64,000 bases of DNA from a virus. Of this stretch, positions 1 to 64,000 are shown in pieces. Made by a program: the position numbers and the translations under genes. The stretch lies in the IMG/VR virus record IMGVR_UViG_3300021963_000069, positions 29,551 to 93,550 of that record. One strand, given 5' to 3'. The notes beneath the pieces were generated by a model. It was not told the origin of the DNA and ran no database searches. It saw nothing but the letters and a program-made list of their open reading frames with translations. Position 1 is the stretch's first letter, and the number at the start of each line of letters is the position of its first letter.

Positions 1-562
1 TACTATATTTTAGTTGATTTGATCCAAGTGCTGATGGCACAGAGAACATATCCCAATACTTTGAACCATATCTACATTCACTACGAGTCTCATCTTTACC
101 ACATTTGGGACAATATCTAATCATTTGTGTCTCCTCTGTTTTAGTTCCCCAATTAGCGGCACCAACCTTGCGACATTTTACAAGTGCTCCTGAAGCATAA
201 GCAGAAGGCCAAACATCATATCTTGATTTTACTTTGGAATAGCAAGCATCTTTTTTGCCACTACCTTTTCCCTTAATGTCCTTTTCTTCGTTCATTTTCT
301 TTTTTGGTTTGTCGGTAGAAACATAAGTTGGTTTTGCGGCACCTGATTTTGATTGCTGGTTTTTATCTGCTTTCTTTTTTCTTCTTGCTGCCGATAATCT
401 TTGTGCTTTAGTCATACTTTTTCTTTTGTTGGAGGAAACGCATTTGGGAACGCCTTCTCCAGGTTCATCACTCGCACAAGTTCCACCGGTTACTACATTC
501 ACCCAACCAGGTTTTTTATCAACTGATTTTGATCCCTTAAACCATTTGCGAAGAGAACCCAT
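1..562 (-). CDS. Basic hypothetical cyanophage protein downstream of gp16 (partial, runs off the window edge)
   Basis: Hand translation from ATG at 562: MGSLRKWFKGSKSVDKKPGWVNVVTGGTCASDEPGEGVPKCV...KKDACYSKVKSRYDVWPSAYASGALVKCRKVGAANWG; open to position 1. Confidence 0.75.
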   Translation of the reverse strand, partial: MGSLRKWFKGSKSVDKKPGWVNVVTGGTCASDEPGEGVPKCVSSNKRKSMTKAQRLSAARRKKKADKNQQSKSGAAKPTYVSTDKPKKKMNEEKDIKGKGSGKKDACYSKVKSRYDVWPSAYASGALVKCRKVGAANWGTKTEETQMIRYCPKCGKDETRSECRYGSKYWDMFSVPSALGSNQLKYS

Positions 563-576
563 TTACCAAATATGAT

Positions 577-1008
577 TTATTCTTTATTATTTAGAAACCC
601 TTGCTTTAATAGTTTTGACAATTCTGTAGTTGATCCAATAAAAACAGCATTATTAGTTACATTTGTAGTTTTGGATACATCCTCCTCAACTTCCTTAACT
701 TTTTTCTGTAGATCTATTAATTTGTCCGCAACATCTCCTACACTCTTAATTAACTGACCGGCAACTTCATATGCTCTTGGAGAACCACCTTCACTCGCAA
801 GTTCCATTATTCCATTTATTGCCTCCTGACCCTTCTCTATCAAAGAATATAAATTTGCCCTGGAGTATTCATAATCTTTGATAATATCATCAGATCTGGA
901 TGAAGACATATCAATTGGAATATCAATTGATGTAGAAGACTTTTCTACCTCAACGATACTACTCTCGATATTCAGAGCCTTATCCAAATCTTCATAGTTA
1001 TTTTTCAT
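577..1008 (-). CDS. gp16: Terminase small subunit (T4 gp16-like)
   Basis: DYEYSRANLYSLIEKGQEAI...PRAYEVAGQLIKSV...VTNNAVFIGSTTEL typical of cyanomyophage gp16; follows gp15. Confidence 0.9.
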   Translation of the reverse strand: MKNNYEDLDKALNIESSIVEVEKSSTSIDIPIDMSSSRSDDIIKDYEYSRANLYSLIEKGQEAINGIMELASEGGSPRAYEVAGQLIKSVGDVADKLIDLQKKVKEVEEDVSKTTNVTNNAVFIGSTTELSKLLKQGFLNNKE

Positions 1009-1014
1009 AATCTA

Positions 1015-1815
1015 TCAAATATCCGTTTGTTGAGTTGGGCTATATGTTTTACTGTCAAAAAACATTTCTACCGACTCGTTGAATCCAAAATCATCATCAG
1101 GTCCGGCATCAATTGGATCTGGAGTGACAGTATATCTCATCTCTCTCTTTGCGACTTTTGGATCAGTTCCAGTATAATAATCCACCTGAACCTTACGAAT
1201 GAGTCCATCTGTACTGTCTGCGACAGGACCAAACAGATATGTTTTTGCTGTAAAATTTAGTGTATATATTAGAGTTCTTCGGGTGGAATAATCTCCTTCA
1301 TAATCATCCGTAAAGGAAACGCTGTCTAAAACTATTGGAATATCTCGTTTTTCTCCTATAGAATCCACCAAATCAACGGTCAAATTAAAAGATGGTTGAA
1401 AATTGGGAAGAATCTGCTCCACAACTTGTAGGGCATCATCTTGTAATTTAGTCATAATATTCAACTGAAATCCAATATTATAAGGAACCGGCATATAAAC
1501 TTTCTTTATAGTATCACCATTTCCGCAAGTCTTAAATGTCTGTATTATACTTGCTTTTCTTGTTGAGTCATACTGAATAGATGTCATCTCAAATGACATT
1601 CTTGGTAAAGTAATTTGAATTGGTTTATTTAATTCTGCCTGTTGCTCAATTCTGGAAAGAAACTTTTGCATAGGTCCATATCCAAGAGGAACCTTCATCT
1701 GACTGATTGCTACATCAGATGAATTTTTATGTTCTATGTAAATGTCATTAAAAAGCGTTCCAAACGCAGTAACCGTCTTTCTTATAATTTGATGGTAGAA
1801 GTAGGTTCCTAGCGT
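1015..1815 (-). CDS. gp15: Tail terminator / sheath stabilizer (T4 gp15-like); start extended beyond the listed 1698
   Basis: VPLGYGPMQKFL, ITLPRMSFE, PVPYNI, EQILPNFQP motifs; the frame continues upstream as (ACG)-LGTYFYHQIIRKTVTAFGTLFNDI, the usual gp15 N-terminus. Confidence 0.9.
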   Translation of the reverse strand, partial: TLGTYFYHQIIRKTVTAFGTLFNDIYIEHKNSSDVAISQMKVPLGYGPMQKFLSRIEQQAELNKPIQITLPRMSFEMTSIQYDSTRKASIIQTFKTCGNGDTIKKVYMPVPYNIGFQLNIMTKLQDDALQVVEQILPNFQPSFNLTVDLVDSIGEKRDIPIVLDSVSFTDDYEGDYSTRRTLIYTLNFTAKTYLFGPVADSTDGLIRKVQVDYYTGTDPKVAKREMRYTVTPDPIDAGPDDDFGFNESVEMFFDSKTYSPTQQTDI

Positions 1816-1854
1816 TTTCCTGTACCCGTTTATTCAATTATTAACACATTATAT

Positions 1855-1862
1855 ATTTATAG
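1855..1862 (-). promoter_or_regulatory. T4-type late promoter TATAAATA upstream of gp15
   Basis: Plus strand reads TATTTATA; matches the gp55 consensus; intergenic. Confidence 0.75.
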
Positions 1863-1864
1863 TA

Positions 1865-3250
1865 TCAATATGTACCAAATGGATTAGATTCTGAAAAATC
1901 CAATATCAAATCAGATTCGGTTTGTACTTGTAAATTATCACCATAAGTATCATATGGATTCCAATTACTGTAAGACTCTGTGGAGTACTGGGAGTTAGAT
2001 ATTGATCCCACAATTGTCTCTCCTGGGAAAAATCCTTTTGATGCGACATTACTTACAATTGAAACTTTAAGAATCTTTGTATCCAGATCCCAAGACTTAA
2101 CTCTTGCTGTTGTTCTGGATCTGGAACCGGTTACAATTTCATTAAATACATAATTTCCTGTTCCGGTTAAAATTGGTGGTGGATCTATAATAATTTGTGG
2201 AGAAATTGTATATCCAACTCCTGGGTTTGTTATTTTTATAGATTTAACATTTTGTGCCGATCCAATTCCGGATTCGGCAGTTGCTGTTTCTCCCGCTCCG
2301 ACATTTCCAATAATTCTTACTCTTGGAGAAGTTGAATATCCTACACCACCATCTGTAATATTAATTGATACAATACCGAAATTATTTTTTTCTATAGTAC
2401 AGGTCGCTGCAGCACCTACTCCATTTCCACTTATAGTAATAATGGGAGGTACGGTATATCCGGCTCCGGCATTAGTTAAAGAGATATTTTTAATAGAATA
2501 AAATCCAGATTTAAATACTGTGACTACTTCAGCAGTCGCTCTAACCCCTCCAGAAGGCGCTGTACCGATAGATACTGTGGGTGGAGAGGTATAACCATGC
2601 CCGTCGTTGTTTAGAACCACTCTCCTGACATATCCGGATCCGATTCCAGCGGATGCCGTCGCAATTCTTCCAACTCCTATAAGGTTTAGAGTGGTTATAT
2701 ATCCTTCATCTTTTATTGTATTATCAACTTCTTTAATAGTCGTGTCAATAACTTCATCTTCATACTCAAATAATTCACATTTAAGTTCATAGACATATAA
2801 TTTACCCAATTGATAAAAAGGTTGTTCGTGCTCTACGAACTTTACCTCAAACAAACGCTTTCCCAAAGGAAAATATACAATATCTCCTTCTCTTGGTCTC
2901 GAAGATAAAACTATTTCTTCATCATTAGATTCTAAAAACGGAGCAATAAAGTCTTCATATCTTTCTTTTGATATAACTAAACTTAATTCATCCTTTAAAC
3001 TTACACCAAATTTTGTTAAAATATCTCCCTGGCCACTATAACCATCAAAATTATTTAAATATGCTTCTATTAAAAAATTATCATTAAATTTTGAAGACGA
3101 AACCTCTTTAAGAATAGTTTCTCTTCTTACGAATTTTCGGGGAATATAAATTACTTCCACACCAAAAATTTTTAATTGTTCGTTAATCAGTTCTTGTATT
3201 AATCTTTGTTCGTTCGCAGAACCTTGAAGAAAAAAGGGATTTAGTGCCAT
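1865..3250 (-). CDS. gp14: Neck protein gp14 with C-terminal GxGY-repeat extension
   Basis: MALNPFFLQG...EQRLIQELINEQLK, RPREGDIVYFP, FEVKFVEHEQPFYQLGK, C-terminal DFSESNPFG. Confidence 0.92.
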   Translation of the reverse strand: MALNPFFLQGSANEQRLIQELINEQLKIFGVEVIYIPRKFVRRETILKEVSSSKFNDNFLIEAYLNNFDGYSGQGDILTKFGVSLKDELSLVISKERYEDFIAPFLESNDEEIVLSSRPREGDIVYFPLGKRLFEVKFVEHEQPFYQLGKLYVYELKCELFEYEDEVIDTTIKEVDNTIKDEGYITTLNLIGVGRIATASAGIGSGYVRRVVLNNDGHGYTSPPTVSIGTAPSGGVRATAEVVTVFKSGFYSIKNISLTNAGAGYTVPPIITISGNGVGAAATCTIEKNNFGIVSINITDGGVGYSTSPRVRIIGNVGAGETATAESGIGSAQNVKSIKITNPGVGYTISPQIIIDPPPILTGTGNYVFNEIVTGSRSRTTARVKSWDLDTKILKVSIVSNVASKGFFPGETIVGSISNSQYSTESYSNWNPYDTYGDNLQVQTESDLILDFSESNPFGTY

Positions 3251-3252
3251 TT

Positions 3253-4098
3253 TTATCCAATAAAGTCATAAGGTGGAAGTTCATATTCTGTTGCCATTCT
3301 CTGTCTAAGACTTTCTAATTCCTTTTCTGCGTCTTCATAAAGTTCTCTTCCATTCAATTCAATACCGCCGGGAAGTTTTACTCCTCTAAACTTAATTAAA
3401 TTTTGCCCCCACTGCCTTTTAATCAAAGAGGTTAAATATATTTTTAGAAAACTATCATTATAAACATCCGTGAAGGTATTTGGGTCTAATATTCTGTAAC
3501 AATCAATTACAATATAGGTTCCAACTTGTTGTGATCCCCAATCAATATCCAAATACATTCTATTCTGTCTTTTATTAAATCTTATTTGCTTGTCGGTACT
3601 TAATAAGAAATCAATATCCTCCAAGTATGTTTTTGTCATAGAATATTGTAACAAATCAACAGAATTGAAATAATATAAATCATTCAAAAATAATTGATAC
3701 TTGATACTAAACATTCCTCTTGAAATTGAACTCGTATCAAATTTAAAGACCTTTTCTATTCCAATTACAGAATCTGGAATTTGAATAAAATTAGATGTCT
3801 CGTAAAATTTTGATGTAACCGTACCTAGACCTGCAATATTTCCGGATGATGCCGTTGTCTCAACTATTCCTGTTCCATTTGTATTTTTTGCTGCTCCTCT
3901 ATCAATATCTTCTTGAGAAAATTGATGCTTAAGATACATTCTCTCTACCCCATCAAAATGTCGTTCTTGAAAATATTGTAGAGCATCATCAACCAAATCG
4001 TCGATTTGATCGTCTGCAACATTAATTTCAAGAACTGGAGCACCCAGTCTTCTTAAACAGTAATCTATGAGTTCTTGTCTACTTGCAGGTTTTGACAT
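3253..4098 (-). CDS. gp13: Neck protein gp13
   Basis: PASRQELIDYCLRRLGAPVLEINV; KRQWGQNLIKFRGVKLPGGIELNG. Confidence 0.95.
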   Translation of the reverse strand: MSKPASRQELIDYCLRRLGAPVLEINVADDQIDDLVDDALQYFQERHFDGVERMYLKHQFSQEDIDRGAAKNTNGTGIVETTASSGNIAGLGTVTSKFYETSNFIQIPDSVIGIEKVFKFDTSSISRGMFSIKYQLFLNDLYYFNSVDLLQYSMTKTYLEDIDFLLSTDKQIRFNKRQNRMYLDIDWGSQQVGTYIVIDCYRILDPNTFTDVYNDSFLKIYLTSLIKRQWGQNLIKFRGVKLPGGIELNGRELYEDAEKELESLRQRMATEYELPPYDFIG

Positions 4099-4319
4099 CA
4101 GTAAGTTCCCCCATCTATAGCGTTCGATCCGCTTACATAAAGATTTCCGCTTATATAAACGTCACCAACAAATGTGCTGATTCCGGTTACAGTAAGCGAA
4201 GTTACTGATGCAATTCCTCCAATTACATTTCTAGATGCTTGTGAATATATCGCAGCAGATCCAGCAGATCCATTAGATAGACCGGAGATTACTCTTATTC
4301 CTGAGATATCTTGTGACAT
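4098..4319 (-). CDS. Small putative virion/fibre-associated protein
   Basis: GGIASVTSLTVTGISTF and terminal IDGGTY motifs as seen in cyanophage fibre proteins; coupled to its neighbours. Confidence 0.6.
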   Translation of the reverse strand: MSQDISGIRVISGLSNGSAGSAAIYSQASRNVIGGIASVTSLTVTGISTFVGDVYISGNLYVSGSNAIDGGTY

Positions 4320-4660
4320 TATCGAGTAACTCCCTGTTTAACTGAAGCAATTCCTTCAAATAGTCTTGTTGAGACCCCAAGAGAACTAATCATTTCGACA
4401 TTATAGACATACCTTCCTGGAGTTAATAATATAGTTTCTTCTGGTGTTAAACTAATCATTATCATTCCTGCAGATGGGTCTAAAATTTCTGTTTGTAAAT
4501 CTATATAAGTAGAACTACCATTCCATTGTTTAATTTGTGATATAACATTATATTCACTTAAATTAAAACTGGAATTAGTAATCGGATCACTTACAAAAAA
4601 TGTACGATTAAAGTTGCAACCAGTATCAATAGTTAAATTAATTGCATATAGTTCTGGCAT
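4319..4660 (-). CDS. Hypothetical virion protein (Ig/BppU-like beta fold), paralog of 4718-5023
   Basis: NLTIDTG...ISLTPEET..LTPGRYVYNV...RLFEG pattern. Confidence 0.7.
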   Translation of the reverse strand: MPELYAINLTIDTGCNFNRTFFVSDPITNSSFNLSEYNVISQIKQWNGSSTYIDLQTEILDPSAGMIMISLTPEETILLTPGRYVYNVEMISSLGVSTRLFEGIASVKQGVTR

Positions 4661-4717
4661 TCATCTAATATTCTTTACTTATTATTTATATTCACCAAAT
4701 TTACTCAAACTAAAACC

Positions 4718-5023
4718 TCATCTAACTAACACCATCCCTTCAATTATTTTATTGGTAAAATTAAAAGGAGTAGTAATAATTGCGTCATAAACATATCTTC
4801 CTTGTTTTAATAATTTAGTTTGTTGATGCGACAGTGCCAATTTTATTGATCCTTGACTTGGGTTGATGATTTGAGATTCAAATTGTGTGTAATTTGAGCT
4901 TCCATCCCATTTTCTCAATTGTGCCAATAAAGTACACGCAGTCAAATCAACATTTTCCAAAAAAAACGTTTCACTAAAATCTGAGCCGGCATTTATTACT
5001 AAGTTGATTACATATACTGCCAT
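4718..5023 (-). CDS. Hypothetical virion protein, paralog of 4319-4660
   Basis: MAVYVINLVINAGSDF...LKQGRYVYD...KIIEGMVLVR; TATAAATA at 5044-5051 upstream. Confidence 0.75.
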   Translation of the reverse strand: MAVYVINLVINAGSDFSETFFLENVDLTACTLLAQLRKWDGSSNYTQFESQIINPSQGSIKLALSHQQTKLLKQGRYVYDAIITTPFNFTNKIIEGMVLVR

Positions 5024-5046
5024 TTACTTACTTAGTTTACAAGTAT

Positions 5047-5217
5047 TTATAGATCAGTAAGAGTACTCAAAACTTCCTGTTGCTTCAAATATAATTTACA
5101 ATAAAGTTTAGAAAAAGATCTCAATTCCTCCTCATTTAAAGTGTCAATTACCCGTGCATGTTTTTCATACTCGAATAATTTACTAATAGATTCTAATTCA
5201 ATTTCATCTGGGTTCAT
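5047..5217 (-). CDS. NblA-like small helical protein (56 aa, not in the ORF track)
   Basis: Hand translation MNPDEIELESISKLFEYEKHARVIDTLNEEELRSFSKLYCKLYLKQQEVLSTLTDL; size and spacing resemble NblA; start overlaps the end of the upstream gene. Confidence 0.55.
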   Translation of the reverse strand: MNPDEIELESISKLFEYEKHARVIDTLNEEELRSFSKLYCKLYLKQQEVLSTLTDL

Positions 5218-5404
5218 TTATTAGTTCTCTCAATAGTGTTTTAATTTCATTAATATCTTCTTTAATTTGATCCAGTTCTTTTCTTTGAGATTCTCTATTG
5301 TGAATTGTATTTAGATATTGATTATAAGATACAGAATCACAATTCACAATTGCTCCACTATTTTCATCTCTATAAAGATTTTGATGCCCCTTTACTCTAA
5401 TCAT
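5204..5404 (-). CDS. Conserved cyanomyophage hypothetical protein
   Basis: VKGHQNLYRDENSGAIVN plus coiled-coil tail; usual neighbour of the VrlC gene. Confidence 0.75.
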   Translation of the reverse strand: MIRVKGHQNLYRDENSGAIVNCDSVSYNQYLNTIHNRESQRKELDQIKEDINEIKTLLRELINEPR

Positions 5405-8400
5405 CTTACCGCAATTGTTCTGAGTTCTTTAATTCTTGGTGGATATGCCTGATTGGTTCCGGACATTACGATTTTAATTACATATCCATTAAATAATCCA
5501 AGATTATCTGCGGTAAATTCATATTCTTTAAATTGATTTTCTAAACTAGAACTTACAAAAGTATCCGATCTTCCACTATTTTTGGAGGGATTAACGACAG
5601 AATATCCTGCTGAAGTAGTGTATGATAAGTTATCATAACCAGGAAATAGTTCAAATGATTGATCGATTTCGCTCGAATCCGGTCTAAACAAACTATAAAG
5701 AACTCTAAAATCAGCAGATTCGTGGCGATATGCCGACAAGATTACTTTTAGTGATGTTGCGGGTTGAACTAGATTTACTGCTCTTGAAACATATGATGCA
5801 GAATGTGGATCATCTAGTATTGAATTGACTCTTCCATCTAATGTGTAATCAGAAATTGGACTATCCAAACGACTAGAAATAAACTCGGTAAATGCCGTAT
5901 CTAAGAATAATATTGGAGATAAATTAGAATCTGTCGTATTAAAGGTGATTCCGGTCGTGAATGATTTATTTCTTGGTAGAGCATCAAGATATTCCATTTC
6001 ATTTTCTTTGGAACATACAAGTCTTACTGATCTTAATGTATTTAATGAGTTTAATTGAATTGGCTCGTATCCATTATCTAGGAATGAGGTCTCATTTCCA
6101 CTTATACTTGTTCCAGTAACCGATCTAATTACTGCCGAAGTTGATGTAGAAGATCCGGGAGTATTAAGATCATATGTGGGAACTATTGAACTATATAAAA
6201 TATTCTCGGTGGCGAGAACCTTTGAACCTCCTAATTTTGACTCGGAAGCGAATGATAATTGTGGTGCTCCAGCAATGGGTCCATCAGTATTGCTAGTACC
6301 TCTATCAGTTCCGTTTGCTGCTCTATTAACTTTAAGATAATATCCATCTATTCCAATATTTAAATCATCAATATCATGTGTTGTATTAATTCTTCGTAAA
6401 GAAACTCCATTTAACTCATACTTATATAATAGGGCATCTTTCTCATGAGTGATTGAAATTGTAGAATCGATACCTCTAACAATAGTTCCTAGTGATCCAC
6501 TACCAACGGACCCATAACTAATAATCTCATTTCCAATCTTCACATATCCTGGATATGTTGGAGTTACAGTAATTCCTTCAAAAGTACCAAAGTTTGATGT
6601 GTTTCCAATTGAAATTGATGTAGATGTTGAAGGTAAAGAAGAAGTAATCGGAACTGGTGCATTGCTCGAAATAACATCACTTATTCTAAGTTTATTCGTG
6701 TTTCCATACATTTGATGATCAAAATGTTCGACTCTAACATAATTTCCTGAATATTCATTTGTTGAATCCGAACGAGTTAGAACATTAATTCCAGTCACAG
6801 GAACTATTGTATTCGAATTATTATAATAACTTAATTCATAATCAGTTGTTGTACCTGTGGCAAATACTCCCTGAACGCCTTCCAAGTATAAAGTATTGAT
6901 ACTATTACCATCTCCGGTAATAGTAATTCTTGCATCACGCCCGCGTACTGAAGTTCCAGTTCCTACCGTAGAAGTTACAATACCAACAACATCTCCTTTT
7001 TTATAACCATTTCCCCTATTTACAATTACCGGTGTACCAGTAATTGTTCCATTAGTGGCAGTAACATCTAATACGAGTCCAGAACCATTTCCAATAATAT
7101 TATAAGTTTCTACATAAGAATCAGTAACGTAATTGCTACCACCTGTGGTTAGTCCCACACTTGATACTGAACTTCCGGTTCCAACAACATATCCATAAAC
7201 ATAAGTCTTAGATTTATCAACAATTTTTCTACCCACACTTAAATCAGCAATTAATGCTGTGTCTGCTGTTGTGGTAATTCCTAGAGTTGTTCTTTTTGGT
7301 AGAGTTGTTAGTGGATTTTCAGATAGTCTCTGTACATAACCATTACTTTCATCTAATGTTGGATTATTAAAAAATACAGTTCCCGTGGTTGAAGTAAATT
7401 TAGCCTTATAAAGTTTAAACTTAAGATCCTGATATTGGTTTGCGGTCCATATGGATCCATTTTGTGATTTAAACAGACTTCCCATCGAAAATTGCTTGGA
7501 ATATGTAACTGCATCTACATCTGGAAGTGATTTTGTATTTACGGTTTTTTCGCCCATAACCGCAGTCCACATTTCATACTGATCGCTATTTTCTGAAATA
7601 ATTACAACTGCATATTCTCTTCCGGGTGGAAGATAAATTGGTTCTTCAAATGTAACCTTAGTAGCAACAGAAGCATCGGTTGAAGTATTAACTTGATTGG
7701 GTCTTAACGTAACAGGAAATCCAATTACAGTTCTTGTGGGAGTTCCCAGTTCAACAGTTCTAATTTCAACTTTTACTGGAGCATTTCCTGGGTCTTTTTT
7801 AGCAAAAAATAAATCAACAGCAGTTAAAAATGCACCATTTACATCATCATTTGATGATGTGGGTGAAGGAGCCTCTACATTTCCACCAACAACAAATGAT
7901 TGTGCGAGAGGATCAACAAATCTTTGAACTGTTGTTCTTGTATGAGTGTTTATCGTTGTCTGAGAAGTTGTGGTATTTGTTGTAAGATTTGTAACTGTTT
8001 TTGTTGTTAGATTGGATGTTGTTGCGGTTACGGTATTTTCCCACTGTTCTAATGTTCCATCTGAATTATAATTTGTTTCGGTAGATGAATTGTCCGTACT
8101 TCCAGGAAGACCAGGATTATTTGTGGAACTTGAAGTCAATTTAAATGTTTTAGTTCCTGTGGCAATTCTTACAGTTGGAGGTGGAATTGTATTTGGATCT
8201 CTCAGATAAAATGCTCCAATTAAATCTCCAAAATTATCGGAAATTAATCTTAAATCACTTACATATGCCACAGCACCGCTAGACTGTCCAACTAATTGCA
8301 TACCCTTAAGCAAATAACCGGAATATTTTCCTTGTGCTTCTTCCGACAGAGAAGCAGTATCAATATTCAAAATTTTCGATGATTGACTATACTCAGATGA

Positions 8401-11400
8401 TATCGATTCAGTTCTAATATATGGGTTAATTGTATATGTTGTAGATGGAGAATTATAAGGACCATACTTATGATCTGACTTGGCAACTCTGAATGAAATT
8501 AAATTATTACCATCAGAAGATCCAACAACGGTTTCTCCGACTACAAATGCTTTAGTAACATCTCTGATCTCAATTAGTTTTGGAATGAAGTCTACGCCAC
8601 TATTTCCATCAAGGAATTGATAAAATTGAGTAGATGGCTTAAGATTAGATCCAGAAAACTGAGTATTTCTGGATCTCATAAATGATTCATCGGAAGAAGA
8701 TATCAATACATTTCTTATTGTTGTATCAGTATTGCTTACTGTGTCGAAACTTTCTGTTGTTGTAGTATTGGAACTGGTATTAGTAACAGTATTTGATGTT
8801 GAAGTATTATCTGTACCCGCTACTTCGGTCCAATTTCCTTGTCCGAAAATATCTGGAAGATTAACTGTGCTACTTGTTTGAGTATTAATTTGTGGCAAAT
8901 TAACCGAGACATTACTTGTTAAATTATTGGTAAGTGTTCTACTAGAATTTAATGTTACACTGATATTCTTATCGGGAAGTTGAATTGTTCTCACCCAGTT
9001 ATCAATTTCTGGGCTCAATTTAACATCGCCATTATAAACAATTACATTAAAAGGGTTTACATTTTCTACTGTTGTGGCAAATGCTTGTTCTATCCACCCA
9101 ATAGATTCATATTTTAAAGTTACTGCTTTTCCTGTTTTTACTACATTTGGATCGGATAGTGGGAAATTCTCCGAAAGGTCCAAATCTTCATCAATAATAG
9201 AAGTTGCCGGTGTAATTTGAGATTTAAGTGAATTTCTACTAACTATAGGTGTAAGTTCATTAGCAGCAGTATTAACTCTAATGGATGACAATCCTCTATT
9301 AATAAATGTATAATTTTTAAAGTCATCTACAAAAAAACCACTCTTAAATCTATTGTTGCCATCGGCATCTTGAATTTGTAATGTCTGTGTATTCACTTCA
9401 AGTAGAGATAGTGAGGTTACTCTTTCTAAATTTTCTACCCTATCCTCAATTAGACCAATATCCCTCATCGTATATCTTCTATTATCCATTAATGTCACAG
9501 TTGCATTTGCTGGATTATAAAGATATGGTGGCAATTTAATAGTCGCAATTTCCATTACGGCATCACTTTTATCTGGTGCCTTTGGATTCTTTGATGATAT
9601 TCCTTTTTCAAGAATAAAGTTTCCAGTTTTATCTAGATATAATTTATCGATTCTTGGTAAATAATATTCATACCCAAGTAATGAACTTTCATTTGGTGCT
9701 AAAATGGGTGCAGAACTTAAAGTTCTTGATGAGAAATCAAATGGAGAAGAAGTAGTGGATGTAAATACTGGAACTCTTGGTCTAAAATCCAAAGTATCAG
9801 ATGATTTTACAGATCTTGGTCCAATAAAAGGAATATCGTGTGTATACCTTTCTTTATCGTAACTCAATACTGTAAATACATCTCCACTATCATTAGACGG
9901 TACTGAATAATAGTCAAATACAATTAAAAGTTGTTTAGATGGTTCGGTTGTATTCTTATTTCTAACAATTCTAGAATAATCATAGTATTGATCTTTTTGT
10001 CCCTTGTCAAGAGTATATGAATTTGTAATATCCTTATATTTTCCAGGAGTGATAGATTCAATCTCCGTAGTTATATTGGAATCTTCGAATACTACAGATT
10101 CAGAAATTGAAAATCTTTCAGAATTTAAATATATGATTCCGAGTACGTTAGAAAATGGTTTAGAAACAACCCTAGCGATTGCCTTACTACCTTTTCCAAA
10201 AATATTTTCACCAATAATTGCATTTGTGCTCACATCAGAACTGGCACCGAATTGTATTTGGTCTACAACTGGCGCCGAGGAATCAAATGACTCATATACT
10301 GATATTATTTTTACTGCATCTGGGTAGTTTAAAGATATTTCTTCATCCTGAACTCTTAGTCCATAATATTGATTATATGTGAGACCATCTCCGATTGAAG
10401 AGCTGATTCCTGTTCCAGATTCGGGATACTTGGATCTTACTACAGTTAATAGTTGACTTCTATTATATGTTTTTATTTTACTCTGAATTACGTTCTTAAC
10501 TAATGTAGTATTTACAACGATATTTGATTGTGAAGGAATTAATCCACTAATTGTTACAGTATTTCCACTTATTGAAAATTGATCCGAGGTTACCGTACCA
10601 ATTCCACCACCACTATAATGTACTGAATATCTCTCTTGATCAAATGATGCAAAGAATGCACTAGTAATGCCACTAACTGCTGACATATCAAATGACAACA
10701 CTCCGCTGCCATTTGTAGATTCTCCTGCTATCTGTTCAGAAAGTGTTAATAGTGATCCCGAAAGATTTACCGAAGAAATATTAAAATCTGGTAGTTGTGC
10801 ATATAAAAATCCCGAGTTCTGATTTCTTATAATTGGAGCACCAATAAAGATATTACTATAAGTTCCATTTGTTACTGTACCTGAATATACTCCAGAAACA
10901 CCTGGTGTTGCTGCGATAGTTAATGATGTACCATCAGCAGAAACTGCTGATACCCGATTGAATGATTCATCTCCAGTTGTAGTTTGATATCTAACAATTG
11001 ATCCAATTTTTACACCGGTAAAGAATTTTCCAGGACTTACTAATGTATTTCCTCCGCTAATAGTTACCTGAGTGATTCCATTTGGAAATCTAAATCTCTC
11101 AAGTAAACAATCAGCAGTAAAATCTACCGGAAGTCCAGATACTGCAGTTGTTTGTTTTACGGATTTGATATCTTCAGTAGAATATGTTGTTACTGTTCTG
11201 ATACTTCTTGAAAAATCCAGACCATTAACAATTAATTGCTCTCCAACTGAGAAAGTTCCAGAAGTTTGTCTTAAATTAATAGTTGCAGAACTACCCCCTG
11301 CAGCAACAGCAAAACCACTGGCACCACTACTCTTTCCTTTTACAAATGATGTTGCTGGTAATTCTGAATTAGATACTGAGGAATTTAAAACAAGAGTTGT

Positions 11401-12771
11401 ATAAGTTTGAATATCGTAAAGATATAAATCCCAGTTAGTAGCATCATTTGTATATGGAGCGTCAGTCAAACTAAAACTATATACTCGTGCGTTACCAATT
11501 ATATTTCCTGTGGAATTTAGTTGATCATATAAATCTATAGTTAGTTTATTTTTTGGCGTTCCTGATACATTATTAACTCTTATATTATTCCCCATTTCAA
11601 AAGGAATACTTGCAGTTTTAATCAGTTCTGTATCTCTTGGCTTCTCTACATCGATGATTGTTGTTGATATTTTAGCGACATCATATCCCCTTACATAGGC
11701 TTTTCCTGGGGATATTTTCAAACACATCAAATTTTCTGATGGTGTATTATTTTGTTCCGTAGTTTCGGTATCAAAAAATAATCCGTTATTTCCTAGTCTA
11801 TCATTTAGAGAATTATTTACCGTTACATTAAATGGTTCAACAGTATAATCTCCAGACTCGTCATAGGTTCTTTCTGCAATATAATCTTTAATTATATTAT
11901 ATTGAGTTTTTGTCTCAATTTTTTTAATTTTTCCATCTTCAACTCTCAATAATTCAACAAAATCGGTATCATTAGTGTCTGATATTAATTTTTTAGTTAA
12001 AGATAAATTAATCTTAAATCTATCTGCTCCTGGTGCAGCATAGTTTGTAAAACCTTTAGATGGGTCATATAATGAACTATCATCCTTTGCACTAAGAATT
12101 AATTCATCAATTTTTAGACCAATTCGGTATGAAGGTGTGCTTGTGTAATGGTCAAGAATTATAGTTTGTTTAGATACATTTGCAAAATATCCTCTAATAA
12201 AGTAAACTCCATCACCAATAGATGCCGAAGATCCCACAGATGTTGCATCCAATGAAATTAACGATGAAAATGGAGTTCCTGCATTAATTGTGGTGTTTCC
12301 ATAAGTTATATTTTCTTCTGCAATTAATGATTCGCCATCTTGAAAGGGATTAAATTGAAAATTACTATCAGAATCTAAATATTTTACATATATTGTTAGG
12401 TCTTCTACATTATTTGCATCTGGTAAAGAAATAAATTGAATTGTTGCGGTAGTTCCTGATGTCTGACCAATTACCTTTTTACCAATAAAATTATTAATAT
12501 AAAGAGAAATATCAACTCCAAAATTAGTTGGATTAAGTTTTACTGAATTAAAATTTCCATCATAGGCAATATTGCCCGGAATCACCATAGAACCTTCTTT
12601 AAATACATGGCTTCCAAAAGATTTTACCTGATCTTGTAAAATTGATTGAAGAGTCGTTAGTTCTCTTGCCTGTACCGGATATCCAGGTTTAAACAAAACT
12701 TTATAAAAATTCTTCGAAGAATCAAAATCATCATAATAAGGACTGATATTTAAATCTGTTTTTTGTGCCAT
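5401..12771 (-). CDS. Large structural protein, VrlC/DUF4815 family
   Basis: QKTDLNISPYYDDFD, PVQARELTTLQSILQ, NYAAPGADR, RFKSGFFVDDF, DPLAQSF, GSLFKSQNGSIW; follows gp8. Confidence 0.88.
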   Translation of the reverse strand: MAQKTDLNISPYYDDFDSSKNFYKVLFKPGYPVQARELTTLQSILQDQVKSFGSHVFKEGSMVIPGNIAYDGNFNSVKLNPTNFGVDISLYINNFIGKKVIGQTSGTTATIQFISLPDANNVEDLTIYVKYLDSDSNFQFNPFQDGESLIAEENITYGNTTINAGTPFSSLISLDATSVGSSASIGDGVYFIRGYFANVSKQTIILDHYTSTPSYRIGLKIDELILSAKDDSSLYDPSKGFTNYAAPGADRFKINLSLTKKLISDTNDTDFVELLRVEDGKIKKIETKTQYNIIKDYIAERTYDESGDYTVEPFNVTVNNSLNDRLGNNGLFFDTETTEQNNTPSENLMCLKISPGKAYVRGYDVAKISTTIIDVEKPRDTELIKTASIPFEMGNNIRVNNVSGTPKNKLTIDLYDQLNSTGNIIGNARVYSFSLTDAPYTNDATNWDLYLYDIQTYTTLVLNSSVSNSELPATSFVKGKSSGASGFAVAAGGSSATINLRQTSGTFSVGEQLIVNGLDFSRSIRTVTTYSTEDIKSVKQTTAVSGLPVDFTADCLLERFRFPNGITQVTISGGNTLVSPGKFFTGVKIGSIVRYQTTTGDESFNRVSAVSADGTSLTIAATPGVSGVYSGTVTNGTYSNIFIGAPIIRNQNSGFLYAQLPDFNISSVNLSGSLLTLSEQIAGESTNGSGVLSFDMSAVSGITSAFFASFDQERYSVHYSGGGIGTVTSDQFSISGNTVTISGLIPSQSNIVVNTTLVKNVIQSKIKTYNRSQLLTVVRSKYPESGTGISSSIGDGLTYNQYYGLRVQDEEISLNYPDAVKIISVYESFDSSAPVVDQIQFGASSDVSTNAIIGENIFGKGSKAIARVVSKPFSNVLGIIYLNSERFSISESVVFEDSNITTEIESITPGKYKDITNSYTLDKGQKDQYYDYSRIVRNKNTTEPSKQLLIVFDYYSVPSNDSGDVFTVLSYDKERYTHDIPFIGPRSVKSSDTLDFRPRVPVFTSTTSSPFDFSSRTLSSAPILAPNESSLLGYEYYLPRIDKLYLDKTGNFILEKGISSKNPKAPDKSDAVMEIATIKLPPYLYNPANATVTLMDNRRYTMRDIGLIEDRVENLERVTSLSLLEVNTQTLQIQDADGNNRFKSGFFVDDFKNYTFINRGLSSIRVNTAANELTPIVSRNSLKSQITPATSIIDEDLDLSENFPLSDPNVVKTGKAVTLKYESIGWIEQAFATTVENVNPFNVIVYNGDVKLSPEIDNWVRTIQLPDKNISVTLNSSRTLTNNLTSNVSVNLPQINTQTSSTVNLPDIFGQGNWTEVAGTDNTSTSNTVTNTSSNTTTTESFDTVSNTDTTIRNVLISSSDESFMRSRNTQFSGSNLKPSTQFYQFLDGNSGVDFIPKLIEIRDVTKAFVVGETVVGSSDGNNLISFRVAKSDHKYGPYNSPSTTYTINPYIRTESISSEYSQSSKILNIDTASLSEEAQGKYSGYLLKGMQLVGQSSGAVAYVSDLRLISDNFGDLIGAFYLRDPNTIPPPTVRIATGTKTFKLTSSSTNNPGLPGSTDNSSTETNYNSDGTLEQWENTVTATTSNLTTKTVTNLTTNTTTSQTTINTHTRTTVQRFVDPLAQSFVVGGNVEAPSPTSSNDDVNGAFLTAVDLFFAKKDPGNAPVKVEIRTVELGTPTRTVIGFPVTLRPNQVNTSTDASVATKVTFEEPIYLPPGREYAVVIISENSDQYEMWTAVMGEKTVNTKSLPDVDAVTYSKQFSMGSLFKSQNGSIWTANQYQDLKFKLYKAKFTSTTGTVFFNNPTLDESNGYVQRLSENPLTTLPKRTTLGITTTADTALIADLSVGRKIVDKSKTYVYGYVVGTGSSVSSVGLTTGGSNYVTDSYVETYNIIGNGSGLVLDVTATNGTITGTPVIVNRGNGYKKGDVVGIVTSTVGTGTSVRGRDARITITGDGNSINTLYLEGVQGVFATGTTTDYELSYYNNSNTIVPVTGINVLTRSDSTNEYSGNYVRVEHFDHQMYGNTNKLRISDVISSNAPVPITSSLPSTSTSISIGNTSNFGTFEGITVTPTYPGYVKIGNEIISYGSVGSGSLGTIVRGIDSTISITHEKDALLYKYELNGVSLRRINTTHDIDDLNIGIDGYYLKVNRAANGTDRGTSNTDGPIAGAPQLSFASESKLGGSKVLATENILYSSIVPTYDLNTPGSSTSTSAVIRSVTGTSISGNETSFLDNGYEPIQLNSLNTLRSVRLVCSKENEMEYLDALPRNKSFTTGITFNTTDSNLSPILFLDTAFTEFISSRLDSPISDYTLDGRVNSILDDPHSASYVSRAVNLVQPATSLKVILSAYRHESADFRVLYSLFRPDSSEIDQSFELFPGYDNLSYTTSAGYSVVNPSKNSGRSDTFVSSSLENQFKEYEFTADNLGLFNGYVIKIVMSGTNQAYPPRIKELRTIAVR

Positions 12772-12777
12772 TTTTAT

Positions 12778-14319
12778 TTAAAATTCCAAGATAATTTTAA
12801 TGTCTTCTTTTTGTCGGATATCCCGTGTTACCAGAGGTCGATTGTCGATATAGATTACATCTCCCGTCTTTTTATTTATCTCTGGATTTGCAAGACCTGA
12901 TGTAAAAGTTACCCCCAAATCTATAACTTTACTTCCAATTGTAACTTTATTTGTTGGAGTGGGAGATCCAAAAGTAGTATCAACTGAGCCAGAATATGGA
13001 GAAATGGGTCCCCCATTAGATTCAAAATTATAAACCCTAGAATGATCATTTCGGTCAGTTTGATCTAAACTATTTCCAAAATATAAAGATCTATCTTGAA
13101 AATATTTTAAGACCTTAGTTTCACTATCATATGAGGCTACATAACCTCTTGCAGTTCCATTTGTTACAGTTTGAGTTATTTCATTTCCAATAATTGGAGT
13201 TCCAGTAAATCCCGAAGTTAATTTGATTGCTCCAAGAGATGAATACTGATTTTCTGTAAAGACAACAGTATCTGATGAAAAAGTAGTTGGATTTTTAATA
13301 ATTCCAACTTGTGCAAATTTGGTATCAGTTGGAAAATCTTTTGTTGAATCATCAAATCTGGCATATACCAATACCTTATCCGTTCCCAATTCACTGTAAA
13401 TGTCATAACCATGCCCTTTTGATGGTGGAATGATTGGTATTAGTTTTGCAGCATTTGATATAGTTCCCGGTTGAAGAGTTGACAAATCAACAATCCCCCA
13501 AGTATATCCATAACCACCTGCAACCACCTGAGTAGATACAATAGACCCGCTACTATTGACTGTGATGGATACTCTACCTCCAGATCCATCACCAATAATA
13601 TCAACAATACCTGATGTATACCCACTTCCTCCATTTGCAATATATACTTTTTTAATTTGATTTGGATTTACACTCCCAGAATTTCCATTTTCTCTCACAC
13701 TTACAATTTGAGAATCTGTTGATGTTGCCCAGTTATTTGGAACAACAACATATTCTGTTGAATCAAACTTTATAATATCACTTGGCGAAACTGAAAATAG
13801 ATATTTCCAAACATATCCATCTCCACTTGTTCCTGCTGCCGAGGGTTCTAAATCTGTAAATGTAGGTTCATCCTGAGATTTAGTTCCCTTTGGCGTTATT
13901 GCCGAAGAACCATTATCTATGCAAATATAAACTCTAAAATCACGGTTAATTACATAATAATTGGAATCATATAATCTGCTTGAGTTGGAATTTGGTGTCG
14001 GATTTTGAATACTATAATCGTGCCTATACATCTCATAAGATGTATTGGAAGTCCAAGTAACCTTTCTTATAAGTCTTCTAATATTAGCAGATGTAATTTT
14101 TTTACCAAATAACGAGGTATCTCTGTAATGACTTAAGTATTCTAAATTATCGGTAGGATTTGGAATATCTTCGTTCCAATTAGTAGTTCTTCCAAATCCA
14201 ACACTTGTAGGATTATCTAAACCCAAAAAAACATAATACGAATCATTTCCACTTGTTACGGAATCGATAAAATTACTAGCATTTAATATTCTAAATTGAT
14301 CCGTTACTATTGCTGCCAT
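12778..14319 (-). CDS. gp8: Baseplate wedge subunit gp8
   Basis: MAAIVTDQFRILNA, YDSNYYVIN..RVYICIDNG, DGYVWKYLF, C-terminal QKEDIKIILEF. Confidence 0.92.
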   Translation of the reverse strand: MAAIVTDQFRILNASNFIDSVTSGNDSYYVFLGLDNPTSVGFGRTTNWNEDIPNPTDNLEYLSHYRDTSLFGKKITSANIRRLIRKVTWTSNTSYEMYRHDYSIQNPTPNSNSSRLYDSNYYVINRDFRVYICIDNGSSAITPKGTKSQDEPTFTDLEPSAAGTSGDGYVWKYLFSVSPSDIIKFDSTEYVVVPNNWATSTDSQIVSVRENGNSGSVNPNQIKKVYIANGGSGYTSGIVDIIGDGSGGRVSITVNSSGSIVSTQVVAGGYGYTWGIVDLSTLQPGTISNAAKLIPIIPPSKGHGYDIYSELGTDKVLVYARFDDSTKDFPTDTKFAQVGIIKNPTTFSSDTVVFTENQYSSLGAIKLTSGFTGTPIIGNEITQTVTNGTARGYVASYDSETKVLKYFQDRSLYFGNSLDQTDRNDHSRVYNFESNGGPISPYSGSVDTTFGSPTPTNKVTIGSKVIDLGVTFTSGLANPEINKKTGDVIYIDNRPLVTRDIRQKEDIKIILEF

Positions 14320-14338
14320 ATTGATGTTTTTTAGATAT

Positions 14339-17300
14339 TTATAAGAGTTTTGGAAGTGCTCCAGTTTGTCTAATACCTATTCCCCTTCTTTGAATCGTTG
14401 GAAAGGTTGATAGTCCAACATCTACAGTATTTCCTGATACTCCTATTGATATTGGAGAACTTGAACGAGTGAACCCGGATAGTTTTCCCCAAGAATATTT
14501 ACCGATAGGATTTAATGTACTCCCAGAACTTGAAAGACCAACTACTGATGTATTTGATCTTATGTTACAAGTAATAATTCCAACTGTTCCATTTGAAGAA
14601 AATTGATGAATATAATAAACATTATCAACAAAGGTTGTTCCAATTCCAATCACCGCAGAATTAGAAGTATCAATAGAAGTTATTCCCCCTCCAACTCTTG
14701 TATCAAAGATATAAATCGGATATCCAGTTTGCAATCCAGTATAAGCAGGTGAATTTAAATAAAATCTAAGTGCTAATGGGTTTCCGCTACTACCAGTAGT
14801 AGTTGTAATTCCAGTAATAATTCCAGAGAATCCATCAATTGAAATAATATTAGAAATTAATTCGACTGCACCATTCGTGATAGTTGAAATCCCATTAACA
14901 ATCAGAGAACTAAAAGGTTTTGGATTAATAATATTATCATATTCAAAAAATTCTGCATTATCTACAAATATTGTAGTATCTGTGGTTGAGAAATCTTTGA
15001 TAATTTTTGCTGTCGGATAAATCAAAGACTCAATAGAATCTCTGGTTTTATAGACATTTTCTCCATTAATTTTTCTATCAACTTTTTGTTTAATCCAACT
15101 TAAGGGTTTATTATTTTCAGAATCTACTCCTTGGTCTGAATATAAATTAGTTTCAAACTTATCAGAGAAGGATAAATCAAATATTGTTCTCTTATTTTGT
15201 GTTAATGTTCCTGAAATTGAATTATTCTTAAGAACTTGTACGGTGTCACCTCTTTTTAGAGTTTCGTTGATTGAAGTATTTAAAACAGTGTCATCACCAC
15301 CAGTTCCCTTATAGAAGAAAATTGCAACATTATCCTCTTTCCTTGGAGCGGTTGTAAATACAAAACTAGTTCCCCCCTCAAATTGATAGGCAACTCCTGG
15401 GTCCTGAATCACTCCGTTTATAACAATTAGTAATGCATTTGAAAGATTTACTTGAGAATCTTCCAGTGCTTCAAAACTCAATAAATCATTATTATAAAAT
15501 AGAGGAAATCTTGTTCTAATTCCATCTTGATAATTTTTAATTGAATCTATATAATCAAATTCCCCAAATTGCCAAGCAGCAAAAGAATCTGAAAATGTAT
15601 CAACAACCGTTAATCTAAACTCCGATAATGGAGATGTCAGTCCTTTAGCAGTCACCAATCCAACTGGTTTGAATACGTCTCCTCTTCTGAATGAGTAACC
15701 CTGTCTAGAAATACTAAATCTAGAAACTTCAAAATATGTTGATCCTATTCCGGTTGTAGAACTTGCCCCAACTTCAACATTAAGTAAAAGACCTATTCCT
15801 GTATCTGTTGTTGCGCCAATTCCCAATCTTGATATTCCAATTACATCAAGATTTTCATATGAAGGTTCGGATACAAATATTTTAGGATTTGTATATCCCG
15901 TTCCACCAGCACCAACATTGAAGGAAAGTGTTCCTCCCGCTCCAACCGATGCAGTTATGATTGCGGTATCTCCAATATGACCACTTTGATATACTGATAC
16001 TCCTATTGATACAATTCCATTATATCCAGACCCAAGATTATCAGTAGTTCCTAGTCCAACTGATACTATACTACCTCCGGCACCAACTACAGCAGTCACT
16101 GCTGCCCCAACAAGGGGTGCATACCCAAGACCAGTAGAAGATCCTAGAGAAATAATTATTCCCCCTCTTGGAGTTTGATTTTGATTGATATCATACTCTG
16201 AAGTAATAATTTGCAAATCTTCCGGATCCCTAATACCAGAAAATACTACGCTAGATATTCCAGAGACGGTATTTTCAATAATACTAAAATTATTTTCTGG
16301 ATTGTTTATTGTTGTCGGAGTCTGAAAAACGCCATTTATGAATAAGATTCCATTTCCCCCGCTAGTTCCCAATCCTACAGTATTTGCTCCCCCAACAGTT
16401 AATGTAAATGTCCTACCAATACCTGTAAATTTATTTGAAATATCATCATATAATTGGTTTGATGTATAATTGTTTCTTAAGAAAACTCTTCCGGTAAAGT
16501 CAGATGTTTCAAAAGTTAGATTGCTAGAATCTCTGATTATTTGTGGATTTCCTCTAGGAGATTCTGCAAAGAAAATACTACTATCAACGATATTGTAAGA
16601 TCCCCTATAAATTCTCACTGAAGATGAATCGGAGTGAGTCGATGCCGATGACCCAACAAATGCTCTCTTCACTTCGACTAAACTAATACCTCCACTATTT
16701 GTAATTGGTCCAATATTAGTTGTACCTAATCCAACATTAATTATACCCATATATTCATTATCAATTTTTAGAATATCTTTCGGTGCTATTGTAGATATTC
16801 CACTCAAAGCAAATATTGAAGATCCTGCACCTATTTGCCCCCCATTTCCTGACAAATTATAAGATATTGGAGTAAATATTAATGGATATTGGACTATATT
16901 ATCGATAGTTATGAGTGACTTCTCAAGTTTTTTATTCATTTCCAATTGATGTGCATTCCCACTACCATATGAAGTAAATGTAACTCCAATTCCAGAAATA
17001 GCATTAGACTTGGTTGTTGCCAGTTTAAATGTATTATCTGATAGTTTGATGACATATACCTCAGAAGGTAATAGTGTTGGGCCAGCACCAATTCTCATTG
17101 CACTAGCACCAACTCCAATAAATGTAGATTTTGGTGTGTATGTAAGTTTTTCTAAATCACTAAAGAAATGATTCTGTATCGTAAACACTCCAGTTGATGG
17201 ATTTAGAGTTGTTGAACTTGTAGGATTGAATGTTTTCGCAAAAATTGGGATATTATTTGATTTTAAGTCAAAATTAGTCCTATTAATTCTTCCACCATTA

Positions 17301-20300
17301 ATTGCATTATATTGTTTAATATCAATAAATTCTGTTATATCTCCATAGTTTAAACTTGGGGGAGTATTTTGCGTATCCAGAATTGTATATAAGCACTGAT
17401 TAAATGATAAAATATTAACATTTGAGGTTACCGATGGGTCTGGATAAAACTTCAGTATAAAATTACTTCCGGAGTATTCTCCACCAAAAGTTCCAATACC
17501 ATTGGTACTTCCAACAGAAAGAAAAGGTAGTTGTTGAACATAGATATTGGATTCGTCCTGCACCATCATAATTTGGTGAAGAGCACTTGTTGACCCAACA
17601 CTTACTTCTACTAAAGATTTGACAGCATTAAAATTAGATTTATTTAGAGATACTATAGTTGATGCAGAAGAAACTGTGGACGAGTAGTTTGATTGATATA
17701 TTGCACTTCTTTCGTTTCCGGGAAGTTCTCCCGAAGATATGAATCTATATGTACCTATACCAATAGATGTCGTACCAAATCCAACAATTTTAGATCTAAT
17801 GTCCACAATATTTGGCGAGTTGCTTATATAATCTAAAGATAAAATACCAGAAGGAGAAATACTTGCCGTAAATATTCCTATATGATTTCCAGAATAAAAA
17901 TTACTTGAAAATTCAGAATCAAAGTAATATTCTGAAATATAGGTATCACTACTTATCCCATTATGATTTAAGTACACCTCGGCAAAGTTCATCTGTTTTG
18001 TTACTGAATCAATAATTTGAACATTAGAATATAATGAAGAAAATTTATTTTTCTGTACGGATATAATTGAAGTTTGTATTCCGGAGGTTGCAGTTCTATT
18101 GCAACTATTTAAGTTAACAAATCCTACAGAAGTTGTTCCTATTCCAGGTAAATCGGAATTAAAATTAGTATTAATTAATTTAATATCATAATCAGTATTA
18201 AAAGGATCTTTCGGAACAAATCTCAAATAATTATCATCATTATCATCCGAAATTAATAAAAATTCTCCTATAGTAGTTTCTTCAAGAAAATGTATAATTT
18301 CTGTCCCGGTGTTTACTATTGTTGATTTCTCAGATAAAAATAAATCATTTCCATTATCAAGTATAATTATTTCTGATAATTGAATTTGAGAATTATCAGC
18401 GGTAGAAATTCTAACTAATAAATTAAGATAAGATTCTCCGGGGTTTAATTCTGCTAAATTAATAAATTCACTCGGATTCCCATCCGCATCAGAAAATTGA
18501 CGATTTATATTATCTATTTTTAAAACCACATTGGTCTTACACTCAATGTAATCAGTTAATTTTTTATTTTTTAGTTTTAAGAACTTTGAAGATGTTCCAA
18601 CTACATCAATATCCTTTACTAAATCAAAATCATAAATTGTATCTACTCTATTTTCCTCAATTATGTCATAAAATATAGTAGTAGCATTCTCTGAAGTTGT
18701 AATTCCAGAGTTGGTAGTTGATGTAATTCCAGTATCTGAAAAATTCTTTAGTCCACTTGAATGAACTAAACTATTAACTGGTGTTCTTAATTCCTGATAT
18801 GTAATTGGACTTTTTATTGTATAAGAAAGATTTTGATAATAATCATTATCAGGAATAACTTGATTATCTTGATCTAATTTTCCAACATCATTAGACCATC
18901 CAATACTTTTTTCAACTGAATAATCAACATTAAATCTTCCAAAACCAGATTTAATTTTATCTACAGTAGCTATATTTCCAGATTCTTTTCCTATAATAAC
19001 TTCTCCAGTAGACAACTCATATCTTCCTAAGACTTTAATGAATGAATTTTGATATGAAGAAATTTTTAAATCTCTCTCAATTCCATTTGAAATAAGTTTT
19101 TCCCCAATATTAAACGAGGATGGAGTTTTAGTAATATTAAATGATGGGTAATCTATACTTTTTATAATATTTCCAATAGAATCCTGAACTGTCTTTGCTA
19201 TACCAGTATTTGGAGTTAATTTTGAAATATCAATTGTTACTGCAACAAGAACTCCTGTATTATTGTAATTACTAATTTTAAAAAATTTATATCCATAGTT
19301 TTCTGAATTAAATCCAGAACCATTGATACTAGATTTTTGAATTCCTTCTATGAATACTTCATCTCCAATATTAAATGCGGGTGTAGAAAACCCAAGTGTT
19401 GGAGTTGTTATAAAACATGTAAAAATTCCAGTTGAACTAGATTCAACTTTTTGAATACTAATTCCATTAGTGTTGTTAGTAGCATATAATCCCACTGCTG
19501 TTTCGGGAATACCCTTTGGTTTTTGTATAATATTAACTGAATTTATCGTGTTTCCTGATAGAGTTGCCTCTAGTATTCCGCTATTAATTTCTTCTCCGGT
19601 CTCGATATTTACGATTACTATAGATGGTACATCCGTGTACCCTCTTCCTCCATTTGTAACTATTACTGAATCAATTGTATTTGAATTTTTAATAATAATT
19701 AGTGGAGATATTGCTGCGATTGGCTGTAAAGTTTTATCCGAGGAATATTGAAACCCCTCATCAATAATTCTTACTTCCTTTGCATTTCCTATGGATGTCG
19801 ATTTTGGGATAATGTAGGCATCTTTTCCTGCCAAGGAATTAGATCCTTTAATTGATGGAAGTTTTTTATATCCAGATCCACTAGAAATAATATTAATTTT
19901 ATCAATTGGACCTTTTGCTGATAGTGAGTTTGTGAGATATTGTAATCTATCACACTCATTTGAAGTATATGTTAGTTTTTCTGGTTTTTTGGATAAAGAA
20001 ATATTAAATGTTGTAGTTCCCACTCCAGAAATTTTATAGTTAGAATTGTATATACTATCTACAAACAATATTTCAGAATAATTATTTACTTCTTTATCTG
20101 AAGTACTGATATATCCAGATTTTTCCAGATTATAATATAATTGAGTTGGAATATTGTCGTCATAATTAATAGTAATTGATGCGTTATTCGAAACTCCAAT
20201 AGTTCCTATTCCCGATAATGGAGTTGATATAAACTCATTTTTATAATCTTTATCATAGTAAATCTTAAAGTTATATCCCACCAAAGAATTATCTGATAAA

Positions 20301-23300
20301 TTAAATACTAAATTATTATTTTTAAATGATATAATCTGTGGATTTATTAACGAAATGCTTTGATTAGATCCACCAGTACTGTTAATACCTACTATTGTTG
20401 GAGGGATTGTTTCAGAATCAATGTATGTTTCGCAAAGTTTTATAGAATTATCATTAACCTTATAAACATAATAAAATCCTGTCGATAATCCAGACGCAAC
20501 TGAATTTGCAGAATACAAGACTTTATCACCAGTTTTTAAATTATGTGAATTAATTAAAATTGTATCTGTTTCCGTATTAATTCCACTAGAATTGAATGAA
20601 ATTGGATTGATTAAAATATTACCAGTTATCAAATCTCTCTTAGTGTAAATCGATGTTGATGTTCCAATTCCCACAGAAAGATTTGGTTTAATATTTAATT
20701 TAATATTATCTTGATTAGAAAGTTCGTGGGAAGTTGAAACTGAAACAACAGACTTAATTCTTTCAACCTTTCCAATTATTTGTGGATAAGTACTTTCAAA
20801 TGAATATTTGTCATTATTGCTCCCATTAATTCTAAAAAATACATCAGAAGAAATAAGACTAGTTTTAATTCCAATAGTATTAATATTTTTATTCGTTACA
20901 TATACATTTTGAGGTAAATCAAATGTACCGGAAGTTGGTGAAGTTGAAATTGAGATTGGTGTTCCACCATTAGTTGTAAAAACTACTTTCTGATTATTAG
21001 AAAATGGATGATTTTCGATATAAATTCCTTGCGTAGGAATATTTCTAGTAATATTTGAATCGCCAAATTTGAAGGTTGTTGTAATAGTGGCGCCAGGGGT
21101 AGTTCCAATTCCTACTGATTGGACTGGATTAAAAAATACCTTATTATTTACTTTAGATTCAAAATAATCTATTTTTTGTGGAATAATAAATGAATCCGGA
21201 ATAAAGTTTATTTGAGTGGTTGTAGTATGAGATACTCCAGTAGATCCTCGTTCTACTTTAAGAATATTAAGATTTTTATATACTTCTAATATTGATAGTA
21301 TTTCTCCACCTATCGAAATACTACTTCCGACAGATACCGTAGTTGGAAGTTGCGTAACATAAATTTCGGTAGTTAATCCAGATGTTGGTGAAGAAGGAAT
21401 GTCCTTAAGAACATTCGAATAATAAGAAGAAACTGTAATCTTATATGAATTATTTAATTTGGATAAATTAGTAGAAAATCCTGAAATAACAATAAAGTCA
21501 TTGTTTGATAAGTTATGATTTGGTTTGATTGTAACTTTTACTTCTTCTCCATTTTCATATGTAAAAATGGCATTCTCGTAAGTTTCCACAGAAGTATCTA
21601 TTTTTACGATATCTTTTCCTTCAATTGAAGATACTCTTGCGATTAGACCTCCACCTAAAGTATTGCTGTCATCAAAATTTAATACATCATTAACTTTATA
21701 ATTAAATCCGGAATTAACAATATCAAAACCACTTATAAATCCTTCAGAAACTGATTCAACAATTGCTTCTTGTGCGGTAATTTGATCTACCTCGTTTACG
21801 AAGTCATTTTTTGCATAATCATCAGAAACTTTATAAGGTAGAGTATTTCTAAGTAAATTTGAGTTATTAAAATCAAATTTTTGATTTAAAGTGGAATTTT
21901 CTTTTATTGTGTTTGATCTATACCTGTTTCCAATAAAATATGGAAATGTAGGATTTGAAGAGATGTCTAGAGTTGAAAAATAAGCATATACGCCATCGGG
22001 GAATTCTGGAGTTTTTCCAAATCTTCCATTATTTTCATCCAAATCTCCAGAATTTGTGTACTGATAATCTTCAACAAAAAATCCTGACGAAAAACTATTG
22101 GGTCTGTCAATAATATTTGAAGAATTCAATACATATCCAGATATTAGACTTTTAGGAATGGAGTTCGAATCCTTTGGATTGGAGTAACCATAAGGTCCGT
22201 AAATTGGATTTCCATCATATGCCCACCCAATTATATTAGATACTTTAGATTCATTATCATTAAATGAGTTTCTTAAAGTATCAAAATATCCACAAACCGA
22301 GTACTGCAATTGATTTTCAGTCTCTCTTAAAATTTCATTACCAAACTTTACATTATGATTGAGCGTTAAATCTCTAATATTAGCATCTAAAATAGCACCA
22401 GAACCCGCCGGTTTTACTTGAATTGTTGTAGAAGAACTAGAGTATCCAATTCCGGCACTTATCACTTTAACGTCTGTTATTCTTTGATTTATAATAACAG
22501 GTCTTAAATCTGCTCCAGAACCACTACCGGTTAAATCAGTTACAATCAAATCGGGAGTTGAATAATAATCATTTCCACTAGATTCAATATTTACTGAATT
22601 AATTTGACCATTTATAATAATTGGAGTTAATCTTGCCTCTCTGCCATTTTTTATGGATATTGATGGTTTTTTCTCAAGATTTAAAATTGTTGATCCATAT
22701 CCGGTTCCACCTTGATATAGATAGGCATCAACAATAGTACCCTTAACTACAGGAGTTGTCACAAGAGATTGAACTTGTTGAGTTGTCGTACCAAATCCAA
22801 CAGGAGTATATTGTATAGAAACCGAAATATCAGGATAACTAAAATATTGATATCCAGATCCTATGGAAGAAAATCTAACGTAATTTTTTCTGTTGTAGTT
22901 TGATATGTTAGTTCCACCAATTCCAGCATCGCAAAGTCTAAATGAATTATCATTATTTTTTAAGACATAGTATTGAGATAATGTAGAAATGCCGATTGTG
23001 GATGTTTCATATTGATATGTTACAAGTTCTCCACTTTCAAATCCATGTTTTTGGAAATTAATTGCATGATTACTCGTAGATATTCCCGCAGAAGAAACAA
23101 TTAATTTTCTATTTGTATATCCACTACCACCATTTAGTACCTTAATCTCTGATATTGTATTTTTGAATAGTGCAGTTGAAAACTTATGTATTCCGCCGGC
23201 ATTAATTCCATTAAATTTGACAGTATTAATCCCTGACTGATAATCAGAATTGGACTGATAAAGTCTGATAGTTCTGTTATTATCAATTTTAGGATAATAT

Positions 23301-25912
23301 GTAGAATTATTAACTAAAGTTAAATTTGTAGTTCCGATGCTAATTGGTAAGTTACCATTAGAATTATAAACTATAGCTTCTCCATTACTTAAATTGTGAT
23401 CGGATATAAAAGATAATTGATTCGTGGTAGAGCTAATTCCACCAGAATTAGTTGTTAATCTTCCATCAAATAAAATATCTCTCTTTCTTTTTGTGATAAT
23501 TGGTTCCAATACACAATCAGATCCATTACCTCCGGTTATTTTGATAGAAACAATTGTATTGATGTCATAATCTTGCGAGTCGATGTAAACTTTTTTAATT
23601 GATCCTCTAACCACCGGTCTAACCAAAGCAGTATTTCCAAGTCCAGCAGAAACAACTAGTAGTGGAGGGTTGATAACATCATAGTCATTTCCACCATTTA
23701 ATACATTAATAGATTTTAGTGGTCCATAATAAACTTTATCATCTGATTTATAATTGACAATTTCTACGCCATTAATTAACATTCCAACTGGACCAGGAAT
23801 TGTTAATTCTCCGGTTCCTGTATCGATACTTTGAGATAATGGAAATTTTTTTAATAGTTTTTGAGCACCTATTATTCCTGATTTTTGAGAATATAACGTA
23901 AATTTGTGAGTTTGATTGGAAAAATTTGAATTAGAAAATGTTAAAAAATTATCAGTTCCAACAAATGATCTTGATGAAAATACTCTTATTTTATTAGGTG
24001 AATCTAAAACTTGTATATAATAATCTCCAGTATCTAAACCTACAATTGGAGTTCCTGATGGTTGATAATAAATTCTATCTCCGGTGATAAACGGAACAGT
24101 ATTTTGAAATACTATACTAGTATAATTGTCATCAATTACATCAGTTATTCCTACTCCAACAGATGTTTTAATGTCTTTTGTTATTCTATATGTAAAATTT
24201 CCAGCATATCCATCTCTTCCCGATGGTAATGAATTGGAAGCTACATACGAATACTCACTATCAGTATATAAATTTTGAATATCAGATATAATAACATTAT
24301 TTCCAAACTGTATTGGAACTATTGTACTATTTGCGGTATTAATTTTTCTCCTTAAATCGTATTTTGCACCAATTTCTGCAGAAAATCCAGAATTAGTAAT
24401 AATAACTCTATTTTCTGCTGATACAATATCAGAAATATATGCACCGGATGATGAAACTACTATGTTAGTGCCTCTTTCTAATATTTCAACTTCATCTCCA
24501 ACTTTTAAACTAGATCTATCAATTGGACTTTTTAAAATAAAATTATTAATATTTTCTATTTCATATCTAGATGCGGTGTTGTATATCCAAGAATTTGCAA
24601 AAATTTCTTTATATGTTTTATTATTTTGTGGATTTCTGATTAAATCTCCAATATTTTTAACAGAAATTATTTGACCCTCATCTAGATTTAAGGTATCGGA
24701 TACTTGTACAAATTTAGATAATACTCCGGCAAGCCTTATCTCAACCTTTTTATTTAAATCTCCGTCTTCATAACTAAAATAAATTTCATCGGATCTTATG
24801 TTGTCGGTTGATAAAATTACCGATGTAATTCCCACACATCCAAAAAATTGATTAATACTTTTACTAGTATAATTAATCTTATTATTTCCGGATACAAGTG
24901 CTCCTTTTTCTGGAAATCCAATCGTGGAGTCTACTGAAATTACCGAAGATCCAATAGAAACATTTGTTATACATTTTGTATTTGGAGTAATTGTAAAATT
25001 TCCAAGAACAGCAGAAAAATTTTCATATCCAACAAAAAGTGAAATTTTAAAGTATGGAATATTATTTCTGGTAAATATTTCTACTTCAGAAATTGAGGCG
25101 CTGATATTTTCATCATTAACTTTTTTAAGTGTTTGTCCCACCAATTTAGAAGGATCTCCCGAAATTCTCTCTGCGATTAAAACTTCTCTTCTGATAAATT
25201 CTGCGGAGGAAGGTTTAATTAAAAAATTCTCTAGGTTTACAACCTGTGGCGTTACTCCATATAAAATATTAAATAAAATTCTAAATGATTCGTCAGTTCC
25301 TTTTGATTGATAAAAAGATTTTGCTTCTTTTATAAAATTACCAACATTTAAATTTGATACAAAATCATATTCTTCCAATCCAGGAGTGAAAGTATATTTT
25401 AATTTTTTATAAAATTCTTTCAAAAATAAAGAACTTAAATTTTGTACTAGTACCCCACTATTATGAGAAACAGCTTCGGATTCGGAAAATACTAGTTCTT
25501 CTTGATTTAAATTTTTATGATAGTCAACAATTCCACTAAATCCACGAATACAACCGGTAAATGTATTTGTAGTTAATCCAGTGTAGGTAATAATTTCATC
25601 ATCAATTTTGAGTAATCCATAAGTTTGAGGAAATCCCTTAGTCGAGGTAACCGTAACAATTCCGGAAGAGGATGAAATATTAGTGGATAATCTGACAGAA
25701 TCTACAATAACTTCGGGAGTTAAATTATCTAATTTTAAATATTGATCTAAATTTTCTGCAATATCAATTGGACCACCTTGATATTCCTGAGAAATATAAT
25801 ATTGTTTTAAGAATTCTGCCGTATTGGGACTTTCATCCAAAATAAAATTTGGAAGTTGACTTTCTATAACTTGTTGAACCTTAACTCTAGATTCGAACCC
25901 AGTCTGTATCAT
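14339..25912 (-). CDS. gp7: Baseplate wedge initiator gp7 (3857 aa)
   Basis: FLKQYYISQEYQGGP, FYQSKGTDESF, IIGWAYDGNPIYGPYG, DNDYYQNLSY; lies between gp6 and gp8. Confidence 0.88.
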   Translation of the reverse strand: MIQTGFESRVKVQQVIESQLPNFILDESPNTAEFLKQYYISQEYQGGPIDIAENLDQYLKLDNLTPEVIVDSVRLSTNISSSSGIVTVTSTKGFPQTYGLLKIDDEIITYTGLTTNTFTGCIRGFSGIVDYHKNLNQEELVFSESEAVSHNSGVLVQNLSSLFLKEFYKKLKYTFTPGLEEYDFVSNLNVGNFIKEAKSFYQSKGTDESFRILFNILYGVTPQVVNLENFLIKPSSAEFIRREVLIAERISGDPSKLVGQTLKKVNDENISASISEVEIFTRNNIPYFKISLFVGYENFSAVLGNFTITPNTKCITNVSIGSSVISVDSTIGFPEKGALVSGNNKINYTSKSINQFFGCVGITSVILSTDNIRSDEIYFSYEDGDLNKKVEIRLAGVLSKFVQVSDTLNLDEGQIISVKNIGDLIRNPQNNKTYKEIFANSWIYNTASRYEIENINNFILKSPIDRSSLKVGDEVEILERGTNIVVSSSGAYISDIVSAENRVIITNSGFSAEIGAKYDLRRKINTANSTIVPIQFGNNVIISDIQNLYTDSEYSYVASNSLPSGRDGYAGNFTYRITKDIKTSVGVGITDVIDDNYTSIVFQNTVPFITGDRIYYQPSGTPIVGLDTGDYYIQVLDSPNKIRVFSSRSFVGTDNFLTFSNSNFSNQTHKFTLYSQKSGIIGAQKLLKKFPLSQSIDTGTGELTIPGPVGMLINGVEIVNYKSDDKVYYGPLKSINVLNGGNDYDVINPPLLVVSAGLGNTALVRPVVRGSIKKVYIDSQDYDINTIVSIKITGGNGSDCVLEPIITKRKRDILFDGRLTTNSGGISSTTNQLSFISDHNLSNGEAIVYNSNGNLPISIGTTNLTLVNNSTYYPKIDNNRTIRLYQSNSDYQSGINTVKFNGINAGGIHKFSTALFKNTISEIKVLNGGSGYTNRKLIVSSAGISTSNHAINFQKHGFESGELVTYQYETSTIGISTLSQYYVLKNNDNSFRLCDAGIGGTNISNYNRKNYVRFSSIGSGYQYFSYPDISVSIQYTPVGFGTTTQQVQSLVTTPVVKGTIVDAYLYQGGTGYGSTILNLEKKPSISIKNGREARLTPIIINGQINSVNIESSGNDYYSTPDLIVTDLTGSGSGADLRPVIINQRITDVKVISAGIGYSSSSTTIQVKPAGSGAILDANIRDLTLNHNVKFGNEILRETENQLQYSVCGYFDTLRNSFNDNESKVSNIIGWAYDGNPIYGPYGYSNPKDSNSIPKSLISGYVLNSSNIIDRPNSFSSGFFVEDYQYTNSGDLDENNGRFGKTPEFPDGVYAYFSTLDISSNPTFPYFIGNRYRSNTIKENSTLNQKFDFNNSNLLRNTLPYKVSDDYAKNDFVNEVDQITAQEAIVESVSEGFISGFDIVNSGFNYKVNDVLNFDDSNTLGGGLIARVSSIEGKDIVKIDTSVETYENAIFTYENGEEVKVTIKPNHNLSNNDFIVISGFSTNLSKLNNSYKITVSSYYSNVLKDIPSSPTSGLTTEIYVTQLPTTVSVGSSISIGGEILSILEVYKNLNILKVERGSTGVSHTTTTQINFIPDSFIIPQKIDYFESKVNNKVFFNPVQSVGIGTTPGATITTTFKFGDSNITRNIPTQGIYIENHPFSNNQKVVFTTNGGTPISISTSPTSGTFDLPQNVYVTNKNINTIGIKTSLISSDVFFRINGSNNDKYSFESTYPQIIGKVERIKSVVSVSTSHELSNQDNIKLNIKPNLSVGIGTSTSIYTKRDLITGNILINPISFNSSGINTETDTILINSHNLKTGDKVLYSANSVASGLSTGFYYVYKVNDNSIKLCETYIDSETIPPTIVGINSTGGSNQSISLINPQIISFKNNNLVFNLSDNSLVGYNFKIYYDKDYKNEFISTPLSGIGTIGVSNNASITINYDDNIPTQLYYNLEKSGYISTSDKEVNNYSEILFVDSIYNSNYKISGVGTTTFNISLSKKPEKLTYTSNECDRLQYLTNSLSAKGPIDKINIISSGSGYKKLPSIKGSNSLAGKDAYIIPKSTSIGNAKEVRIIDEGFQYSSDKTLQPIAAISPLIIIKNSNTIDSVIVTNGGRGYTDVPSIVIVNIETGEEINSGILEATLSGNTINSVNIIQKPKGIPETAVGLYATNNTNGISIQKVESSSTGIFTCFITTPTLGFSTPAFNIGDEVFIEGIQKSSINGSGFNSENYGYKFFKISNYNNTGVLVAVTIDISKLTPNTGIAKTVQDSIGNIIKSIDYPSFNITKTPSSFNIGEKLISNGIERDLKISSYQNSFIKVLGRYELSTGEVIIGKESGNIATVDKIKSGFGRFNVDYSVEKSIGWSNDVGKLDQDNQVIPDNDYYQNLSYTIKSPITYQELRTPVNSLVHSSGLKNFSDTGITSTTNSGITTSENATTIFYDIIEENRVDTIYDFDLVKDIDVVGTSSKFLKLKNKKLTDYIECKTNVVLKIDNINRQFSDADGNPSEFINLAELNPGESYLNLLVRISTADNSQIQLSEIIILDNGNDLFLSEKSTIVNTGTEIIHFLEETTIGEFLLISDDNDDNYLRFVPKDPFNTDYDIKLINTNFNSDLPGIGTTSVGFVNLNSCNRTATSGIQTSIISVQKNKFSSLYSNVQIIDSVTKQMNFAEVYLNHNGISSDTYISEYYFDSEFSSNFYSGNHIGIFTASISPSGILSLDYISNSPNIVDIRSKIVGFGTTSIGIGTYRFISSGELPGNERSAIYQSNYSSTVSSASTIVSLNKSNFNAVKSLVEVSVGSTSALHQIMMVQDESNIYVQQLPFLSVGSTNGIGTFGGEYSGSNFILKFYPDPSVTSNVNILSFNQCLYTILDTQNTPPSLNYGDITEFIDIKQYNAINGGRINRTNFDLKSNNIPIFAKTFNPTSSTTLNPSTGVFTIQNHFFSDLEKLTYTPKSTFIGVGASAMRIGAGPTLLPSEVYVIKLSDNTFKLATTKSNAISGIGVTFTSYGSGNAHQLEMNKKLEKSLITIDNIVQYPLIFTPISYNLSGNGGQIGAGSSIFALSGISTIAPKDILKIDNEYMGIINVGLGTTNIGPITNSGGISLVEVKRAFVGSSASTHSDSSSVRIYRGSYNIVDSSIFFAESPRGNPQIIRDSSNLTFETSDFTGRVFLRNNYTSNQLYDDISNKFTGIGRTFTLTVGGANTVGLGTSGGNGILFINGVFQTPTTINNPENNFSIIENTVSGISSVVFSGIRDPEDLQIITSEYDINQNQTPRGGIIISLGSSTGLGYAPLVGAAVTAVVGAGGSIVSVGLGTTDNLGSGYNGIVSIGVSVYQSGHIGDTAIITASVGAGGTLSFNVGAGGTGYTNPKIFVSEPSYENLDVIGISRLGIGATTDTGIGLLLNVEVGASSTTGIGSTYFEVSRFSISRQGYSFRRGDVFKPVGLVTAKGLTSPLSEFRLTVVDTFSDSFAAWQFGEFDYIDSIKNYQDGIRTRFPLFYNNDLLSFEALEDSQVNLSNALLIVINGVIQDPGVAYQFEGGTSFVFTTAPRKEDNVAIFFYKGTGGDDTVLNTSINETLKRGDTVQVLKNNSISGTLTQNKRTIFDLSFSDKFETNLYSDQGVDSENNKPLSWIKQKVDRKINGENVYKTRDSIESLIYPTAKIIKDFSTTDTTIFVDNAEFFEYDNIINPKPFSSLIVNGISTITNGAVELISNIISIDGFSGIITGITTTTGSSGNPLALRFYLNSPAYTGLQTGYPIYIFDTRVGGGITSIDTSNSAVIGIGTTFVDNVYYIHQFSSNGTVGIITCNIRSNTSVVGLSSSGSTLNPIGKYSWGKLSGFTRSSSPISIGVSGNTVDVGLSTFPTIQRRGIGIRQTGALPKLL

Positions 25913-25913
25913 A

Positions 25914-27824
25914 TTATACTCTTATTAGATTCCCGTTTGAATAACTTGAGGTGTAGTAGTCTTTGATAAATGCCGTTCCAGATATTTCATCACCAGAAGC
26001 GATTACATCTCTTACCATATTTATTGTGCTTTTTTCGATACTAAAATTTAAATATAGATCTCTTAATCCAACAACATCATTTGATTCCGGAAATGCCTGT
26101 ATTTCGATAATATCATTTGGTTTAGATGTGGAAATAATATTTAATGGTCCTAATGTAATTTCACCCTTGGTATAATCGACCGTTCCGGCAGATTTTACAA
26201 CCACTCTTGTGGACCCGTCACTTAATGGTCTTACTACTGACAATATTCCTTTTCCACTTCCATCTAAATTTCTACTAGAATCCTTGTTTGGAACATCTGT
26301 TAGATATACCGTTTCTGATTCTCCGGAAATTTTAAATCCGGTACTTTTAATATTAAATCCATCACAATTAATATGAAATTTGTTTCCAAAACATAATTCA
26401 TATTGAGTAACTTGATTTATTAGTGCCTTTAGGTCTCTTCTAATTTTAACCTTGGTGATATTAGAGGTTATGGAAGTGTCGGTATTATCAATTATTTGAA
26501 GAACTTTGCTGTACTTGAATCTTCCACCAAATGAGTTAAGATCAACAGATTTCGAGTATTCAGTTAATGAATTTATTACTTTTGTTTTTAGTGATTCTAA
26601 TGAAGATACTTGATTGTAATTATAATAAATTGATGAATCAATCTCAACATATAGTAGTTTAAGATCAATTATTTCTTGATTAATTCCGGAAATACTATAT
26701 TGTCTTAGTTTATTTTTAATTTGTTGTTTATTAAAATCTGAAACAAAGGTTCCATTTTTTGGTTTAATGCTTATAAATACTGTTCCAAATTGCGCAGGAA
26801 CGAGTTCTTCTCCACCAACAACCGCAACAGATTCGGTATCTGGATATATTTTTTTTATAATTGCCTCATAATCTCTCGAAGTTACCGCTCTATATTGTGA
26901 GGAATAAATTCTCGGAGCAAAATACTTAACAGAATCTACTGATTCTATTTCTGATCCATTTTGAGATGACTGATTTGTCGTGATGGATACTGAACCTATA
27001 TTAATTGTTGCTCCTTCTGCATTTCGGATACTTCCGGCAAAAGAAAAAGAAGATGCCCCATTACCTTCTTTTCCGTCAGTTACGATATAATTTACGGTAA
27101 TGACAGCATTATTTTCTAATTTTTGTCCAATAATACCATCACCAAAAAGTAATTCATACTTTTCATCCTGAACTTCTTGTAAAAGATAAATTTTTGAGTT
27201 TGATTTTACTTCAAGAATGTTATCAACCGAAAAATATTCTACACCAACACCACTATCATTAATTCCTTTCACATAAACGGAGATTGTCGAAGTATCGATG
27301 AAAGAATTATTCAATATAAATCTTTGATCTAATGATCCATCAACAATAAATTGTTTTGTGAGAAATGTTCCCTGATATGCATCAATACTATTAAAGGATG
27401 CCGCTTCATTCACCACATTTGCCGAGATATCATCAGGAATTGAAAATGTATAAGAGGTATTATCAACGGACCCCACACACACCAAACCCGCCTGTAAGGT
27501 CACTACGGAAGTATTTGTGGTTACTGGTACATTAAAGGATACTCGTGCCTTTGCTGCTGTCCTGGAGCGAGGTACATAACCAATATTTCTTGCGAGCGAG
27601 ACTACATTTTCTCTTAATGTTGCAGAATCCAAGAAGGATTCATTCACAATCATATTCGAGTTAAATGCGGTAATATAGGTATTATATGCCAGAGTGTCGA
27701 TTAATACTGAAAAATTAGACCCCTCAAAGTCAAAATCCGTGAATGTGGAGTTGGCACGGAGATAATCTTTAATCGAGGTCTTTATCTGATCAAAATCCAG
27801 ATTTGTAAATTTAGTGAAAGGCAT
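25914..27824 (-). CDS. gp6: Baseplate wedge subunit gp6
   Basis: LDFDQIK..IKDYLR..FTDFDFEGSN, ESFLDSATLRENVVSLARNIGYVPRS, QYRAVTSRDY. Confidence 0.95.
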   Translation of the reverse strand: MPFTKFTNLDFDQIKTSIKDYLRANSTFTDFDFEGSNFSVLIDTLAYNTYITAFNSNMIVNESFLDSATLRENVVSLARNIGYVPRSRTAAKARVSFNVPVTTNTSVVTLQAGLVCVGSVDNTSYTFSIPDDISANVVNEAASFNSIDAYQGTFLTKQFIVDGSLDQRFILNNSFIDTSTISVYVKGINDSGVGVEYFSVDNILEVKSNSKIYLLQEVQDEKYELLFGDGIIGQKLENNAVITVNYIVTDGKEGNGASSFSFAGSIRNAEGATINIGSVSITTNQSSQNGSEIESVDSVKYFAPRIYSSQYRAVTSRDYEAIIKKIYPDTESVAVVGGEELVPAQFGTVFISIKPKNGTFVSDFNKQQIKNKLRQYSISGINQEIIDLKLLYVEIDSSIYYNYNQVSSLESLKTKVINSLTEYSKSVDLNSFGGRFKYSKVLQIIDNTDTSITSNITKVKIRRDLKALINQVTQYELCFGNKFHINCDGFNIKSTGFKISGESETVYLTDVPNKDSSRNLDGSGKGILSVVRPLSDGSTRVVVKSAGTVDYTKGEITLGPLNIISTSKPNDIIEIQAFPESNDVVGLRDLYLNFSIEKSTINMVRDVIASGDEISGTAFIKDYYTSSYSNGNLIRV

Positions 27825-27825
27825 T

Positions 27826-28227
27826 TTATCTTGTTGCCTCTAATATGAATGAGTATTCTTGAGTTGGTATTTCTTGTCCTATAATATCAAAAATAATTGT
27901 TACATTAAATGTATTATCATCTGGAATAGGATCCACCTGAACGATTACATTATTCACTCTTGGTTCAAAGTTATTAATTGATATTTCAATTTGACTTTGT
28001 ATTACTGATGCAGTACCAAAATCGACAAATTCAAATAAACTTTTTGTAATATCAGATCCTAATATTGAATTGAAGAATCTTTCCGTTGGAATAGTTTCTA
28101 CAATATTTCTTACTGATCTGCGAATTGCATTTTCATTTTTTAATATTGGCAGATCCTTTGTTACTGGATGAGGTTCAAAGGATAAACTGATATCTTTAAA
28201 TGATCTGGATATCCTTTGAATTGCCAT
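27826..28227 (-). CDS. gp25: Baseplate wedge subunit gp25
   Basis: FKDISLSF..HPVTKD, NENAIRRSVRN, ERFFNS.LG, INNFEPRV. Confidence 0.93.
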   Translation of the reverse strand: MAIQRISRSFKDISLSFEPHPVTKDLPILKNENAIRRSVRNIVETIPTERFFNSILGSDITKSLFEFVDFGTASVIQSQIEISINNFEPRVNNVIVQVDPIPDDNTFNVTIIFDIIGQEIPTQEYSFILEATR

Positions 28228-28255
28228 CGAATAAAAGTTTTTTATTTATTTATAC

Positions 28256-28498
28256 TTACTTCCAGGAAGAACCATAGTTTGGTTCGGTTCCGTAGGTCCA
28301 GTCATCGTAATCTTCGTCATTACGAATTTTTTCATGAAGTTCCTGCTGTTTTTTGAGATCATGTTTTGGTGCGGTATCGTGCATAACTTCTTGAATCACT
28401 CTTGTGGGTGGCACTTTTTCATAATCTGTAATCAATCTTGATGTTCCCCACATCTCTCTCATGTAATTTTTGTCTCTATCCACGGGTAAATTTGCCAT
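28256..28498 (-). CDS. Conserved cyanophage hypothetical protein
   Basis: 80-aa ORF, VDRDKNYMREMWGT..LITDY; position upstream of gp25. Confidence 0.7.
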   Translation of the reverse strand: MANLPVDRDKNYMREMWGTSRLITDYEKVPPTRVIQEVMHDTAPKHDLKKQQELHEKIRNDEDYDDWTYGTEPNYGSSWK

Positions 28499-28564
28499 TT
28501 TTTGCTCCTGTTTTAAAGTTAAAACAGAACTTTTATAAAGGAGGTTCCTATCTCCCTGTATTAT

Positions 28565-28906
28565 TTAACGATTTACTTCTCGTAGATTATAATTGTAGGA
28601 ATTTAGGTATTTAAGTAACTCAATTACAACAAGTCTAGGATTTCCTTCACCACAGGTATATACGTCAATTGCCACACAACCATTTTCTGGCCATGTGTGG
28701 CATGATACGTGACTTTCGGAAAGAGCGATGACAATAGTACATCCCTGAGGAACAAAACAATGGGAAAAAATGTTTAAAATTGTCATTTTTGCACGAGTAA
28801 TACCTTTCTCCATTGCTTCTTGGAGTGATATTACGTCGTTTAGTATTTTAAAATCTACATCGTACACCTCTAAAAGGAGATGTGTTCCCATTGAATACTG
28901 TTCCAA
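28565..28906 (-). CDS. speD: S-adenosylmethionine decarboxylase proenzyme
   Basis: GTHLL, F.PQG, LSESHVSCHTWPE (ESH self-cleavage motif), DVYTCG. Confidence 0.93.
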   Translation of the reverse strand: MEQYSMGTHLLLEVYDVDFKILNDVISLQEAMEKGITRAKMTILNIFSHCFVPQGCTIVIALSESHVSCHTWPENGCVAIDVYTCGEGNPRLVVIELLKYLNSYNYNLREVNR

Positions 28907-28933
28907 TTATAATTTCAATAAAAACTTATTTAT

Positions 28934-29080
28934 TTACGATTTTCCTTGCCCTCGGTATTTTTTTCTTGCTTTATTTCGTGATGTTGAGGAATATTTTGTA
29001 TTTAAACCCATTCCTTGCTTTGTTTTTTTGGGAAAAGATTCAATTTCTTGCTTACCGCCGGATGATTTTTTGATTGCCAT
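28934..29080 (-). CDS. Small very basic protein (48 aa, not in the ORF track)
   Basis: MAIKKSSGGKQEIESFPKKTKQGMGLNTKYSSTSRNKARKKYRGQGKS; GGAG RBS upstream. Confidence 0.75.
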   Translation of the reverse strand: MAIKKSSGGKQEIESFPKKTKQGMGLNTKYSSTSRNKARKKYRGQGKS

Positions 29081-29082
29081 GG

Positions 29083-29304
29083 TTATTCTCCTATAATTTC
29101 GGTTTCAATTTCGTTTGGATTTGGAGAACCTGTCTGATAAAACTCAGCTGCCAGGTCCTCTATAACATTAAAATACTCTTCTTCCGAGAGATTTGAGTAT
29201 ATTTTTCTACCATTACATAGAATATTATATACTTCTTTCATTTTTTCAGATAATTCGTGTTTTTTCGTGCCCGACTCGAATGCGAGGGTCACACCAAATC
29301 TCAA
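29083..29304 (-). CDS. Hypothetical protein (true start probably the internal MKEVYNIL)
   Basis: YNILCNGRKIYSNLSEEEYF...FYQTGSP; fills the gap in the operon. Confidence 0.65.
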   Translation of the reverse strand: MRFGVTLAFESGTKKHELSEKMKEVYNILCNGRKIYSNLSEEEYFNVIEDLAAEFYQTGSPNPNEIETEIIGE

Positions 29305-30004
29305 ATCCTGCTTCTTTTGCGTCTAAACAGAAAGATACGTCCTCTCCACACATATCCTGAACCTCTCCGGATTCAAAAACTTGCATTTTTGGAGCAAACC
29401 ATGGATATTTCATTTCGGAGTGTTCAAAAACTCCTTTTTTAATGAGTAACCAACCAAAACCGGCATAATCCACCGTAAATGGTTTGCGTCTTTTGCTGAT
29501 ACTATCAACTGTTTCGTGATTCATGACTCCACCATTATTGCGGAAGTCATCTTCTTCCATCCAGTGAGCGACAGATGTGGTATGACCGTCTTCTGTGGCG
29601 TACCAACCGGAGGCAATATCCTTATTCATTAGAACAAGTTGCCAAAACTTTTCACTACTGAATACAATATCTGAGTCAATCCATAATTGCCAATCATAGT
29701 TTAGTTTTCCGTCCCATGGAAGTTGATCCGGACCTCTCAGAACATTTGCTCCAAGGCATTTGCAACGAGCAAAGTTTACCATGGAAGAATAGTCTTGAGA
29801 AATCTGAATACTTGCTCCGGACTGAACTAGATCAAAGCAGAGTTGTACAAAATTCTTAAGATAGGTATAGGATACTCCTCTTCCGGGTAAACAGAATACT
29901 ATTGATTTTCCTTTTACTATTTCTTTTGCTAAGTTATAGTCCCATTCTGGTTGACTATCTGATGTAACGGGCGATTTTGCCTTTACTGTGAATCCTTTTG
30001 CCAT
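29246..30004 (-). CDS. GT-A glycosyltransferase-like conserved cyanophage protein
   Basis: ARCKCLG, LWIDSDI (DxD motif), GFGWLLIKKGVFE, GEDVSFC, VGHEK. Confidence 0.8.
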   Translation of the reverse strand: MAKGFTVKAKSPVTSDSQPEWDYNLAKEIVKGKSIVFCLPGRGVSYTYLKNFVQLCFDLVQSGASIQISQDYSSMVNFARCKCLGANVLRGPDQLPWDGKLNYDWQLWIDSDIVFSSEKFWQLVLMNKDIASGWYATEDGHTTSVAHWMEEDDFRNNGGVMNHETVDSISKRRKPFTVDYAGFGWLLIKKGVFEHSEMKYPWFAPKMQVFESGEVQDMCGEDVSFCLDAKEAGFEIWCDPRIRVGHEKTRII

Positions 30005-30052
30005 AAAATTACAATACTCAATTCTTTATTATAACAGATTATCTATAAGAGG

Positions 30053-30226
30053 TCAATCATCTCTTTCTGAAATCACAATTTCATCACCTTCGAGTCTTAT
30101 TTTGATTTCGGTATCTTCATACCAAGAGAGATCATTCATAATTTGTTCGGGAACGATTATAAAGTATTTTCCTGTAATTGGATCGACCTGTATGGAGTCA
30201 AAAATTTCTCCGGAATTTTTTTTCAT
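30053..30226 (-). CDS. AbrB/MazE-like small DNA-binding protein (57 aa, not in the ORF track)
   Basis: MKKNSGEIFDSIQVDPITGKYFIIVPEQIMNDLSWYEDTEIKIRLEGDEIVISERDD; swapped-hairpin pattern; TATAAATA at 30293-30300. Confidence 0.65.
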   Translation of the reverse strand: MKKNSGEIFDSIQVDPITGKYFIIVPEQIMNDLSWYEDTEIKIRLEGDEIVISERDD

Positions 30227-30409
30227 GTCTTTGTATTTTGTGCTACCTTTTATGAATTATATAGTACTGAAAAATTTTTTAAGTGAGATCGGTATTTATA
30301 GGTCGATCTGGGTCGTTTATAGCTTATACGGTCCCTATAAAATATAAACAACCCCCCCGGACCCCTGTCTATACACGAACGAACATAAGTGCGCCCACAC
30401 GCATATACG

Positions 30410-30435
30410 AAAAGGGAGAGGATTGCGCCTCTCCC
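30410..30435 (-). terminator. Intrinsic terminator ending the early block
   Basis: Minus strand GGGAGAG-8nt-CTCTCCC-TTTT just after the stop at 30444. Confidence 0.7.
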
Positions 30436-30443
30436 AGTATATC

Positions 30444-31184
30444 CTACCACCCGAACTTGGTCGCGCAGATAGGACCAATCCCCCGCTCAATACTGCGCGG
30501 ATCGGTTAACTCCCGCCCGCAACATGAGCACTCCCCGCTAACCTTACCGTAGCGTATTGCTGCGCTAAGGGGATCATTGGCGGCGCCCATTATGATCTCT
30601 TTAACTGTATCCGACAGGCGCGAATCGCAGCCCTGAGGTGTAACTTTCCCCAGGTACTTTGGTTTCATCCCATAATCGCCCTGTTCAAATTCGGTTTGAG
30701 ATGTAACCCAAAGTGCGCTAAGATCGCGGTTTGGCTTAACATTAACACCCTCGAATCGTAGAGTTAGGCGCTTGGCGCCCTTAGACTTTGCTGCCTCGAA
30801 GGCATTAAACAGTGCCTCAAATTGCGAGGGTTCGTTAGATTTAACCGGCGCAACCTTAACATTATCAATCGCCAATTTATGCGCCCAAGCGTATTGTGAC
30901 GCAGACAGTTTGTTAAATTTTTGCGCAAGATTCTGCGCAAAGTTAGAGCGCATCCCGCGCAGAGTTTCTAACACTTTCGCATCGCTAAGTGTAGAGGTGA
31001 AATTGATAGTTTCCCCCCGCGCAGTTACAGTAAAGTTCTGCGCGGCAACCGGTTCAGAGTTGGCAAGGTCAAACTCTAGGTTTGCCGCTGCCTGCGGATT
31101 TGTGCCATGTAGTCCGCGCAGAACCCGCTCCAGTAGGGCGTCAGTCTCATTGTGGCGGGCAGCGGTGGCGGTGGTGGTGGTCAT
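30444..31184 (-). CDS. DUF6011-type zinc-ribbon protein
   Basis: C-terminal CSCCGRELTDPRSIERGIGPICA; TTGCGG-17-TACAAT promoter just upstream. Confidence 0.8.
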   Translation of the reverse strand: MTTTTATAARHNETDALLERVLRGLHGTNPQAAANLEFDLANSEPVAAQNFTVTARGETINFTSTLSDAKVLETLRGMRSNFAQNLAQKFNKLSASQYAWAHKLAIDNVKVAPVKSNEPSQFEALFNAFEAAKSKGAKRLTLRFEGVNVKPNRDLSALWVTSQTEFEQGDYGMKPKYLGKVTPQGCDSRLSDTVKEIIMGAANDPLSAAIRYGKVSGECSCCGRELTDPRSIERGIGPICATKFGW

Positions 31185-31409
31185 GGGGAAACCTTACGGG
31201 ACCCCTAAATTGTACCACCTAGGGCGCCCAACCGCAAGCAATCTGGAAAAGTATAGCTAACTCTACGCAAGTTTAATATATTATTATTGCTTGGCAGGAT
31301 GGGTGACCTGGTTTGTATCATCACGCCGCCCGCGTTCGTTTGATTGTCCCCATACTGTAGCACCGGGATGGGGGATCCCGCGACCCCCCTTGTGGAACTT
31401 AACAGATCG

Positions 31410-31610
31410 TCACACGGCGGTCCGCGCCGCAAGGCAAGCGCCCCAGAATCCAACCCAGGACTCGCCCTCCTGGCGCTCTAGAGTGCCCCAAGCGGCGCGG
31501 GCAGCGGCACGGCGACGGGCGCGGGGCATGGTGGCACTGGGGCACTGGCGCAGGGTGTGAAAGTCTGCCACGGCGGCAGCGGAGGCGGAGGCGGGGAAGT
31601 GGAAGATCAC
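31410..31610 (-). CDS. Small Ala/Arg-rich early hypothetical protein
   Basis: Stop falls in a promoter box, as for neighbouring genes; promoter-like leader upstream. Confidence 0.5.
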   Translation of the reverse strand: MIFHFPASASAAAVADFHTLRQCPSATMPRARRRAAARAAWGTLERQEGESWVGFWGACLAARTAV

Positions 31611-31729
31611 GGGTCGCGGTGCAGTTGACTCTTAAATTCTAGGAGCGGCGGATCCCCACCGTGGATCGAAACCAGAAAAAACCCATCAGCGATCCTAATG
31701 TATCAAACCGTTAAAATGCTTGACATGGG

Positions 31730-31800
31730 CCCCGGATTCCAGTAGAATTCTAGAGTACCGCACCTGCCTTGAAATAGTTGGATATAAAGAAAGAAAAAAA
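31730..31800 (+). promoter_or_regulatory. Plus-strand sigma70 promoter element, copy 1, with no ORF downstream
   Basis: TTGACA-tgggccccggattccag-TAGAAT then gtacc..CCTGCC..gaaatagttggatataaa; near-identical to 34212 and 37420. Confidence 0.75.
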
Positions 31801-31828
31801 GCGTTAAGTATAACTTAACGCTTCGCAG

Positions 31829-31996
31829 TTAGATATGCGCTTTGCGCCATTCCTCAGGTAATTGTTTATATTTTTCCCTGAAATATGCCGCGATCTCAAC
31901 TGCACTTGAGACGCCAACATAGGCGCCTGCCCTATACATCGCCCACTCAATCTGGCGGGTTTCGATGTTAACAGCGGGAGAGAAAGTTCTTGCCAT
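31829..31996 (-). CDS. Small early hypothetical protein (55 aa, not in the ORF track)
   Basis: MARTFSPAVNIETRQIEWAMYRAGAYVGVSSAVEIAAYFREKYKQLPEEWRKAHI. Confidence 0.55.
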   Translation of the reverse strand: MARTFSPAVNIETRQIEWAMYRAGAYVGVSSAVEIAAYFREKYKQLPEEWRKAHI

Positions 31997-32068
31997 AAAC
32001 TATAAAGAAAGAAAGAAATGGGAAAGTGTAAAGAATGGGGGGATGATTGGTCCCCCCTTAAGTATAAC

Positions 32069-32305
32069 TTAGTGTGCCAGATAATCCTCCCAAAATTCAG
32101 CACCAAACTCTAGAGAATTGACCAGGTTGTCATAAATTACCTGCCCGTTTTCGGTCAGGGAATCATACCCATTCCACGCCATTCCGGGGCGGAAATAGTT
32201 ACTGATACGTGACAACTTAGCGTAGAGTTCACTACACTGCCCGCCGTGATAATCGGCGCAGAAAGCATAATGGGCGGATACTATGTCGAATCGGTCGAAA
32301 TACAT
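32069..32305 (-). CDS. Early hypothetical protein
   Basis: MYFDRFDIVSAHY...YHGGQ.SELYAKLSRI...LTENG..IY, a recurrent phage family pattern. Confidence 0.7.
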   Translation of the reverse strand: MYFDRFDIVSAHYAFCADYHGGQCSELYAKLSRISNYFRPGMAWNGYDSLTENGQVIYDNLVNSLEFGAEFWEDYLAH

Positions 32306-32370
32306 GAGTCTAGAAAGTGTAGAGGAAAGTGTAAAGAATTGGAGGGGGATTGCTCCCCCTTAAGTGTAAT

Positions 32371-32682
32371 CTAGACGCAATATCTCCCAACTACGATACG
32401 CTCACAGGATTCAATTATCTTAACTACAATCCCGCTGAAAAACGTTTCATTCAATATACCTTGCCATCCGTCGCGCAAAATATCACCCTCGGTGCGCATA
32501 AAGTCTGCCAGAGTGTACACTTGCCCCCGATAGTTGAAGAACATCGCATAGGCATAGTCGAAATCTTGATCTTCCATCCAATCATACTCGGCGCGGAGTT
32601 TAGTATACTGGGCGCTGGAAAGTTGGAACGCGCTGATGAGATCGCGGGGAACGTTGTTAGTCTTGACGGTGATAGTGGACAT
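32371..32682 (-). CDS. Early hypothetical protein (start MSTITVKTN)
   Basis: TNNVPR...FFNYRG.VY.L.DFMR...WQG...ETFFSG; start lies just behind a promoter. Confidence 0.7.
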   Translation of the reverse strand: MSTITVKTNNVPRDLISAFQLSSAQYTKLRAEYDWMEDQDFDYAYAMFFNYRGQVYTLADFMRTEGDILRDGWQGILNETFFSGIVVKIIESCERIVVGRYCV

Positions 32683-33134
32683 GTCAGCGGTGCGTTTGAC
32701 TTCATCACAATAAACCCTAGGACCGGATCCCGCAACCCCTAAACTGTAGCGTCCTGATACCAAAATCGAAACTCGTTTGATCAGCAACGCTAATGGTTCG
32801 AGACTCGCGGTTGGGCAGCAGACCGACTAGACTATGGGAACAACAGAAGAGGGAGCGCAGAGAGCGCGATGATACAAATCTAGTAACTCACCCTGCCATG
32901 GTATAATCTCGTAAAATATAAAGAATAAAGAATCAATTAAATGTAAAAATATAAAGAATAACAAATCGAATCATTCTTTATATCTTTATACTTAGTTAAA
33001 TGTAATTTTATACTTAGTTAAATGTAAAGATATAAAGAATTAGACAGGACTGAATGTAAAGAATAAACCACACCACTGACAATAAATTACATTCAATCCT
33101 GAGTAGTTCCTTATATCTTTAGATCTTTAGATCT

Positions 33135-33266
33135 TTATACCAACCTCGCAGGACTTCCGCAAGAGATATAAAACTCTACCATACGTTTTGCCTCTTCTAA
33201 CGTATTAAATGATTGTCTGCGCCATTCACAATCGCCATACGGAATCTGATAAGTTACAATAAACAT
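33135..33266 (-). CDS. Small conserved cyanophage protein (43 aa, not in the ORF track)
   Basis: MFIVTYQIPYGDCEWRRQSFNTLEEAKRMVEFYISCGSPARLV. Confidence 0.7.
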   Translation of the reverse strand: MFIVTYQIPYGDCEWRRQSFNTLEEAKRMVEFYISCGSPARLV

Positions 33267-33395
33267 GATGATGTAATGCGTGTCGAGATGATGTAATGAA
33301 TGTGTGTCGAGATGTATGATATGTTATGATATGATACATCTCACGAGATGTGTATGTAATCTCGACGAGATTTGTGTATATTCTCGTCGAGATTT
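33265..33395. repeat. Intergenic cluster of CTCG(A/T)CGAG and GTCGAGATG motifs
   Basis: atctcgacgagat, tctcgtcgagat and several gtcgagatg in an ATG/TAT-rich background. Confidence 0.8.
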
Positions 33396-33407
33396 GTATC
33401 TTTATAT

Positions 33408-33713
33408 CTACTTTGCTGCCGCCCAGTTCATCACTTCCAGCATCTCTTCAGTTGTTACCCAACCCCTAACTTGATCACAATCGGGACAACCAGGGAATCC
33501 AGTTACAAACTCACCATCAGGGGCGATGACGGCAATCTCAGCATCAGGAGAATTGTGATCGCTCCACACTTTAACAGTGTCACCAACTTCTAGATCGGAA
33601 AACCTGTTTTCAAACCTGTTTTCACAGTAGTTACCAGCGCCAAACATAACGCTGACGGTGAAACCGTTCGGGAAAGTTGTTTGGAATCCCTTTTGAGCGA
33701 AAGTCTTAAACAT
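33408..33713 (-). CDS. Early hypothetical protein
   Basis: GFQTTFPNGFTVSVMFGAGNYC...AEIAV...VRGW; preceded by a promoter cassette. Confidence 0.75.
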   Translation of the reverse strand: MFKTFAQKGFQTTFPNGFTVSVMFGAGNYCENRFENRFSDLEVGDTVKVWSDHNSPDAEIAVIAPDGEFVTGFPGCPDCDQVRGWVTTEEMLEVMNWAAAK

Positions 33714-33729
33714 GGTCGGGTCCGGCGGT

Positions 33730-33798
33730 TGACTTGTTAAGTATAGGAGATGGATGGGGGGTCGCGGGACCCCCCGGTGACACTTAACAGATTGTCAC
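33730..33798 (-). promoter_or_regulatory. Early promoter cassette (22-bp box, hairpin, TATACT)
   Basis: GTGACAATCTGTTAAGTGTCAC-c-GGGGGGTC-ccgc-GACCCCCC...TATACT; near-identical copy at 34685-34753. Confidence 0.8.
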
Positions 33799-34091
33799 AC
33801 CTCCACCGATTCGATGTCACCGTGGCGCCGAGCATGGGCGATCAGCGACCCCCAGGAGACGCTGGAACGTGCTTCCGGGTCCCCCAGAAGGTCAAACCAC
33901 TTAGCAGCGGTCGCATCGTCTTCGACGGCGAACCTGTATACCTTGGGACTGGTGCGCCACTGGATCAGCGCATCATAAGCGTCGGTGCCATCAGCAGCAG
34001 GGACCAGTTCCAGCATCTTGATGGCGCCGGACTCTTCAGGGGTGAAGACCCAGGAGACTTTCAGGGAGTGGGCGGTGAGCGTTGCGGGCAT
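33795..34091 (-). CDS. Early hypothetical protein, paralog of 43290-43577
   Basis: Shared FTxEESxA..M.E.VP.ADG.D.YD, RTS.KVYR..VEDDATA, SWGSL. Confidence 0.75.
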   Translation of the reverse strand: MPATLTAHSLKVSWVFTPEESGAIKMLELVPAADGTDAYDALIQWRTSPKVYRFAVEDDATAAKWFDLLGDPEARSSVSWGSLIAHARRHGDIESVEV

Positions 34092-34150
34092 GGTCGGTTT
34101 TGTTTGGAACTCCCATATCCTAGACCATTGGGAACCCATCCGGACGGTCC

Positions 34151-34186
34151 AAACCTGAAGAAAACCTGAAGAAAACCTGAAGAAAC
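34151..34186. repeat. Three tandem 11-bp units AAACCTGAAGA
   Basis: Read directly; lies between divergent promoters. Confidence 0.8.
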
Positions 34187-34211
34187 CAATTGTTAAGAGT
34201 TGCTAAAATGC

Positions 34212-34295
34212 TTGACAGGGGCCCCGGATTCCAGTAGACTTGATCCGTACCCACCCTGCCCTGAAATAGTTAGATATAAAAAAATATAAAAAAAG
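34212..34295 (+). promoter_or_regulatory. Plus-strand sigma70 promoter element, copy 2
   Basis: TTGACA-ggggccccggattccag-TAGACT..gtacc..CCCTGCC..gaaatagttagatataaa. Confidence 0.75.
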
Positions 34296-34341
34296 AAGGG
34301 CACTAAGTATAACTTAGCACCCTTGAGTTTGCTATACTAAC

Positions 34342-34665
34342 TCAGGCAAGTCTCATACCAGAGAAGAAAGGAATCACACCGTTGCCGGCATAATTTAAGA
34401 ACCACTTAAAGTTCTTTTGGAATACACCTTCGCCAGGCAATCCGTGAGCGGAAAGTATAGCGTTGAGGCGACTCTTTGTTGTGTTTGACTGATACCCACC
34501 ATCAAACAATTCGATAGAGTGAGAACCTACCCGAGCAATCAAATTGCCGTGAAGATATACATCAGAAACATCAGTTCCACTATAGTAAATCACCTCAGTG
34601 TTATCTTGCTTCCAATCAATTTTGTTATTGATCGCAGCGTTCATCTGGCGTTCGATTTTGCGCAT
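34342..34665 (-). CDS. Conserved cyanophage early hypothetical protein
   Basis: MRKIERQMNAAI...VYLHGNLIA...DGGYQSNTTKSRLNA...VFQKNFKWF. Confidence 0.8.
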   Translation of the reverse strand: MRKIERQMNAAINNKIDWKQDNTEVIYYSGTDVSDVYLHGNLIARVGSHSIELFDGGYQSNTTKSRLNAILSAHGLPGEGVFQKNFKWFLNYAGNGVIPFFSGMRLA

Positions 34666-34749
34666 GGTCGGTTCCGGTGTGGTTGACTTGTTAATCTTAA
34701 ACGATGGATGGGGGATCCTGCGATCCCCCAGGTGACACTTAACAGATTG

Positions 34750-35052
34750 TCACAGACCCAGGAAGCGGGCGATCCGCTCACGCTTGCGAAGCGGCATCAG
34801 GCGCTTATAAGAAACGATGCGACGATTGCCGATCTTAAGATCATACCGACGCACCAAACCTTTGCCTGCCATCTCTTTAAGCATCAGGCACAGACTTGTG
34901 CGGGCAGCATTACTCAAACCCAGCGCGGACTTAATCTCCGGAGAGTTAAGACCGTGAACTTTCTTGTTGCTATCCATAGGCAATACAGAGAGAATCGCCC
35001 ACTGGTAGGTAGCACCAAAAGATTTGGGATTGGTGATGGTGGTAGAAAACAT
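34750..35052 (-). CDS. Basic early protein, possible winged helix
   Basis: AILSVL...SPEIKSALGLS..ARTSL..MLKEMAGKGLVRR resembles a wHTH pattern. Confidence 0.6.
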   Translation of the reverse strand: MFSTTITNPKSFGATYQWAILSVLPMDSNKKVHGLNSPEIKSALGLSNAARTSLCLMLKEMAGKGLVRRYDLKIGNRRIVSYKRLMPLRKRERIARFLGL

Positions 35053-35411
35053 TTGACTGAGTGATTGACTACCCCTAAAGAATCTCACAGATTCGACGGC
35101 AGGTCAAGGGGTTTCGATCAGTTCCAAAAGTGGCACAAGACCCCCACAGAAGCGGCAGCAAGGTCGCTATACTATAGGAAAGCAAGAGAGGGGCGGGAAC
35201 CCCGACGACGACCACTTATAGGACACTCACCCTGCCAAGGTATAATTCAGTAAAATATAAAGAATAAAGAATCAAATTGTTGTTTTATACTTTATACTTA
35301 GTTAAATGTAAACAATAAAAATCAAATCCTTATTGTATTCTTTATACTTAGTTAAATGTAAAGAATAAAAGAGAGAGTTAGAATCATAATCCTAACTCTC
35401 TTGTTTGTTTG

Positions 35412-35606
35412 TTATACAGGAGAGAGAATGATAGCGTCCTGATGCTTATAATGTGTCAAAGTGTTAATTACACCTTGCTCTGTCATCGGTTTGCGACAGA
35501 CTGGTAAACCTTTCTCCCATCCCGTAGCAATCCATCCCGCACTTGTCTTGTCAAATGTAACAGACTCACCCGTGATCTGTATGTAACGAATGTTATTGAG
35601 ATTCAT
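35412..35606 (-). CDS. Hypothetical protein
   Basis: 64-aa ORF co-oriented with the operon, followed by a hairpin at 35371-35401. Confidence 0.55.
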   Translation of the reverse strand: MNLNNIRYIQITGESVTFDKTSAGWIATGWEKGLPVCRKPMTEQGVINTLTHYKHQDAIILSPV

Positions 35607-35609
35607 GAT

Positions 35610-35715
35610 GATGATGTAATGATGTCGAGATGTAATGATGATAATGAATGTATGTGTATCTCGACGAGAATGTATGTGTATCTCGTCGAGATTTAACTAT
35701 AATCTAGTCGAGACT
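35610..35715. repeat. Intergenic CTCG(A/T)CGAG cluster
   Basis: atctcgacgaga and atctcgtcgagat, each preceded by gaatgtatgtgt. Confidence 0.8.
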
Positions 35716-35971
35716 AGAAGTCGAAAACGTCTCCGTTAATCTCGGCGCGATTAACTTTAGGATCATTCCACTTTACACCGTCAGGAGTCTCTTTAGTGCC
35801 ACATTCGTAGAACAATTCCAGCAATTCTTCATAGCAGCAGACATCATTTTGCTGAATGTAATCCTGGACCGATTCATCATTCTCAATCCACAAGACCACA
35901 TTCCAGGTCTCATAATTGGTCCAACCGTTATAGGTTTGGTCGGTCAGGCAGGTCTGGTAGGTTGCGGTCAT
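35714..35971 (-). CDS. Conserved phage hypothetical protein (YNGWTNYETW family)
   Basis: YNGWTNYETWNVVLWIEND...TPDGVKW. Confidence 0.8.
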   Translation of the reverse strand: MTATYQTCLTDQTYNGWTNYETWNVVLWIENDESVQDYIQQNDVCCYEELLELFYECGTKETPDGVKWNDPKVNRAEINGDVFDF

Positions 35972-36190
35972 CGGTCGGTGTCGTTGGTGGTTGACTTGTT
36001 AAGTATAGGGTCTTGGGGGGGAAAGGTCAACCCCCCGAACCATTAGTGTTACTTATGAGTTTGGACGGTTTGATACTGATATAACTTAATGCCTGCTTTT
36101 ACACCATCGATGATATACATCCACATCAACAAAGAAACAACCAAAACAAAACTATAGGAGAAGATTTTGGGGATTTTAGTCATGATTGTT

Positions 36191-36442
36191 TCAGTTAAAT
36201 TGGGAGATCCATTCGGTGACTTTTTTCTGTGCAATCTCAAAAGAATTACACTTACACTTACGAAACTTGGGCATTTCAAAGTGCTTTGAGATCAGTTCAA
36301 GTTTTCCTTCACGAAAACAAAAGATTCCATAATGTGCATTATGAAAGATATTGAACTTCCAATCTTCAGGAGATTCAACTGCAACTTTAAGAAAGATTGA
36401 AGTAGAACCACCTAGAGAAGATTGATCAGTCTTAAAATACAT
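36191..36442 (-). CDS. Early hypothetical protein (start MYFKTDQ)
   Basis: W..NIFHN..Y.IF...KFRK.K; start follows a promoter cassette. Confidence 0.65.
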   Translation of the reverse strand: MYFKTDQSSLGGSTSIFLKVAVESPEDWKFNIFHNAHYGIFCFREGKLELISKHFEMPKFRKCKCNSFEIAQKKVTEWISQFN

Positions 36443-36530
36443 TTGAGGTGTCGTGGTGGTTGACTTGTTAAGTATGGCACCCCTTAGGGGTCTTTGGGGT
36501 GCCTCTTGTGCCACTTATGCGACTGGCACA

Positions 36531-36701
36531 TCAATTAGAGGGAAAGTTAGCACAAACAGAATCACACAGAGTTTTTATCAATTCATTCTGTGCGACAACG
36601 TATTCATCGCCCCATGTATCCCAGAAGAATCCTTCAATGATACATTCAATGTCGCTCATGAGTTGTTCACGAGCACTCAACATTTCAAGTTTGGGATTCA
36701 T
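36531..36701 (-). CDS. Small acidic protein (56 aa, not in the ORF track)
   Basis: MNPKLEMLSAREQLMSDIECIIEGFFWDTWGDEYVVAQNELIKTLCDSVCANFPSN; ATGA overlap with the upstream ORF. Confidence 0.65.
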   Translation of the reverse strand: MNPKLEMLSAREQLMSDIECIIEGFFWDTWGDEYVVAQNELIKTLCDSVCANFPSN

Positions 36702-36826
36702 TTGCGGAGAGGAGAATTGAAGTAGGAACGAAATACTGAAACCACGATGATTGCGGTGGAGATGACACCAATCAACCCGAGGTAGGTTACAGCGTCACCA
36801 GTGAAACTAAGCGAGTCAGGAGTCAT
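36698..36826 (-). CDS. Single-transmembrane mini-protein (42 aa)
   Basis: MTPDSLSFTGDAVTYLGLIGVISTAIIVVSVFRSYFNSPLRK. Confidence 0.65.
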   Translation of the reverse strand: MTPDSLSFTGDAVTYLGLIGVISTAIIVVSVFRSYFNSPLRK

Positions 36827-36944
36827 TTTGTGTTACGGGAATGAATGGAATTGGGATCAAATGGACCCACTTGATTGAGATCCTCAGCATAAAAGAGAGT
36901 GCCGAAGAATACAATTACAACGGCACTAATGATAAGAGTCATAA

Positions 36945-37070
36945 TCAAAAATCGTAATCAGCAGCGAGATAACCATCAAAATCGAACTTCTCTTGTTCTT
37001 CTTGAAGTTCAAGAATGTCAAAGATTTCACCTGGAGTTTCTTGAATCTCGTTCCAAAGTTCGTCAAACAT
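36945..37070 (-). CDS. Very acidic mini-protein (41 aa)
   Basis: MFDELWNEIQETPGEIFDILELQEEQEKFDFDGYLAADYDF; directly behind a promoter cassette. Confidence 0.7.
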   Translation of the reverse strand: MFDELWNEIQETPGEIFDILELQEEQEKFDFDGYLAADYDF

Positions 37071-37141
37071 GATCGTGATTTGGTTGGGACTTGTTAAGTG
37101 TAATGGGTCGAGAGGGGGATCGGCGTCCCCCTTGTGCCAGT

Positions 37142-37312
37142 TTAGTAACCGTTCAGGAAGTCTGCGAGTGCTTCCTTGTACTCTTCCTCCGTCTCGAAGG
37201 TCCTAAGACCTATGGTGCAGGGGAAGGTCTTCCTAGGGGCAGGAGTGCGGCACTCAGCGGCACTGTAACCCTTCTCCATCAGGTGCTGAACGTAGGGATT
37301 GGATTGAGTCAT
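37142..37312 (-). CDS. Small early protein (true start MTQSNPY)
   Basis: FPCTIGLRTFETEEEYKEALADFLNGY; the longer listed ORF runs through promoter DNA. Confidence 0.65.
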   Translation of the reverse strand: MTQSNPYVQHLMEKGYSAAECRTPAPRKTFPCTIGLRTFETEEEYKEALADFLNGY

Positions 37313-37419
37313 GGTCTGGTGTGATTGACTCCGTAATCCTACACCATCGAGCACCCCTACCGCGAGTCGAAACCTTAAGAGATCCGGAAGAACCCGAATG
37401 TGACAGATCGTGAAATTGC

Positions 37420-37505
37420 TTGACAGGGCACCCGGATTCCAGTAGACTTCTAGAGTACCGACCCTGCCCGGAAATAGTTGGGTATAAAGAATATAAAAAA
37501 AACTT
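37420..37505 (+). promoter_or_regulatory. Plus-strand sigma70 promoter element, copy 3
   Basis: TTGACA-gggcacccggattccag-TAGACT-tctagagtaccga-CCCTGCC-cggaaatagttgggtataaa. Confidence 0.75.
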
Positions 37506-37687
37506 AAGGATGGATGATTATAATCTATGTGTCCCACATAACAAATATAATAAAAAGGCAAGGACACCACTCCCTGCCTTATACTATCCACCCACACATG
37601 TTTATATAATAGCACCACAGGAGTAACTTTTCTTAATAGTAGGGGCAAACACCATTCCCCTAAATAGTATAAAATGATTTAAATAAA

Positions 37688-38137
37688 ATGTTCGAGCATC
37701 CAACTCATAAAGGTTATTATGTCACAGAGGATGGAAAAGTAATAGGAAAAAAAGGAAACTATTTGAAATCATATATCTGCCCTAAAGGTTATTTAAAAAT
37801 GAAAGTTAATGGAGTGAGTAGATTAGTTCACAGATTAGTTGCCGAAACATTTATTCCAAATCCAAATAATTTACCTCAAGTCAATCATATTGATAAAGAC
37901 AAAACAAACAATAACATTTCAAACTTAGAATGGTGTACCGATACATACAATAAACATCACGCAATAGGTAAGATAGGAATAATATACAAAATATTTAAGA
38001 ATGGAGTTTCTTATACAGAAACAAATAATTTACATGAATTTGCGAAAGAGCATAATGTATCAAAATCAAGAATGTATAATATCATAGGAACAGGAAAAGA
38101 ATGTAAAGGATTTAAAGTAGAGGTGATTATGATATGA
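37688..38137 (+). CDS. HNH homing endonuclease
   Basis: LVHRLVAETFIPNPNNLPQVNHIDKDKTNNNISNLEW; AT-rich; opposite strand to its neighbours. Confidence 0.92.
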   Translation: MFEHPTHKGYYVTEDGKVIGKKGNYLKSYICPKGYLKMKVNGVSRLVHRLVAETFIPNPNNLPQVNHIDKDKTNNNISNLEWCTDTYNKHHAIGKIGIIYKIFKNGVSYTETNNLHEFAKEHNVSKSRMYNIIGTGKECKGFKVEVIMI

Positions 38138-38202
38138 TGTCGAGATGTATGATATGATGTGTTATGTCTCGTCGAGATTATACACACATCTCGACGAGAT
38201 TT
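38135..38202. repeat. Intergenic CTCG(A/T)CGAG cluster
   Basis: tctcgtcgagat...atctcgacgagat. Confidence 0.8.
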
Positions 38203-38209
38203 GATTCAG

Positions 38210-38626
38210 TTAGAACGAAGAACTGAATACATAACCATCCACGAAGTCGTAATCATATGACAGATTCTGCTCCCAAGTTGCTTCCCAATCTACTACAAGA
38301 AACGCTGGAACATCACCAATATTATTGTAATACTCTTCCGCAAAGTCTGCACCAGAATCATAGGCACCATAGTAGGCATCTTCAGTATGTTCGGCATAAG
38401 AAACCCCATGATAGTCGATAAAGGCATCAACTACATCATAACCAATGTGCTCGCCCGCTTTAATGTAATCATCATAGAATAGAACGAAGTCAGTCTCACC
38501 GTGCTCATCAATAAACTTGAGAGCATCATCTAGGTCATACTCACCTTCGATACAGTTTTCTTCGATGAACTCAACGGTTTGGGGTTGAAGAACTTCTTTG
38601 TAGTTAGTAGTCATCGTGGTAGTCAT
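38210..38626 (-). CDS. ArdA-like antirestriction (DNA mimic) protein
   Basis: Highly acidic; YYGAYDSGADFAEEYY...VPAFLVVDWEATW..L.YDY...DGYVF resembles the ArdA C-terminal domain. Confidence 0.7.
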   Translation of the reverse strand: MTTTMTTNYKEVLQPQTVEFIEENCIEGEYDLDDALKFIDEHGETDFVLFYDDYIKAGEHIGYDVVDAFIDYHGVSYAEHTEDAYYGAYDSGADFAEEYYNNIGDVPAFLVVDWEATWEQNLSYDYDFVDGYVFSSSF

Positions 38627-38938
38627 GGGGTGAATTGCTTGAGTACGAATGTAGAATAACAGGGTTGGAGCAGGAAGTCTAGGGGTTCTGTGCCAGTTCC
38701 TAGACTGTCACAATTTCGTGAAGAAATACTTCTGCTTCACTCTGACCTTGGTTATACTGAATCAGTGCGATTTCATCATTGATTTGTTGAAACGAAACAA
38801 TTGTATAATCAATACCTTCAATTGGATCGGGGTCATTCCAAATCAGATTTGCCATTGGGATTTCTCAAGTACGAATGTAGAATAACAGGGTTTGAGGCAT
38901 CCCACAAGGGGTTCTGTGCCACTTTCGCAACTGGCACC

Positions 38939-39157
38939 CTACCGGGCACTAATGCGAATAGTTTCCATCAACATCATCGATAGATCCATGCGATTATCTT
39001 CATCAATCAAAGGAATGTTCTCTGCGACATAATCACTAATCAATTCCATCATAATTTCTGTTATACGATCATCCTGATATATGAAGGATGCCATATCATC
39101 CTTAAATCCATCACGCAGAAGTTTGAGTGATTTTGTAACCGAGTCTTGTTGTGTCAT
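38939..39157 (-). CDS. Acidic hypothetical protein
   Basis: 72-aa co-oriented ORF ending at a promoter box. Confidence 0.65.
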   Translation of the reverse strand: MTQQDSVTKSLKLLRDGFKDDMASFIYQDDRITEIMMELISDYVAENIPLIDEDNRMDLSMMLMETIRISAR

Positions 39158-39394
39158 AATAATCAGTTGGTGAGGAGAGTAACTTCAGTAACGTCGATGT
39201 TTTGCTTGAGAAGTTTATCATTGAACTTCCTTCGTTTAGCATTAGTATCTAAACAAGAAAGAGAATCAATCACAACTTCTATTGAAGGTGCGTTCTCATA
39301 ACTAAACTTAACTTTGTAGTGATTCATAATGAGTTGGGAACAATGGTAATATATCAGGCATCAGGGGCACCCACAAGCGCCCCTGTGCCACTTC

Positions 39395-39667
39395 CTAGAC
39401 TATCACCATATCAACTGCCCTTTCTACCTTAAAGTTTCCTCCTGGACCACACACTACAGAGTAAGGAATTGTACCGAACTCTTGAATTACTTCCCAATCC
39501 TCATGATTCACGCGAATGAGTACAGCACCATCCATCTCTGGATCCTGAAGATGACCATTATAGAATCCACAGGCATAACCAATTGTGCCACAGTGTGCGA
39601 ATTCATTAAAGAATCCGTGTTCGTTGGTGCCGAAACCAATTACTCGATAGGTAGTTCTGGTAGTCAT
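39395..39667 (-). CDS. Hypothetical protein (start MTTRTT)
   Basis: Start follows a promoter cassette; stop lies within the next box. Confidence 0.65.
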   Translation of the reverse strand: MTTRTTYRVIGFGTNEHGFFNEFAHCGTIGYACGFYNGHLQDPEMDGAVLIRVNHEDWEVIQEFGTIPYSVVCGPGGNFKVERAVDMVIV

Positions 39668-39986
39668 GGTCTGTTGGTTGGGTACGAATGTAGAATAACA
39701 GGGATTGGGGGTCCTTGGGAACCCCCTGTGTGCCAGTTTAAGCGGTGACCTCCATCCATTTAATTCCATTACGGAAGATAATCATAGGATCTCCATGATC
39801 ATCAACCGACCAATCAAAAGCAACATCAAGTGCATGATCTTCTGATGTAAAGAACTCCATGTCTTCAGGATTAGACTTAGGAGCAACAGACCAGGAAACG
39901 AATGCCATTTGTTTGTTTGGTTGACTTGTGAATCCTAAGGCACCCAGAGCGGGTCTTAGGTGCCTTCTGTGCCACTTATGCGATTG

Positions 39987-40196
39987 TCACAGTGCCATCA
40001 CCAGGTTCGCTACTCTTTCCTCACCGGGGAGTTCTTCTAATCGATGTGAGATATTCTCGAACTGCTGGATGATGTGAAGGTAATATGCCGACAGATGTAG
40101 ATCCTCAGCGTCATATAGATATAGTGCCTGTTCCTTATCACAAAGCGCAGAGATAATGTCTAGAACTTCACCAGAAGTCAGGGAGATGGTAGTCAT
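39987..40196 (-). CDS. Hypothetical protein (start MTTISL)
   Basis: Start follows a promoter cassette; TGA is part of the box GTGACA. Confidence 0.65.
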   Translation of the reverse strand: MTTISLTSGEVLDIISALCDKEQALYLYDAEDLHLSAYYLHIIQQFENISHRLEELPGEERVANLVMAL

Positions 40197-40221
40197 AATC
40201 AGTGAATTGGTGTCGAACATA

Positions 40222-40320
40222 TGTAATATAACCCCTGCGGCAGAATGCCACAAGGGTCTCTGTGCCACTTTAAGAACTGGCACAATCATACTTGACAGGG
40301 GTATAAGGTTATGTTATACT
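40222..40320. promoter_or_regulatory. Divergent promoters sharing one palindromic box
   Basis: Box GTGCCACTTTAAGAACTGGCAC at 40262-40283; plus strand TTGACA-17-TATACT (40292-40320); minus strand TTGTGG-17-TATATT. Confidence 0.8.
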
Positions 40321-40324
40321 ATCA

Positions 40325-40453
40325 TCATGCATAATGCCTATACGCCATATCCTGATAATCGTGTGAGTCTCGCGCATAATCTTCGTCGAGTTCTTCTTCG
40401 AGCTCGCCGTATTCTGTCGTATATGTATAGTCGAAGTCGTAGTCGTCGTACAT
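40325..40453 (-). CDS. Tyr/Asp/Glu-rich mini-protein (42 aa, not in the ORF track)
   Basis: MYDDYDFDYTYTTEYGELEEELDEDYARDSHDYQDMAYRHYA. Confidence 0.6.
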   Translation of the reverse strand: MYDDYDFDYTYTTEYGELEEELDEDYARDSHDYQDMAYRHYA

Positions 40454-40559
40454 AAGGTGTTCCAGAATGTATATGTATTATAGCATGTATCTCGATGATA
40501 CGCAAGCTCGTGTCGAGATACACACCTGTATATATGTTCTCGAATGATATGATATGCTT

Positions 40560-40840
40560 ATGTGTATCTCGTCGAGACTTATGATACTTATGATGTATTC
40601 TCGCGCATTCTCGTCGAGATTATATGATGATATGATTATGTCTCGTCGAGATGTATGATATATTCTCGTGTGTATCTCGTCGAGATTATATGAGACTTAT
40701 GTGTATTCTCGCCAGTTCTCGTCGAGATTATATGATGATATGATTATGTCTCGTCGAGATGTATGATATATTCTCGTGTGTATCTCGTCGAGATTATATG
40801 AGACTTATGTGTATTCTCGCCAGTTCTCGTCGAGATTTTA
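40560..40840. repeat. Array of 8 CTCGTCGAG palindromes with a 108-bp higher-order period
   Basis: Starts at 40568, 40610, 40642, 40676, 40718, 40750, 40784, 40826 (spacings 42/32/34 repeating). Confidence 0.95.
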
Positions 40841-40871
40841 TGCGAGACTGTGAAGTTTTATGGCGGTCCTC

Positions 40872-40900
40872 TTGACTTTTTCGCGTTCTTGTGGTAGAAT
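40872..40900 (+). promoter_or_regulatory. Sigma70-type promoter
   Basis: TTGACT-17-TAGAAT with an extended TG. Confidence 0.7.
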
Positions 40901-41018
40901 GTCGGCTTAACTCACAAGACCCAGACACCTTCTTATAAGACTCTAGAAGGTTTCTATAAGACTTTCTACTATTCTTATACTCATAAAGACTTTATGCGTA
41001 TAGAAGCATAACAAATAG

Positions 41019-41038
41019 TTTTCCACAGGTTTTCCACA
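41019..41038 (+). promoter_or_regulatory. Two tandem DnaA-box matches
   Basis: TTTTCCACA at 41019-41027 and 41030-41038 (consensus TTWTNCACA). Confidence 0.65.
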
Positions 41039-41120
41039 GGCACATTCACAATATGTCTCAAAAAGCACATAAAATAACCAATATTCTATTATACATAAAA
41101 AAAAGTATAATAGTATCAAT

Positions 41121-41660
41121 ATGTCTCAGGACGTTACAAGAAGGATTTCTGACATCGAAGGAATGGAAACCTATAAGTTTTACTTCGCAACCATCAATGG
41201 AGACATCTACTCAAACAAACACAAAAGATTAAGAAAACTTAAGATACACTCGGTAGGTAACAATAGACATTATCGTGTGGTTCAACTTTCTGATGGTAAA
41301 GGTAATACTAAATCCTTTTATGTTCATCAAATCATTTGTAAGGCATTCCTACCCAATCATACCGACTCCTGGGGTATTAGGCATAAAGATGGTGACGTAA
41401 CCAATAATGCTCTTGAGAACCTAGAATGGTTGGGTAGAAAAAAGGAAAGAGATGGTGTCATGGGGTTAGACACCGATAGACTCGAATTAAATGAGAACCT
41501 GAGTGATTACATTAAACTAGTACATCTATCAGCAATCAAAAAAGGTATTCCTGTTCCCGACACTTATGAGTTCTTTCATGGTATCTTAAATGAATCACTG
41601 AATGAATACATCAATCGATTTGGTCTGAAGAAAACTATGTATCAGATAGAGAACTCTTGA
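41121..41660 (+). CDS. HNH endonuclease-domain protein with helical C-terminal extension
   Basis: FYVHQIICKAFLPN...IRHKDGDVTNNALENLEW. Confidence 0.8.
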   Translation: MSQDVTRRISDIEGMETYKFYFATINGDIYSNKHKRLRKLKIHSVGNNRHYRVVQLSDGKGNTKSFYVHQIICKAFLPNHTDSWGIRHKDGDVTNNALENLEWLGRKKERDGVMGLDTDRLELNENLSDYIKLVHLSAIKKGIPVPDTYEFFHGILNESLNEYINRFGLKKTMYQIENS

Positions 41661-42022
41661 TACTCAATAACTTCCATATTATTCAAATCATAAACCTCAC
41701 AGGATTCATTAAAGATTCCTGTAAAGATCCAATCATCGGTTGCTATTGTTTGATCTCCCTTCAGTGCTACATATTCGGTTGGAGAAATTTCCTCTGTATG
41801 ATACCAAATATCAACAAAATGATTTGAATTAAACTCATAAAACTTGATTATGTTGTTATCCCAATCTTCATGATGAGGATCTGAAAGATTCTTCCATTCA
41901 TTAAACTGTTCTACATTGTCAAAGACCAATTCTTCATACTTTGTGATCTTACGAATTACTGTAATTTGATTTTCATCTCCAAGTTTTTTTCCCGTCACAG
42001 TAGAACTAATACCGTTTGTCAT
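41642..42022 (-). CDS. Acidic hypothetical protein
   Basis: 126-aa ORF behind a promoter cassette (TATAAT, box at 42086-42107). Confidence 0.65.
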   Translation of the reverse strand: MTNGISSTVTGKKLGDENQITVIRKITKYEELVFDNVEQFNEWKNLSDPHHEDWDNNIIKFYEFNSNHFVDIWYHTEEISPTEYVALKGDQTIATDDWIFTGIFNESCEVYDLNNMEVIEYQEFSI

Positions 42023-42113
42023 TGGAATGAGGTGTGAATTACCTTGTTATTATAAGGAGTTTGGACGGCGTATGTAACGTCTTGTGTGCCACTTGAAGAA
42101 CCGTCCACCGAAC

Positions 42114-42344
42114 TCAACCTCCACCATAAACATAAGACACAACACCCGCTGGATGATTCACATTCTCAATCACCTTAAAATCTGCGGTATCAAACTCTCT
42201 TTGTCGTTCTTTATTTGAATAATCACTACCAGTACCAAACTTCTCTATAAAGATTTGCCTACACTGTTCTGTTGATTCCGCTGCGATGACTGCCATACCA
42301 GAAGTGTAATCGTACAGTACGTCATTAAGAATGTAGAGATTCAT
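42114..42344 (-). CDS. Hypothetical protein (start MNLYIL)
   Basis: VLYDYTSGMAVIAA...GVVSYVYGGG. Confidence 0.65.
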   Translation of the reverse strand: MNLYILNDVLYDYTSGMAVIAAESTEQCRQIFIEKFGTGSDYSNKERQREFDTADFKVIENVNHPAGVVSYVYGGG

Positions 42345-42420
42345 TTGTCTTGAAGATAATGTAGAAGAATAATTTGCAGTGCTCCTAAAGAGTATGCGAC
42401 AAGTACCAGAATACCACAGG

Positions 42421-42618
42421 TCATTCAATTACTTCAGCAATAGTTTCAACATCCCAACCCGGTAGGATATCATGCATCCATTCCATATGTTCATCAAATT
42501 CAGAATCTTCTAACTCAAGAACACGATTGATTCGCTCACTCACTGCGAGTGCCTCATCTTTTGTATCAAACTTTAAAAGACAAGTTTGTGTTTCCGTAAC
42601 TAAAACATTGTAGGTCAT
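42421..42618 (-). CDS. Acidic hypothetical protein
   Basis: Co-oriented 65-aa ORF with GAGG RBS. Confidence 0.55.
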   Translation of the reverse strand: MTYNVLVTETQTCLLKFDTKDEALAVSERINRVLELEDSEFDEHMEWMHDILPGWDVETIAEVIE

Positions 42619-42794
42619 TAGTTTTCCTCAGAGTAAAGTTTCCATGAGTCGGCATAAAGTCCAAGTTCTTCACATCGGACTTCATACGCAATTCGTTGAA
42701 GCAAACGCAGATCCATATTCTCCACCTGCTGAATGATAGAACGACGGATTTGCTTGTCTTGAGTGGTGTCGGTGATCATTGTTTTTGTTGATTA

Positions 42795-42860
42795 CCCTTG
42801 TATTATAAGGGCACCCAGAGAGATTCTGAGTGCCGGGAGTGCCAGTTGTTAAAGTGTCAC
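42795..42860 (-). promoter_or_regulatory. Early promoter cassette (type example)
   Basis: GTGACACTTTAACAACTGGCAC-tccc-GGCACTCAGA-atctc-TCTGGGTGCC-ct-TATAAT. Confidence 0.85.
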
Positions 42861-43264
42861 TTGTTCATTTGCAAAGTGGGAACAGGCATCCCACCCTCAG
42901 TAGGAACATAGATTGTCACATTACCATTCTTAGAACCATCTTCGAGTCCAGTAATATACAGATACTGAAGATACTCACGGTTATCTTTTAATGAATCACC
43001 GATGATTTGGTTTGCTTTAGCAACACCACTAGCACGAATCACTTCAGCATCAGCAAGTTGTTGTGCCGAATCTTTCTTTGCTTGTGCCTCCAGAACTGCT
43101 ACTTGACGAGTGTATTCTGCCTTTTGTAATTCTGCTTTACCCGATAGAGATTGCGACCACACATTATACATTGGTCCACCCACAAAGACAAGACCAACGA
43201 GAACAACACCTCCAATAAAACAAAGAGAAATAAGGGGGTCAATAAATCCGTTTTGATTTTTCAT
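42857..43264 (-). CDS. Membrane-anchored coiled-coil protein, resembles the SPFH/prohibitin C-terminal part
   Basis: N-terminal TM; AEVIRASGVAKANQIIGDSL..N.EYLQY; IYVPTE. Confidence 0.75.
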   Translation of the reverse strand: MKNQNGFIDPLISLCFIGGVVLVGLVFVGGPMYNVWSQSLSGKAELQKAEYTRQVAVLEAQAKKDSAQQLADAEVIRASGVAKANQIIGDSLKDNREYLQYLYITGLEDGSKNGNVTIYVPTEGGMPVPTLQMNK

Positions 43265-43289
43265 AATTTATCTCAGTAATAAAATGACT

Positions 43290-43577
43290 TCAAACTAGAA
43301 CGATGTCGCCATGAGCGCGAGCAAGATTCACCAGACTGCCCCAGGAGGTCAAGGAGCACACTTCCGAGTCGTTCATGATGCTATACCACAGTTCAGCAGT
43401 AGCATCGTCCTCCACCTCATAGCGATAGACTTTATCAGAGGTACGATAGGAGATCATAACATCATAGGAGTCATTACCATCGGCAGAAGGAACAATTTCC
43501 ATCATACTCACAGCACTGGACTCTTCTTTGGTGAAGGTACGAGCGATGACGAAGGGATGACGAGTTGCGGTAATCAT
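43290..43577 (-). CDS. Early hypothetical protein, paralog of 33795-34091
   Basis: Visible sequence similarity over the whole length. Confidence 0.75.
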   Translation of the reverse strand: MITATRHPFVIARTFTKEESSAVSMMEIVPSADGNDSYDVMISYRTSDKVYRYEVEDDATAELWYSIMNDSEVCSLTSWGSLVNLARAHGDIVLV

Positions 43578-43680
43578 AATTTGTGTTTTTAAGTAAGATG
43601 GGGCGGAACTGTTCCGCTTGTGTTTATTATAAGGGCATTATGGGGTCTCTGGAGTGCTCTGTATGCCAGTTATTAAAGTG

Positions 43681-44361
43681 TCACCCTCTGACATTTCCTA
43701 TTGTCCTTCCTGTCTTTGGATTCATCTTTGATCCTAATGCCTTTGTATAGATCTTATCTCTTTTCTTTGCACCTTGCTCTCTATTCTCACCCGACAACAC
43801 ACCTTGAGGAGTTGCCGAACCTTTATCACCTGGTTTTGCGCCTGCTTTCTTCAGAGTATCGGGAACAGCACGAACTTCTCCTGTGAAACTTTTTGCTCTT
43901 GAGATTAAGTTATCCGGATCATTCTTACGATGGCGGATACCCTGCGAATGAATAGAAACATCATGAACTGGTTTGGGTGTCCTATCACCACCTAATTGTT
44001 TTCTCAATGCTCTTGCCTTTATCACTCTTTCTTGTGTTGGTCTTGGTTTTTCACCACCTCTGCTGGATACTCTTTTTGATGGTAGATTATTACTTGCATA
44101 ATCACTCTGATTCTTAAATGTTTCTACATTTGTGGCATGATATTTTGACGAAGATGCCTGATAATCTTGTTGAGGAAATGAATCTTTAGTTGGCGGTGTC
44201 TTAAATCCTGCTTTTTTTAATGCTACCTTATCTACAGTACGTTGTCTTTGTCTACCACGCGAAAACTTATTTTTGAATGGTCCTTGGGATGCTAATCTTC
44301 TTCTACCTCTTTCGGGTGATGAAGACTCACATAATTCCATGAACTTCTGAAAGGTAATCAT
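43681..44361 (-). CDS. Basic putative capsid-internal protein
   Basis: N-terminus MITFQKFMELCE resembles the T4 capsid targeting sequence MKTYQEFIAE; paralog of the C-terminal half of 45756-47183. Confidence 0.6.
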   Translation of the reverse strand: MITFQKFMELCESSSPERGRRRLASQGPFKNKFSRGRQRQRTVDKVALKKAGFKTPPTKDSFPQQDYQASSSKYHATNVETFKNQSDYASNNLPSKRVSSRGGEKPRPTQERVIKARALRKQLGGDRTPKPVHDVSIHSQGIRHRKNDPDNLISRAKSFTGEVRAVPDTLKKAGAKPGDKGSATPQGVLSGENREQGAKKRDKIYTKALGSKMNPKTGRTIGNVRG

Positions 44362-44810
44362 TGAAATACTTTTTTTAAGTATTTATTGAATGGATTGATT
44401 CCTGTTCGTAATGTTTTCTGAAACTGTTCTAAACCTGGATTTACTGCATCCAATTTAACATAAAGAACTAGTGGTATATGACCAAAATAAGATTGTAACC
44501 AAGGGCACAACCAGACCTTTTCATACAATGTAGTGTCTAAGTATACAGAACCTTCTTCATTCGTTTCTTGAAGTTGTAGTTCTGTATCATAATTCTCAAA
44601 CAGTTTTGTGGATGCAATCACATTCAACCTATCCTGAGATACTGCTGGTCTACTCATATCAATCTCAAAATACTCATTAAGAACCATCTCCGTACCATTA
44701 CAGAGTGGTTCTTTTATTGTATCATTATGAGTATGATCAAATACCCAAATGGTGTTTTGTTTAACCGCTGTGAATTCAATTTTCATGATTTTACTTAATA
44801 ATTGGCACAC
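44358..44810 (-). CDS. Hypothetical protein, paralog of 48692-49096
   Basis: Shared WVFDH..EPLCNGTE and WLCPWL..YFG..P. Confidence 0.75.
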   Translation of the reverse strand: MCQLLSKIMKIEFTAVKQNTIWVFDHTHNDTIKEPLCNGTEMVLNEYFEIDMSRPAVSQDRLNVIASTKLFENYDTELQLQETNEEGSVYLDTTLYEKVWLCPWLQSYFGHIPLVLYVKLDAVNPGLEQFQKTLRTGINPFNKYLKKVFQ

Positions 44811-45694
44811 TGAAACTTACCTTGATTAAAATTAGCATGAGAGAATACTTCACGATTCACAATTTTATACATTCCAAACTCATTTGTCATGACATAACCC
44901 TCCGCATCAATTCGATCATAACCAATATAAGCACCAGGACCATCATTACGACAGATAAAGAGGCAATCTTCTTTGATAGTTTTAATCAGAATCCACAAAC
45001 GAATCAGATTAGGATCACACTCGAAATCATCCTCATGAATTCTCATACCAGCGCGAATACGAGCATTAATTTGTTTTTTAATTTGTGCCGCTTCCTTATC
45101 AGTTGCGAATCGAGTGGTGGTTGCAACTTGCCGGGCAAACTTACATACATCCTCAACATCAGCGAAGGATTCTTGATTATAAAGAATATATGCGTTTGGT
45201 TTGACGAACTTCACAGTGTCAGTATCATTCCAGATAGCGCGGTCAGGCATCGCAACAGCATCACGAAGATCATTCTTCGCATAATAACAGGTATGCGGAG
45301 CGATGATGATATTTTGAGTGACAATCTCCGGAAACTTATAAGTGATAGTGTTAGGAGTGTATTCATCACTACCACCTTCACCAATAAAATCACCTTGATA
45401 GATGGTTTCCGTACAGGGCAGATAATCAAAGCAAAGATGTAGGATCTTCGCTACTTCACCCTGATGATTTGTATCAATCTCTTCATGAGAATGATTGATT
45501 TTGATTTTAACTTTGTTGAATACGGATTTTGTGCCAACAAAGAACCTACCCGTGGCAGGATTGGTGCCCCATACAATCGCAGGAGAACCATCAATCTTAA
45601 GACTGAGAGTGCCAGGAGTTACGAACCAATCAAGAACAGAAAGATCACCCGTAAGGATAGAGTCTTCTGGGTGAGACAGATGTGTGTTTTTCAT
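44795..45694 (-). CDS. DUF6267-like protein with a ligase-type KxDG motif
   Basis: MKNTHLSHPED, LKIDGSPAIVWG, FFVGTKSVFNK, YQGD, EGYV, KIVNREVFSHANF. Confidence 0.7.
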   Translation of the reverse strand: MKNTHLSHPEDSILTGDLSVLDWFVTPGTLSLKIDGSPAIVWGTNPATGRFFVGTKSVFNKVKIKINHSHEEIDTNHQGEVAKILHLCFDYLPCTETIYQGDFIGEGGSDEYTPNTITYKFPEIVTQNIIIAPHTCYYAKNDLRDAVAMPDRAIWNDTDTVKFVKPNAYILYNQESFADVEDVCKFARQVATTTRFATDKEAAQIKKQINARIRAGMRIHEDDFECDPNLIRLWILIKTIKEDCLFICRNDGPGAYIGYDRIDAEGYVMTNEFGMYKIVNREVFSHANFNQGKFQCANY

Positions 45695-45755
45695 ACTGAC
45701 ATTATAAGGGTATTATGGGGGCTCTGGAGTGCCCTGTGTGCCAGTTGTCAAAGTG

Positions 45756-47183
45756 TCACCCTTGCACTGTTCCCATTGTTTTTCCTGTCTTTGGATTCAT
45801 CTTTGAACCCAATATCCTAGTATAAATCTTGTCTCTTTTCTTTGCACCTATTTTACTATTTTCTCCTGGCATCACACCTTGAGGAGTTGCTGAACCTTTA
45901 TCACCTGGTTTTGCACCTGCTTTCTTCAGAGTATCAGGAACAGCACGAACTTCTCCTGTGAAACTTTTTGCTCTTGAGATTAAGTTTTTTTGGTCATTTT
46001 TGGATATGGTTTCATCATCAGCACCAATGGAAACATCATGAACTGGTTTGGATGTCCTATCACCACCCATCTGTTTTCTTAATGCTTTTGCATGAAGAAC
46101 TCGTTTTGCAGTTGGTATTACTACATAACTTTTTCTTTCACCAGAGAATGGTTGTTTTCCGGGCATATTATTTTTTGCATAATCACTTTGATGCTTGTAG
46201 GTTGCTACATTTGTTGTGTGATAATCTGAACTGGAAACTTCACGCTCTTGTGGATAGTGATATTTATTTGGTGATCGTTTGAATCCTGCTTTCTTTAATG
46301 CTGCCCTATCAGAAGTAGATGCGTTCTTCCTACTAAGAGAATACTTATTTTTCAATGGTCCTTTAGGTGCCAATCTTCTTCTACCTCTTTCGGGGGATGA
46401 AGATTCGCATAATGCCATAAAATCCGAAAAGGTCATTTGATCTTCCCATTCATCATAATCTTCATCATCACGATTTTTACCCCATTCAACCTCAACTTTT
46501 GTCCTCCTTGGATTCAGAGGTTTCAATCTACTTTTACCCTTTGCCTTTTGTTTTGGTGATTTTTCTCTACCAACTTGTGCAAATTGATCCCCATCATTAT
46601 CCAATTCACCAAATCCTGATTTTTTGTATATTTCAGATCTTCTATTGATTGGTTTTTCCCTACCTCTATCGTCAAGAGACCTAATAGGAGTATTATGAAC
46701 AATAGATCCTTTGGGTAGTCGGTGAGAAACGTGTGTGCTCCAAACTTTTTTAGCAGTTCTTGCAAGTTTAACTCTTTCTTTAGGACTAAGTTGAGTCTTA
46801 TTTTTATCGTGCCCCCATGATATGGTTCTTACATCATCATATGGAGATTCATCGGATCTATTTACGGCAAATTTGATACTTGATGGTTTGTGATGTAAAT
46901 ACATATCATTTCCATCACGATCAATTTCTATTTCATCTTTTTCACGATGACCAACTTTGGAGTTTATAGATGGATTATCAGCACCATGTTTAACTTTTGT
47001 TTGAGTCAAGTCATATTGTTTTGCCCAACGATCTTGATTCTGTGAAGATTGCGAACCGATTGTTCTTGCTCTTCTACGACTCTTTTGAACTGCCTTTCCA
47101 ACTGGAGTTTCTCCTGATGGCAAACGATCATCAGGTTCATAATATTTCTCTGTAAGTTCTAGAAATTGTTTGAATATTCTCAT
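45756..47183 (-). CDS. Two-module putative capsid-internal protein
   Basis: MRIFKQFLELTE start; internal MTFSDFMALCE; the halves are paralogous to 47197-47901 and 43681-44361. Confidence 0.65.
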   Translation of the reverse strand: MRIFKQFLELTEKYYEPDDRLPSGETPVGKAVQKSRRRARTIGSQSSQNQDRWAKQYDLTQTKVKHGADNPSINSKVGHREKDEIEIDRDGNDMYLHHKPSSIKFAVNRSDESPYDDVRTISWGHDKNKTQLSPKERVKLARTAKKVWSTHVSHRLPKGSIVHNTPIRSLDDRGREKPINRRSEIYKKSGFGELDNDGDQFAQVGREKSPKQKAKGKSRLKPLNPRRTKVEVEWGKNRDDEDYDEWEDQMTFSDFMALCESSSPERGRRRLAPKGPLKNKYSLSRKNASTSDRAALKKAGFKRSPNKYHYPQEREVSSSDYHTTNVATYKHQSDYAKNNMPGKQPFSGERKSYVVIPTAKRVLHAKALRKQMGGDRTSKPVHDVSIGADDETISKNDQKNLISRAKSFTGEVRAVPDTLKKAGAKPGDKGSATPQGVMPGENSKIGAKKRDKIYTRILGSKMNPKTGKTMGTVQG

Positions 47184-47196
47184 GACTCTATTGTGT

Positions 47197-47901
47197 TTAA
47201 TCTTTTACTATATCTTCCCATTCACCAGACATTGGTTTGAGTCTTTTCTTACCCTTTGCCTTTTGTTTTGGTGATGGTTCTCTACCAACACTTGCATACT
47301 GATCTCCACCTTTATTAAGTGGACCAAAACCAGCGCGTTGATACAATTTAGCGCGAGTGTTTTTAGTTGGATTTTTATGTGTTGAATTGGAAAGTGGACT
47401 ATTAACTAACGCTGAACCATGAGGAAGACGATGTTGAACATGAGTATCCCATACTGACTTTGCATCTCTCGCAACTTGTTTTTTCTCTTCATCACTCAAA
47501 TTATTATTATAACCATCCTTATGATTCCACATTACACTGTGAATTGGTTTACCATCCTTTGTTTTTTGTTTAGAATTTGACACAAAATAATCAATTCCTT
47601 TAGAACTCACTCTCATTCGGTTATCTTTATCTGTATAAACATTTGCATCTGGATGCGGACTAGGATTAAAATTCGGATTATCGGCACCGTGTTTCACTTG
47701 ACGATTTGATCTTTGAATTTGCTTTATGCTTCTTCCCAAATGTCTCATCGTATCCTTATGATCTGGTGCATTTTCATGTTTTCTTTTATTTCTAAAATAT
47801 GAAGATCTGGATTTACCATAAGGTGTCTTACCCGATGGCAGTTTCTCATCTGGTTTATAATATCTTTCACTAAGTTCTAGAAATTCTTTGAATGTTCTCA
47901 T
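47197..47901 (-). CDS. Basic putative capsid-internal protein
   Basis: MRTFKEFLELSE leader; RAKLYQRAGFG motif resembling a GNAT C-terminus. Confidence 0.6.
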   Translation of the reverse strand: MRTFKEFLELSERYYKPDEKLPSGKTPYGKSRSSYFRNKRKHENAPDHKDTMRHLGRSIKQIQRSNRQVKHGADNPNFNPSPHPDANVYTDKDNRMRVSSKGIDYFVSNSKQKTKDGKPIHSVMWNHKDGYNNNLSDEEKKQVARDAKSVWDTHVQHRLPHGSALVNSPLSNSTHKNPTKNTRAKLYQRAGFGPLNKGGDQYASVGREPSPKQKAKGKKRLKPMSGEWEDIVKD

Positions 47902-47909
47902 TTTCGCCC

Positions 47910-48650
47910 CTAGTTTTCTCTTTCTGCATCAGAAAGTCTATCCCATCTCGATTGGAGTTTTTTAATCTTGGGACTGTTTTCAATTTCTCTTTTAGCAGAC
48001 GCTCTTCTTCCTCTTTCTCCTCTTGATACTCTTTCTGGTCTCCAATTATCAGACTGAGTATAGTCATCGTACTGACCATCACCTGCATTATGTCTTCCGC
48101 GAATTCTATTTTCCTCATCTTCCATACCAGTTTCCAACTTTATCTTCTTCCTGTAAAGTTTCATTGATGGGTTCAAAGGCATTCCCCTATCATCAGTATT
48201 TCCTCTGAAAGAAACTCTGCCACCACCTTTCACTTCAAGAATTGTATCCAACCATTCATCAGACATTGATTCATAAATTGAAATTGCAGAATCATAATTA
48301 TCCGTATATCCTTCTGTTACAAGATAATCAATTATTCCGTAAAACTCTTCGTTAGTTTTTCTTCTCTTTCTTCTTGCAGATACTAGATGTTGAGATGCAG
48401 TATCACGATAACGTTTTCTATTTTTAGGTGAAGTATGTTCGGCATCTGCAACAGTTTTATGTGTTTCTGCTGCTCTTTCATCAGCGTCTGCAGTTACTGC
48501 ACCAGAAAATTTAGAAGAAAATACACCCTCACATAAGTATTCAAACTCATCATCATTTAATGATTCGAGCAGACACTCGGCACTCTCATAAGAATCAGCA
48601 TAACCTTCTAAATACACATACTTTAAAAGTTGATGATATTTGTATGACAT
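47910..48650 (-). CDS. Putative internal head protein with two YLxxEGYAD modules
   Basis: YVYLEGYADSYESAE and YLVTEGYTDNYDSA..MSDEW; TATAAATA at 48669-48676. Confidence 0.65.
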   Translation of the reverse strand: MSYKYHQLLKYVYLEGYADSYESAECLLESLNDDEFEYLCEGVFSSKFSGAVTADADERAAETHKTVADAEHTSPKNRKRYRDTASQHLVSARRKRRKTNEEFYGIIDYLVTEGYTDNYDSAISIYESMSDEWLDTILEVKGGGRVSFRGNTDDRGMPLNPSMKLYRKKIKLETGMEDEENRIRGRHNAGDGQYDDYTQSDNWRPERVSRGERGRRASAKREIENSPKIKKLQSRWDRLSDAEREN

Positions 48651-48691
48651 TTTTACAAGTTTTTTATTTATTTATAAACCCTGTTTATCAT

Positions 48692-49096
48692 CTATTCTTT
48701 AACTATTATATCAAGTAATTCTTCAAATTCCAAATCAATTGGAGGTTCATGATACTGCTCACAGTAAATATAAATTGTTTCGGGAACTTCTCCAAAATAT
48801 CCAGGTAACCAAGGACACAACCAGAGTTCCATGGAACTAAGTTTATCTTTATAAACTGAACCGAACTCATCAGTTTTAATCAGTTTAATTTCTGTGATTG
48901 CGCCATCAAATTTATCAGTATCAAGATAAAATTTAATTTTATCACCTATGATTGGTTTATTTTCATTCAGCATTTCATAGTACCAATCAATTACATTTTC
49001 AGTTCCATTGCAAAGTGGTTCATTTACAGTATTTTGATGCTTATGATCAAATACCCAACAATTATAATTTTTGTGAGCGATGATAGATAAATTCAT
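48692..49096 (-). CDS. Hypothetical protein, paralog of 44358-44810
   Basis: WVFDH, EPLCNGTE, WLCPWL; TTGACA-17-TATTAT promoter with box at 49158-49180. Confidence 0.75.
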   Translation of the reverse strand: MNLSIIAHKNYNCWVFDHKHQNTVNEPLCNGTENVIDWYYEMLNENKPIIGDKIKFYLDTDKFDGAITEIKLIKTDEFGSVYKDKLSSMELWLCPWLPGYFGEVPETIYIYCEQYHEPPIDLEFEELLDIIVKE

Positions 49097-49194
49097 AATT
49101 CTGAGTCAGAGTTCTATATTCACATAATAATTCATCTGGTTGTTAATGTCAAGTCCAGTGGACAGAACTCAAACTGTCACAGTCCAGATTTACT

Positions 49195-50394
49195 TTATTG
49201 ATCCTTTAAGTCTTGAATTCTTTTTTGTATTGATGCCGAACGACTGGTTGATGTGCGAATCAGTGCATCGGAAGCATTTTGCACCAGTTTTTGCTTCTTT
49301 CTTGCAGATTTAAGAATTGCTTCTTTTTCTTGCTTTACTTTAGGTCTATACTTACCAAATGGTTTTTTCTTCAAATCTTTCATTCGTCCACTCTGAACTT
49401 GAATATCTCTTACAAGTTCACCAACTCTATTTTTGACTCTTTCTTCTTTTTCTGGTGTCAGATCCTTATACTCTTCATCAAGAATCTCATTTACCCAGTT
49501 GTCGCTGATACTCTCTGCCATAACTTCGGCACCATCAAGACTATCGGCATAACCTTCACTAAACAGATAATCCGCTACTAGATCAAACTGATTTTTAATG
49601 ATATCTGAAAGTTCACTTCTTTTTATTGTTCTACTTGCCGATCTTGTTGGTGATGGTTCTCTGCCTCTTGATTCTGGTTGTGGTTCTGGTTGTGGTTCTG
49701 GTTCATCTCCTGCCAGTCTTGCTGTAATTCTTTTTAGTGCTTTCTGATCTTCTGGACGAAGACTACTCCCAGGGGTTCTTTTTAGTTGTCTTTTTTGTCT
49801 CTCTTGTTCCTTATTAAATCTTCTAATTTTTGCCGCAGACCAAGGTTTTTGAGCTCTGATTTCATTTAGTTCCTCAAACTCATCGTCACTCATTGCTTCT
49901 AAGATACAACCAGCAGAATCATAATCAACCGCAAATCCTTCAGAAATAAGAGTATCAAGAATGTATTCTATATCTTCTCTTTTAAATTTGCGAATATTGT
50001 TTCGTCCCTCTTCTCGTTCAGTTGTTCTTTTTCTAGCCTGTTGAGCATTACTCATCAATTTAGAACCAGTCTTCATTTTTTTTAATAGTGTCCCTATTTT
50101 TACTCTTGGGGGTTTACTATAATCAGGATTTTTTAATTCATCTTGTGCAATATCTGCTTGATTTGAATAATCCTTTAGTTTAATCATTTGACTATTTAAA
50201 AACCCAGTCACTCTTGCTTTTTTAGTCTTAGAGAGCGGTCTAAAGTTTCTTTCTTTCCACGAATCGTCTTCAATGAGGTCTTGAAACTCATCGTCACTCA
50301 AAGACTCTACTAATTCTTCTGCTTCCTCATAAGAATCGGCATAACCCTCAAAGTATAAAAACTGAAGTATTTGGTGATATTCGTAAGAAGACAT
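49195..50394 (-). CDS. Putative internal head protein with three EG(Y/F)A modules alternating with basic segments
   Basis: FLYFEGYADSYEEAE, TLISEGFAVDYDSA, YLFSEGYADSLDGAE. Confidence 0.65.
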   Translation of the reverse strand: MSSYEYHQILQFLYFEGYADSYEEAEELVESLSDDEFQDLIEDDSWKERNFRPLSKTKKARVTGFLNSQMIKLKDYSNQADIAQDELKNPDYSKPPRVKIGTLLKKMKTGSKLMSNAQQARKRTTEREEGRNNIRKFKREDIEYILDTLISEGFAVDYDSAGCILEAMSDDEFEELNEIRAQKPWSAAKIRRFNKEQERQKRQLKRTPGSSLRPEDQKALKRITARLAGDEPEPQPEPQPESRGREPSPTRSASRTIKRSELSDIIKNQFDLVADYLFSEGYADSLDGAEVMAESISDNWVNEILDEEYKDLTPEKEERVKNRVGELVRDIQVQSGRMKDLKKKPFGKYRPKVKQEKEAILKSARKKQKLVQNASDALIRTSTSRSASIQKRIQDLKDQ

Positions 50395-50452
50395 TTGGTA
50401 TAAAGAAACTCTACTTCTCTTTATTTATCAAATATCTTCACAGTTAGAATAC

Positions 50453-50989
50453 TTATGGATTTTGGAACGTCTTTATATATCTAATGGTCTTCATATAAGA
50501 GATCTCACTATTCTTAACGACTAATAACTCAGATTTAACTTCACGCCAGGTATAATTTCTATCTTTGTTTAAGTGAAAATTAAAACCATTAAATCCCCAA
50601 TCAAAAACACCAAGACACGCTATTAGTGGATGTTGATCGTAAAGAAGTCCTGGTGTCTTCGCAAAATATCTAAAGGTGAAGTATTTTCCGGGAATTGGCG
50701 GAGAGTTTGTGTCCTTAAAAACATCCAGAATCACATTCATTATGCTTTCTGGTCTTTTTGATGTTTTTTCGAGTCTTTGTTTAAGAATATCAATTCTTGT
50801 TAGATTTGCTGTTGCTTTTTGATAATCTCTGTCGTCCTTAAGAAGTTTTATTAATTCATCTTTCGTTAGACTTTCATAGTTACTAGTAGATCCCTGTCCT
50901 GATTTGGTTGTGTAATAAACTGTATATCTTTTCGCAAGAGATACTAATTCATTTTTACTTAAAGCATCAAGAAGGGATGGTGGTATCAT
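50453..50989 (-). CDS. Protein with a T4 gp2 (DNA end protector)-like C-terminal domain
   Basis: PGKYFTFRYFAKT...YDQHPL...GFNGFNFH resembles the gp2 YxAK..YD.FPL..GLN.H pattern. Confidence 0.55.
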   Translation of the reverse strand: MIPPSLLDALSKNELVSLAKRYTVYYTTKSGQGSTSNYESLTKDELIKLLKDDRDYQKATANLTRIDILKQRLEKTSKRPESIMNVILDVFKDTNSPPIPGKYFTFRYFAKTPGLLYDQHPLIACLGVFDWGFNGFNFHLNKDRNYTWREVKSELLVVKNSEISYMKTIRYIKTFQNP

Positions 50990-51222
50990 TTCTTCTTTAG
51001 ATATTTTTTAACTGCCTTTCCGCCAATTCCACCCTGATCGTCCAGCAATTTGATTATTTTCTTTGGTTTTCCAATTGGTTTTGTTGGTCCAGTAGGAGGC
51101 GCCAAAGTATATTCCTTGTTTCCGTCCTCATCTTCTCTATATGTTCCGGGAACTGCATTTGGAGGAAGTGTTGGTTTCTTCTTACCTTCAATAAGAGTAA
51201 GGAATTGATTAAAACTAATCAT
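50986..51222 (-). CDS. Small basic putative internal protein
   Basis: MISFNQFLTLIE leader; late-like CATAAATA upstream. Confidence 0.55.
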   Translation of the reverse strand: MISFNQFLTLIEGKKKPTLPPNAVPGTYREDEDGNKEYTLAPPTGPTKPIGKPKKIIKLLDDQGGIGGKAVKKYLKKK

Positions 51223-51243
51223 TTTTTTAAGATATTTATGAGT

Positions 51244-51462
51244 TTATTTGATATGATCCTTAAGACTATAAAAGTATTCCAGCCTAGCGATGTCTTCCTG
51301 TAGTCTAACTCCCTTGGTATAACGGACAAAGTGCCTCTCAAGAGTGAGTTCCTCTTCTGAAAAGGGAATATCATTCTCTCTCTTGAACCTGATGTTCTGT
51401 GCGAATTGTGTAATGTGATTTACAGGTAAATTAAGAAACTCCTCGTAAGACATTTGAGACAA
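51244..51462 (-). CDS. Hypothetical protein
   Basis: 72-aa co-oriented ORF. Confidence 0.55.
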   Translation of the reverse strand: MSQMSYEEFLNLPVNHITQFAQNIRFKRENDIPFSEEELTLERHFVRYTKGVRLQEDIARLEYFYSLKDHIK

Positions 51463-51485
51463 TAGGTGTTGTTCTTCCCTACTAT

Positions 51486-51920
51486 TTAATCATAATCAAG
51501 TTTTGTATAAAGAAACTCCTGATCGCTAGTACTCCAATGAATTTCTTTAATTGTGGGGCAGTTGGTTCTTATATAAAGATAACATATAGGGCAACAAAAA
51601 CTATTTCTTAATTCTTTACCACTATGACCTCCCACTCTACAAATGACTAGTTTGTGCCCGGATTTTCTTGCCCTAATAATACAATTTAATTCGGCATGAA
51701 GAAATGTCTTGAGTGCCAGCTTGGGATCCTTATACTTTTTAGATGCCATCACAGCGGCATAAAATTGTCTTGTATGTGTAATCTCATAAGAATTAGTACC
51801 GGTAGAAATAATCCGGTTTCTCTTATTCAAAAGAATTGCGGACATTCTTTGACGAGCATTAGATGCCATCGCAACAGATATGGCATGATCCGTGATTTCT
51901 TTCTTGAGAGGCGAAATCAT
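51486..51920 (-). CDS. Cytidine/dCMP deaminase-fold protein
   Basis: IISTGTN, LHAE and CCPIC zinc motifs. Confidence 0.75.
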   Translation of the reverse strand: MISPLKKEITDHAISVAMASNARQRMSAILLNKRNRIISTGTNSYEITHTRQFYAAVMASKKYKDPKLALKTFLHAELNCIIRARKSGHKLVICRVGGHSGKELRNSFCCPICYLYIRTNCPTIKEIHWSTSDQEFLYTKLDYD

Positions 51921-52142
51921 TTTCTTCTCATCATATAAGTGTAATAGGGGTCTCTACCAGAAAGATTATAAGGATCAAAGTTTGGTTGTGTCATTTTATA
52001 TTCATCTTCCATTTGATAATAACCCGTGTTTAACTCTTCCCAGAAGGCAAGATAGTCTATGCGGTCATTATAATTAACAAAGCGAAAGTCAATACAATTT
52101 CTCCAAGACCAATAGGCATTCTCAACCCATTCTGTGAATATC
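51917..52142 (-). CDS. Aromatic-rich hypothetical protein (start near MIFTEW, approximate)
   Basis: WSWRNC...FWEELN.G; loosely similar to 55178-55390. Confidence 0.5.
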
Positions 52143-52406
52143 ATCCAATTCTTTTTCATCAAAGATACTCTCCACATAACCATCAAAATCAAGAGCAAAA
52201 TCAGGGTCAATACGAGGACTACCATCCTGTTCTATAAAGGTATAATTATACACATAGTCCTGAAGAGCGAGGAAAATCTTGGCAGTCCGTTGTTTGTCGT
52301 GCGAAGTAACACTAAAATGAGGATGTGCTACAATATTTTCAATCGTAGTGAAAAGATCTTCCATCTTCATAGTGTATGACTTTTGATTTGGGTCAAGTTT
52401 AAGCAT
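52122..52406 (-). CDS. Hypothetical protein
   Basis: Behind a promoter cassette (TATAAT, box at 52468-52489). Confidence 0.65.
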   Translation of the reverse strand: MLKLDPNQKSYTMKMEDLFTTIENIVAHPHFSVTSHDKQRTAKIFLALQDYVYNYTFIEQDGSPRIDPDFALDFDGYVESIFDEKELDDIHRMG

Positions 52407-52486
52407 CAGGTTTGTCTTGTGTATAAGAGTATTATACCAGATTTTTGAGAATTATGGTGTGTTCCTTGTGACAGTTGTGAAAGTGG

Positions 52487-53128
52487 TTAGAGACCGTAAC
52501 GGGATTTTGTTGCGAGGTAGTTCTGTTGGATTTCTGCTGCGGTGAGTGCTCTGTTGTATGCCTGAATAATAGAACAATTTCCTTTCCAAGAACCAGATGC
52601 TGTTTCTCTATTCAACCAAGTTGGTGCTTCTATCGGTACGGAATATACACTTCCGGTTCCAACAAGTACTCCATTTACATAGTATGATGGTGAAGAAGAA
52701 CCAGAAGGTTTGGAAAGAACAACATACACCCACTGGTTTCTATACACTGGTGTAGTTGTAAAATCATTAGCATCAAATTCTATTCTACCGCTGGTATTCC
52801 ACCATATCATAGGTCTTTGAGTTCTAGTATCAATAAAGTTTTTATAAGTTGATGTTGTTTCTGTGGAATATACCCAACCGGCATAGGTTACTGCCTGTCC
52901 TGCCGGTGTGGCAAATGTAGTACTTACATACTGATTAGTTCCGTCAAAAACCAAAGAACCACCATTAGCACTACTGAAAGTTGGTGTGTTAAAAAGAGTT
53001 CCAGTATTCCCATTACCACTCAAATCAGTCCAGGTGGTTCCACTACCGGGATAAGACTTTCTGTTCCCTGCGTCCAGACAAAGAACTAATCCATTAGTAA
53101 CTATTTTACTATTGTAAGCAACTCCCAT
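52487..53128 (-). CDS. LamG/concanavalin A-like domain protein
   Basis: IVTNGLVLCLDA..SYPGSGTTWTDLSGNGN, FDGTNQY, YNRALTAAEIQQNY. Confidence 0.88.
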   Translation of the reverse strand: MGVAYNSKIVTNGLVLCLDAGNRKSYPGSGTTWTDLSGNGNTGTLFNTPTFSSANGGSLVFDGTNQYVSTTFATPAGQAVTYAGWVYSTETTSTYKNFIDTRTQRPMIWWNTSGRIEFDANDFTTTPVYRNQWVYVVLSKPSGSSSPSYYVNGVLVGTGSVYSVPIEAPTWLNRETASGSWKGNCSIIQAYNRALTAAEIQQNYLATKSRYGL

Positions 53129-53161
53129 ATTCTTTCAGTTTCTCTTTGTTTTTGTTATTTA

Positions 53162-53821
53162 TTAGATATAGCGCGATTTAAGAGCATTATAGTTCTGTCT
53201 GACTTCTGCTGCGGTGAGTGCTCTGTTGTATATGGAGACTTGGGAGATGTTTCCGTTCCAATACTCCCCGCCATTAGTTTGTCTTCCAATTTGAGCACTA
53301 CTTGCAACAGTATTCCAACCTTTTACTGTAGGTCCGGAAACTAATACTCCATTAATATACATAGAAGCATTTGTACCATCATAAACTCCTGCCATATTAA
53401 ACCAAGTATTTAATGGAACACCAGATGCGGTTATATCATTAGCATATCCACCAAATAAATATGTTGAATTATTAATTCCCAAAAATCTTGCTACATTTGT
53501 GGATGCTGATCCATAAGAAACTATAAAATCAAAACTTCCTGATATTGTATTAGTTCTCGCCCACGCCGACAAAGTTCCCGCAGAACTTCCAAACGGAAAT
53601 CCAGTTGATCCCATTGGTACATAATCATCAGTACCATCAAAGGTCAAAGAACCAAAATTAGTTCCAGAATATCCAACTCCACCCTCAAGAGTTCCATTAT
53701 TCCCATTACCACTTCTATCAAACCAATTGAGACCGGTGCGAGGATATGACCATGGACTTGCTGCGTCCAAATGAAGAACTAATCCATTTCTTACTATCTG
53801 TGCTCCGTGAACTAATGCCAT
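53162..53821 (-). CDS. LamG/concanavalin A-like domain protein (tandem paralog)
   Basis: IVRNGLVLHLDA, FDGTDDY, YNRALTAAEVRQNY. Confidence 0.88.
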   Translation of the reverse strand: MALVHGAQIVRNGLVLHLDAASPWSYPRTGLNWFDRSGNGNNGTLEGGVGYSGTNFGSLTFDGTDDYVPMGSTGFPFGSSAGTLSAWARTNTISGSFDFIVSYGSASTNVARFLGINNSTYLFGGYANDITASGVPLNTWFNMAGVYDGTNASMYINGVLVSGPTVKGWNTVASSAQIGRQTNGGEYWNGNISQVSIYNRALTAAEVRQNYNALKSRYI

Positions 53822-53849
53822 TTATTTTATAAGTTCTCTGTGTTCTTAT

Positions 53850-54056
53850 TTATTCGGGTGTTTCATCACTCCACCAATACAATAGTTTATCACCTTTCGC
53901 AGAAATATTTAAGTGGAAGATGCGATTATCTTTAGTATAACAACCAATCCAGAGTGATTTTTCATTCATCTGCTCCAAATGAAACATCTTCACATCCTCC
54001 AACACAATCTCATCAGGATTTCGTGTTTCCTCAAGTGGAAAGTCGTTTCTATTCAT
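53850..54056 (-). CDS. Hypothetical protein
   Basis: NPDEIVL..V.MFHLE.M....WIG; TTGACG-17-TATAAT upstream. Confidence 0.7.
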   Translation of the reverse strand: MNRNDFPLEETRNPDEIVLEDVKMFHLEQMNEKSLWIGCYTKDNRIFHLNISAKGDKLLYWWSDETPE

Positions 54057-54114
54057 AATGACTTGTAATTTTCATTATTATACTATCAAGACCCAGTTTC
54101 GTCAAGAGGTTTTT

Positions 54115-54837
54115 TTATTCTTCCTTTTTCCATCCTATTCTTCCCCTTTCCCATCCATCGCCAGGATGTTCTCTACTTCTTTTTTCTATTTGTCCGTCAT
54201 TCCACCATTTTAATCCTTTTCTTACCTCGCTCATTTTTTTTCGTGATTCTTCAGTGTGGTTAAAACCTAAACTATATTTGTTTCCTTTCATTATTTCACT
54301 TTGTTTTTTTCTGGTTTCTTCCGTGTGTGATTTACCATAAAATGGATTATTTTCTCCTTTCCTTGCTTCACTTATTTTTCTTCTGGTTTCTTCTGGGCGA
54401 GATTTACCATAACAATGATGGTTTTCTCCTTTATTGGCTTCACTTATTTTTTCTCTGTTTTGTTTTGTGTGTGATTTACCATAAAATGGATTATCTTCTC
54501 CATTATATTTACCTTTCCTTGCTTCACTCATTTTTCTTCTGGTTTCTTCACTTGGAACCCACCCAGAAGGACCATCACCACCATCACTTCTATTATGAAG
54601 AATACCAGTACCTAAATCTTTTCTACCAAATACAGCAACCATATATTCTTCGTGCTTGAATGCTTCTTCTTCGGTAAGATTTTGTTTGAGGAAGATTGCT
54701 CTTGATTTATCTTTTGGTTTGTTACAAGGTTTTCCACTATTATCATTAATTCTATTTCCACTCCCTTTTCCAATATAATAAGGAGTTCTATCTTCCCGCA
54801 AATATGCGTAAGTATAAAATCTGTTAGGATTTACCAT
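54115..54837 (-). CDS. GIY-YIG-type (Seg-like) homing endonuclease with NUMOD3 repeats
   Basis: FYTYAYLRED.TPYYIGKG..R; repeated NPFYGKSHTEETRKKxSE; WWNDG tail. Confidence 0.88.
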   Translation of the reverse strand: MVNPNRFYTYAYLREDRTPYYIGKGSGNRINDNSGKPCNKPKDKSRAIFLKQNLTEEEAFKHEEYMVAVFGRKDLGTGILHNRSDGGDGPSGWVPSEETRRKMSEARKGKYNGEDNPFYGKSHTKQNREKISEANKGENHHCYGKSRPEETRRKISEARKGENNPFYGKSHTEETRKKQSEIMKGNKYSLGFNHTEESRKKMSEVRKGLKWWNDGQIEKRSREHPGDGWERGRIGWKKEE

Positions 54838-54883
54838 TTCTATTCTACTTGGACGGCATTACTATTTATAAGAGTTTATAATA

Positions 54884-54943
54884 GAAAAGGTGCCCCAAGA
54901 GCACCTAATCTTATCTGTAGAGATTGCCGTCCAAACAGACACT
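54884..54943 (-). ncRNA. Candidate small RNA complementary to the leader of the downstream endonuclease mRNA (module 1)
   Basis: AATAAATA (54946-54953), hairpin displaying TTGGACGGCA, AGATT, terminator AGGTGC-loop-GCACCT-TTTC. Confidence 0.6.
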
Positions 54944-54951
54944 CTTATTTA

Positions 54952-55173
54952 TTATACTTCACCACCGAACAAAGAAAAAAGAAAGTACCATACTACGCCC
55001 AAAAGACCCAAAAGAGATGGAATAAACACCATCCAACCAAAGATGATTGGATGTGTCGCAAGAAGATAAACGACGAGTATAATCAATAATACTGCGAAAG
55101 GTAATGTGAGTGTTGCTTTAATTTGAGGAGAAATCATTTTAGTTTCTTTATGTTGTTGATTATCTATTTTCAT
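54952..55173 (-). CDS. Two-TM small membrane protein
   Basis: Two hydrophobic stretches; start probably MISPQ. Confidence 0.65.
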   Translation of the reverse strand: MKIDNQQHKETKMISPQIKATLTLPFAVLLIILVVYLLATHPIIFGWMVFIPSLLGLLGVVWYFLFSLFGGEV

Positions 55174-55177
55174 TTAT

Positions 55178-55390
55178 TCACCACTTTCCTAACCTCAATT
55201 TGCGTTCAGGTGAAAGATAAGGATTGTATGGGTCATCATACGGAAAAATGTATTCACAACACCAACCCCACGATAATGCCTCCCAGAAGTCATCATCACC
55301 ATAACAATCCATAATATAACTGATATTACGGAAACCTTCCACAAACCATTCCAACTTACTCATACCATAATAGGTGTCTCGGTCAGTCAT
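55178..55390 (-). CDS. Hypothetical protein
   Basis: 70-aa co-oriented ORF with GAGG RBS. Confidence 0.6.
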   Translation of the reverse strand: MTDRDTYYGMSKLEWFVEGFRNISYIMDCYGDDDFWEALSWGWCCEYIFPYDDPYNPYLSPERKLRLGKW

Positions 55391-55529
55391 TTAAGTTCCT
55401 CAAGTAGAGAGACGGCAGTAAGCAAATCTTTACCGTGTTGTAGGTATTCTGTGTCTATCATTTCGTTATTCTGCGCCCAATACAGAAACTGTTGAATGAG
55501 ATACTCTGCTGTTTCTTTTTGTTGTTCGG

Positions 55530-55748
55530 TCATTTTAGTGCCTCAATTTTATCAGCAAGTTCATAAAGTTTGTAAGCATCTAAAATCATATCTTCACCTT
55601 CACTTGTATTGTAGTATTGGAGTTCATTTGCTATTTCTCTAATTGCGGTTGATAAACCTTGTCTTACATCCTCACTATCTTTTATACCATTATCAATCAA
55701 TTCACCCTTGAATGCCTCCCAGATTTTTTGTGCTGTGTTAGTAGTCAT
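55530..55748 (-). CDS. Hypothetical protein
   Basis: ATGA-coupled to its neighbours. Confidence 0.6.
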   Translation of the reverse strand: MTTNTAQKIWEAFKGELIDNGIKDSEDVRQGLSTAIREIANELQYYNTSEGEDMILDAYKLYELADKIEALK

Positions 55749-55969
55749 TCTTCTTTCCTCATAGGATACTCAAATTCTACACCAATCCGTTCCAAAAGTG
55801 TGCGGGCAAAGGTAATCTCACCATAATCAACACCATCGTCAAAAATCATTTCTGGTGGGTGGTCTGGAAAATCTGCGTGATAATACTCATCACTATCATA
55901 GCAGGTTTTTGCCTCTGCGTATTCTTTGAGAACCTTGAGGAGAAGTGTAAGTTTTTCTGTATCAGTCAT
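55745..55969 (-). CDS. Hypothetical protein
   Basis: Behind the promoter cassette at 55985-56050. Confidence 0.65.
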   Translation of the reverse strand: MTDTEKLTLLLKVLKEYAEAKTCYDSDEYYHADFPDHPPEMIFDDGVDYGEITFARTLLERIGVEFEYPMRKEE

Positions 55970-56048
55970 CAGTTTGGTTGCTTATGAGTGTATTATAGGG
56001 CATCTGGAGGGTCTTGTGGGCGCCCTTGTGCGAGTTTGAGAAGTGTCC

Positions 56049-56399
56049 TCAAGTCCAAGTTCTTACACTTGCCTTTGGATGTTCTTTACAAGCATCCAAC
56101 ACCTCTTCCACAAAAGGAACAAAGTGTTTGTAAGTTCCCCAACCGTTAGAAGCATCAAACTGCTTATAATGCTCTGGATGAGATTTGAGTTTTAGAAGTC
56201 CTGCCTCAAGATGTGGAATAAGTTTATCAGCAGTTGGATTTTCATAAAGGTCATCAGGATGCCACAGACACTTATAGATGCCTGCTTCTTCTGCCATCGT
56301 ATTCAGGTTGTGAGTGATGTTTCCAGAATACAACTCAACCTTATGAGGTTCTTTTCCGCCCGTATCCAGTTCCATTTCAAGGTAGAAATCAAGAGACAT
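56049..56399 (-). CDS. Conserved phage hypothetical protein
   Basis: NITHNLNTMAEEAG...NGWG; own promoter cassette. Confidence 0.75.
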   Translation of the reverse strand: MSLDFYLEMELDTGGKEPHKVELYSGNITHNLNTMAEEAGIYKCLWHPDDLYENPTADKLIPHLEAGLLKLKSHPEHYKQFDASNGWGTYKHFVPFVEEVLDACKEHPKASVRTWT

Positions 56400-56466
56400 A
56401 ATGTGTTTGTATGTATGAGTGTATTATAGGGCATCTGTAGGGTCTTGTGGGCGCTCTTGTGCCAGT

Positions 56467-56814
56467 TCAGGGAGTGACCCAATCATAATCGGGAGCAATC
56501 ATTACACGCTCAAATCCATCATACTCATCAATACGATAAGAACCATACACCTCTTCAATTTGAAGATTAGCACAGTCATCACTTGCTTTGTCTCCAAGTT
56601 CTTCTACAACTTGAACCAGAATAGGGTCGTGACGAGGGCAATCAACATAACCCCAACATTCATATTTTCTAGCAGTATCATCATACTTACTTTTGGCATT
56701 TGGATTATACTTTGGGTTTAGTTTCAAATCATAACCAAGTTCCACCATCCTATCCATCGCCTCATTAGAAAGACCGAACCCACCGTAGCAGGCATTATAA
56801 ACAACTTTAGTCAT
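56467..56814 (-). CDS. Conserved phage hypothetical protein
   Basis: KVVYNACYGGFGLS...RHDPILVQVVEELG...IDEYDG; own promoter cassette. Confidence 0.8.
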   Translation of the reverse strand: MTKVVYNACYGGFGLSNEAMDRMVELGYDLKLNPKYNPNAKSKYDDTARKYECWGYVDCPRHDPILVQVVEELGDKASDDCANLQIEEVYGSYRIDEYDGFERVMIAPDYDWVTP

Positions 56815-56838
56815 CAGGTTTCTGTGTGTATGAGACTA

Positions 56839-57099
56839 TTATAGGGCATCCAAGTCGGTTTTGCTGTGCTCTGCGGACACTTTCTTAACTGTCACATCTC
56901 CCTGTTCCTGTATTTTTTTAGCAAGATGTAGAATATCCTCAACCGGAATATTTTCTTTGTAGTTATACTTACGAGCAAATGCCTTGACCATACACTCTAA
57001 AGTAATTCCTTGAAGATGCTCCATACTGATAGGCATTCCGTGAGGTAATGACATCATTTCCAGATTGTAAAAATCGTTGTATCTTTGTAAAATATTCAT
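56839..57099 (-). CDS. Hypothetical protein
   Basis: Coupled to the upstream ORF; its 3' end reads through a promoter cassette. Confidence 0.5.
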   Translation of the reverse strand: MNILQRYNDFYNLEMMSLPHGMPISMEHLQGITLECMVKAFARKYNYKENIPVEDILHLAKKIQEQGDVTVKKVSAEHSKTDLDAL

Positions 57100-57662
57100 T
57101 ATGAAAAGTTGAAATGTAATTTACTATAATAATTTAGGTAGCACGATTTGTCCTTAAGTTCTACAAGTGATGATGGTAAAAGATGACCGTATTTCTCAAA
57201 GAAATCTTCTCTGGATACAAATCTCACTCCCATTAACATCCAAATACCAAAATACGAATGAAACTCACGAACGGCACGATACTCTTGAGAATTGACCGGT
57301 TTATAATTTTGTGGATGAGGAGCATTCTTATCATAATCATCCCCATAAGGAATACTTTGAGAACATAGAACACAAAGAGTTCTGCCGTTCCCAGTCCCAA
57401 AGAAATCACCCACAAGAAATCTCATATACTCCTCTTCGGGTATTTCACCATAAGTTTCATTATACTCCTTCATACAATAATCAGCAATCAACTGATATGC
57501 TTGTTTGGTTTTTTGCGGAAGGATTTTGTTGAACTTATTTTCTTCTTTGTTATTCAGGTATGCGAATGCTTCTTGATATGTTTTGAGTGCTTCTCTTTGT
57601 TCGGCAATTTCAAAAAGTTCATCTGGATAGTTTTCCATTATAGTGCCTCCAAGATAAATCAA
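57099..57662 (-). CDS. Hypothetical protein (start probably MENYP)
   Basis: GGAGG precedes the internal ATG; ends in HFNFS. Confidence 0.65.
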   Translation of the reverse strand: MIYLGGTIMENYPDELFEIAEQREALKTYQEAFAYLNNKEENKFNKILPQKTKQAYQLIADYCMKEYNETYGEIPEEEYMRFLVGDFFGTGNGRTLCVLCSQSIPYGDDYDKNAPHPQNYKPVNSQEYRAVREFHSYFGIWMLMGVRFVSREDFFEKYGHLLPSSLVELKDKSCYLNYYSKLHFNFS

Positions 57663-57696
57663 TTATACACCAAAAACCACTCCTTGTAAAGTACCC

Positions 57697-58620
57697 TTAT
57701 GATAATCTAACTCTTTTGGAAGTGTCTATTCCTCTTTTCTTTTGATATTTCGTAAGTGGTCCGGCAGTTGTAACATATTCAGTTTCAAGGCACATCCACT
57801 TCTGTGAGTTTGTATTTTTTGCTCCTTTTTTACCATCTTCACTCATTTTTTCTTTTGTTCTTTCGTGTACTCCTACACCAAGTTCATAAGTTTTTTTACC
57901 ATTTAATTTACCACTTATTTTACCACCCTTTCTACCGTTTTCACTTTTTTGTTCTGGGGTTAATCCAAAAATCCCTGTTTTATTTTCTTTATGTTTTTTA
58001 CCAGTAATTTTCCCACCTATTTTACCACCTATTTTTCCTCCTTTTTTACCACTTATTTTACCATTTTCACTTCTTTGTTCTGGAGTTAATCCAAAAATCC
58101 CTGTTTTATTTTCTTTATGTTTTTTACCAGTAATTTTCCCACCTATTTTACCATCTTCCGTCATTTGTTCTTTTGTTCTTCCGTGTATTCCTACACCAAG
58201 TTCATAAGATTTTTTACCACTTATTTTACCATTTTCACTTCTTTGTTCTGGGGATATTCCACAAACTCCTACACCAAGTTCTTTTGTTCTTTTACCACCT
58301 ATTTTAGCAGCATTACTGCAAATTTGTAAAGAGATTACTCCACCACAACTTTCATTAAGACACCATTTATCAGTATTATAAAATGGTTTTATCAATCTCT
58401 TTTCAACTTCTTGTGCTTCTATCCAACCTTCGTCGGTGAAATCAAAAAGTTCTAATATCTGTTTCTTTGGAGTATAAAAATTCCAACACCACTTATGTGT
58501 TTTTGGAGAACCCATATAATACTCATTATACCTTTTTTCCTTATGAACTCCATAATAATAGTAAGGAACTTCCTCAAAGGTAATCTTGTATATGTAAATT
58601 CTTGGACTTTGTGAAGTCAT
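57697..58620 (-). CDS. GIY-YIG-type homing endonuclease with Gly/Lys-rich repeats (true start MTSQSPR)
   Basis: IYIYKITF...YYYGVH...YMGS; E..LI; CLNE; repeated GIFGLTPEQRSENG; TATAAATA at 58647-58654 places the start at 58620. Confidence 0.85.
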   Translation of the reverse strand: MTSQSPRIYIYKITFEEVPYYYYGVHKEKRYNEYYMGSPKTHKWCWNFYTPKKQILELFDFTDEGWIEAQEVEKRLIKPFYNTDKWCLNESCGGVISLQICSNAAKIGGKRTKELGVGVCGISPEQRSENGKISGKKSYELGVGIHGRTKEQMTEDGKIGGKITGKKHKENKTGIFGLTPEQRSENGKISGKKGGKIGGKIGGKITGKKHKENKTGIFGLTPEQKSENGRKGGKISGKLNGKKTYELGVGVHERTKEKMSEDGKKGAKNTNSQKWMCLETEYVTTAGPLTKYQKKRGIDTSKRVRLS

Positions 58621-58657
58621 AGTTCTACTTTGTGTTTGGTCTGTATTATTTATACGA

Positions 58658-58711
58658 GAAAAGGTGCCCGAAAGCACCCAATCTCTGCTTCTGCGACCAA
58701 ACACAAGCATC
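58658..58711 (-). ncRNA. Candidate small RNA complementary to the leader of the downstream endonuclease mRNA (module 2)
   Basis: TATAAATA (58714-58721), segment TTGTGTTTGGTC, AGATT, terminator GGTGC-loop-GCACC-TTTTC. Confidence 0.6.
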
Positions 58712-58716
58712 ATTAT

Positions 58717-59097
58717 TTATAATGCCTCCAATTCATCAGCAAGTGCTAAAATGTCCTTAATATTTACAACACCAATTCCGTGGTCTCCATCTATATGGTA
58801 GTTATCATACCCAAGTTCTTCTACTAATGTTCTCAAAACTGCTCCATATTCATAAAAAACTTTTGCTTGAATAGGGTCTCTACCCTCACGAATAAGTTTT
58901 CCCAAAGTAGGAGAACCTTCTGCGATATTTCGTGCTGCTGATACACATTTTTGTGCGATATTATTCATTTTCAGTTTGCGGAGTTTCTGTGTTGCGTATG
59001 CTGTGAGTTCTCTTTTTGATTTTCTCAATTCTTCTACTTCCTCTGGATTAAGTAGAAACCCATCTGCGATATTTCCGTATTCTTCGGTCATTTCCAA
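58717..59097 (-). CDS. Hypothetical protein
   Basis: Co-oriented ORF; ends in LADELEAL, similar to 55530-55748. Confidence 0.6.
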   Translation of the reverse strand: MEMTEEYGNIADGFLLNPEEVEELRKSKRELTAYATQKLRKLKMNNIAQKCVSAARNIAEGSPTLGKLIREGRDPIQAKVFYEYGAVLRTLVEELGYDNYHIDGDHGIGVVNIKDILALADELEAL

Positions 59098-59435
59098 CCA
59101 CCATTAATTGTAGCATAAAACTCATCAAAACAATTTAACCCGTGACATCTCTCCCTCAATCTTTCCAAACTATGGGTCATCAAAAATCCCCAAATAGAAA
59201 ATGCCTCCTTAACTCTCCAATATCCACCACGAAGTTTGAGATAAAGAATATAAAGTTCTTCATTCATCTCTAATCTCCTTTAACCATTGGGCGAATTCAA
59301 TCCATTTTGTATCGTTGAATGCTTCTTGGAGAACTTCAGCATTAGGTTCGTGGTTTATTCTATGAATTAATATTTTCATCTCATTACGAATAAGAACCCG
59401 CTGCCTATTAACCATTTCGCATATTTGTAAGTCAG

Positions 59436-59795
59436 TCATATAAGAACCTCATAAGACTTTCCATTAAACTTCCAGTCAATCTGGATTTTTTGTTTATCTA
59501 TACTATAAAATACCCGTAGTTTTTTACAGGCACCACCATCCTCAAAGGGATGTTCAAAGAGGGAGTGTCTCATCGTATCTAAAATATCAGTTGTGATGGG
59601 TTCAAACATATAACGATTAAACTCAAGAGTGCTTTTAATTGCCGAAAGCATATAATCATAATACTCTTCTTCGGGTTTTGACTTCCAGTATTTCTTTGAG
59701 AGTTTTACTTTCTCATCACTTACTGGAGCGTAAGGAGAATACTCAAATGCTTCCGTATCTATTTCATAATATGTGGTGTCTGTGATGTCTTTCAT
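59436..59795 (-). CDS. Hypothetical protein
   Basis: ATGA-coupled operon member. Confidence 0.6.
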   Translation of the reverse strand: MKDITDTTYYEIDTEAFEYSPYAPVSDEKVKLSKKYWKSKPEEEYYDYMLSAIKSTLEFNRYMFEPITTDILDTMRHSLFEHPFEDGGACKKLRVFYSIDKQKIQIDWKFNGKSYEVLI

Positions 59796-60055
59796 TCGTT
59801 ACTCATCTTCTCCAGTTCCTCGGCAAGATGAATTATAGCATCTTTTACCCATAATTGTCCTTTAATGAAATGATGCTTTTCAATAGAAAATTCCCTATAA
59901 GGGTTCGGTTCTATGTTGAGACTTTCTACTGCCTCACGAAGAGCATTCGCAATAGCATTATTATTGAGGTCTTGAACCACAAAATCTACTCTCTTATTTG
60001 CGAAGGTAGAATAAAATTTATCCACAATTAGTTCCGCTCTACTTCTTGTACTCAT
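59792..60055 (-). CDS. Hypothetical protein
   Basis: Coupled operon member. Confidence 0.6.
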   Translation of the reverse strand: MSTRSRAELIVDKFYSTFANKRVDFVVQDLNNNAIANALREAVESLNIEPNPYREFSIEKHHFIKGQLWVKDAIIHLAEELEKMSNE

Positions 60056-60217
60056 AATTTTTCACCACAATAATCCATACCATTCCAGATTTCGTGTTTG
60101 ATAATTTCTTCAAAACATTCCCCCAACGAGGATGATATACCATTATACTCATTAATTCCATCTGGTCCAGTATATAATTCCCAAGTGTAGTTGCCGTCTC
60201 CGGGATGATATAAGATT

Positions 60218-60568
60218 TCAACTTTCATTCAGTTTCTCCTGAAGTTGTTCTGGTGTAAATGTAGTTTCATCAATCATAAGACCCAATATTTCTTTAGAAG
60301 GATTTTTTACATCGTAATCACAGTAATACATTTTACTACCTTGATAATAAGTTCTTCCATTCTTATCTTCAAGATAGTTGATGTCTCCAACATAAAGAGA
60401 TTTGTTCTTTTTAGCAGAAAAATATCTATCCAAAAAATCTGGATATTTATTCACAAAATCTGGTGATTTAATATCATCCAAGAAACATCGTTCTTCTTTA
60501 TGAGGTTCTTCTTTGGAAACTAACCGAAACCCAAATCGGGCAAGTAATTTGTTGAGTAAGTTAATCAT
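60218..60568 (-). CDS. Hypothetical protein
   Basis: ATGA-coupled operon member. Confidence 0.6.
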   Translation of the reverse strand: MINLLNKLLARFGFRLVSKEEPHKEERCFLDDIKSPDFVNKYPDFLDRYFSAKKNKSLYVGDINYLEDKNGRTYYQGSKMYYCDYDVKNPSKEILGLMIDETTFTPEQLQEKLNES

Positions 60569-60789
60569 TTTCCATTACCATCCCACACATAAGACTTTAA
60601 CAACTCGTTGTCTTTTTCCAGTTGTTCCACTCTTTCTACCAAATCTTGAAGAATAAGAATTAAAGCAGGATAGTCCAGATTTGTAATATCATTTCCCCTT
60701 TCCATATCGGTATAGGTGAAATATTGAAGTTCTTTCGTAAGGTTTCTGGAAGTCATAATGTGTTTGTGTATGAAAGTATTATAAGGCAT
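60565..60789 (-). CDS. Hypothetical protein (start probably MTSRNL)
   Basis: Follows the promoter cassette at 60775-60836. Confidence 0.6.
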   Translation of the reverse strand: MPYNTFIHKHIMTSRNLTKELQYFTYTDMERGNDITNLDYPALILILQDLVERVEQLEKDNELLKSYVWDGNGK

Positions 60790-60834
60790 CTGGTGCCCCT
60801 GTGGAGTGGTGTCTGTGCCAGTTTAGGAAGTGTC

Positions 60835-61032
60835 CTACCTCGCATCCTTTTCAAGTGTCTCAATACAATCCATCCATCCAGCATTATAATCGGCATCATA
60901 CTTGCTTTCTTCTCTATGATGAGTTTTTAACCAGCATTTTACGACATCTACAATCTCATTCGCAATCACACCACCAGATTGGACGGCATTATGAGTATAA
61001 TACCATTCTGTAAGTTGTTCGTGAAGTTTCAT
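60835..61032 (-). CDS. Hypothetical protein, EIVD..W..GY/WND family
   Basis: Shares a C-terminal module with 61029, 61678 and 63223. Confidence 0.6.
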   Translation of the reverse strand: MKLHEQLTEWYYTHNAVQSGGVIANEIVDVVKCWLKTHHREESKYDADYNAGWMDCIETLEKDAR

Positions 61033-61685
61033 TTTTTGTTCCTTAACTTTGATTTGATTTTAGTGAGTGCGTCATTATATCCATCTACAAGGTCAATTAC
61101 AGAAGCACTTTGAGTTCCAGAACTATCTTGTTCTTTAGGCAACCAAAGTTGTATCTGGTCTATCAAGTCATCAATCGCAACTTCTCTATCCCAATCTTGA
61201 TGAATACCATCATATACATCATCCCACCAACGAGTAATGAGTGCTTCAAGAGTTTTACCCAACTCAAACTTCAAAAAATCGGGCGGATTTTCCTCCCACT
61301 CCTTCAACATCCTATTTACAACATCATCATTCTCATACTTATTCTCTAACCTATCCAGAACCTCATTCATAGGTTTTGGAGTTTGTGGTTTCACCCAATC
61401 TAATGGATTTTCATTAGGATGCTCTTCACACCATTTTTTACTCTCACGAACAACATCCCATTTTTCGGGTTCCTTTGGTTTTTGAAACTCCTCAACAGCA
61501 TCTACAATCTCATAACAACAATCGTAGGAATATCCAAGATTACGGATTACATCAAGAAGTTTTTCTGGTTTTGGATAAGCATTCTTGATTTTATCAAAGA
61601 GTGGTCGGGTCTCATCGTTGAGTTCCACATACTTATCAATCTGTTTCAACTCCTCAACTGTAAGATTAAGTGTAATGTCAGTCAT
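61029..61685 (-). CDS. Hypothetical multi-module protein
   Basis: 218-aa coupled ORF. Confidence 0.65.
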   Translation of the reverse strand: MTDITLNLTVEELKQIDKYVELNDETRPLFDKIKNAYPKPEKLLDVIRNLGYSYDCCYEIVDAVEEFQKPKEPEKWDVVRESKKWCEEHPNENPLDWVKPQTPKPMNEVLDRLENKYENDDVVNRMLKEWEENPPDFLKFELGKTLEALITRWWDDVYDGIHQDWDREVAIDDLIDQIQLWLPKEQDSSGTQSASVIDLVDGYNDALTKIKSKLRNKK

Positions 61686-62103
61686 TTTTCAAGTTCTCCT
61701 CCAAAACAGTAAGACAATATTCATATCCTTTCTTATATTCTCCACACATCACATTATCTGCGTATTGAGACATCCATTCTTTTACAATTTCACAAAACTC
61801 ATCACAATCAGGTACAATCCATACTGTTTCATGAAATAATTGATGAAGAGTTTTGAGTTCTTCTAGTTCTTCTTCTGGTTCTTGTGATACTTTCTCTTCA
61901 TAAGCAGCATTATAACCCTGCTCAAAATTCGTCCAAGTTGAACCATCCCAACAAGTATCGGCAATATCAGTCACAGGATACCTACCATAAACTCTTTTGA
62001 ATGCTTCTTCTACTGGTGATTTTGTTTTTTCCAGTTCCTCCAAGAATGAGAGTTTCTTCTCAAGCATTTTGATTTCTGCTTTTACTTTTTGAATTTCAGT
62101 CAT
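61678..62103 (-). CDS. Hypothetical protein
   Basis: Coiled coil plus VEEAFK..YG.YP module shared with 62798. Confidence 0.65.
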   Translation of the reverse strand: MTEIQKVKAEIKMLEKKLSFLEELEKTKSPVEEAFKRVYGRYPVTDIADTCWDGSTWTNFEQGYNAAYEEKVSQEPEEELEELKTLHQLFHETVWIVPDCDEFCEIVKEWMSQYADNVMCGEYKKGYEYCLTVLEENLKND

Positions 62104-62294
62104 TTTACTTCCCCAATAATGGATTTGAGTTGTTTGAGATTATCATAAAGTTCTTTTTGAAAATCATAACATTCAGTCAAATGGTCTATGTTGTTGTCCT
62201 CAAAGTTAGTTTCCTCACGGATTTCCCAAGACAAACCATCCATATCTGCTGCGGTTTCTGTGAGAAAGTATTCAAGTGTTTCAAGTAAAGTCAT
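62100..62294 (-). CDS. Acidic hypothetical protein
   Basis: Coupled ORF. Confidence 0.6.
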   Translation of the reverse strand: MTLLETLEYFLTETAADMDGLSWEIREETNFEDNNIDHLTECYDFQKELYDNLKQLKSIIGEVK

Positions 62295-62506
62295 TAGAAT
62301 TCATCCACAACAAGCATTCCATTTACATAACCAATCCCAGTTTTTTGTCTGCGGATTTCTTCCTGTTGTCCTTCCTCAAAGATTTTACGGGCAAACTTCA
62401 AGAGGTCTTCTTCATCACATTCCCAGTAAATGTCGTTTGTTGTTTTACTTATGTGTCTATCAAACCCATAGGATTTAGCAAGTTCAATAATTTCAGGATT
62501 AGTCAT
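62294..62506 (-). CDS. Hypothetical protein
   Basis: Coupled ORF with GGAG RBS. Confidence 0.6.
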   Translation of the reverse strand: MTNPEIIELAKSYGFDRHISKTTNDIYWECDEEDLLKFARKIFEEGQQEEIRRQKTGIGYVNGMLVVDEF

Positions 62507-62509
62507 TCT

Positions 62510-62716
62510 TCAATCTCCAAGAACACCAGACCTTACACTATCCACACCTTCTCCATAACCATCACTATAACCCTTATTATATGCCTTATAAGTAGATATA
62601 AGAGCAAACTTTACAGCAACCTCACGGAAGGCATTATTGAGAGCACCAATCATTTCAGTATTCATTCCAAACTGGGTTCCATCTCCCCAGAGTTCAATAA
62701 GTTCTTGTTCGGTCAT
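62510..62716 (-). CDS. Hypothetical protein
   Basis: Behind the promoter cassette at 62735-62800. Confidence 0.6.
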   Translation of the reverse strand: MTEQELIELWGDGTQFGMNTEMIGALNNAFREVAVKFALISTYKAYNKGYSDGYGEGVDSVRSGVLGD

Positions 62717-62797
62717 TTGAAGTTCCTTTGGTTATGAGTGTATTATAGGGCATCTGGAGGGTTCTGTGGGTGCCTCTGTGCCAGTTCAAAAGGTGTC

Positions 62798-63226
62798 CTA
62801 GTCATTTTTCTGTCCTGCCTTGTATCCTTCTTTAAATGCTACCCAAGTCGCAGCATCATAATCATTCGTAGACATATCAATTATTGGATAATGTCCGTAA
62901 AAATCCCGATATGCTTTTTCAACATCAGTCCTCACAGTTTCCTGATATTCTAATAGTTTCAATCTCTGTTGGAGGTTCGCAATATCTTTCTTGGTTTGTT
63001 CTATTTGTGAGAGTTCGGGTTCTTGTGGTGGTTCTGGTCCCAACCATTCTTCAAGTGCTTCTAATGCTCCCTCTTCACCAGTTTTAGGTTTCACTTTATT
63101 CACAAATATTTTAAGGGTTTTCCCTTTATCTTGAAATTGCCAAGATACATCATTATCATCTTTCCAAGAAACATACTCCCTGCCCCCAGTATCTGTAATA
63201 ACTTCAAGTCTTGTAATTCTAGTCAT
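62798..63226 (-). CDS. Hypothetical two-module protein
   Basis: TRLEVI..GREYV...QDKGKTLKIF plus a module shared with 61678. Confidence 0.65.
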   Translation of the reverse strand: MTRITRLEVITDTGGREYVSWKDDNDVSWQFQDKGKTLKIFVNKVKPKTGEEGALEALEEWLGPEPPQEPELSQIEQTKKDIANLQQRLKLLEYQETVRTDVEKAYRDFYGHYPIIDMSTNDYDAATWVAFKEGYKAGQKND

Positions 63227-63768
63227 TTGAATAAGTTTTTATTTACTTCACGAATACAATCATTATAACCTAAATGATACTCTGGTAGTCCAACACCTTT
63301 TTTATATTCAGGAATATTCTCCCTAATCAAATCCCTTACCCTATCAGTCATATCATCACACCCGCAAGTATCACCAAGTTTAGTTTTTAGCAATCCCCAT
63401 AGTTTATCATAAAAACTTTGAGGTTCTATGATGCGTTGATACTTCACACCCATAATGGTTGCCGTGTCTCCTTCTATGAGAACCTTTGAGATGTCTATTT
63501 CTGTTTGAGAGTTCATCACTTTTTCTGTTTCCCTCCGTAGTTTTTCTTCCACTTGATGAGTTTCCGCATTACCATTAAATGCTGAAACAAAAGCAGTTGC
63601 GTTTCCACCCTTTTCAACAATCATATACATTTTAGATGTTATTCCACACTCTGGATTATCACAGGTCATCGTGATTTCTCCTGCGAATATATCATAAGTG
63701 CTCCAAACCCATTTATGATAGTTTCCACATTCAGGGCACTTCCACTTTACAATTCGGTCGTTATTCAT
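63223..63768 (-). CDS. Hypothetical protein with N-terminal zinc ribbon
   Basis: CPEC...CDNPEC; behind the promoter cassette at 63785-63850. Confidence 0.65.
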   Translation of the reverse strand: MNNDRIVKWKCPECGNYHKWVWSTYDIFAGEITMTCDNPECGITSKMYMIVEKGGNATAFVSAFNGNAETHQVEEKLRRETEKVMNSQTEIDISKVLIEGDTATIMGVKYQRIIEPQSFYDKLWGLLKTKLGDTCGCDDMTDRVRDLIRENIPEYKKGVGLPEYHLGYNDCIREVNKNLFK

Positions 63769-64000
63769 TTGTTTGGTTGCTTATGAGGTTATTATAAGGC
63801 ATCTTGAGGAAGATTTCAAGTGCCCCTGTGCCAGTTCGTCAAGTGTCCTTATAAGGCATCACCTGCTTATATTTCAGGGCAAAGTGTCGGTAAGCACCCA
63901 TAGCAATTTTAGGCATCCAATCACTATGATAACGTAATGGAAGAGTTAAGTTAGAACAGAACTCCCGTGCCTTATTTCGCAATAAAGAGTTTTCATCCTC

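Follow-up and report, generated by a model that had tools for sequence, protein, structure and literature searches.

A nuclease-linked control head of T4-like cyanophages combines a masking helix and nested late promoter with a candidate late antisense RNA

Homing endonucleases are selfish genes that require near-silence for their persistence, and the hairpin bypassed by a late promoter in T4 is the textbook case. In the regulation passages of PMC2988022 and PMC3014915, the mechanism of this translational lock is given as established for I-TevI and as shown or inferred for I-TevII, I-TevIII, segB, and mobE of phage Aeh1. The relevant parts of Dassa et al. 2009 (PMC2677866) report TATAAATA hairpins before free-standing endonucleases at 'fractured gene' loci of ocean metagenomes and describe conserved 5'-UTR hairpins before free-standing GIY-YIG/Vsr nucleases, which were interpreted as translational locks. 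The T4 genes e, soc, and 49 are controlled by a lock of this type as well, again with the late promoter nested in it.

In IS10/Tn10, pairing of RNA-OUT with RNA-IN begins between the loop of the former and the 5' end of the latter. By base-pairing over the 5' end and the ribosome-binding region of RNA-IN, RNA-OUT keeps ribosomes from binding, an action that occurs in trans and scales with copy number (PMC5006887). In cyanophage S-PM2, the RNA CfrI of about 225 nt is transcribed opposite to an endonuclease gene and psbA (PMC2984593 section 14), and in the part of a 2025 review of phage small RNAs drawn on here it is the sole entry connected to a homing endonuclease. For T4 itself, section 29 of a 2010 review (PMC3014915) states that no trans-acting regulatory small RNA has been functionally characterised.

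The window analysed here, a stretch of 64 kb, was taken from an IMG/VR record of 93.5 kb that represents a T4-like cyanophage, whose closest isolate is Synechococcus phage S-SRM01 of the Kyanoviridae. On the minus strand, a control head of 117 bases, termed module 1, lies between an upstream ORF of 73 aa with no assigned function (54952..55173) and an ORF of 240 aa (54115..54837) encoding a homing nuclease. A sequence-only reading had described this head as a promoter, a stem, a terminator, and a second promoter followed by a leader complementary to an upstream tag, and all of these elements were recovered base for base at their minus-strand coordinates. Rfam revealed no matches in the window at gathering thresholds, and a permissive search of the module returned only sub-threshold microRNA-hairpin noise.

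All positions in the following refer to the minus strand. Module 1 opens with P1, a late-promoter-like box AATAAATA (54946..54953) with the family consensus N[A/C]TAAATA, which forms the first conserved position of the cassette. Five bases separate it from the G at 54940, where the stem-loop SL1 begins (54913..54940); its stem GTCTGT/ACAGAT (GUCUGU/ACAGAU in RNA, with halves at 54940-54935 and 54918-54913) displays in its loop the tag core TTGGACGGCA (54934-54925, in RNA UUGGACGGCA), which a repeat search extended to a full 5' arm of 15 nt, UCUGUUUGGACGGCA (54925..54939). SL1 is followed by AGATT (AGAUU in RNA) and by the intrinsic terminator AGGTGCTC-TTG-GGGCACCT plus TTT (54885..54906), which has an 8-bp G+C-rich stem, a UUG loop, and a U-run, and was also called by an automated scan of the window. 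A filler of 13 nt leads from the terminator to P2, which lies between the arms and is a perfect late promoter of the T4 type, TATAAATA (54863..54870), and four further bases lead to the leader complement TGCCGTCCAA (54858-54849, in RNA UGCCGUCCAA), after which follow GTAGAAtagaa (GUAGAAUAGAA in RNA) and the ATG at 54837. The 3' arm UGCCGUCCAAGUAGA (54844..54858) reaches from the predicted P2 +1 to -7 from the AUG. A putative RNA of ~56 nt would cover 54885..54940, from the purine 6 nt past P1 to the U-run.

The two arms (54844-54858 with 54925-54939) are complementary over 15 bp, both non-Watson-Crick positions being G-U in the sense RNA, and they lie 66 nt apart with the intrinsic terminator enclosed. 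By chance, the expectation for a perfect 10-mer inverted repeat in two segments of ~40 nt is ~0.001. Pairing extends neither to the AUG nor to the final 6 nt of the leader, and the leader lacks a strong Shine-Dalgarno sequence; we therefore infer a masking of initiation from the position of the helix. The same reading had proposed that a second module of this genome shares the scaffold while carrying another, still complementary tag. Indeed, module 2 (58620-58720) is built on the same scaffold as module 1, and its arms (CTTGTGTTTGGTC / GACCAAACACAAAG) are complementary to each other, though the tag pairs of the two modules are unrelated in sequence.

The nuclease of module 1 displays an N-terminus with the residues FYTYAYL...PYYIGKG, followed by four NUMOD3 repeats (Pfam, E 1.5e-38, four stretches), and matches the DNA-binding domain of I-TevI (1i3j) as well as PHROG 'homing endonuclease' families. 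No GIY-YIG domain match was obtained for it in the Pfam search. A profile of 27 N-domains had a 'GIY-YIG domain-containing protein' as its best PDB match, at a marginal E of 0.065, over the Y-x-Y...YxGKGxxxR motif, and the AlphaFold model of the N-domain, with a pLDDT of 44.6, was unusable. By its Y-x-Y...YIGKG motif the N-terminus looks GIY-YIG-like, an assignment that is statistically not secured. The two nucleases had also been said to differ in their C-terminal repeats, which is borne out by the four NUMOD3 repeats of module 1 and the lysine/glycine-rich repeats of module 2, the latter having no Pfam or PHROG match.

An empty site was found in the IMG/VR relative L250, where a homologue of the upstream ORF (86% identical) directly adjoins a homologue of the downstream ORF (53%), with overlapping stop and start, and where neither head nor nuclease nor 3' promoter is present. 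Relative to this site, the whole inserted cassette comprises ~930 nt (approximately 54025..54958, minus strand). It opens a few bases before the outer box, and the final two codons and the stop of the 73-aa ORF fall within it. It holds the head, the nuclease, and a sigma-70-type promoter, and also supplies the downstream gene with a new start. This promoter, TTGACG-17-TATAAT (54077..54105, minus strand, called by a scan), lies at the 3' end of the cassette and would restart the downstream gene. The comparison of the two sites shows that head, nuclease, and 3' promoter came in together as a single block, and thereby answers in the affirmative, with a nuclease-free relative, the earlier question of whether RNA head and gene are gained together.

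A covariance model built on the head only, from the outer box through the terminator, found three copies in this genome, six in S-SRM01, and three in phage B3, as well as 3, 5, and 3 (11 in total) in three complete IMG/VR genomes. P2, a cognate leader, and a nuclease ORF lie downstream of every credible match. The third copy of this genome (genome positions 7352-7418) stands before a NUMOD3-bearing nuclease, for which the best PHROG match is a homing-endonuclease family, with an HNH family matched weakly. S-SRM01 carries homologues of both modules 1 and 2, whose arms differ in sequence but are again complementary. No matches to the model were found in S-PM2 and T4. A match in Syn9 proved to be a generic promoter-terminator-promoter stretch without arms and is not considered a member. 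Isolated phages carrying the head family are S-SRM01, B3, and B23.

A search with nhmmer across 1.56 Mb of related contigs revealed 199 distinct heads, 196 of them linked to a P2, to their matching leader, and to a gene for a nuclease; the three others are a truncated remnant (L228), a decayed locus (L169), and an artefact of sequence slicing. Retrieval that did not start from the head gave the same picture: in upstream regions fetched from IMG/VR by nuclease protein similarity alone, the inner TATAAATA was present in 65 of 66 distinct cases, and the outer N[A/C]TAAATA box stood at the expected distance in 65/65 of those modules. A string scan for terminator plus P2 yielded 66 distinct contexts, 65 of them with the outer box, and a matching leader and a nuclease ORF in all except a few decayed loci; the one context without a box is a chance match on a giant-virus contig. 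The constant scaffold with a covarying address thus has strong support well beyond the two loci from which it had been suspected: 196 of the 199 distinct copies conform to it, their tag cores number at least 40, and in the genomes and the 1.56 Mb of contigs searched every intact scaffold came with a nuclease and a matching tag. Orphan heads were limited there to the remnant and the decayed locus mentioned, none with a distant target turned up, and in the 93.5-kb genome fragment the own leader was the sole match to the tag of module 1.

The nucleases behind the heads fall into at least four to five N-terminal types, for which Pfam supports HNH, HNH_3/NUMOD4, and NUMOD3; one type has a weak sub-threshold Endonuclease_7 match, and two have no match at all. 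One copy in S-SRM01 has the same head and tag as module 2 of the window, but a nuclease of a different type. This means that the head is a module exchanged at the start codon.

Pairing between head and leader is specific. Among 68 distinct modules with 40 distinct 9-nt cores, cognate duplexes had a mean of -22.1 kcal/mol vs -9.4 kcal/mol for non-cognate ones, and the cognate leader was the best partner for 58 of the 68 heads. The 3x3 head-leader matrix of this genome displayed -23.4, -19.6, and -22.7 on its diagonal and -1.8 to -14.7 elsewhere. In an unrefined MAFFT alignment, the pairing of the arms was above that of 500/500 shuffles and of every slid control. Neither YUNR loop motifs nor within-genome orthogonality proved informative. 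Within the predicted helices of 53 distinct arm pairs, to which the count was restricted, a tally on the ungapped diagonal being confounded by bulges, there were 776 Watson-Crick pairs, 37 G-U pairs, and 0 A-C mismatches. As a G-U pair on one strand is an A-C mismatch on the other, the retention of the former and absence of the latter place selection on the sense RNA. We have little doubt that the masking helix exists and is under selection. It is predicted to form in cis with an arm pair probability of 0.96, in 68/68 modules and for transcripts starting from P1 or 80 nt further upstream, while the late mRNA from P2, taken alone, has a nearly unstructured leader (-4 to -6 kcal/mol).

SL1 and the terminator also show covariation, with 92.5% of cells paired vs 74% in shuffled alignments; 0/500 shuffles reached the same value, and slid controls gave 37-57%. 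The 5' half of SL1 covaries with its own 3' half (at one pair, C-G 45 and U-A 18) and also with the part of the leader that immediately precedes the start codon (C-G 47, U-A 18), which means that both alternative structures are maintained. In the folded head, the six bases facing the 5' end of the mRNA are exposed in the loop, with an unpaired probability of 0.77, and the 5' half lies in the stem, with an unpaired probability of 0.13.

The T4 late promoter box lies about one helical turn upstream of the transcription start (PMC2988020), and the P1 box fits the cyanophage late-promoter consensus NATAAATA (PMC2984593). ATAAATA is rare, with only 25 occurrences in the window, 23 of which are on the coding strand (23:2), and precedes ordinary genes too. 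P1 is invariant across the family, whereas the 25 nt upstream of it mostly have <0.3 bits, so that conservation starts exactly at the outer box, and its distance from SL1 is fixed at 5 nt. The first T of the T4 consensus, kept in P2, is absent from P1, which may for this reason be a weaker promoter and so limit a repressor acting stoichiometrically in trans. The U-run of the terminator has four U only, and termination may therefore be partial.

The onset of complementarity falls where T4-type late transcripts are predicted to start. Counted on the ungapped diagonal, since RNAduplex with promoter-extended sequences gave spurious A/U-rich extensions, the leader is paired at P2+4 in 21%, at P2+5 in 87%, and from P2+6 to +14 in 100% of the modules, and the head at P1+6 in 3% and from P1+7 to +21 in 53-100%, the dips at P1+7 to +10 being due to bulges missed by the ungapped count. 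Complementarity thus sets in at the predicted first base of the P2 transcript and one base past that of the P1 transcript; it stops 4-7 nt before the AUG across the modules and covers the purine-rich ribosome-binding stretch. Metatranscriptome contigs, which are assembled and may include carried-over DNA, match head and leader at 85-95% likeness. They end at variable sequence (flank, tag, 13-nt insert) and not at the predicted RNA ends, which assembled contigs cannot show, and one of them (X3 record 21) spans terminator to P2 and represents either read-through RNA or DNA.

From this arrangement we infer transcription starts at P1 and P2, termination between the arms, the existence of a small RNA, and repression by it. 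Transcripts containing both arms, whether by read-through from upstream genes or from P1, would fold into the 15-bp helix, hiding the first 14-15 nt of the leader and the purine-rich ribosome-binding stretch down to -7, and would stay untranslated; transcripts started at P2 lack the 5' arm and would be translatable. P1 is placed such that transcription would start one base before the tag-displaying stem-loop, with the terminator next. Taken together, P1, the tag-displaying SL1, and the terminator between the arms are left unexplained by a plain lock and are the marks of a small-RNA gene. Most likely, the head additionally gives rise, late in infection, to a discrete RNA of ~56 nt, and we regard the production of such a short RNA as probable. 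Via its loop, it could base-pair to the P2 mRNA at the 5' end of the latter and dampen translation of the nuclease in trans, in the manner of IS10 RNA-OUT on RNA-IN, a regulatory role for which the arguments appear evenly balanced. A late promoter for the head would be sensible if the antisense is needed once the late nuclease mRNA appears, and early mRNAs of upstream genes that stop at the terminator would bear the tag at their 3' end as well. On the whole, we lean towards a dual reading, with a lock in cis and a late antisense RNA of ~56 nt. The narrower claim, that the head is the gene for a ~56-nt late RNA whose loop, by pairing with the 5' end of the cognate nuclease mRNA, brings about repression in trans, is put forward tentatively, as somewhat short of an even case.

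That the arms act purely in cis, silencing transcripts entering from upstream as in T4, with the terminator as an extra insulator, no functional regulator arising from P1 and SL1, and any short RNA as a by-product, appears rather unlikely to us, but it has several observations on its side. According to section 12 of PMC2988022, the lock works in cis at I-TevI, I-TevII, I-TevIII, segB, and Aeh1 mobE. In the genome studied here, two further nucleases are preceded by a simple hairpin whose loop holds TATAAATA and which lacks a P1, and the high arm pair probability and the missing first T of P1 point the same way. Head and target are, moreover, always adjacent, and as orphan heads with a distant target were not encountered, nothing requires an action in trans. 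However, a pure cis lock does not explain the invariant P1 at the 5' edge of the mobile block with its fixed 5-nt spacing to SL1, nor why pairing should set in one base past the predicted P1 start. SL1 is kept by compensatory changes despite its competition with the lock, and the terminator between the arms would take away most of the transcripts on which the lock would act.

A short RNA might instead act positively, its duplex giving the late mRNA a double-stranded 5' end that shields it from the 5'-end-dependent RNase E/J. The duplex does begin where the first nucleotide of the mRNA is predicted, but it also spans the ribosome-binding leader to between -4 and -7, which would block initiation, and by itself the late mRNA contains no inhibitory structure that could be relieved; the controls of homing endonucleases covered in the regulation passages of PMC2988022 are all negative. 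We consider such protection very improbable. Still more doubtful is that the inverted repeat functions as DNA, be it by forming a cruciform, by serving the mobile cassette as a recombination site, or as an operator bound by a protein. I-TevI is known to bind an operator overlapping its own late promoter and thereby to repress it (PMC2988022 section 10), and the repeat described here flanks P2. Against this, the G-U pairs without A-C mismatches reveal a strand-specific pairing at the RNA level, the arm sequences vary freely among copies fronting the same nuclease type, and the arms are 55-80 bp apart.

With terminator, masked leader, late promoter, and downstream restart promoter travelling along with the nuclease, the family represents a fully portable and more elaborate form of the T4 lock. 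Release of the head as an RNA would close the gap of trans-acting small RNAs noted for T4; engineered translational control would, in addition, gain dozens of RNA-leader pairs that are naturally orthogonal and share one scaffold. If trans repression is true, the heads would form a large natural family of antisense regulators, in which the scaffold is constant and the address (at least 40 tag cores) can be reprogrammed freely, and the first class of trans-acting regulatory small RNAs in T4-like phages, carried by mobile nuclease cassettes. The isolates S-SRM01, B3, and B23 make the question of a discrete RNA directly testable.

Compared with the described systems, the masking helix with its nested late promoter is of a known kind, and the outer promoter, SL1, and the terminator are extra. 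As in the T4 lock, a helix hides the ribosome-binding region in RNA started upstream, TATAAATA lies between the arms, and the gene is a homing endonuclease. Unlike in the T4-family locks as the reviews describe them, a covarying stem-loop of its own presents the 5' arm of module 1 and the start codon is unpaired, and the module has an internal terminator between arms 66 nt apart and a second conserved late-promoter box one base upstream of the stem-loop. The regulation passages of PMC2988022, PMC3014915, and PMC12197685 contain no mention of such an outer promoter, presenting stem-loop, or internal terminator. The hairpins in the relevant parts of PMC2677866, compared by their description, differ from module 1 in acting in cis only, with no upstream promoter, terminator, or separate RNA.

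With CfrI, the head shares its linkage to a homing endonuclease and, as predicted here, its nature as a non-coding RNA of a T4-like cyanophage; unlike CfrI, it lies upstream on the strand of the nuclease, would measure only ~56 nt, and has no copy in S-PM2 according to the head model. RNA-OUT of IS10 is a true antisense RNA from the opposite strand of the same DNA, whereas the head lies on the same strand directly upstream and owes its complementarity to an inverted repeat, its action in trans being only predicted. Like IS10 with RNA-OUT, however, the cassette is a selfish element with a short, here putative, stem-loop RNA, and in its head the bases facing the 5' end of the mRNA are exposed in the loop.

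The head of module 2 (window 58659-58720) is nearly identical, tag included (CTTGTGTTTGGTC), to that of Synechococcus phage S-SRM01 at 51247-51309, and the two precede different nuclease types, so that head and nuclease ORF are evidently swapped at the start codon. An empty site for module 1 was found in IMG/VR contig 3300024346_000109 (L250:2501-2916), where the homologues of the two flanking ORFs adjoin with overlapping stop and start codons (TGATG), without RNA head and without nuclease. Another retrieved sequence (L228:11256-11307, minus strand) has a head remnant with intact outer box and stem-loop and a truncated terminator, downstream of which no inner promoter, leader or nuclease was present; it looks like a deletion scar left by the loss of the nuclease.

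The nuclease behind module 2 (57697-58620, minus strand) is a protein of 307 aa with IYIYKITFEEVPYYYYG at its N-terminus and C-terminal repeats rich in lysine and glycine. It showed no match whatever in Pfam or PHROG, has numerous relatives in IMG/VR and may represent an unannotated nuclease family. For the module-1 nuclease, the homologue in S-SRM01 (L001:3039-3797, QPX48079) carries the annotation "translation initiation factor 2", probably an error due to the lysine-rich repeats.

Regarding transcription, ATAAATA is rarer than expected in the whole window (25 observed versus about 35), favours the coding strand by 23:2 and frequently lies 20-35 nt upstream of a start codon, all of which fits the motif serving this phage as its late promoter. 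Both nuclease cassettes end in a sigma-70-type promoter on the minus strand, directly ahead of the following gene, namely TTGACG-17-TATAAT at 54077-54105 (module 1) and TTTACA-17-TATAAT at 57662-57690 (module 2). Upstream transcription would be stopped by the cassette's own terminator, and these promoters would switch the neighbouring gene back on.

Module 1 also contains a second inverted repeat (54833-54847 with 54877-54891, 13 of 15 positions complementary), through which terminator tail and filler (ACCUUUUCUAUUAUA) are able to pair with UAGAAUAGAAAUGGU, start codon included. This pairing is absent from the minimum-energy fold and would be confined to read-through transcripts. The 13-nt filler itself, TATTATAAACTCT (54871-54883, minus strand), lies between terminator and inner promoter, resembles a degenerate second TATAAA box and occurs in only a subset of the family members, e.g., L012, L019, L077 and L078.

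Further nuclease control elements were located within the first 9000 nt of the genome to which the window belongs (L109), where the loci at about 788-820, 2936-2983 and 7352-7418 on the minus strand comprise two plain hairpins and a third full head. The latter fronts a NUMOD3-bearing nuclease, whose HNH assignment is based solely on a weak PHROG match. The plain hairpins belong to two more nuclease genes and carry TATAAATA in the loop; lacking the outer box, they correspond to the classical form of the lock described for T4, in which an RNA hairpin masks the ribosome-binding leader.

Follow-up and report, generated by a model that had tools for sequence, protein, structure and literature searches.

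Homing endonucleases are tolerated only if they are nearly silent. For I-TevI, I-TevII, I-TevIII and segB of phage T4 and for mobE of phage Aeh1, a translational mask with a nested late promoter is established (reviewed in PMC2988022). There, and by prediction in the leader described here, the structure that hides the start is specific to transcripts begun upstream, a TATAAATA promoter gives late RNA that lacks the inhibitory arm, and the genes so regulated are GIY-YIG or HNH homing-endonuclease genes of T4-like phages. In related work, Dassa et al. (2009; PMC2677866) described TATAAATA-containing hairpins upstream of free-standing endonuclease genes at "fractured gene" loci in ocean metagenomes. 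As described, these too are conserved 5'-UTR hairpins of phage-like environmental endonuclease genes, with a T4-type late promoter and two mutually complementary motifs. In contrast to our element, the accessible part of that report mentions no terminator in the loop, outer promoter box or covariation survey; the comparison is by description rather than by sequence. Finally, the PeSLs of T4-like phages are composite terminator/early-promoter cassettes (PMC2839356, PMC4122927) and resemble the leader as short modules of conserved stem-loop and promoter, repeated in variable regions at the borders of gene insertions or replacements. Unlike the leader, they carry early promoters and are independent of endonuclease genes and of any masking helix.

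The DNA analyzed here comprises positions 29,551 to 93,550 of IMG/VR record IMGVR_UViG_3300021963_000069 (64,000 nt in all, which we call the window). Its genes include those for T4-like baseplate and head-completion proteins, and among cultured phages its nearest relatives are Kyanoviridae. Judged by its sequence, the stretch at 58620-58721 on the minus strand is a control unit of about 100 bases that precedes a selfish nuclease gene of a T4-like cyanophage. The pieces that an earlier note had listed in this stretch are all present, base-exact and in the order claimed. The features of the locus and its surroundings are as follows.

58721-58714, minus strand: P1, outer late-promoter-like box TATAAATA, overlapping the TAA stop codon of the upstream ORF (58717-59097)
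58694..58710, minus strand: 5' arm of the long-range masking helix, with the perfect core TTGTGTTTGGTC of a 12-nt inverted repeat at 58706-58695
58687..58708, minus strand: SL1, a stem-loop with the tag in its loop; outer stem GCTT/AAGC (GCUU/AAGC as RNA; 58708-58705 / 58690-58687) plus inner UGU/GCA; its 5' strand is common with the long helix
58657..58679, minus strand: intrinsic-terminator-like hairpin GGTGCT-TTCG-GGCACC (58678-58663), with a UUCG-type loop, and its TTTTCT tract (UUUUCU as RNA; 58662-58657); the best terminator-like site in 56500-60500
58657..58708, minus strand: predicted RNA of ~50 nt that would arise if P1 fires and the hairpin terminates
58654-58647, minus strand: P2, inner late promoter TATAAATA, within the loop of the long helix
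58625..58642, minus strand: 3' arm of the masking helix, with perfect core GACCAAACACAA at 58641-58630, stopping 4 nt short of the AUG; also the 5' end of the predicted P2 transcript; the core is followed by AGTAGAACT and then the ATG at 58620
57697..58620, minus strand: homing-endonuclease-like gene, 307 aa, with a GIY-YIG-like N terminus and repeated Gly/Lys-rich C-terminal modules
57662..57690, minus strand: sigma-70-like early promoter TTTACA-17-TATAAT of the next gene (11/12 positions match), directly 3' of the nuclease stop codon
54835..54953, minus strand: module 1, the other leader copy of the window, whose tag differs (TTGGACGGCA / TGCCGTCCAA; 105 bits)
54115..54837, minus strand: nuclease gene of module 1, 240 aa; NUMOD3 repeats (1.5e-38) and, at the N terminus, a GIY-YIG-type motif

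Several features set the leader apart from the T4 and Aeh1 masks. Its arms are separated by 53-80 nt, with an intrinsic-terminator hairpin between them; a conserved late-promoter-like box and an alternative local stem-loop belong to the upstream arm itself; and the whole leader is portable and common to several nuclease families, with matched arms that are highly variable. The leader extends the known T4 model by placing a terminator within the mask and by adding a second late-promoter box, also conserved. A further difference concerns the masked stretch, where no Shine-Dalgarno sequence is recognizable. Sequestration of a ribosome binding site would therefore mean occlusion of the 30S landing region here, which is less direct than in T4.

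The complementarity between 58695-58706 and 58630-58641 that the earlier note had reported is 100%, an inverted repeat whose arms are separated by 53 nt. This 12-nt core stands, but the true extent of the pairing is longer (58710-58694 with 58642-58625). The 131-nt stretch around these arms has a minimum free energy of -45.1 kcal/mol (z = -6.5), matched by 0 of 200 shuffles. Perfect inverted repeats of at least 12 nt with loops of at most 80 nt occur at 6 places in the 64-kb window, where ~1 is expected, and for this reason a single copy of the leader is in itself no more than suggestive. The decisive support for the element comes from comparison of sequences across its copies.

The leader occurs twice in the window, and viral contigs contain more than 120 distinct copies of it. 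Cultured cyanophages that carry it include S-SRM01 (six copies) and B3 (three copies), with B23 counted as a third carrier by a match to the gene only. We recovered 83 distinct cassettes of identical architecture via the terminator motif, and the same architecture recurs at nuclease-anchored loci with different terminator sequences as well as in S-SRM01 and B3. The order of parts is constant: [A/C]TAAATA (P1), SL1 with its variable tag, the hairpin and U-tract, TATAAATA (P2), the complement of the tag, an A-rich stretch, and the ATG of a homing-endonuclease gene. Downstream of the leader family, the ORFs carry NUMOD3, HNH or GIY-YIG, and at the family level they are homing endonucleases of T4-like phages. 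A search of Rfam with the leader element returned zero family matches.

Across distinct cassettes the long helix spans 15-17 bp and ends 0-7 nt from the AUG, typically 4-5 nt. In a structure-blind MAFFT alignment of leaders, 94.4% of cells are paired over 15 pairs, compared with 37-52% in slid controls, and double-sided changes occur at 11 pairs. The covariation score of 0.427 (0.153 in shuffles) is reached by none of 500 shuffles. In 45 further distinct sequences, whose alignment was fitted to the model, double changes are found at 21/21 pairs, including 6 in the terminator. Cognate 5' regions and 3' leaders pair at a mean of -23.1 kcal/mol, versus -11.4 kcal/mol for non-cognate combinations, and for 81 of 83 the cognate partner ranks first or nearly so. 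The translation initiation region is thus included in a stable helix (15-17 bp, mean -23 kcal/mol), whereas the predicted P2 leader alone is unstructured (0 to -3 kcal/mol). The tag core varies about as much as unconstrained positions do, yet retains its complementarity, and its conserved complements lie only in the leader of its own gene. The earlier note had named such a pattern as the support to look for, and the survey bears it out: tags vary among loci and are almost always complementary to the adjacent leader. The pairing is therefore real and under selection, and with more than 120 natural variants that retain it, this is an unusually well-supported phage RNA structure.

The local parts of the upstream arm are conserved as well. 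The stem equivalent to SL1 covaries among 82 aligned leaders, and 73 distinct 5' regions have a mean folding z of -2.1. The terminator-like element is a G+C-rich hairpin followed directly by a U-tract, which is short (3-4 U); divergent copies have other stem sequences at this site, with GAAA or UUCG loops and compensatory changes at 6/6 stem pairs. The upstream arm thus has, as the earlier note had proposed, a late-promoter-like box, a stem-loop and a terminator hairpin, the box conserved and the other two covarying, and therefore all parts for a separate RNA of ~50 nt are present. Assembled contigs from RNA libraries (metatranscriptomes) match relatives of the upstream gene and pieces of several cassettes. 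They are interrupted where the terminator/P2 sequence recurs and carry no information on RNA starts, RNA ends or expression.

P2 is TATAAATA in 81/82 leaders (the exception, L035, has ACTAAATA) and in 44/45 further leaders, a total of 125/127; in phage B3 it is TCTAAATA. It sits between the arms, 5 nt ahead of the 3' arm, and so forms a nested late promoter at the level of motifs. The late-promoter motif of cyanomyoviruses is NATAAATA (PMC2984593).

We consider it probable, with moderate confidence, that the leader is an insulated, portable, late-only cassette of free-standing homing-endonuclease genes in T4-like (Kyanoviridae-type) cyanophages. Flanked by the end of an early gene on its upstream side and by the next gene's resident early promoter on the other, the cassette would confine nuclease synthesis to transcripts begun at P2. 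Its sequence and covariation suggest that the hairpin and U-tract would halt part of the incoming upstream transcription. RNA that includes the upstream arm would form the 15-17 bp helix, at -22 to -5 relative to the AUG; the helix itself is shown by covariation and, by analogy with T4, would block ribosome loading. Because P2 lies inside the loop, late transcripts would start at the 3' arm without the mask and have an A-rich, unstructured, translatable leader. SL1 would be the shape of the upstream arm as long as its distal partner is missing or not yet made. Late in infection P1 would produce the upstream arm too, which would then be a by-product or a further, dampening RNA. The earlier note had read the upstream arm as a discrete RNA acting in trans. 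The pairing and the parts on which it relied hold, but at the core lies a mask that a nested late promoter bypasses, and this is the known mechanism of T4, the very case that the note had counted against its own interpretation.

The surroundings fit an insulated insertion, since the nuclease stop codons abut a resident element that is also present nuclease-free. The early promoter at 57662..57690 is a degenerate copy of this element, which recurs throughout the early region and is found at least 12 times without a nuclease. It is also the PeSL-like element of the window, a GGACACTT-N4-AACTGGCACA...TATAAT unit that lies 3' of the nuclease gene. We rejected the leader itself as a PeSL cassette, as its boxes are late-type only and it has no early (sigma-70-type) promoter. 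A search for an empty allele of the 58620-58721 site found few relatives of the upstream gene, and the sole syntenic locus (L079) has a different nuclease and leader in that very place.

Against a purely cis-acting mask stands P1, for which such a model has no role although the box is conserved at every position, including one irrelevant to stop codons. It is possible, though we regard it as doubtful, that P1, SL1 and the terminator form a real late small-RNA gene whose ~50-nt product uses its loop and the 5' strand of its stem to pair in trans with the P2 mRNA at the 5' end, dampening nuclease translation, with the cis mask a secondary or additional layer. TAAATA of P1 is invariant in 82/82 aligned leaders and present in 44/45 further distinct copies despite unrelated upstream genes; the preceding base is A or C, never G or T, and the middle A, needed by no stop codon, never varies. 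Overall, P1 is lacking from just one of 128 copies. Moreover, within the contig of this phage the 60 nt upstream of gene starts are enriched for [A/C]TAAATA (A, 23/40; C, 6/12) but not for T- or G-TAAATA (3/38 and 3/37), and CTAAATA itself serves as P2 in B3. P1 thus matches this phage's own late-promoter spectrum, its promoter activity being putative. The spacing from P1 to SL1 mirrors that from P2 to the 3' arm. The predicted RNA folds as the covarying SL1 plus the terminator hairpin (-20.6 kcal/mol; z = -2.9, with a second z given as -4.3), its apical loop hexamer complements the first bases of the predicted P2 transcript, and its tag core is variable yet complementary, as in specificity determinants. 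On the other side, covariation fits a cis hairpin equally and does not separate cis from trans. TAAATAA doubles as the stop codon of about two-thirds of upstream ORFs, which may account for part of the conservation of P1, and P1 is the full TATAAATA in just 12/83 cassettes and may be weaker than P2. Nor are tags within one genome more orthogonal than random (2/24 same-contig pairs cross-pair, versus 10% of random pairs), and one contig has two cassettes with an identical tag. Finally, there is no obvious rationale for producing a repressor together with its target.

Two further readings concern what the RNA would serve. The long helix could be chiefly an element of RNA processing or stability, a site for a double-strand-specific RNase that parts the upstream message from the nuclease mRNA or a protection of the 3' end of the upstream gene, rather than a translational mask. 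A helix of 15-17 bp around a terminator at an mRNA boundary would suit this role, SL1 and the hairpin would shield the 3' end of the upstream message, and T4 homing-endonuclease transcripts are processed by RNase E (PMC2988022). We think this very unlikely, because the helix consistently reaches to ~5 nt from the AUG and its 3' arm is in every case bracketed by P2 and the start codon, a placement that processing does not need, and because the helix is short compared with a classical RNase III substrate. The suggestion in the earlier note that the short RNA is a guide or cofactor of the nuclease protein draws on nothing but its position next to the nuclease gene, and it is contradicted by the shuffling of tags and nuclease families, which we take to leave it almost no probability. 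The tag of the window stands unchanged before a different nuclease family in L064 and S-SRM01, tag GTCTGTTTGGACGGCAA precedes at least four different N termini, and one nuclease family, that beginning MTSQS, carries many different tags. In addition, the tag's sole conserved complement is its own leader.

If the small RNA exists, it would resemble IS10 RNA-OUT/RNA-IN and the type I toxin-antitoxin regulators in that it is a stem-loop whose loop pairs with the very 5' end of an mRNA and blocks ribosome binding, the encoded DNA-cutting or mobility protein being potentially harmful. Those regulators, however, are transcribed from the strand opposite their target, and type I toxins are small membrane peptides. 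Here one strand would encode both RNAs in tandem, a nuclease would stand in for the "toxin", and action in trans is putative. The label "type I antitoxin-like" in the earlier note thus does not apply, as the genes under the leader encode nucleases of 150-320 aa. Should P1 fire, small-RNA regulation of selfish phage genes could be tested in culture, where S-SRM01 offers six copies. Such same-strand, tandem "anti-leader" RNAs would be the first class of trans-acting regulatory small RNAs in T4-like phages, and would bring ready-made orthogonal pairs of tag and anti-tag. The matched tag pairs could serve as natural orthogonal parts for translational control. More broadly, one exchangeable, self-insulating control unit appears to serve a whole guild of nucleases (GIY-YIG, HNH and NUMOD3-bearing) in freshwater T4-like cyanophages.

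The 307-aa nuclease has 32 relatives in viral contigs, each with a leader of this type upstream. The "GIY-YIG" label given to it earlier is plausible from its motif, with a visible RIY-N10-YYG...R...E...N spacing, and from ESM features, by which the ten best named clusters are all GIY-YIG/SegE, at 0.95. Profile searches and a fold model did not confirm it: Pfam gave nothing at E = 1 or better, PHROGs nothing useful and a PDB profile search no relevant match, while an AlphaFold model of the N-terminal 100 aa was unusable (pLDDT 40). In hhalign, the motif regions of this protein and the module 1 nuclease were aligned at a non-significant probability of 0.2%. The gene also contains a 126-bp tandem repeat. 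An N-terminal extension to the in-frame ATG at 58713, which a mechanical ORF call would include, was rejected, as a 1-nt indel breaks the frame in the S-SRM01 homologue, which also lacks an ATG at that point. In annotation, the nuclease ORF should accordingly stop short of this upstream in-frame ATG.

On the minus strand, the leader of the 307-aa nuclease gene carries exactly the elements that the earlier note had read there, and in the same order:

58721-58714, minus strand: outer late-promoter-like box (P1), TATAAATA, overlapping the TAA stop of ORF 58717-59097
After P1, minus strand: local stem GCTT/AAGC, by sequence inspection
58706-58695, minus strand: 5' arm (tag), TTGTGTTTGGTC, by sequence inspection
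58678-58657, minus strand: hairpin GGTGCT-TTCG-GGCACC followed by TTTTCT, listed as terminator-like by the site scan
58654-58647, minus strand: inner late promoter (P2), a second TATAAATA, by sequence inspection
58641-58630, minus strand: 3' arm, GACCAAACACAA, by sequence inspection
Between the 3' arm and the ATG at 58620, minus strand: AGTAGAACT, by sequence inspection

The perfect 12-nt complementarity of the two arms, also claimed in that note, was recovered by an inverted repeat search, with 53 nt between them, and a 131-nt stretch of the leader folds at -45.1 kcal/mol (z = -6.5). Because perfect inverted repeats of such size and spacing occur at 6 places in the window versus about 1 expected, the single copy is only suggestive. 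A further perfect 12-nt inverted repeat with a 30-nt loop, at 5297-5350 just downstream of the giant ORF 5401-12771, is probably a terminator. Over 58620-58713 no stop codon interrupts the nuclease frame, and the ORF mechanically reaches an ATG at 58713. We rejected this start because in the cultured Synechococcus phage S-SRM01 the homologous leader is shifted by a 1-nt indel and lacks an ATG at the equivalent position; the true start is therefore 58620 and the leader is non-coding. Gene callers are likely to give the window nuclease a false 31-aa N-terminal extension.

The leader belongs to a large family. The S-SRM01 copy is 82% identical to that of the window, with homology that starts exactly at the TAAATA box beside an unrelated upstream gene, and its arms (TTGTGTTTCGCAA and TTGCGAAACACAA) differ from those of the window in a compensatory manner. 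Searching viral contigs with the terminator motif returned at least 118 stretches, which together with the window yielded at least 83 distinct complete cassettes (leader plus homing-endonuclease gene). A scan anchored on the nuclease protein, which is free of bias toward the terminator sequence, gave 32 loci with the architecture unchanged and, in several, a different hairpin sequence (GAAA or UUCG loops). With a covariance model made from 82 leaders, only two copies are detected within the window (58620-58721 and, for module 1, 54835-54953) and many more outside it, including six in S-SRM01 and three in phage B3; phage B23 matched through its nuclease gene only. The window comes from a viral contig of 93.5 kb in which T4-like baseplate and head-completion genes are present.

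In all copies (alignment A2), [A/C]TAAATA (P1) is followed by a spacer of about 5 nt, a stem-loop (SL1) showing the variable tag in its loop, a short spacer, a hairpin with a short U-tract, TATAAATA (P2, in some copies with a TATAAAC half-copy in front), a spacer of about 4 nt, the tag complement, and an A-rich stretch of [A/G]TAGAA type before the ATG. RNAduplex extends the distal pairing beyond the 12 nt first noticed, typically to 15–17 bp ending 4–5 nt before the AUG. This long helix employs the 5' strand of SL1, and the two structures are therefore mutually exclusive.

In a structure-blind MAFFT alignment, 94.4% of cells in the 15 pairs of the long helix are paired, with changes on both sides at eleven pairs (252 cells). 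The covariation score, 0.427 versus 0.153 in shuffles, was reached by none of 500 shuffles, and sliding the partner by 1–3 columns leaves only 37–52% of cells paired. SL1 is 83% paired in a structure-blind alignment, where one subgroup is out of register, with both-side changes in 5 of 7 pairs. Among 45 further distinct sequences, double changes occur at all 21 pairs, including six in the terminator, and 95.6% of cells pair, in an alignment made to the covariance model and hence favorable to the structure. Without any alignment, 5' regions pair with their own leaders at a mean of -23.1 kcal/mol and with other leaders at -11.4, and the cognate leader ranks first or close to first among possible partners for 81 of 83 cassettes. 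The two exceptions, L034:2805-2939 and L040:1659-1793, retain P1, SL1, and the terminator, but the end of P2, the 3' arm, and the nuclease gene are gone; each resembles the scar of a cassette deletion or an orphan upstream half. The covariation and the alignment-free pairing thus bear out the prediction that tags would vary yet complement the adjacent leader. At the level of sequence comparison, these data show real helices maintained by selection, together with conserved motifs.

Such an arrangement has clear relatives. In T4 I-TevI, I-TevII, I-TevIII, and segB and in Aeh1 mobE, RNAs begun at upstream promoters fold into a stable structure that covers the start site, and the position of a late promoter keeps the inhibitory arm out of late transcripts (PMC2988022). 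The leader family here follows the same logic and shows the sequence-testable features of that group. It differs in having a terminator inside the mask, an outer late-promoter box, an alternative stem-loop, and no visible Shine-Dalgarno sequence, and in being a portable unit that serves different nuclease families and whose matched arms vary greatly. As portable regulatory modules, the nearest concept is that of PeSL cassettes, which, however, use early promoters (PMC4122927). One metagenomic study describes similar TATAAATA-containing hairpins upstream of endonuclease genes (PMC2677866). Rfam has no family matching the leader element, and our literature search found no published description of the cassette as such, which extends the known T4-family control design. 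We infer promoter use, termination, and a translational effect of the leader and regard a mask acting in cis as the probable core mechanism. The terminator inside the loop would insulate the nuclease from early transcription, the long helix would handle read-through transcripts, and a resident early promoter downstream would restart transcription of the next gene. The P2 leader alone is predicted to be unstructured.

The earlier note had proposed instead a discrete small RNA from the upstream half, acting in trans. The two ideas are not exclusive, and covariation is unable to separate cis from trans pairing. A purely cis model leaves P1 without a role, yet P1 is kept in 82 of 82 aligned and 44 of 45 further distinct copies, beside unrelated genes. 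Part of this conservation may reflect a built-in stop, as TAAATAA supplies the stop of about two thirds of upstream ORFs (the first TAA for 24, the one four nt later for 27). The middle A of P1, which no stop codon needs, is nonetheless invariant, and the preceding base is only A or C. Within 60 nt upstream of gene starts in the phage's own contig, [A/C]TAAATA is enriched (A, 23/40; C, 6/12), whereas [T/G]TAAATA is not (3/38 and 3/37). Given this enrichment, the reported cyanomyovirus late motif NATAAATA (PMC2984593), and the CTAAATA that serves as P2 in B3, P1 looks like a real late promoter. The RNA predicted from it, about 50 nt long (58708-58657), adopts SL1 and the terminator hairpin (z = -2.9; module 1, -4.3), and its apical loop complements the initial bases of the transcript predicted from P2. 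Against a trans-acting RNA, tags within a genome are no more orthogonal than random, and P1 is usually not the full TATAAATA. We consider a functional trans RNA less likely than the cis mask, which we favor as the core mechanism.

Several families are represented among the ORFs that follow the leader, with NUMOD3 repeats, HNH, or weak GIY-YIG matches; the module 1 nuclease matches NUMOD3 at 1.5e-38. The 307-aa protein had been called GIY-YIG type. It has no Pfam or PDB-profile match, and AlphaFold gave no usable model, but an RIY-N10-YYG...R...E...N motif and ESM feature neighbors that are all GIY-YIG/SegE (0.95) make it a likely, though unproven, GIY-YIG nuclease. Within its gene lies a tandem duplication of 126 bp (93% match; 57918-58153) with 12/24-bp sub-repeats (also 57996-58063). 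The repeats encode Gly/Lys-rich modules, and homologue lengths of 196 to 322 aa imply gains and losses of length in the presumed DNA-binding region. In contig L064 and in S-SRM01, the window's tag is found with a nuclease of another family, and one tag stands before four or more different N-termini; judging from these combinations, leaders and nucleases are shuffled independently. L079:1701-3346 is syntenic with window 57099-59097 (upstream-gene homologue, 61% identity; downstream, 93%) and holds a different nuclease family and leader tag between the same flanking genes, which indicates cassette replacement at a single locus. About 40 aa at the N terminus of the upstream small protein (EMTEEYGN...ELRKSKRELT; window 58970-59097) recur in different small ORFs of the related contigs L047, L084, and L103, at two places each, and appear to be an N-terminal module common to several early proteins.

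Directly after the stop codon of the nuclease there is usually a conserved, PeSL-like unit, GGACACTT-N4-AACTGGCACA, with a -35 box often contained in a hairpin and TATAAT about 25 nt further on. It is present at least 12 times in the early region of the window without any nuclease, again with upstream stop codons directly abutting it:

Near 63836, 62786, 60823, 56467, 56138, 45746, 43671, 42847, 39738, 38698, and 37142, minus strand: GGACACTT-N4-AACTGGCACA unit
Near 38929 and 40275, plus strand: GGACACTT-N4-AACTGGCACA unit

This recurrence identifies it as an early-promoter element belonging to the phage itself, and the nuclease cassette is, by its sequence context, an insertion between an upstream stop codon and this resident promoter. 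That homing-endonuclease stops abut it in many contigs suggests that the element marks the insertion site or target. The element after the studied nuclease is degenerate, yet scores 11/12 as a sigma-70-type promoter. Elsewhere on the minus strand, AATAAATA boxes precede two adjacent paralogous ORFs of ~215 aa (52487-53128 and 53162-53821) with common motifs GNGNxGTL, FDGT, and YNRALTAAE, whose products may be lectin-like virion proteins.
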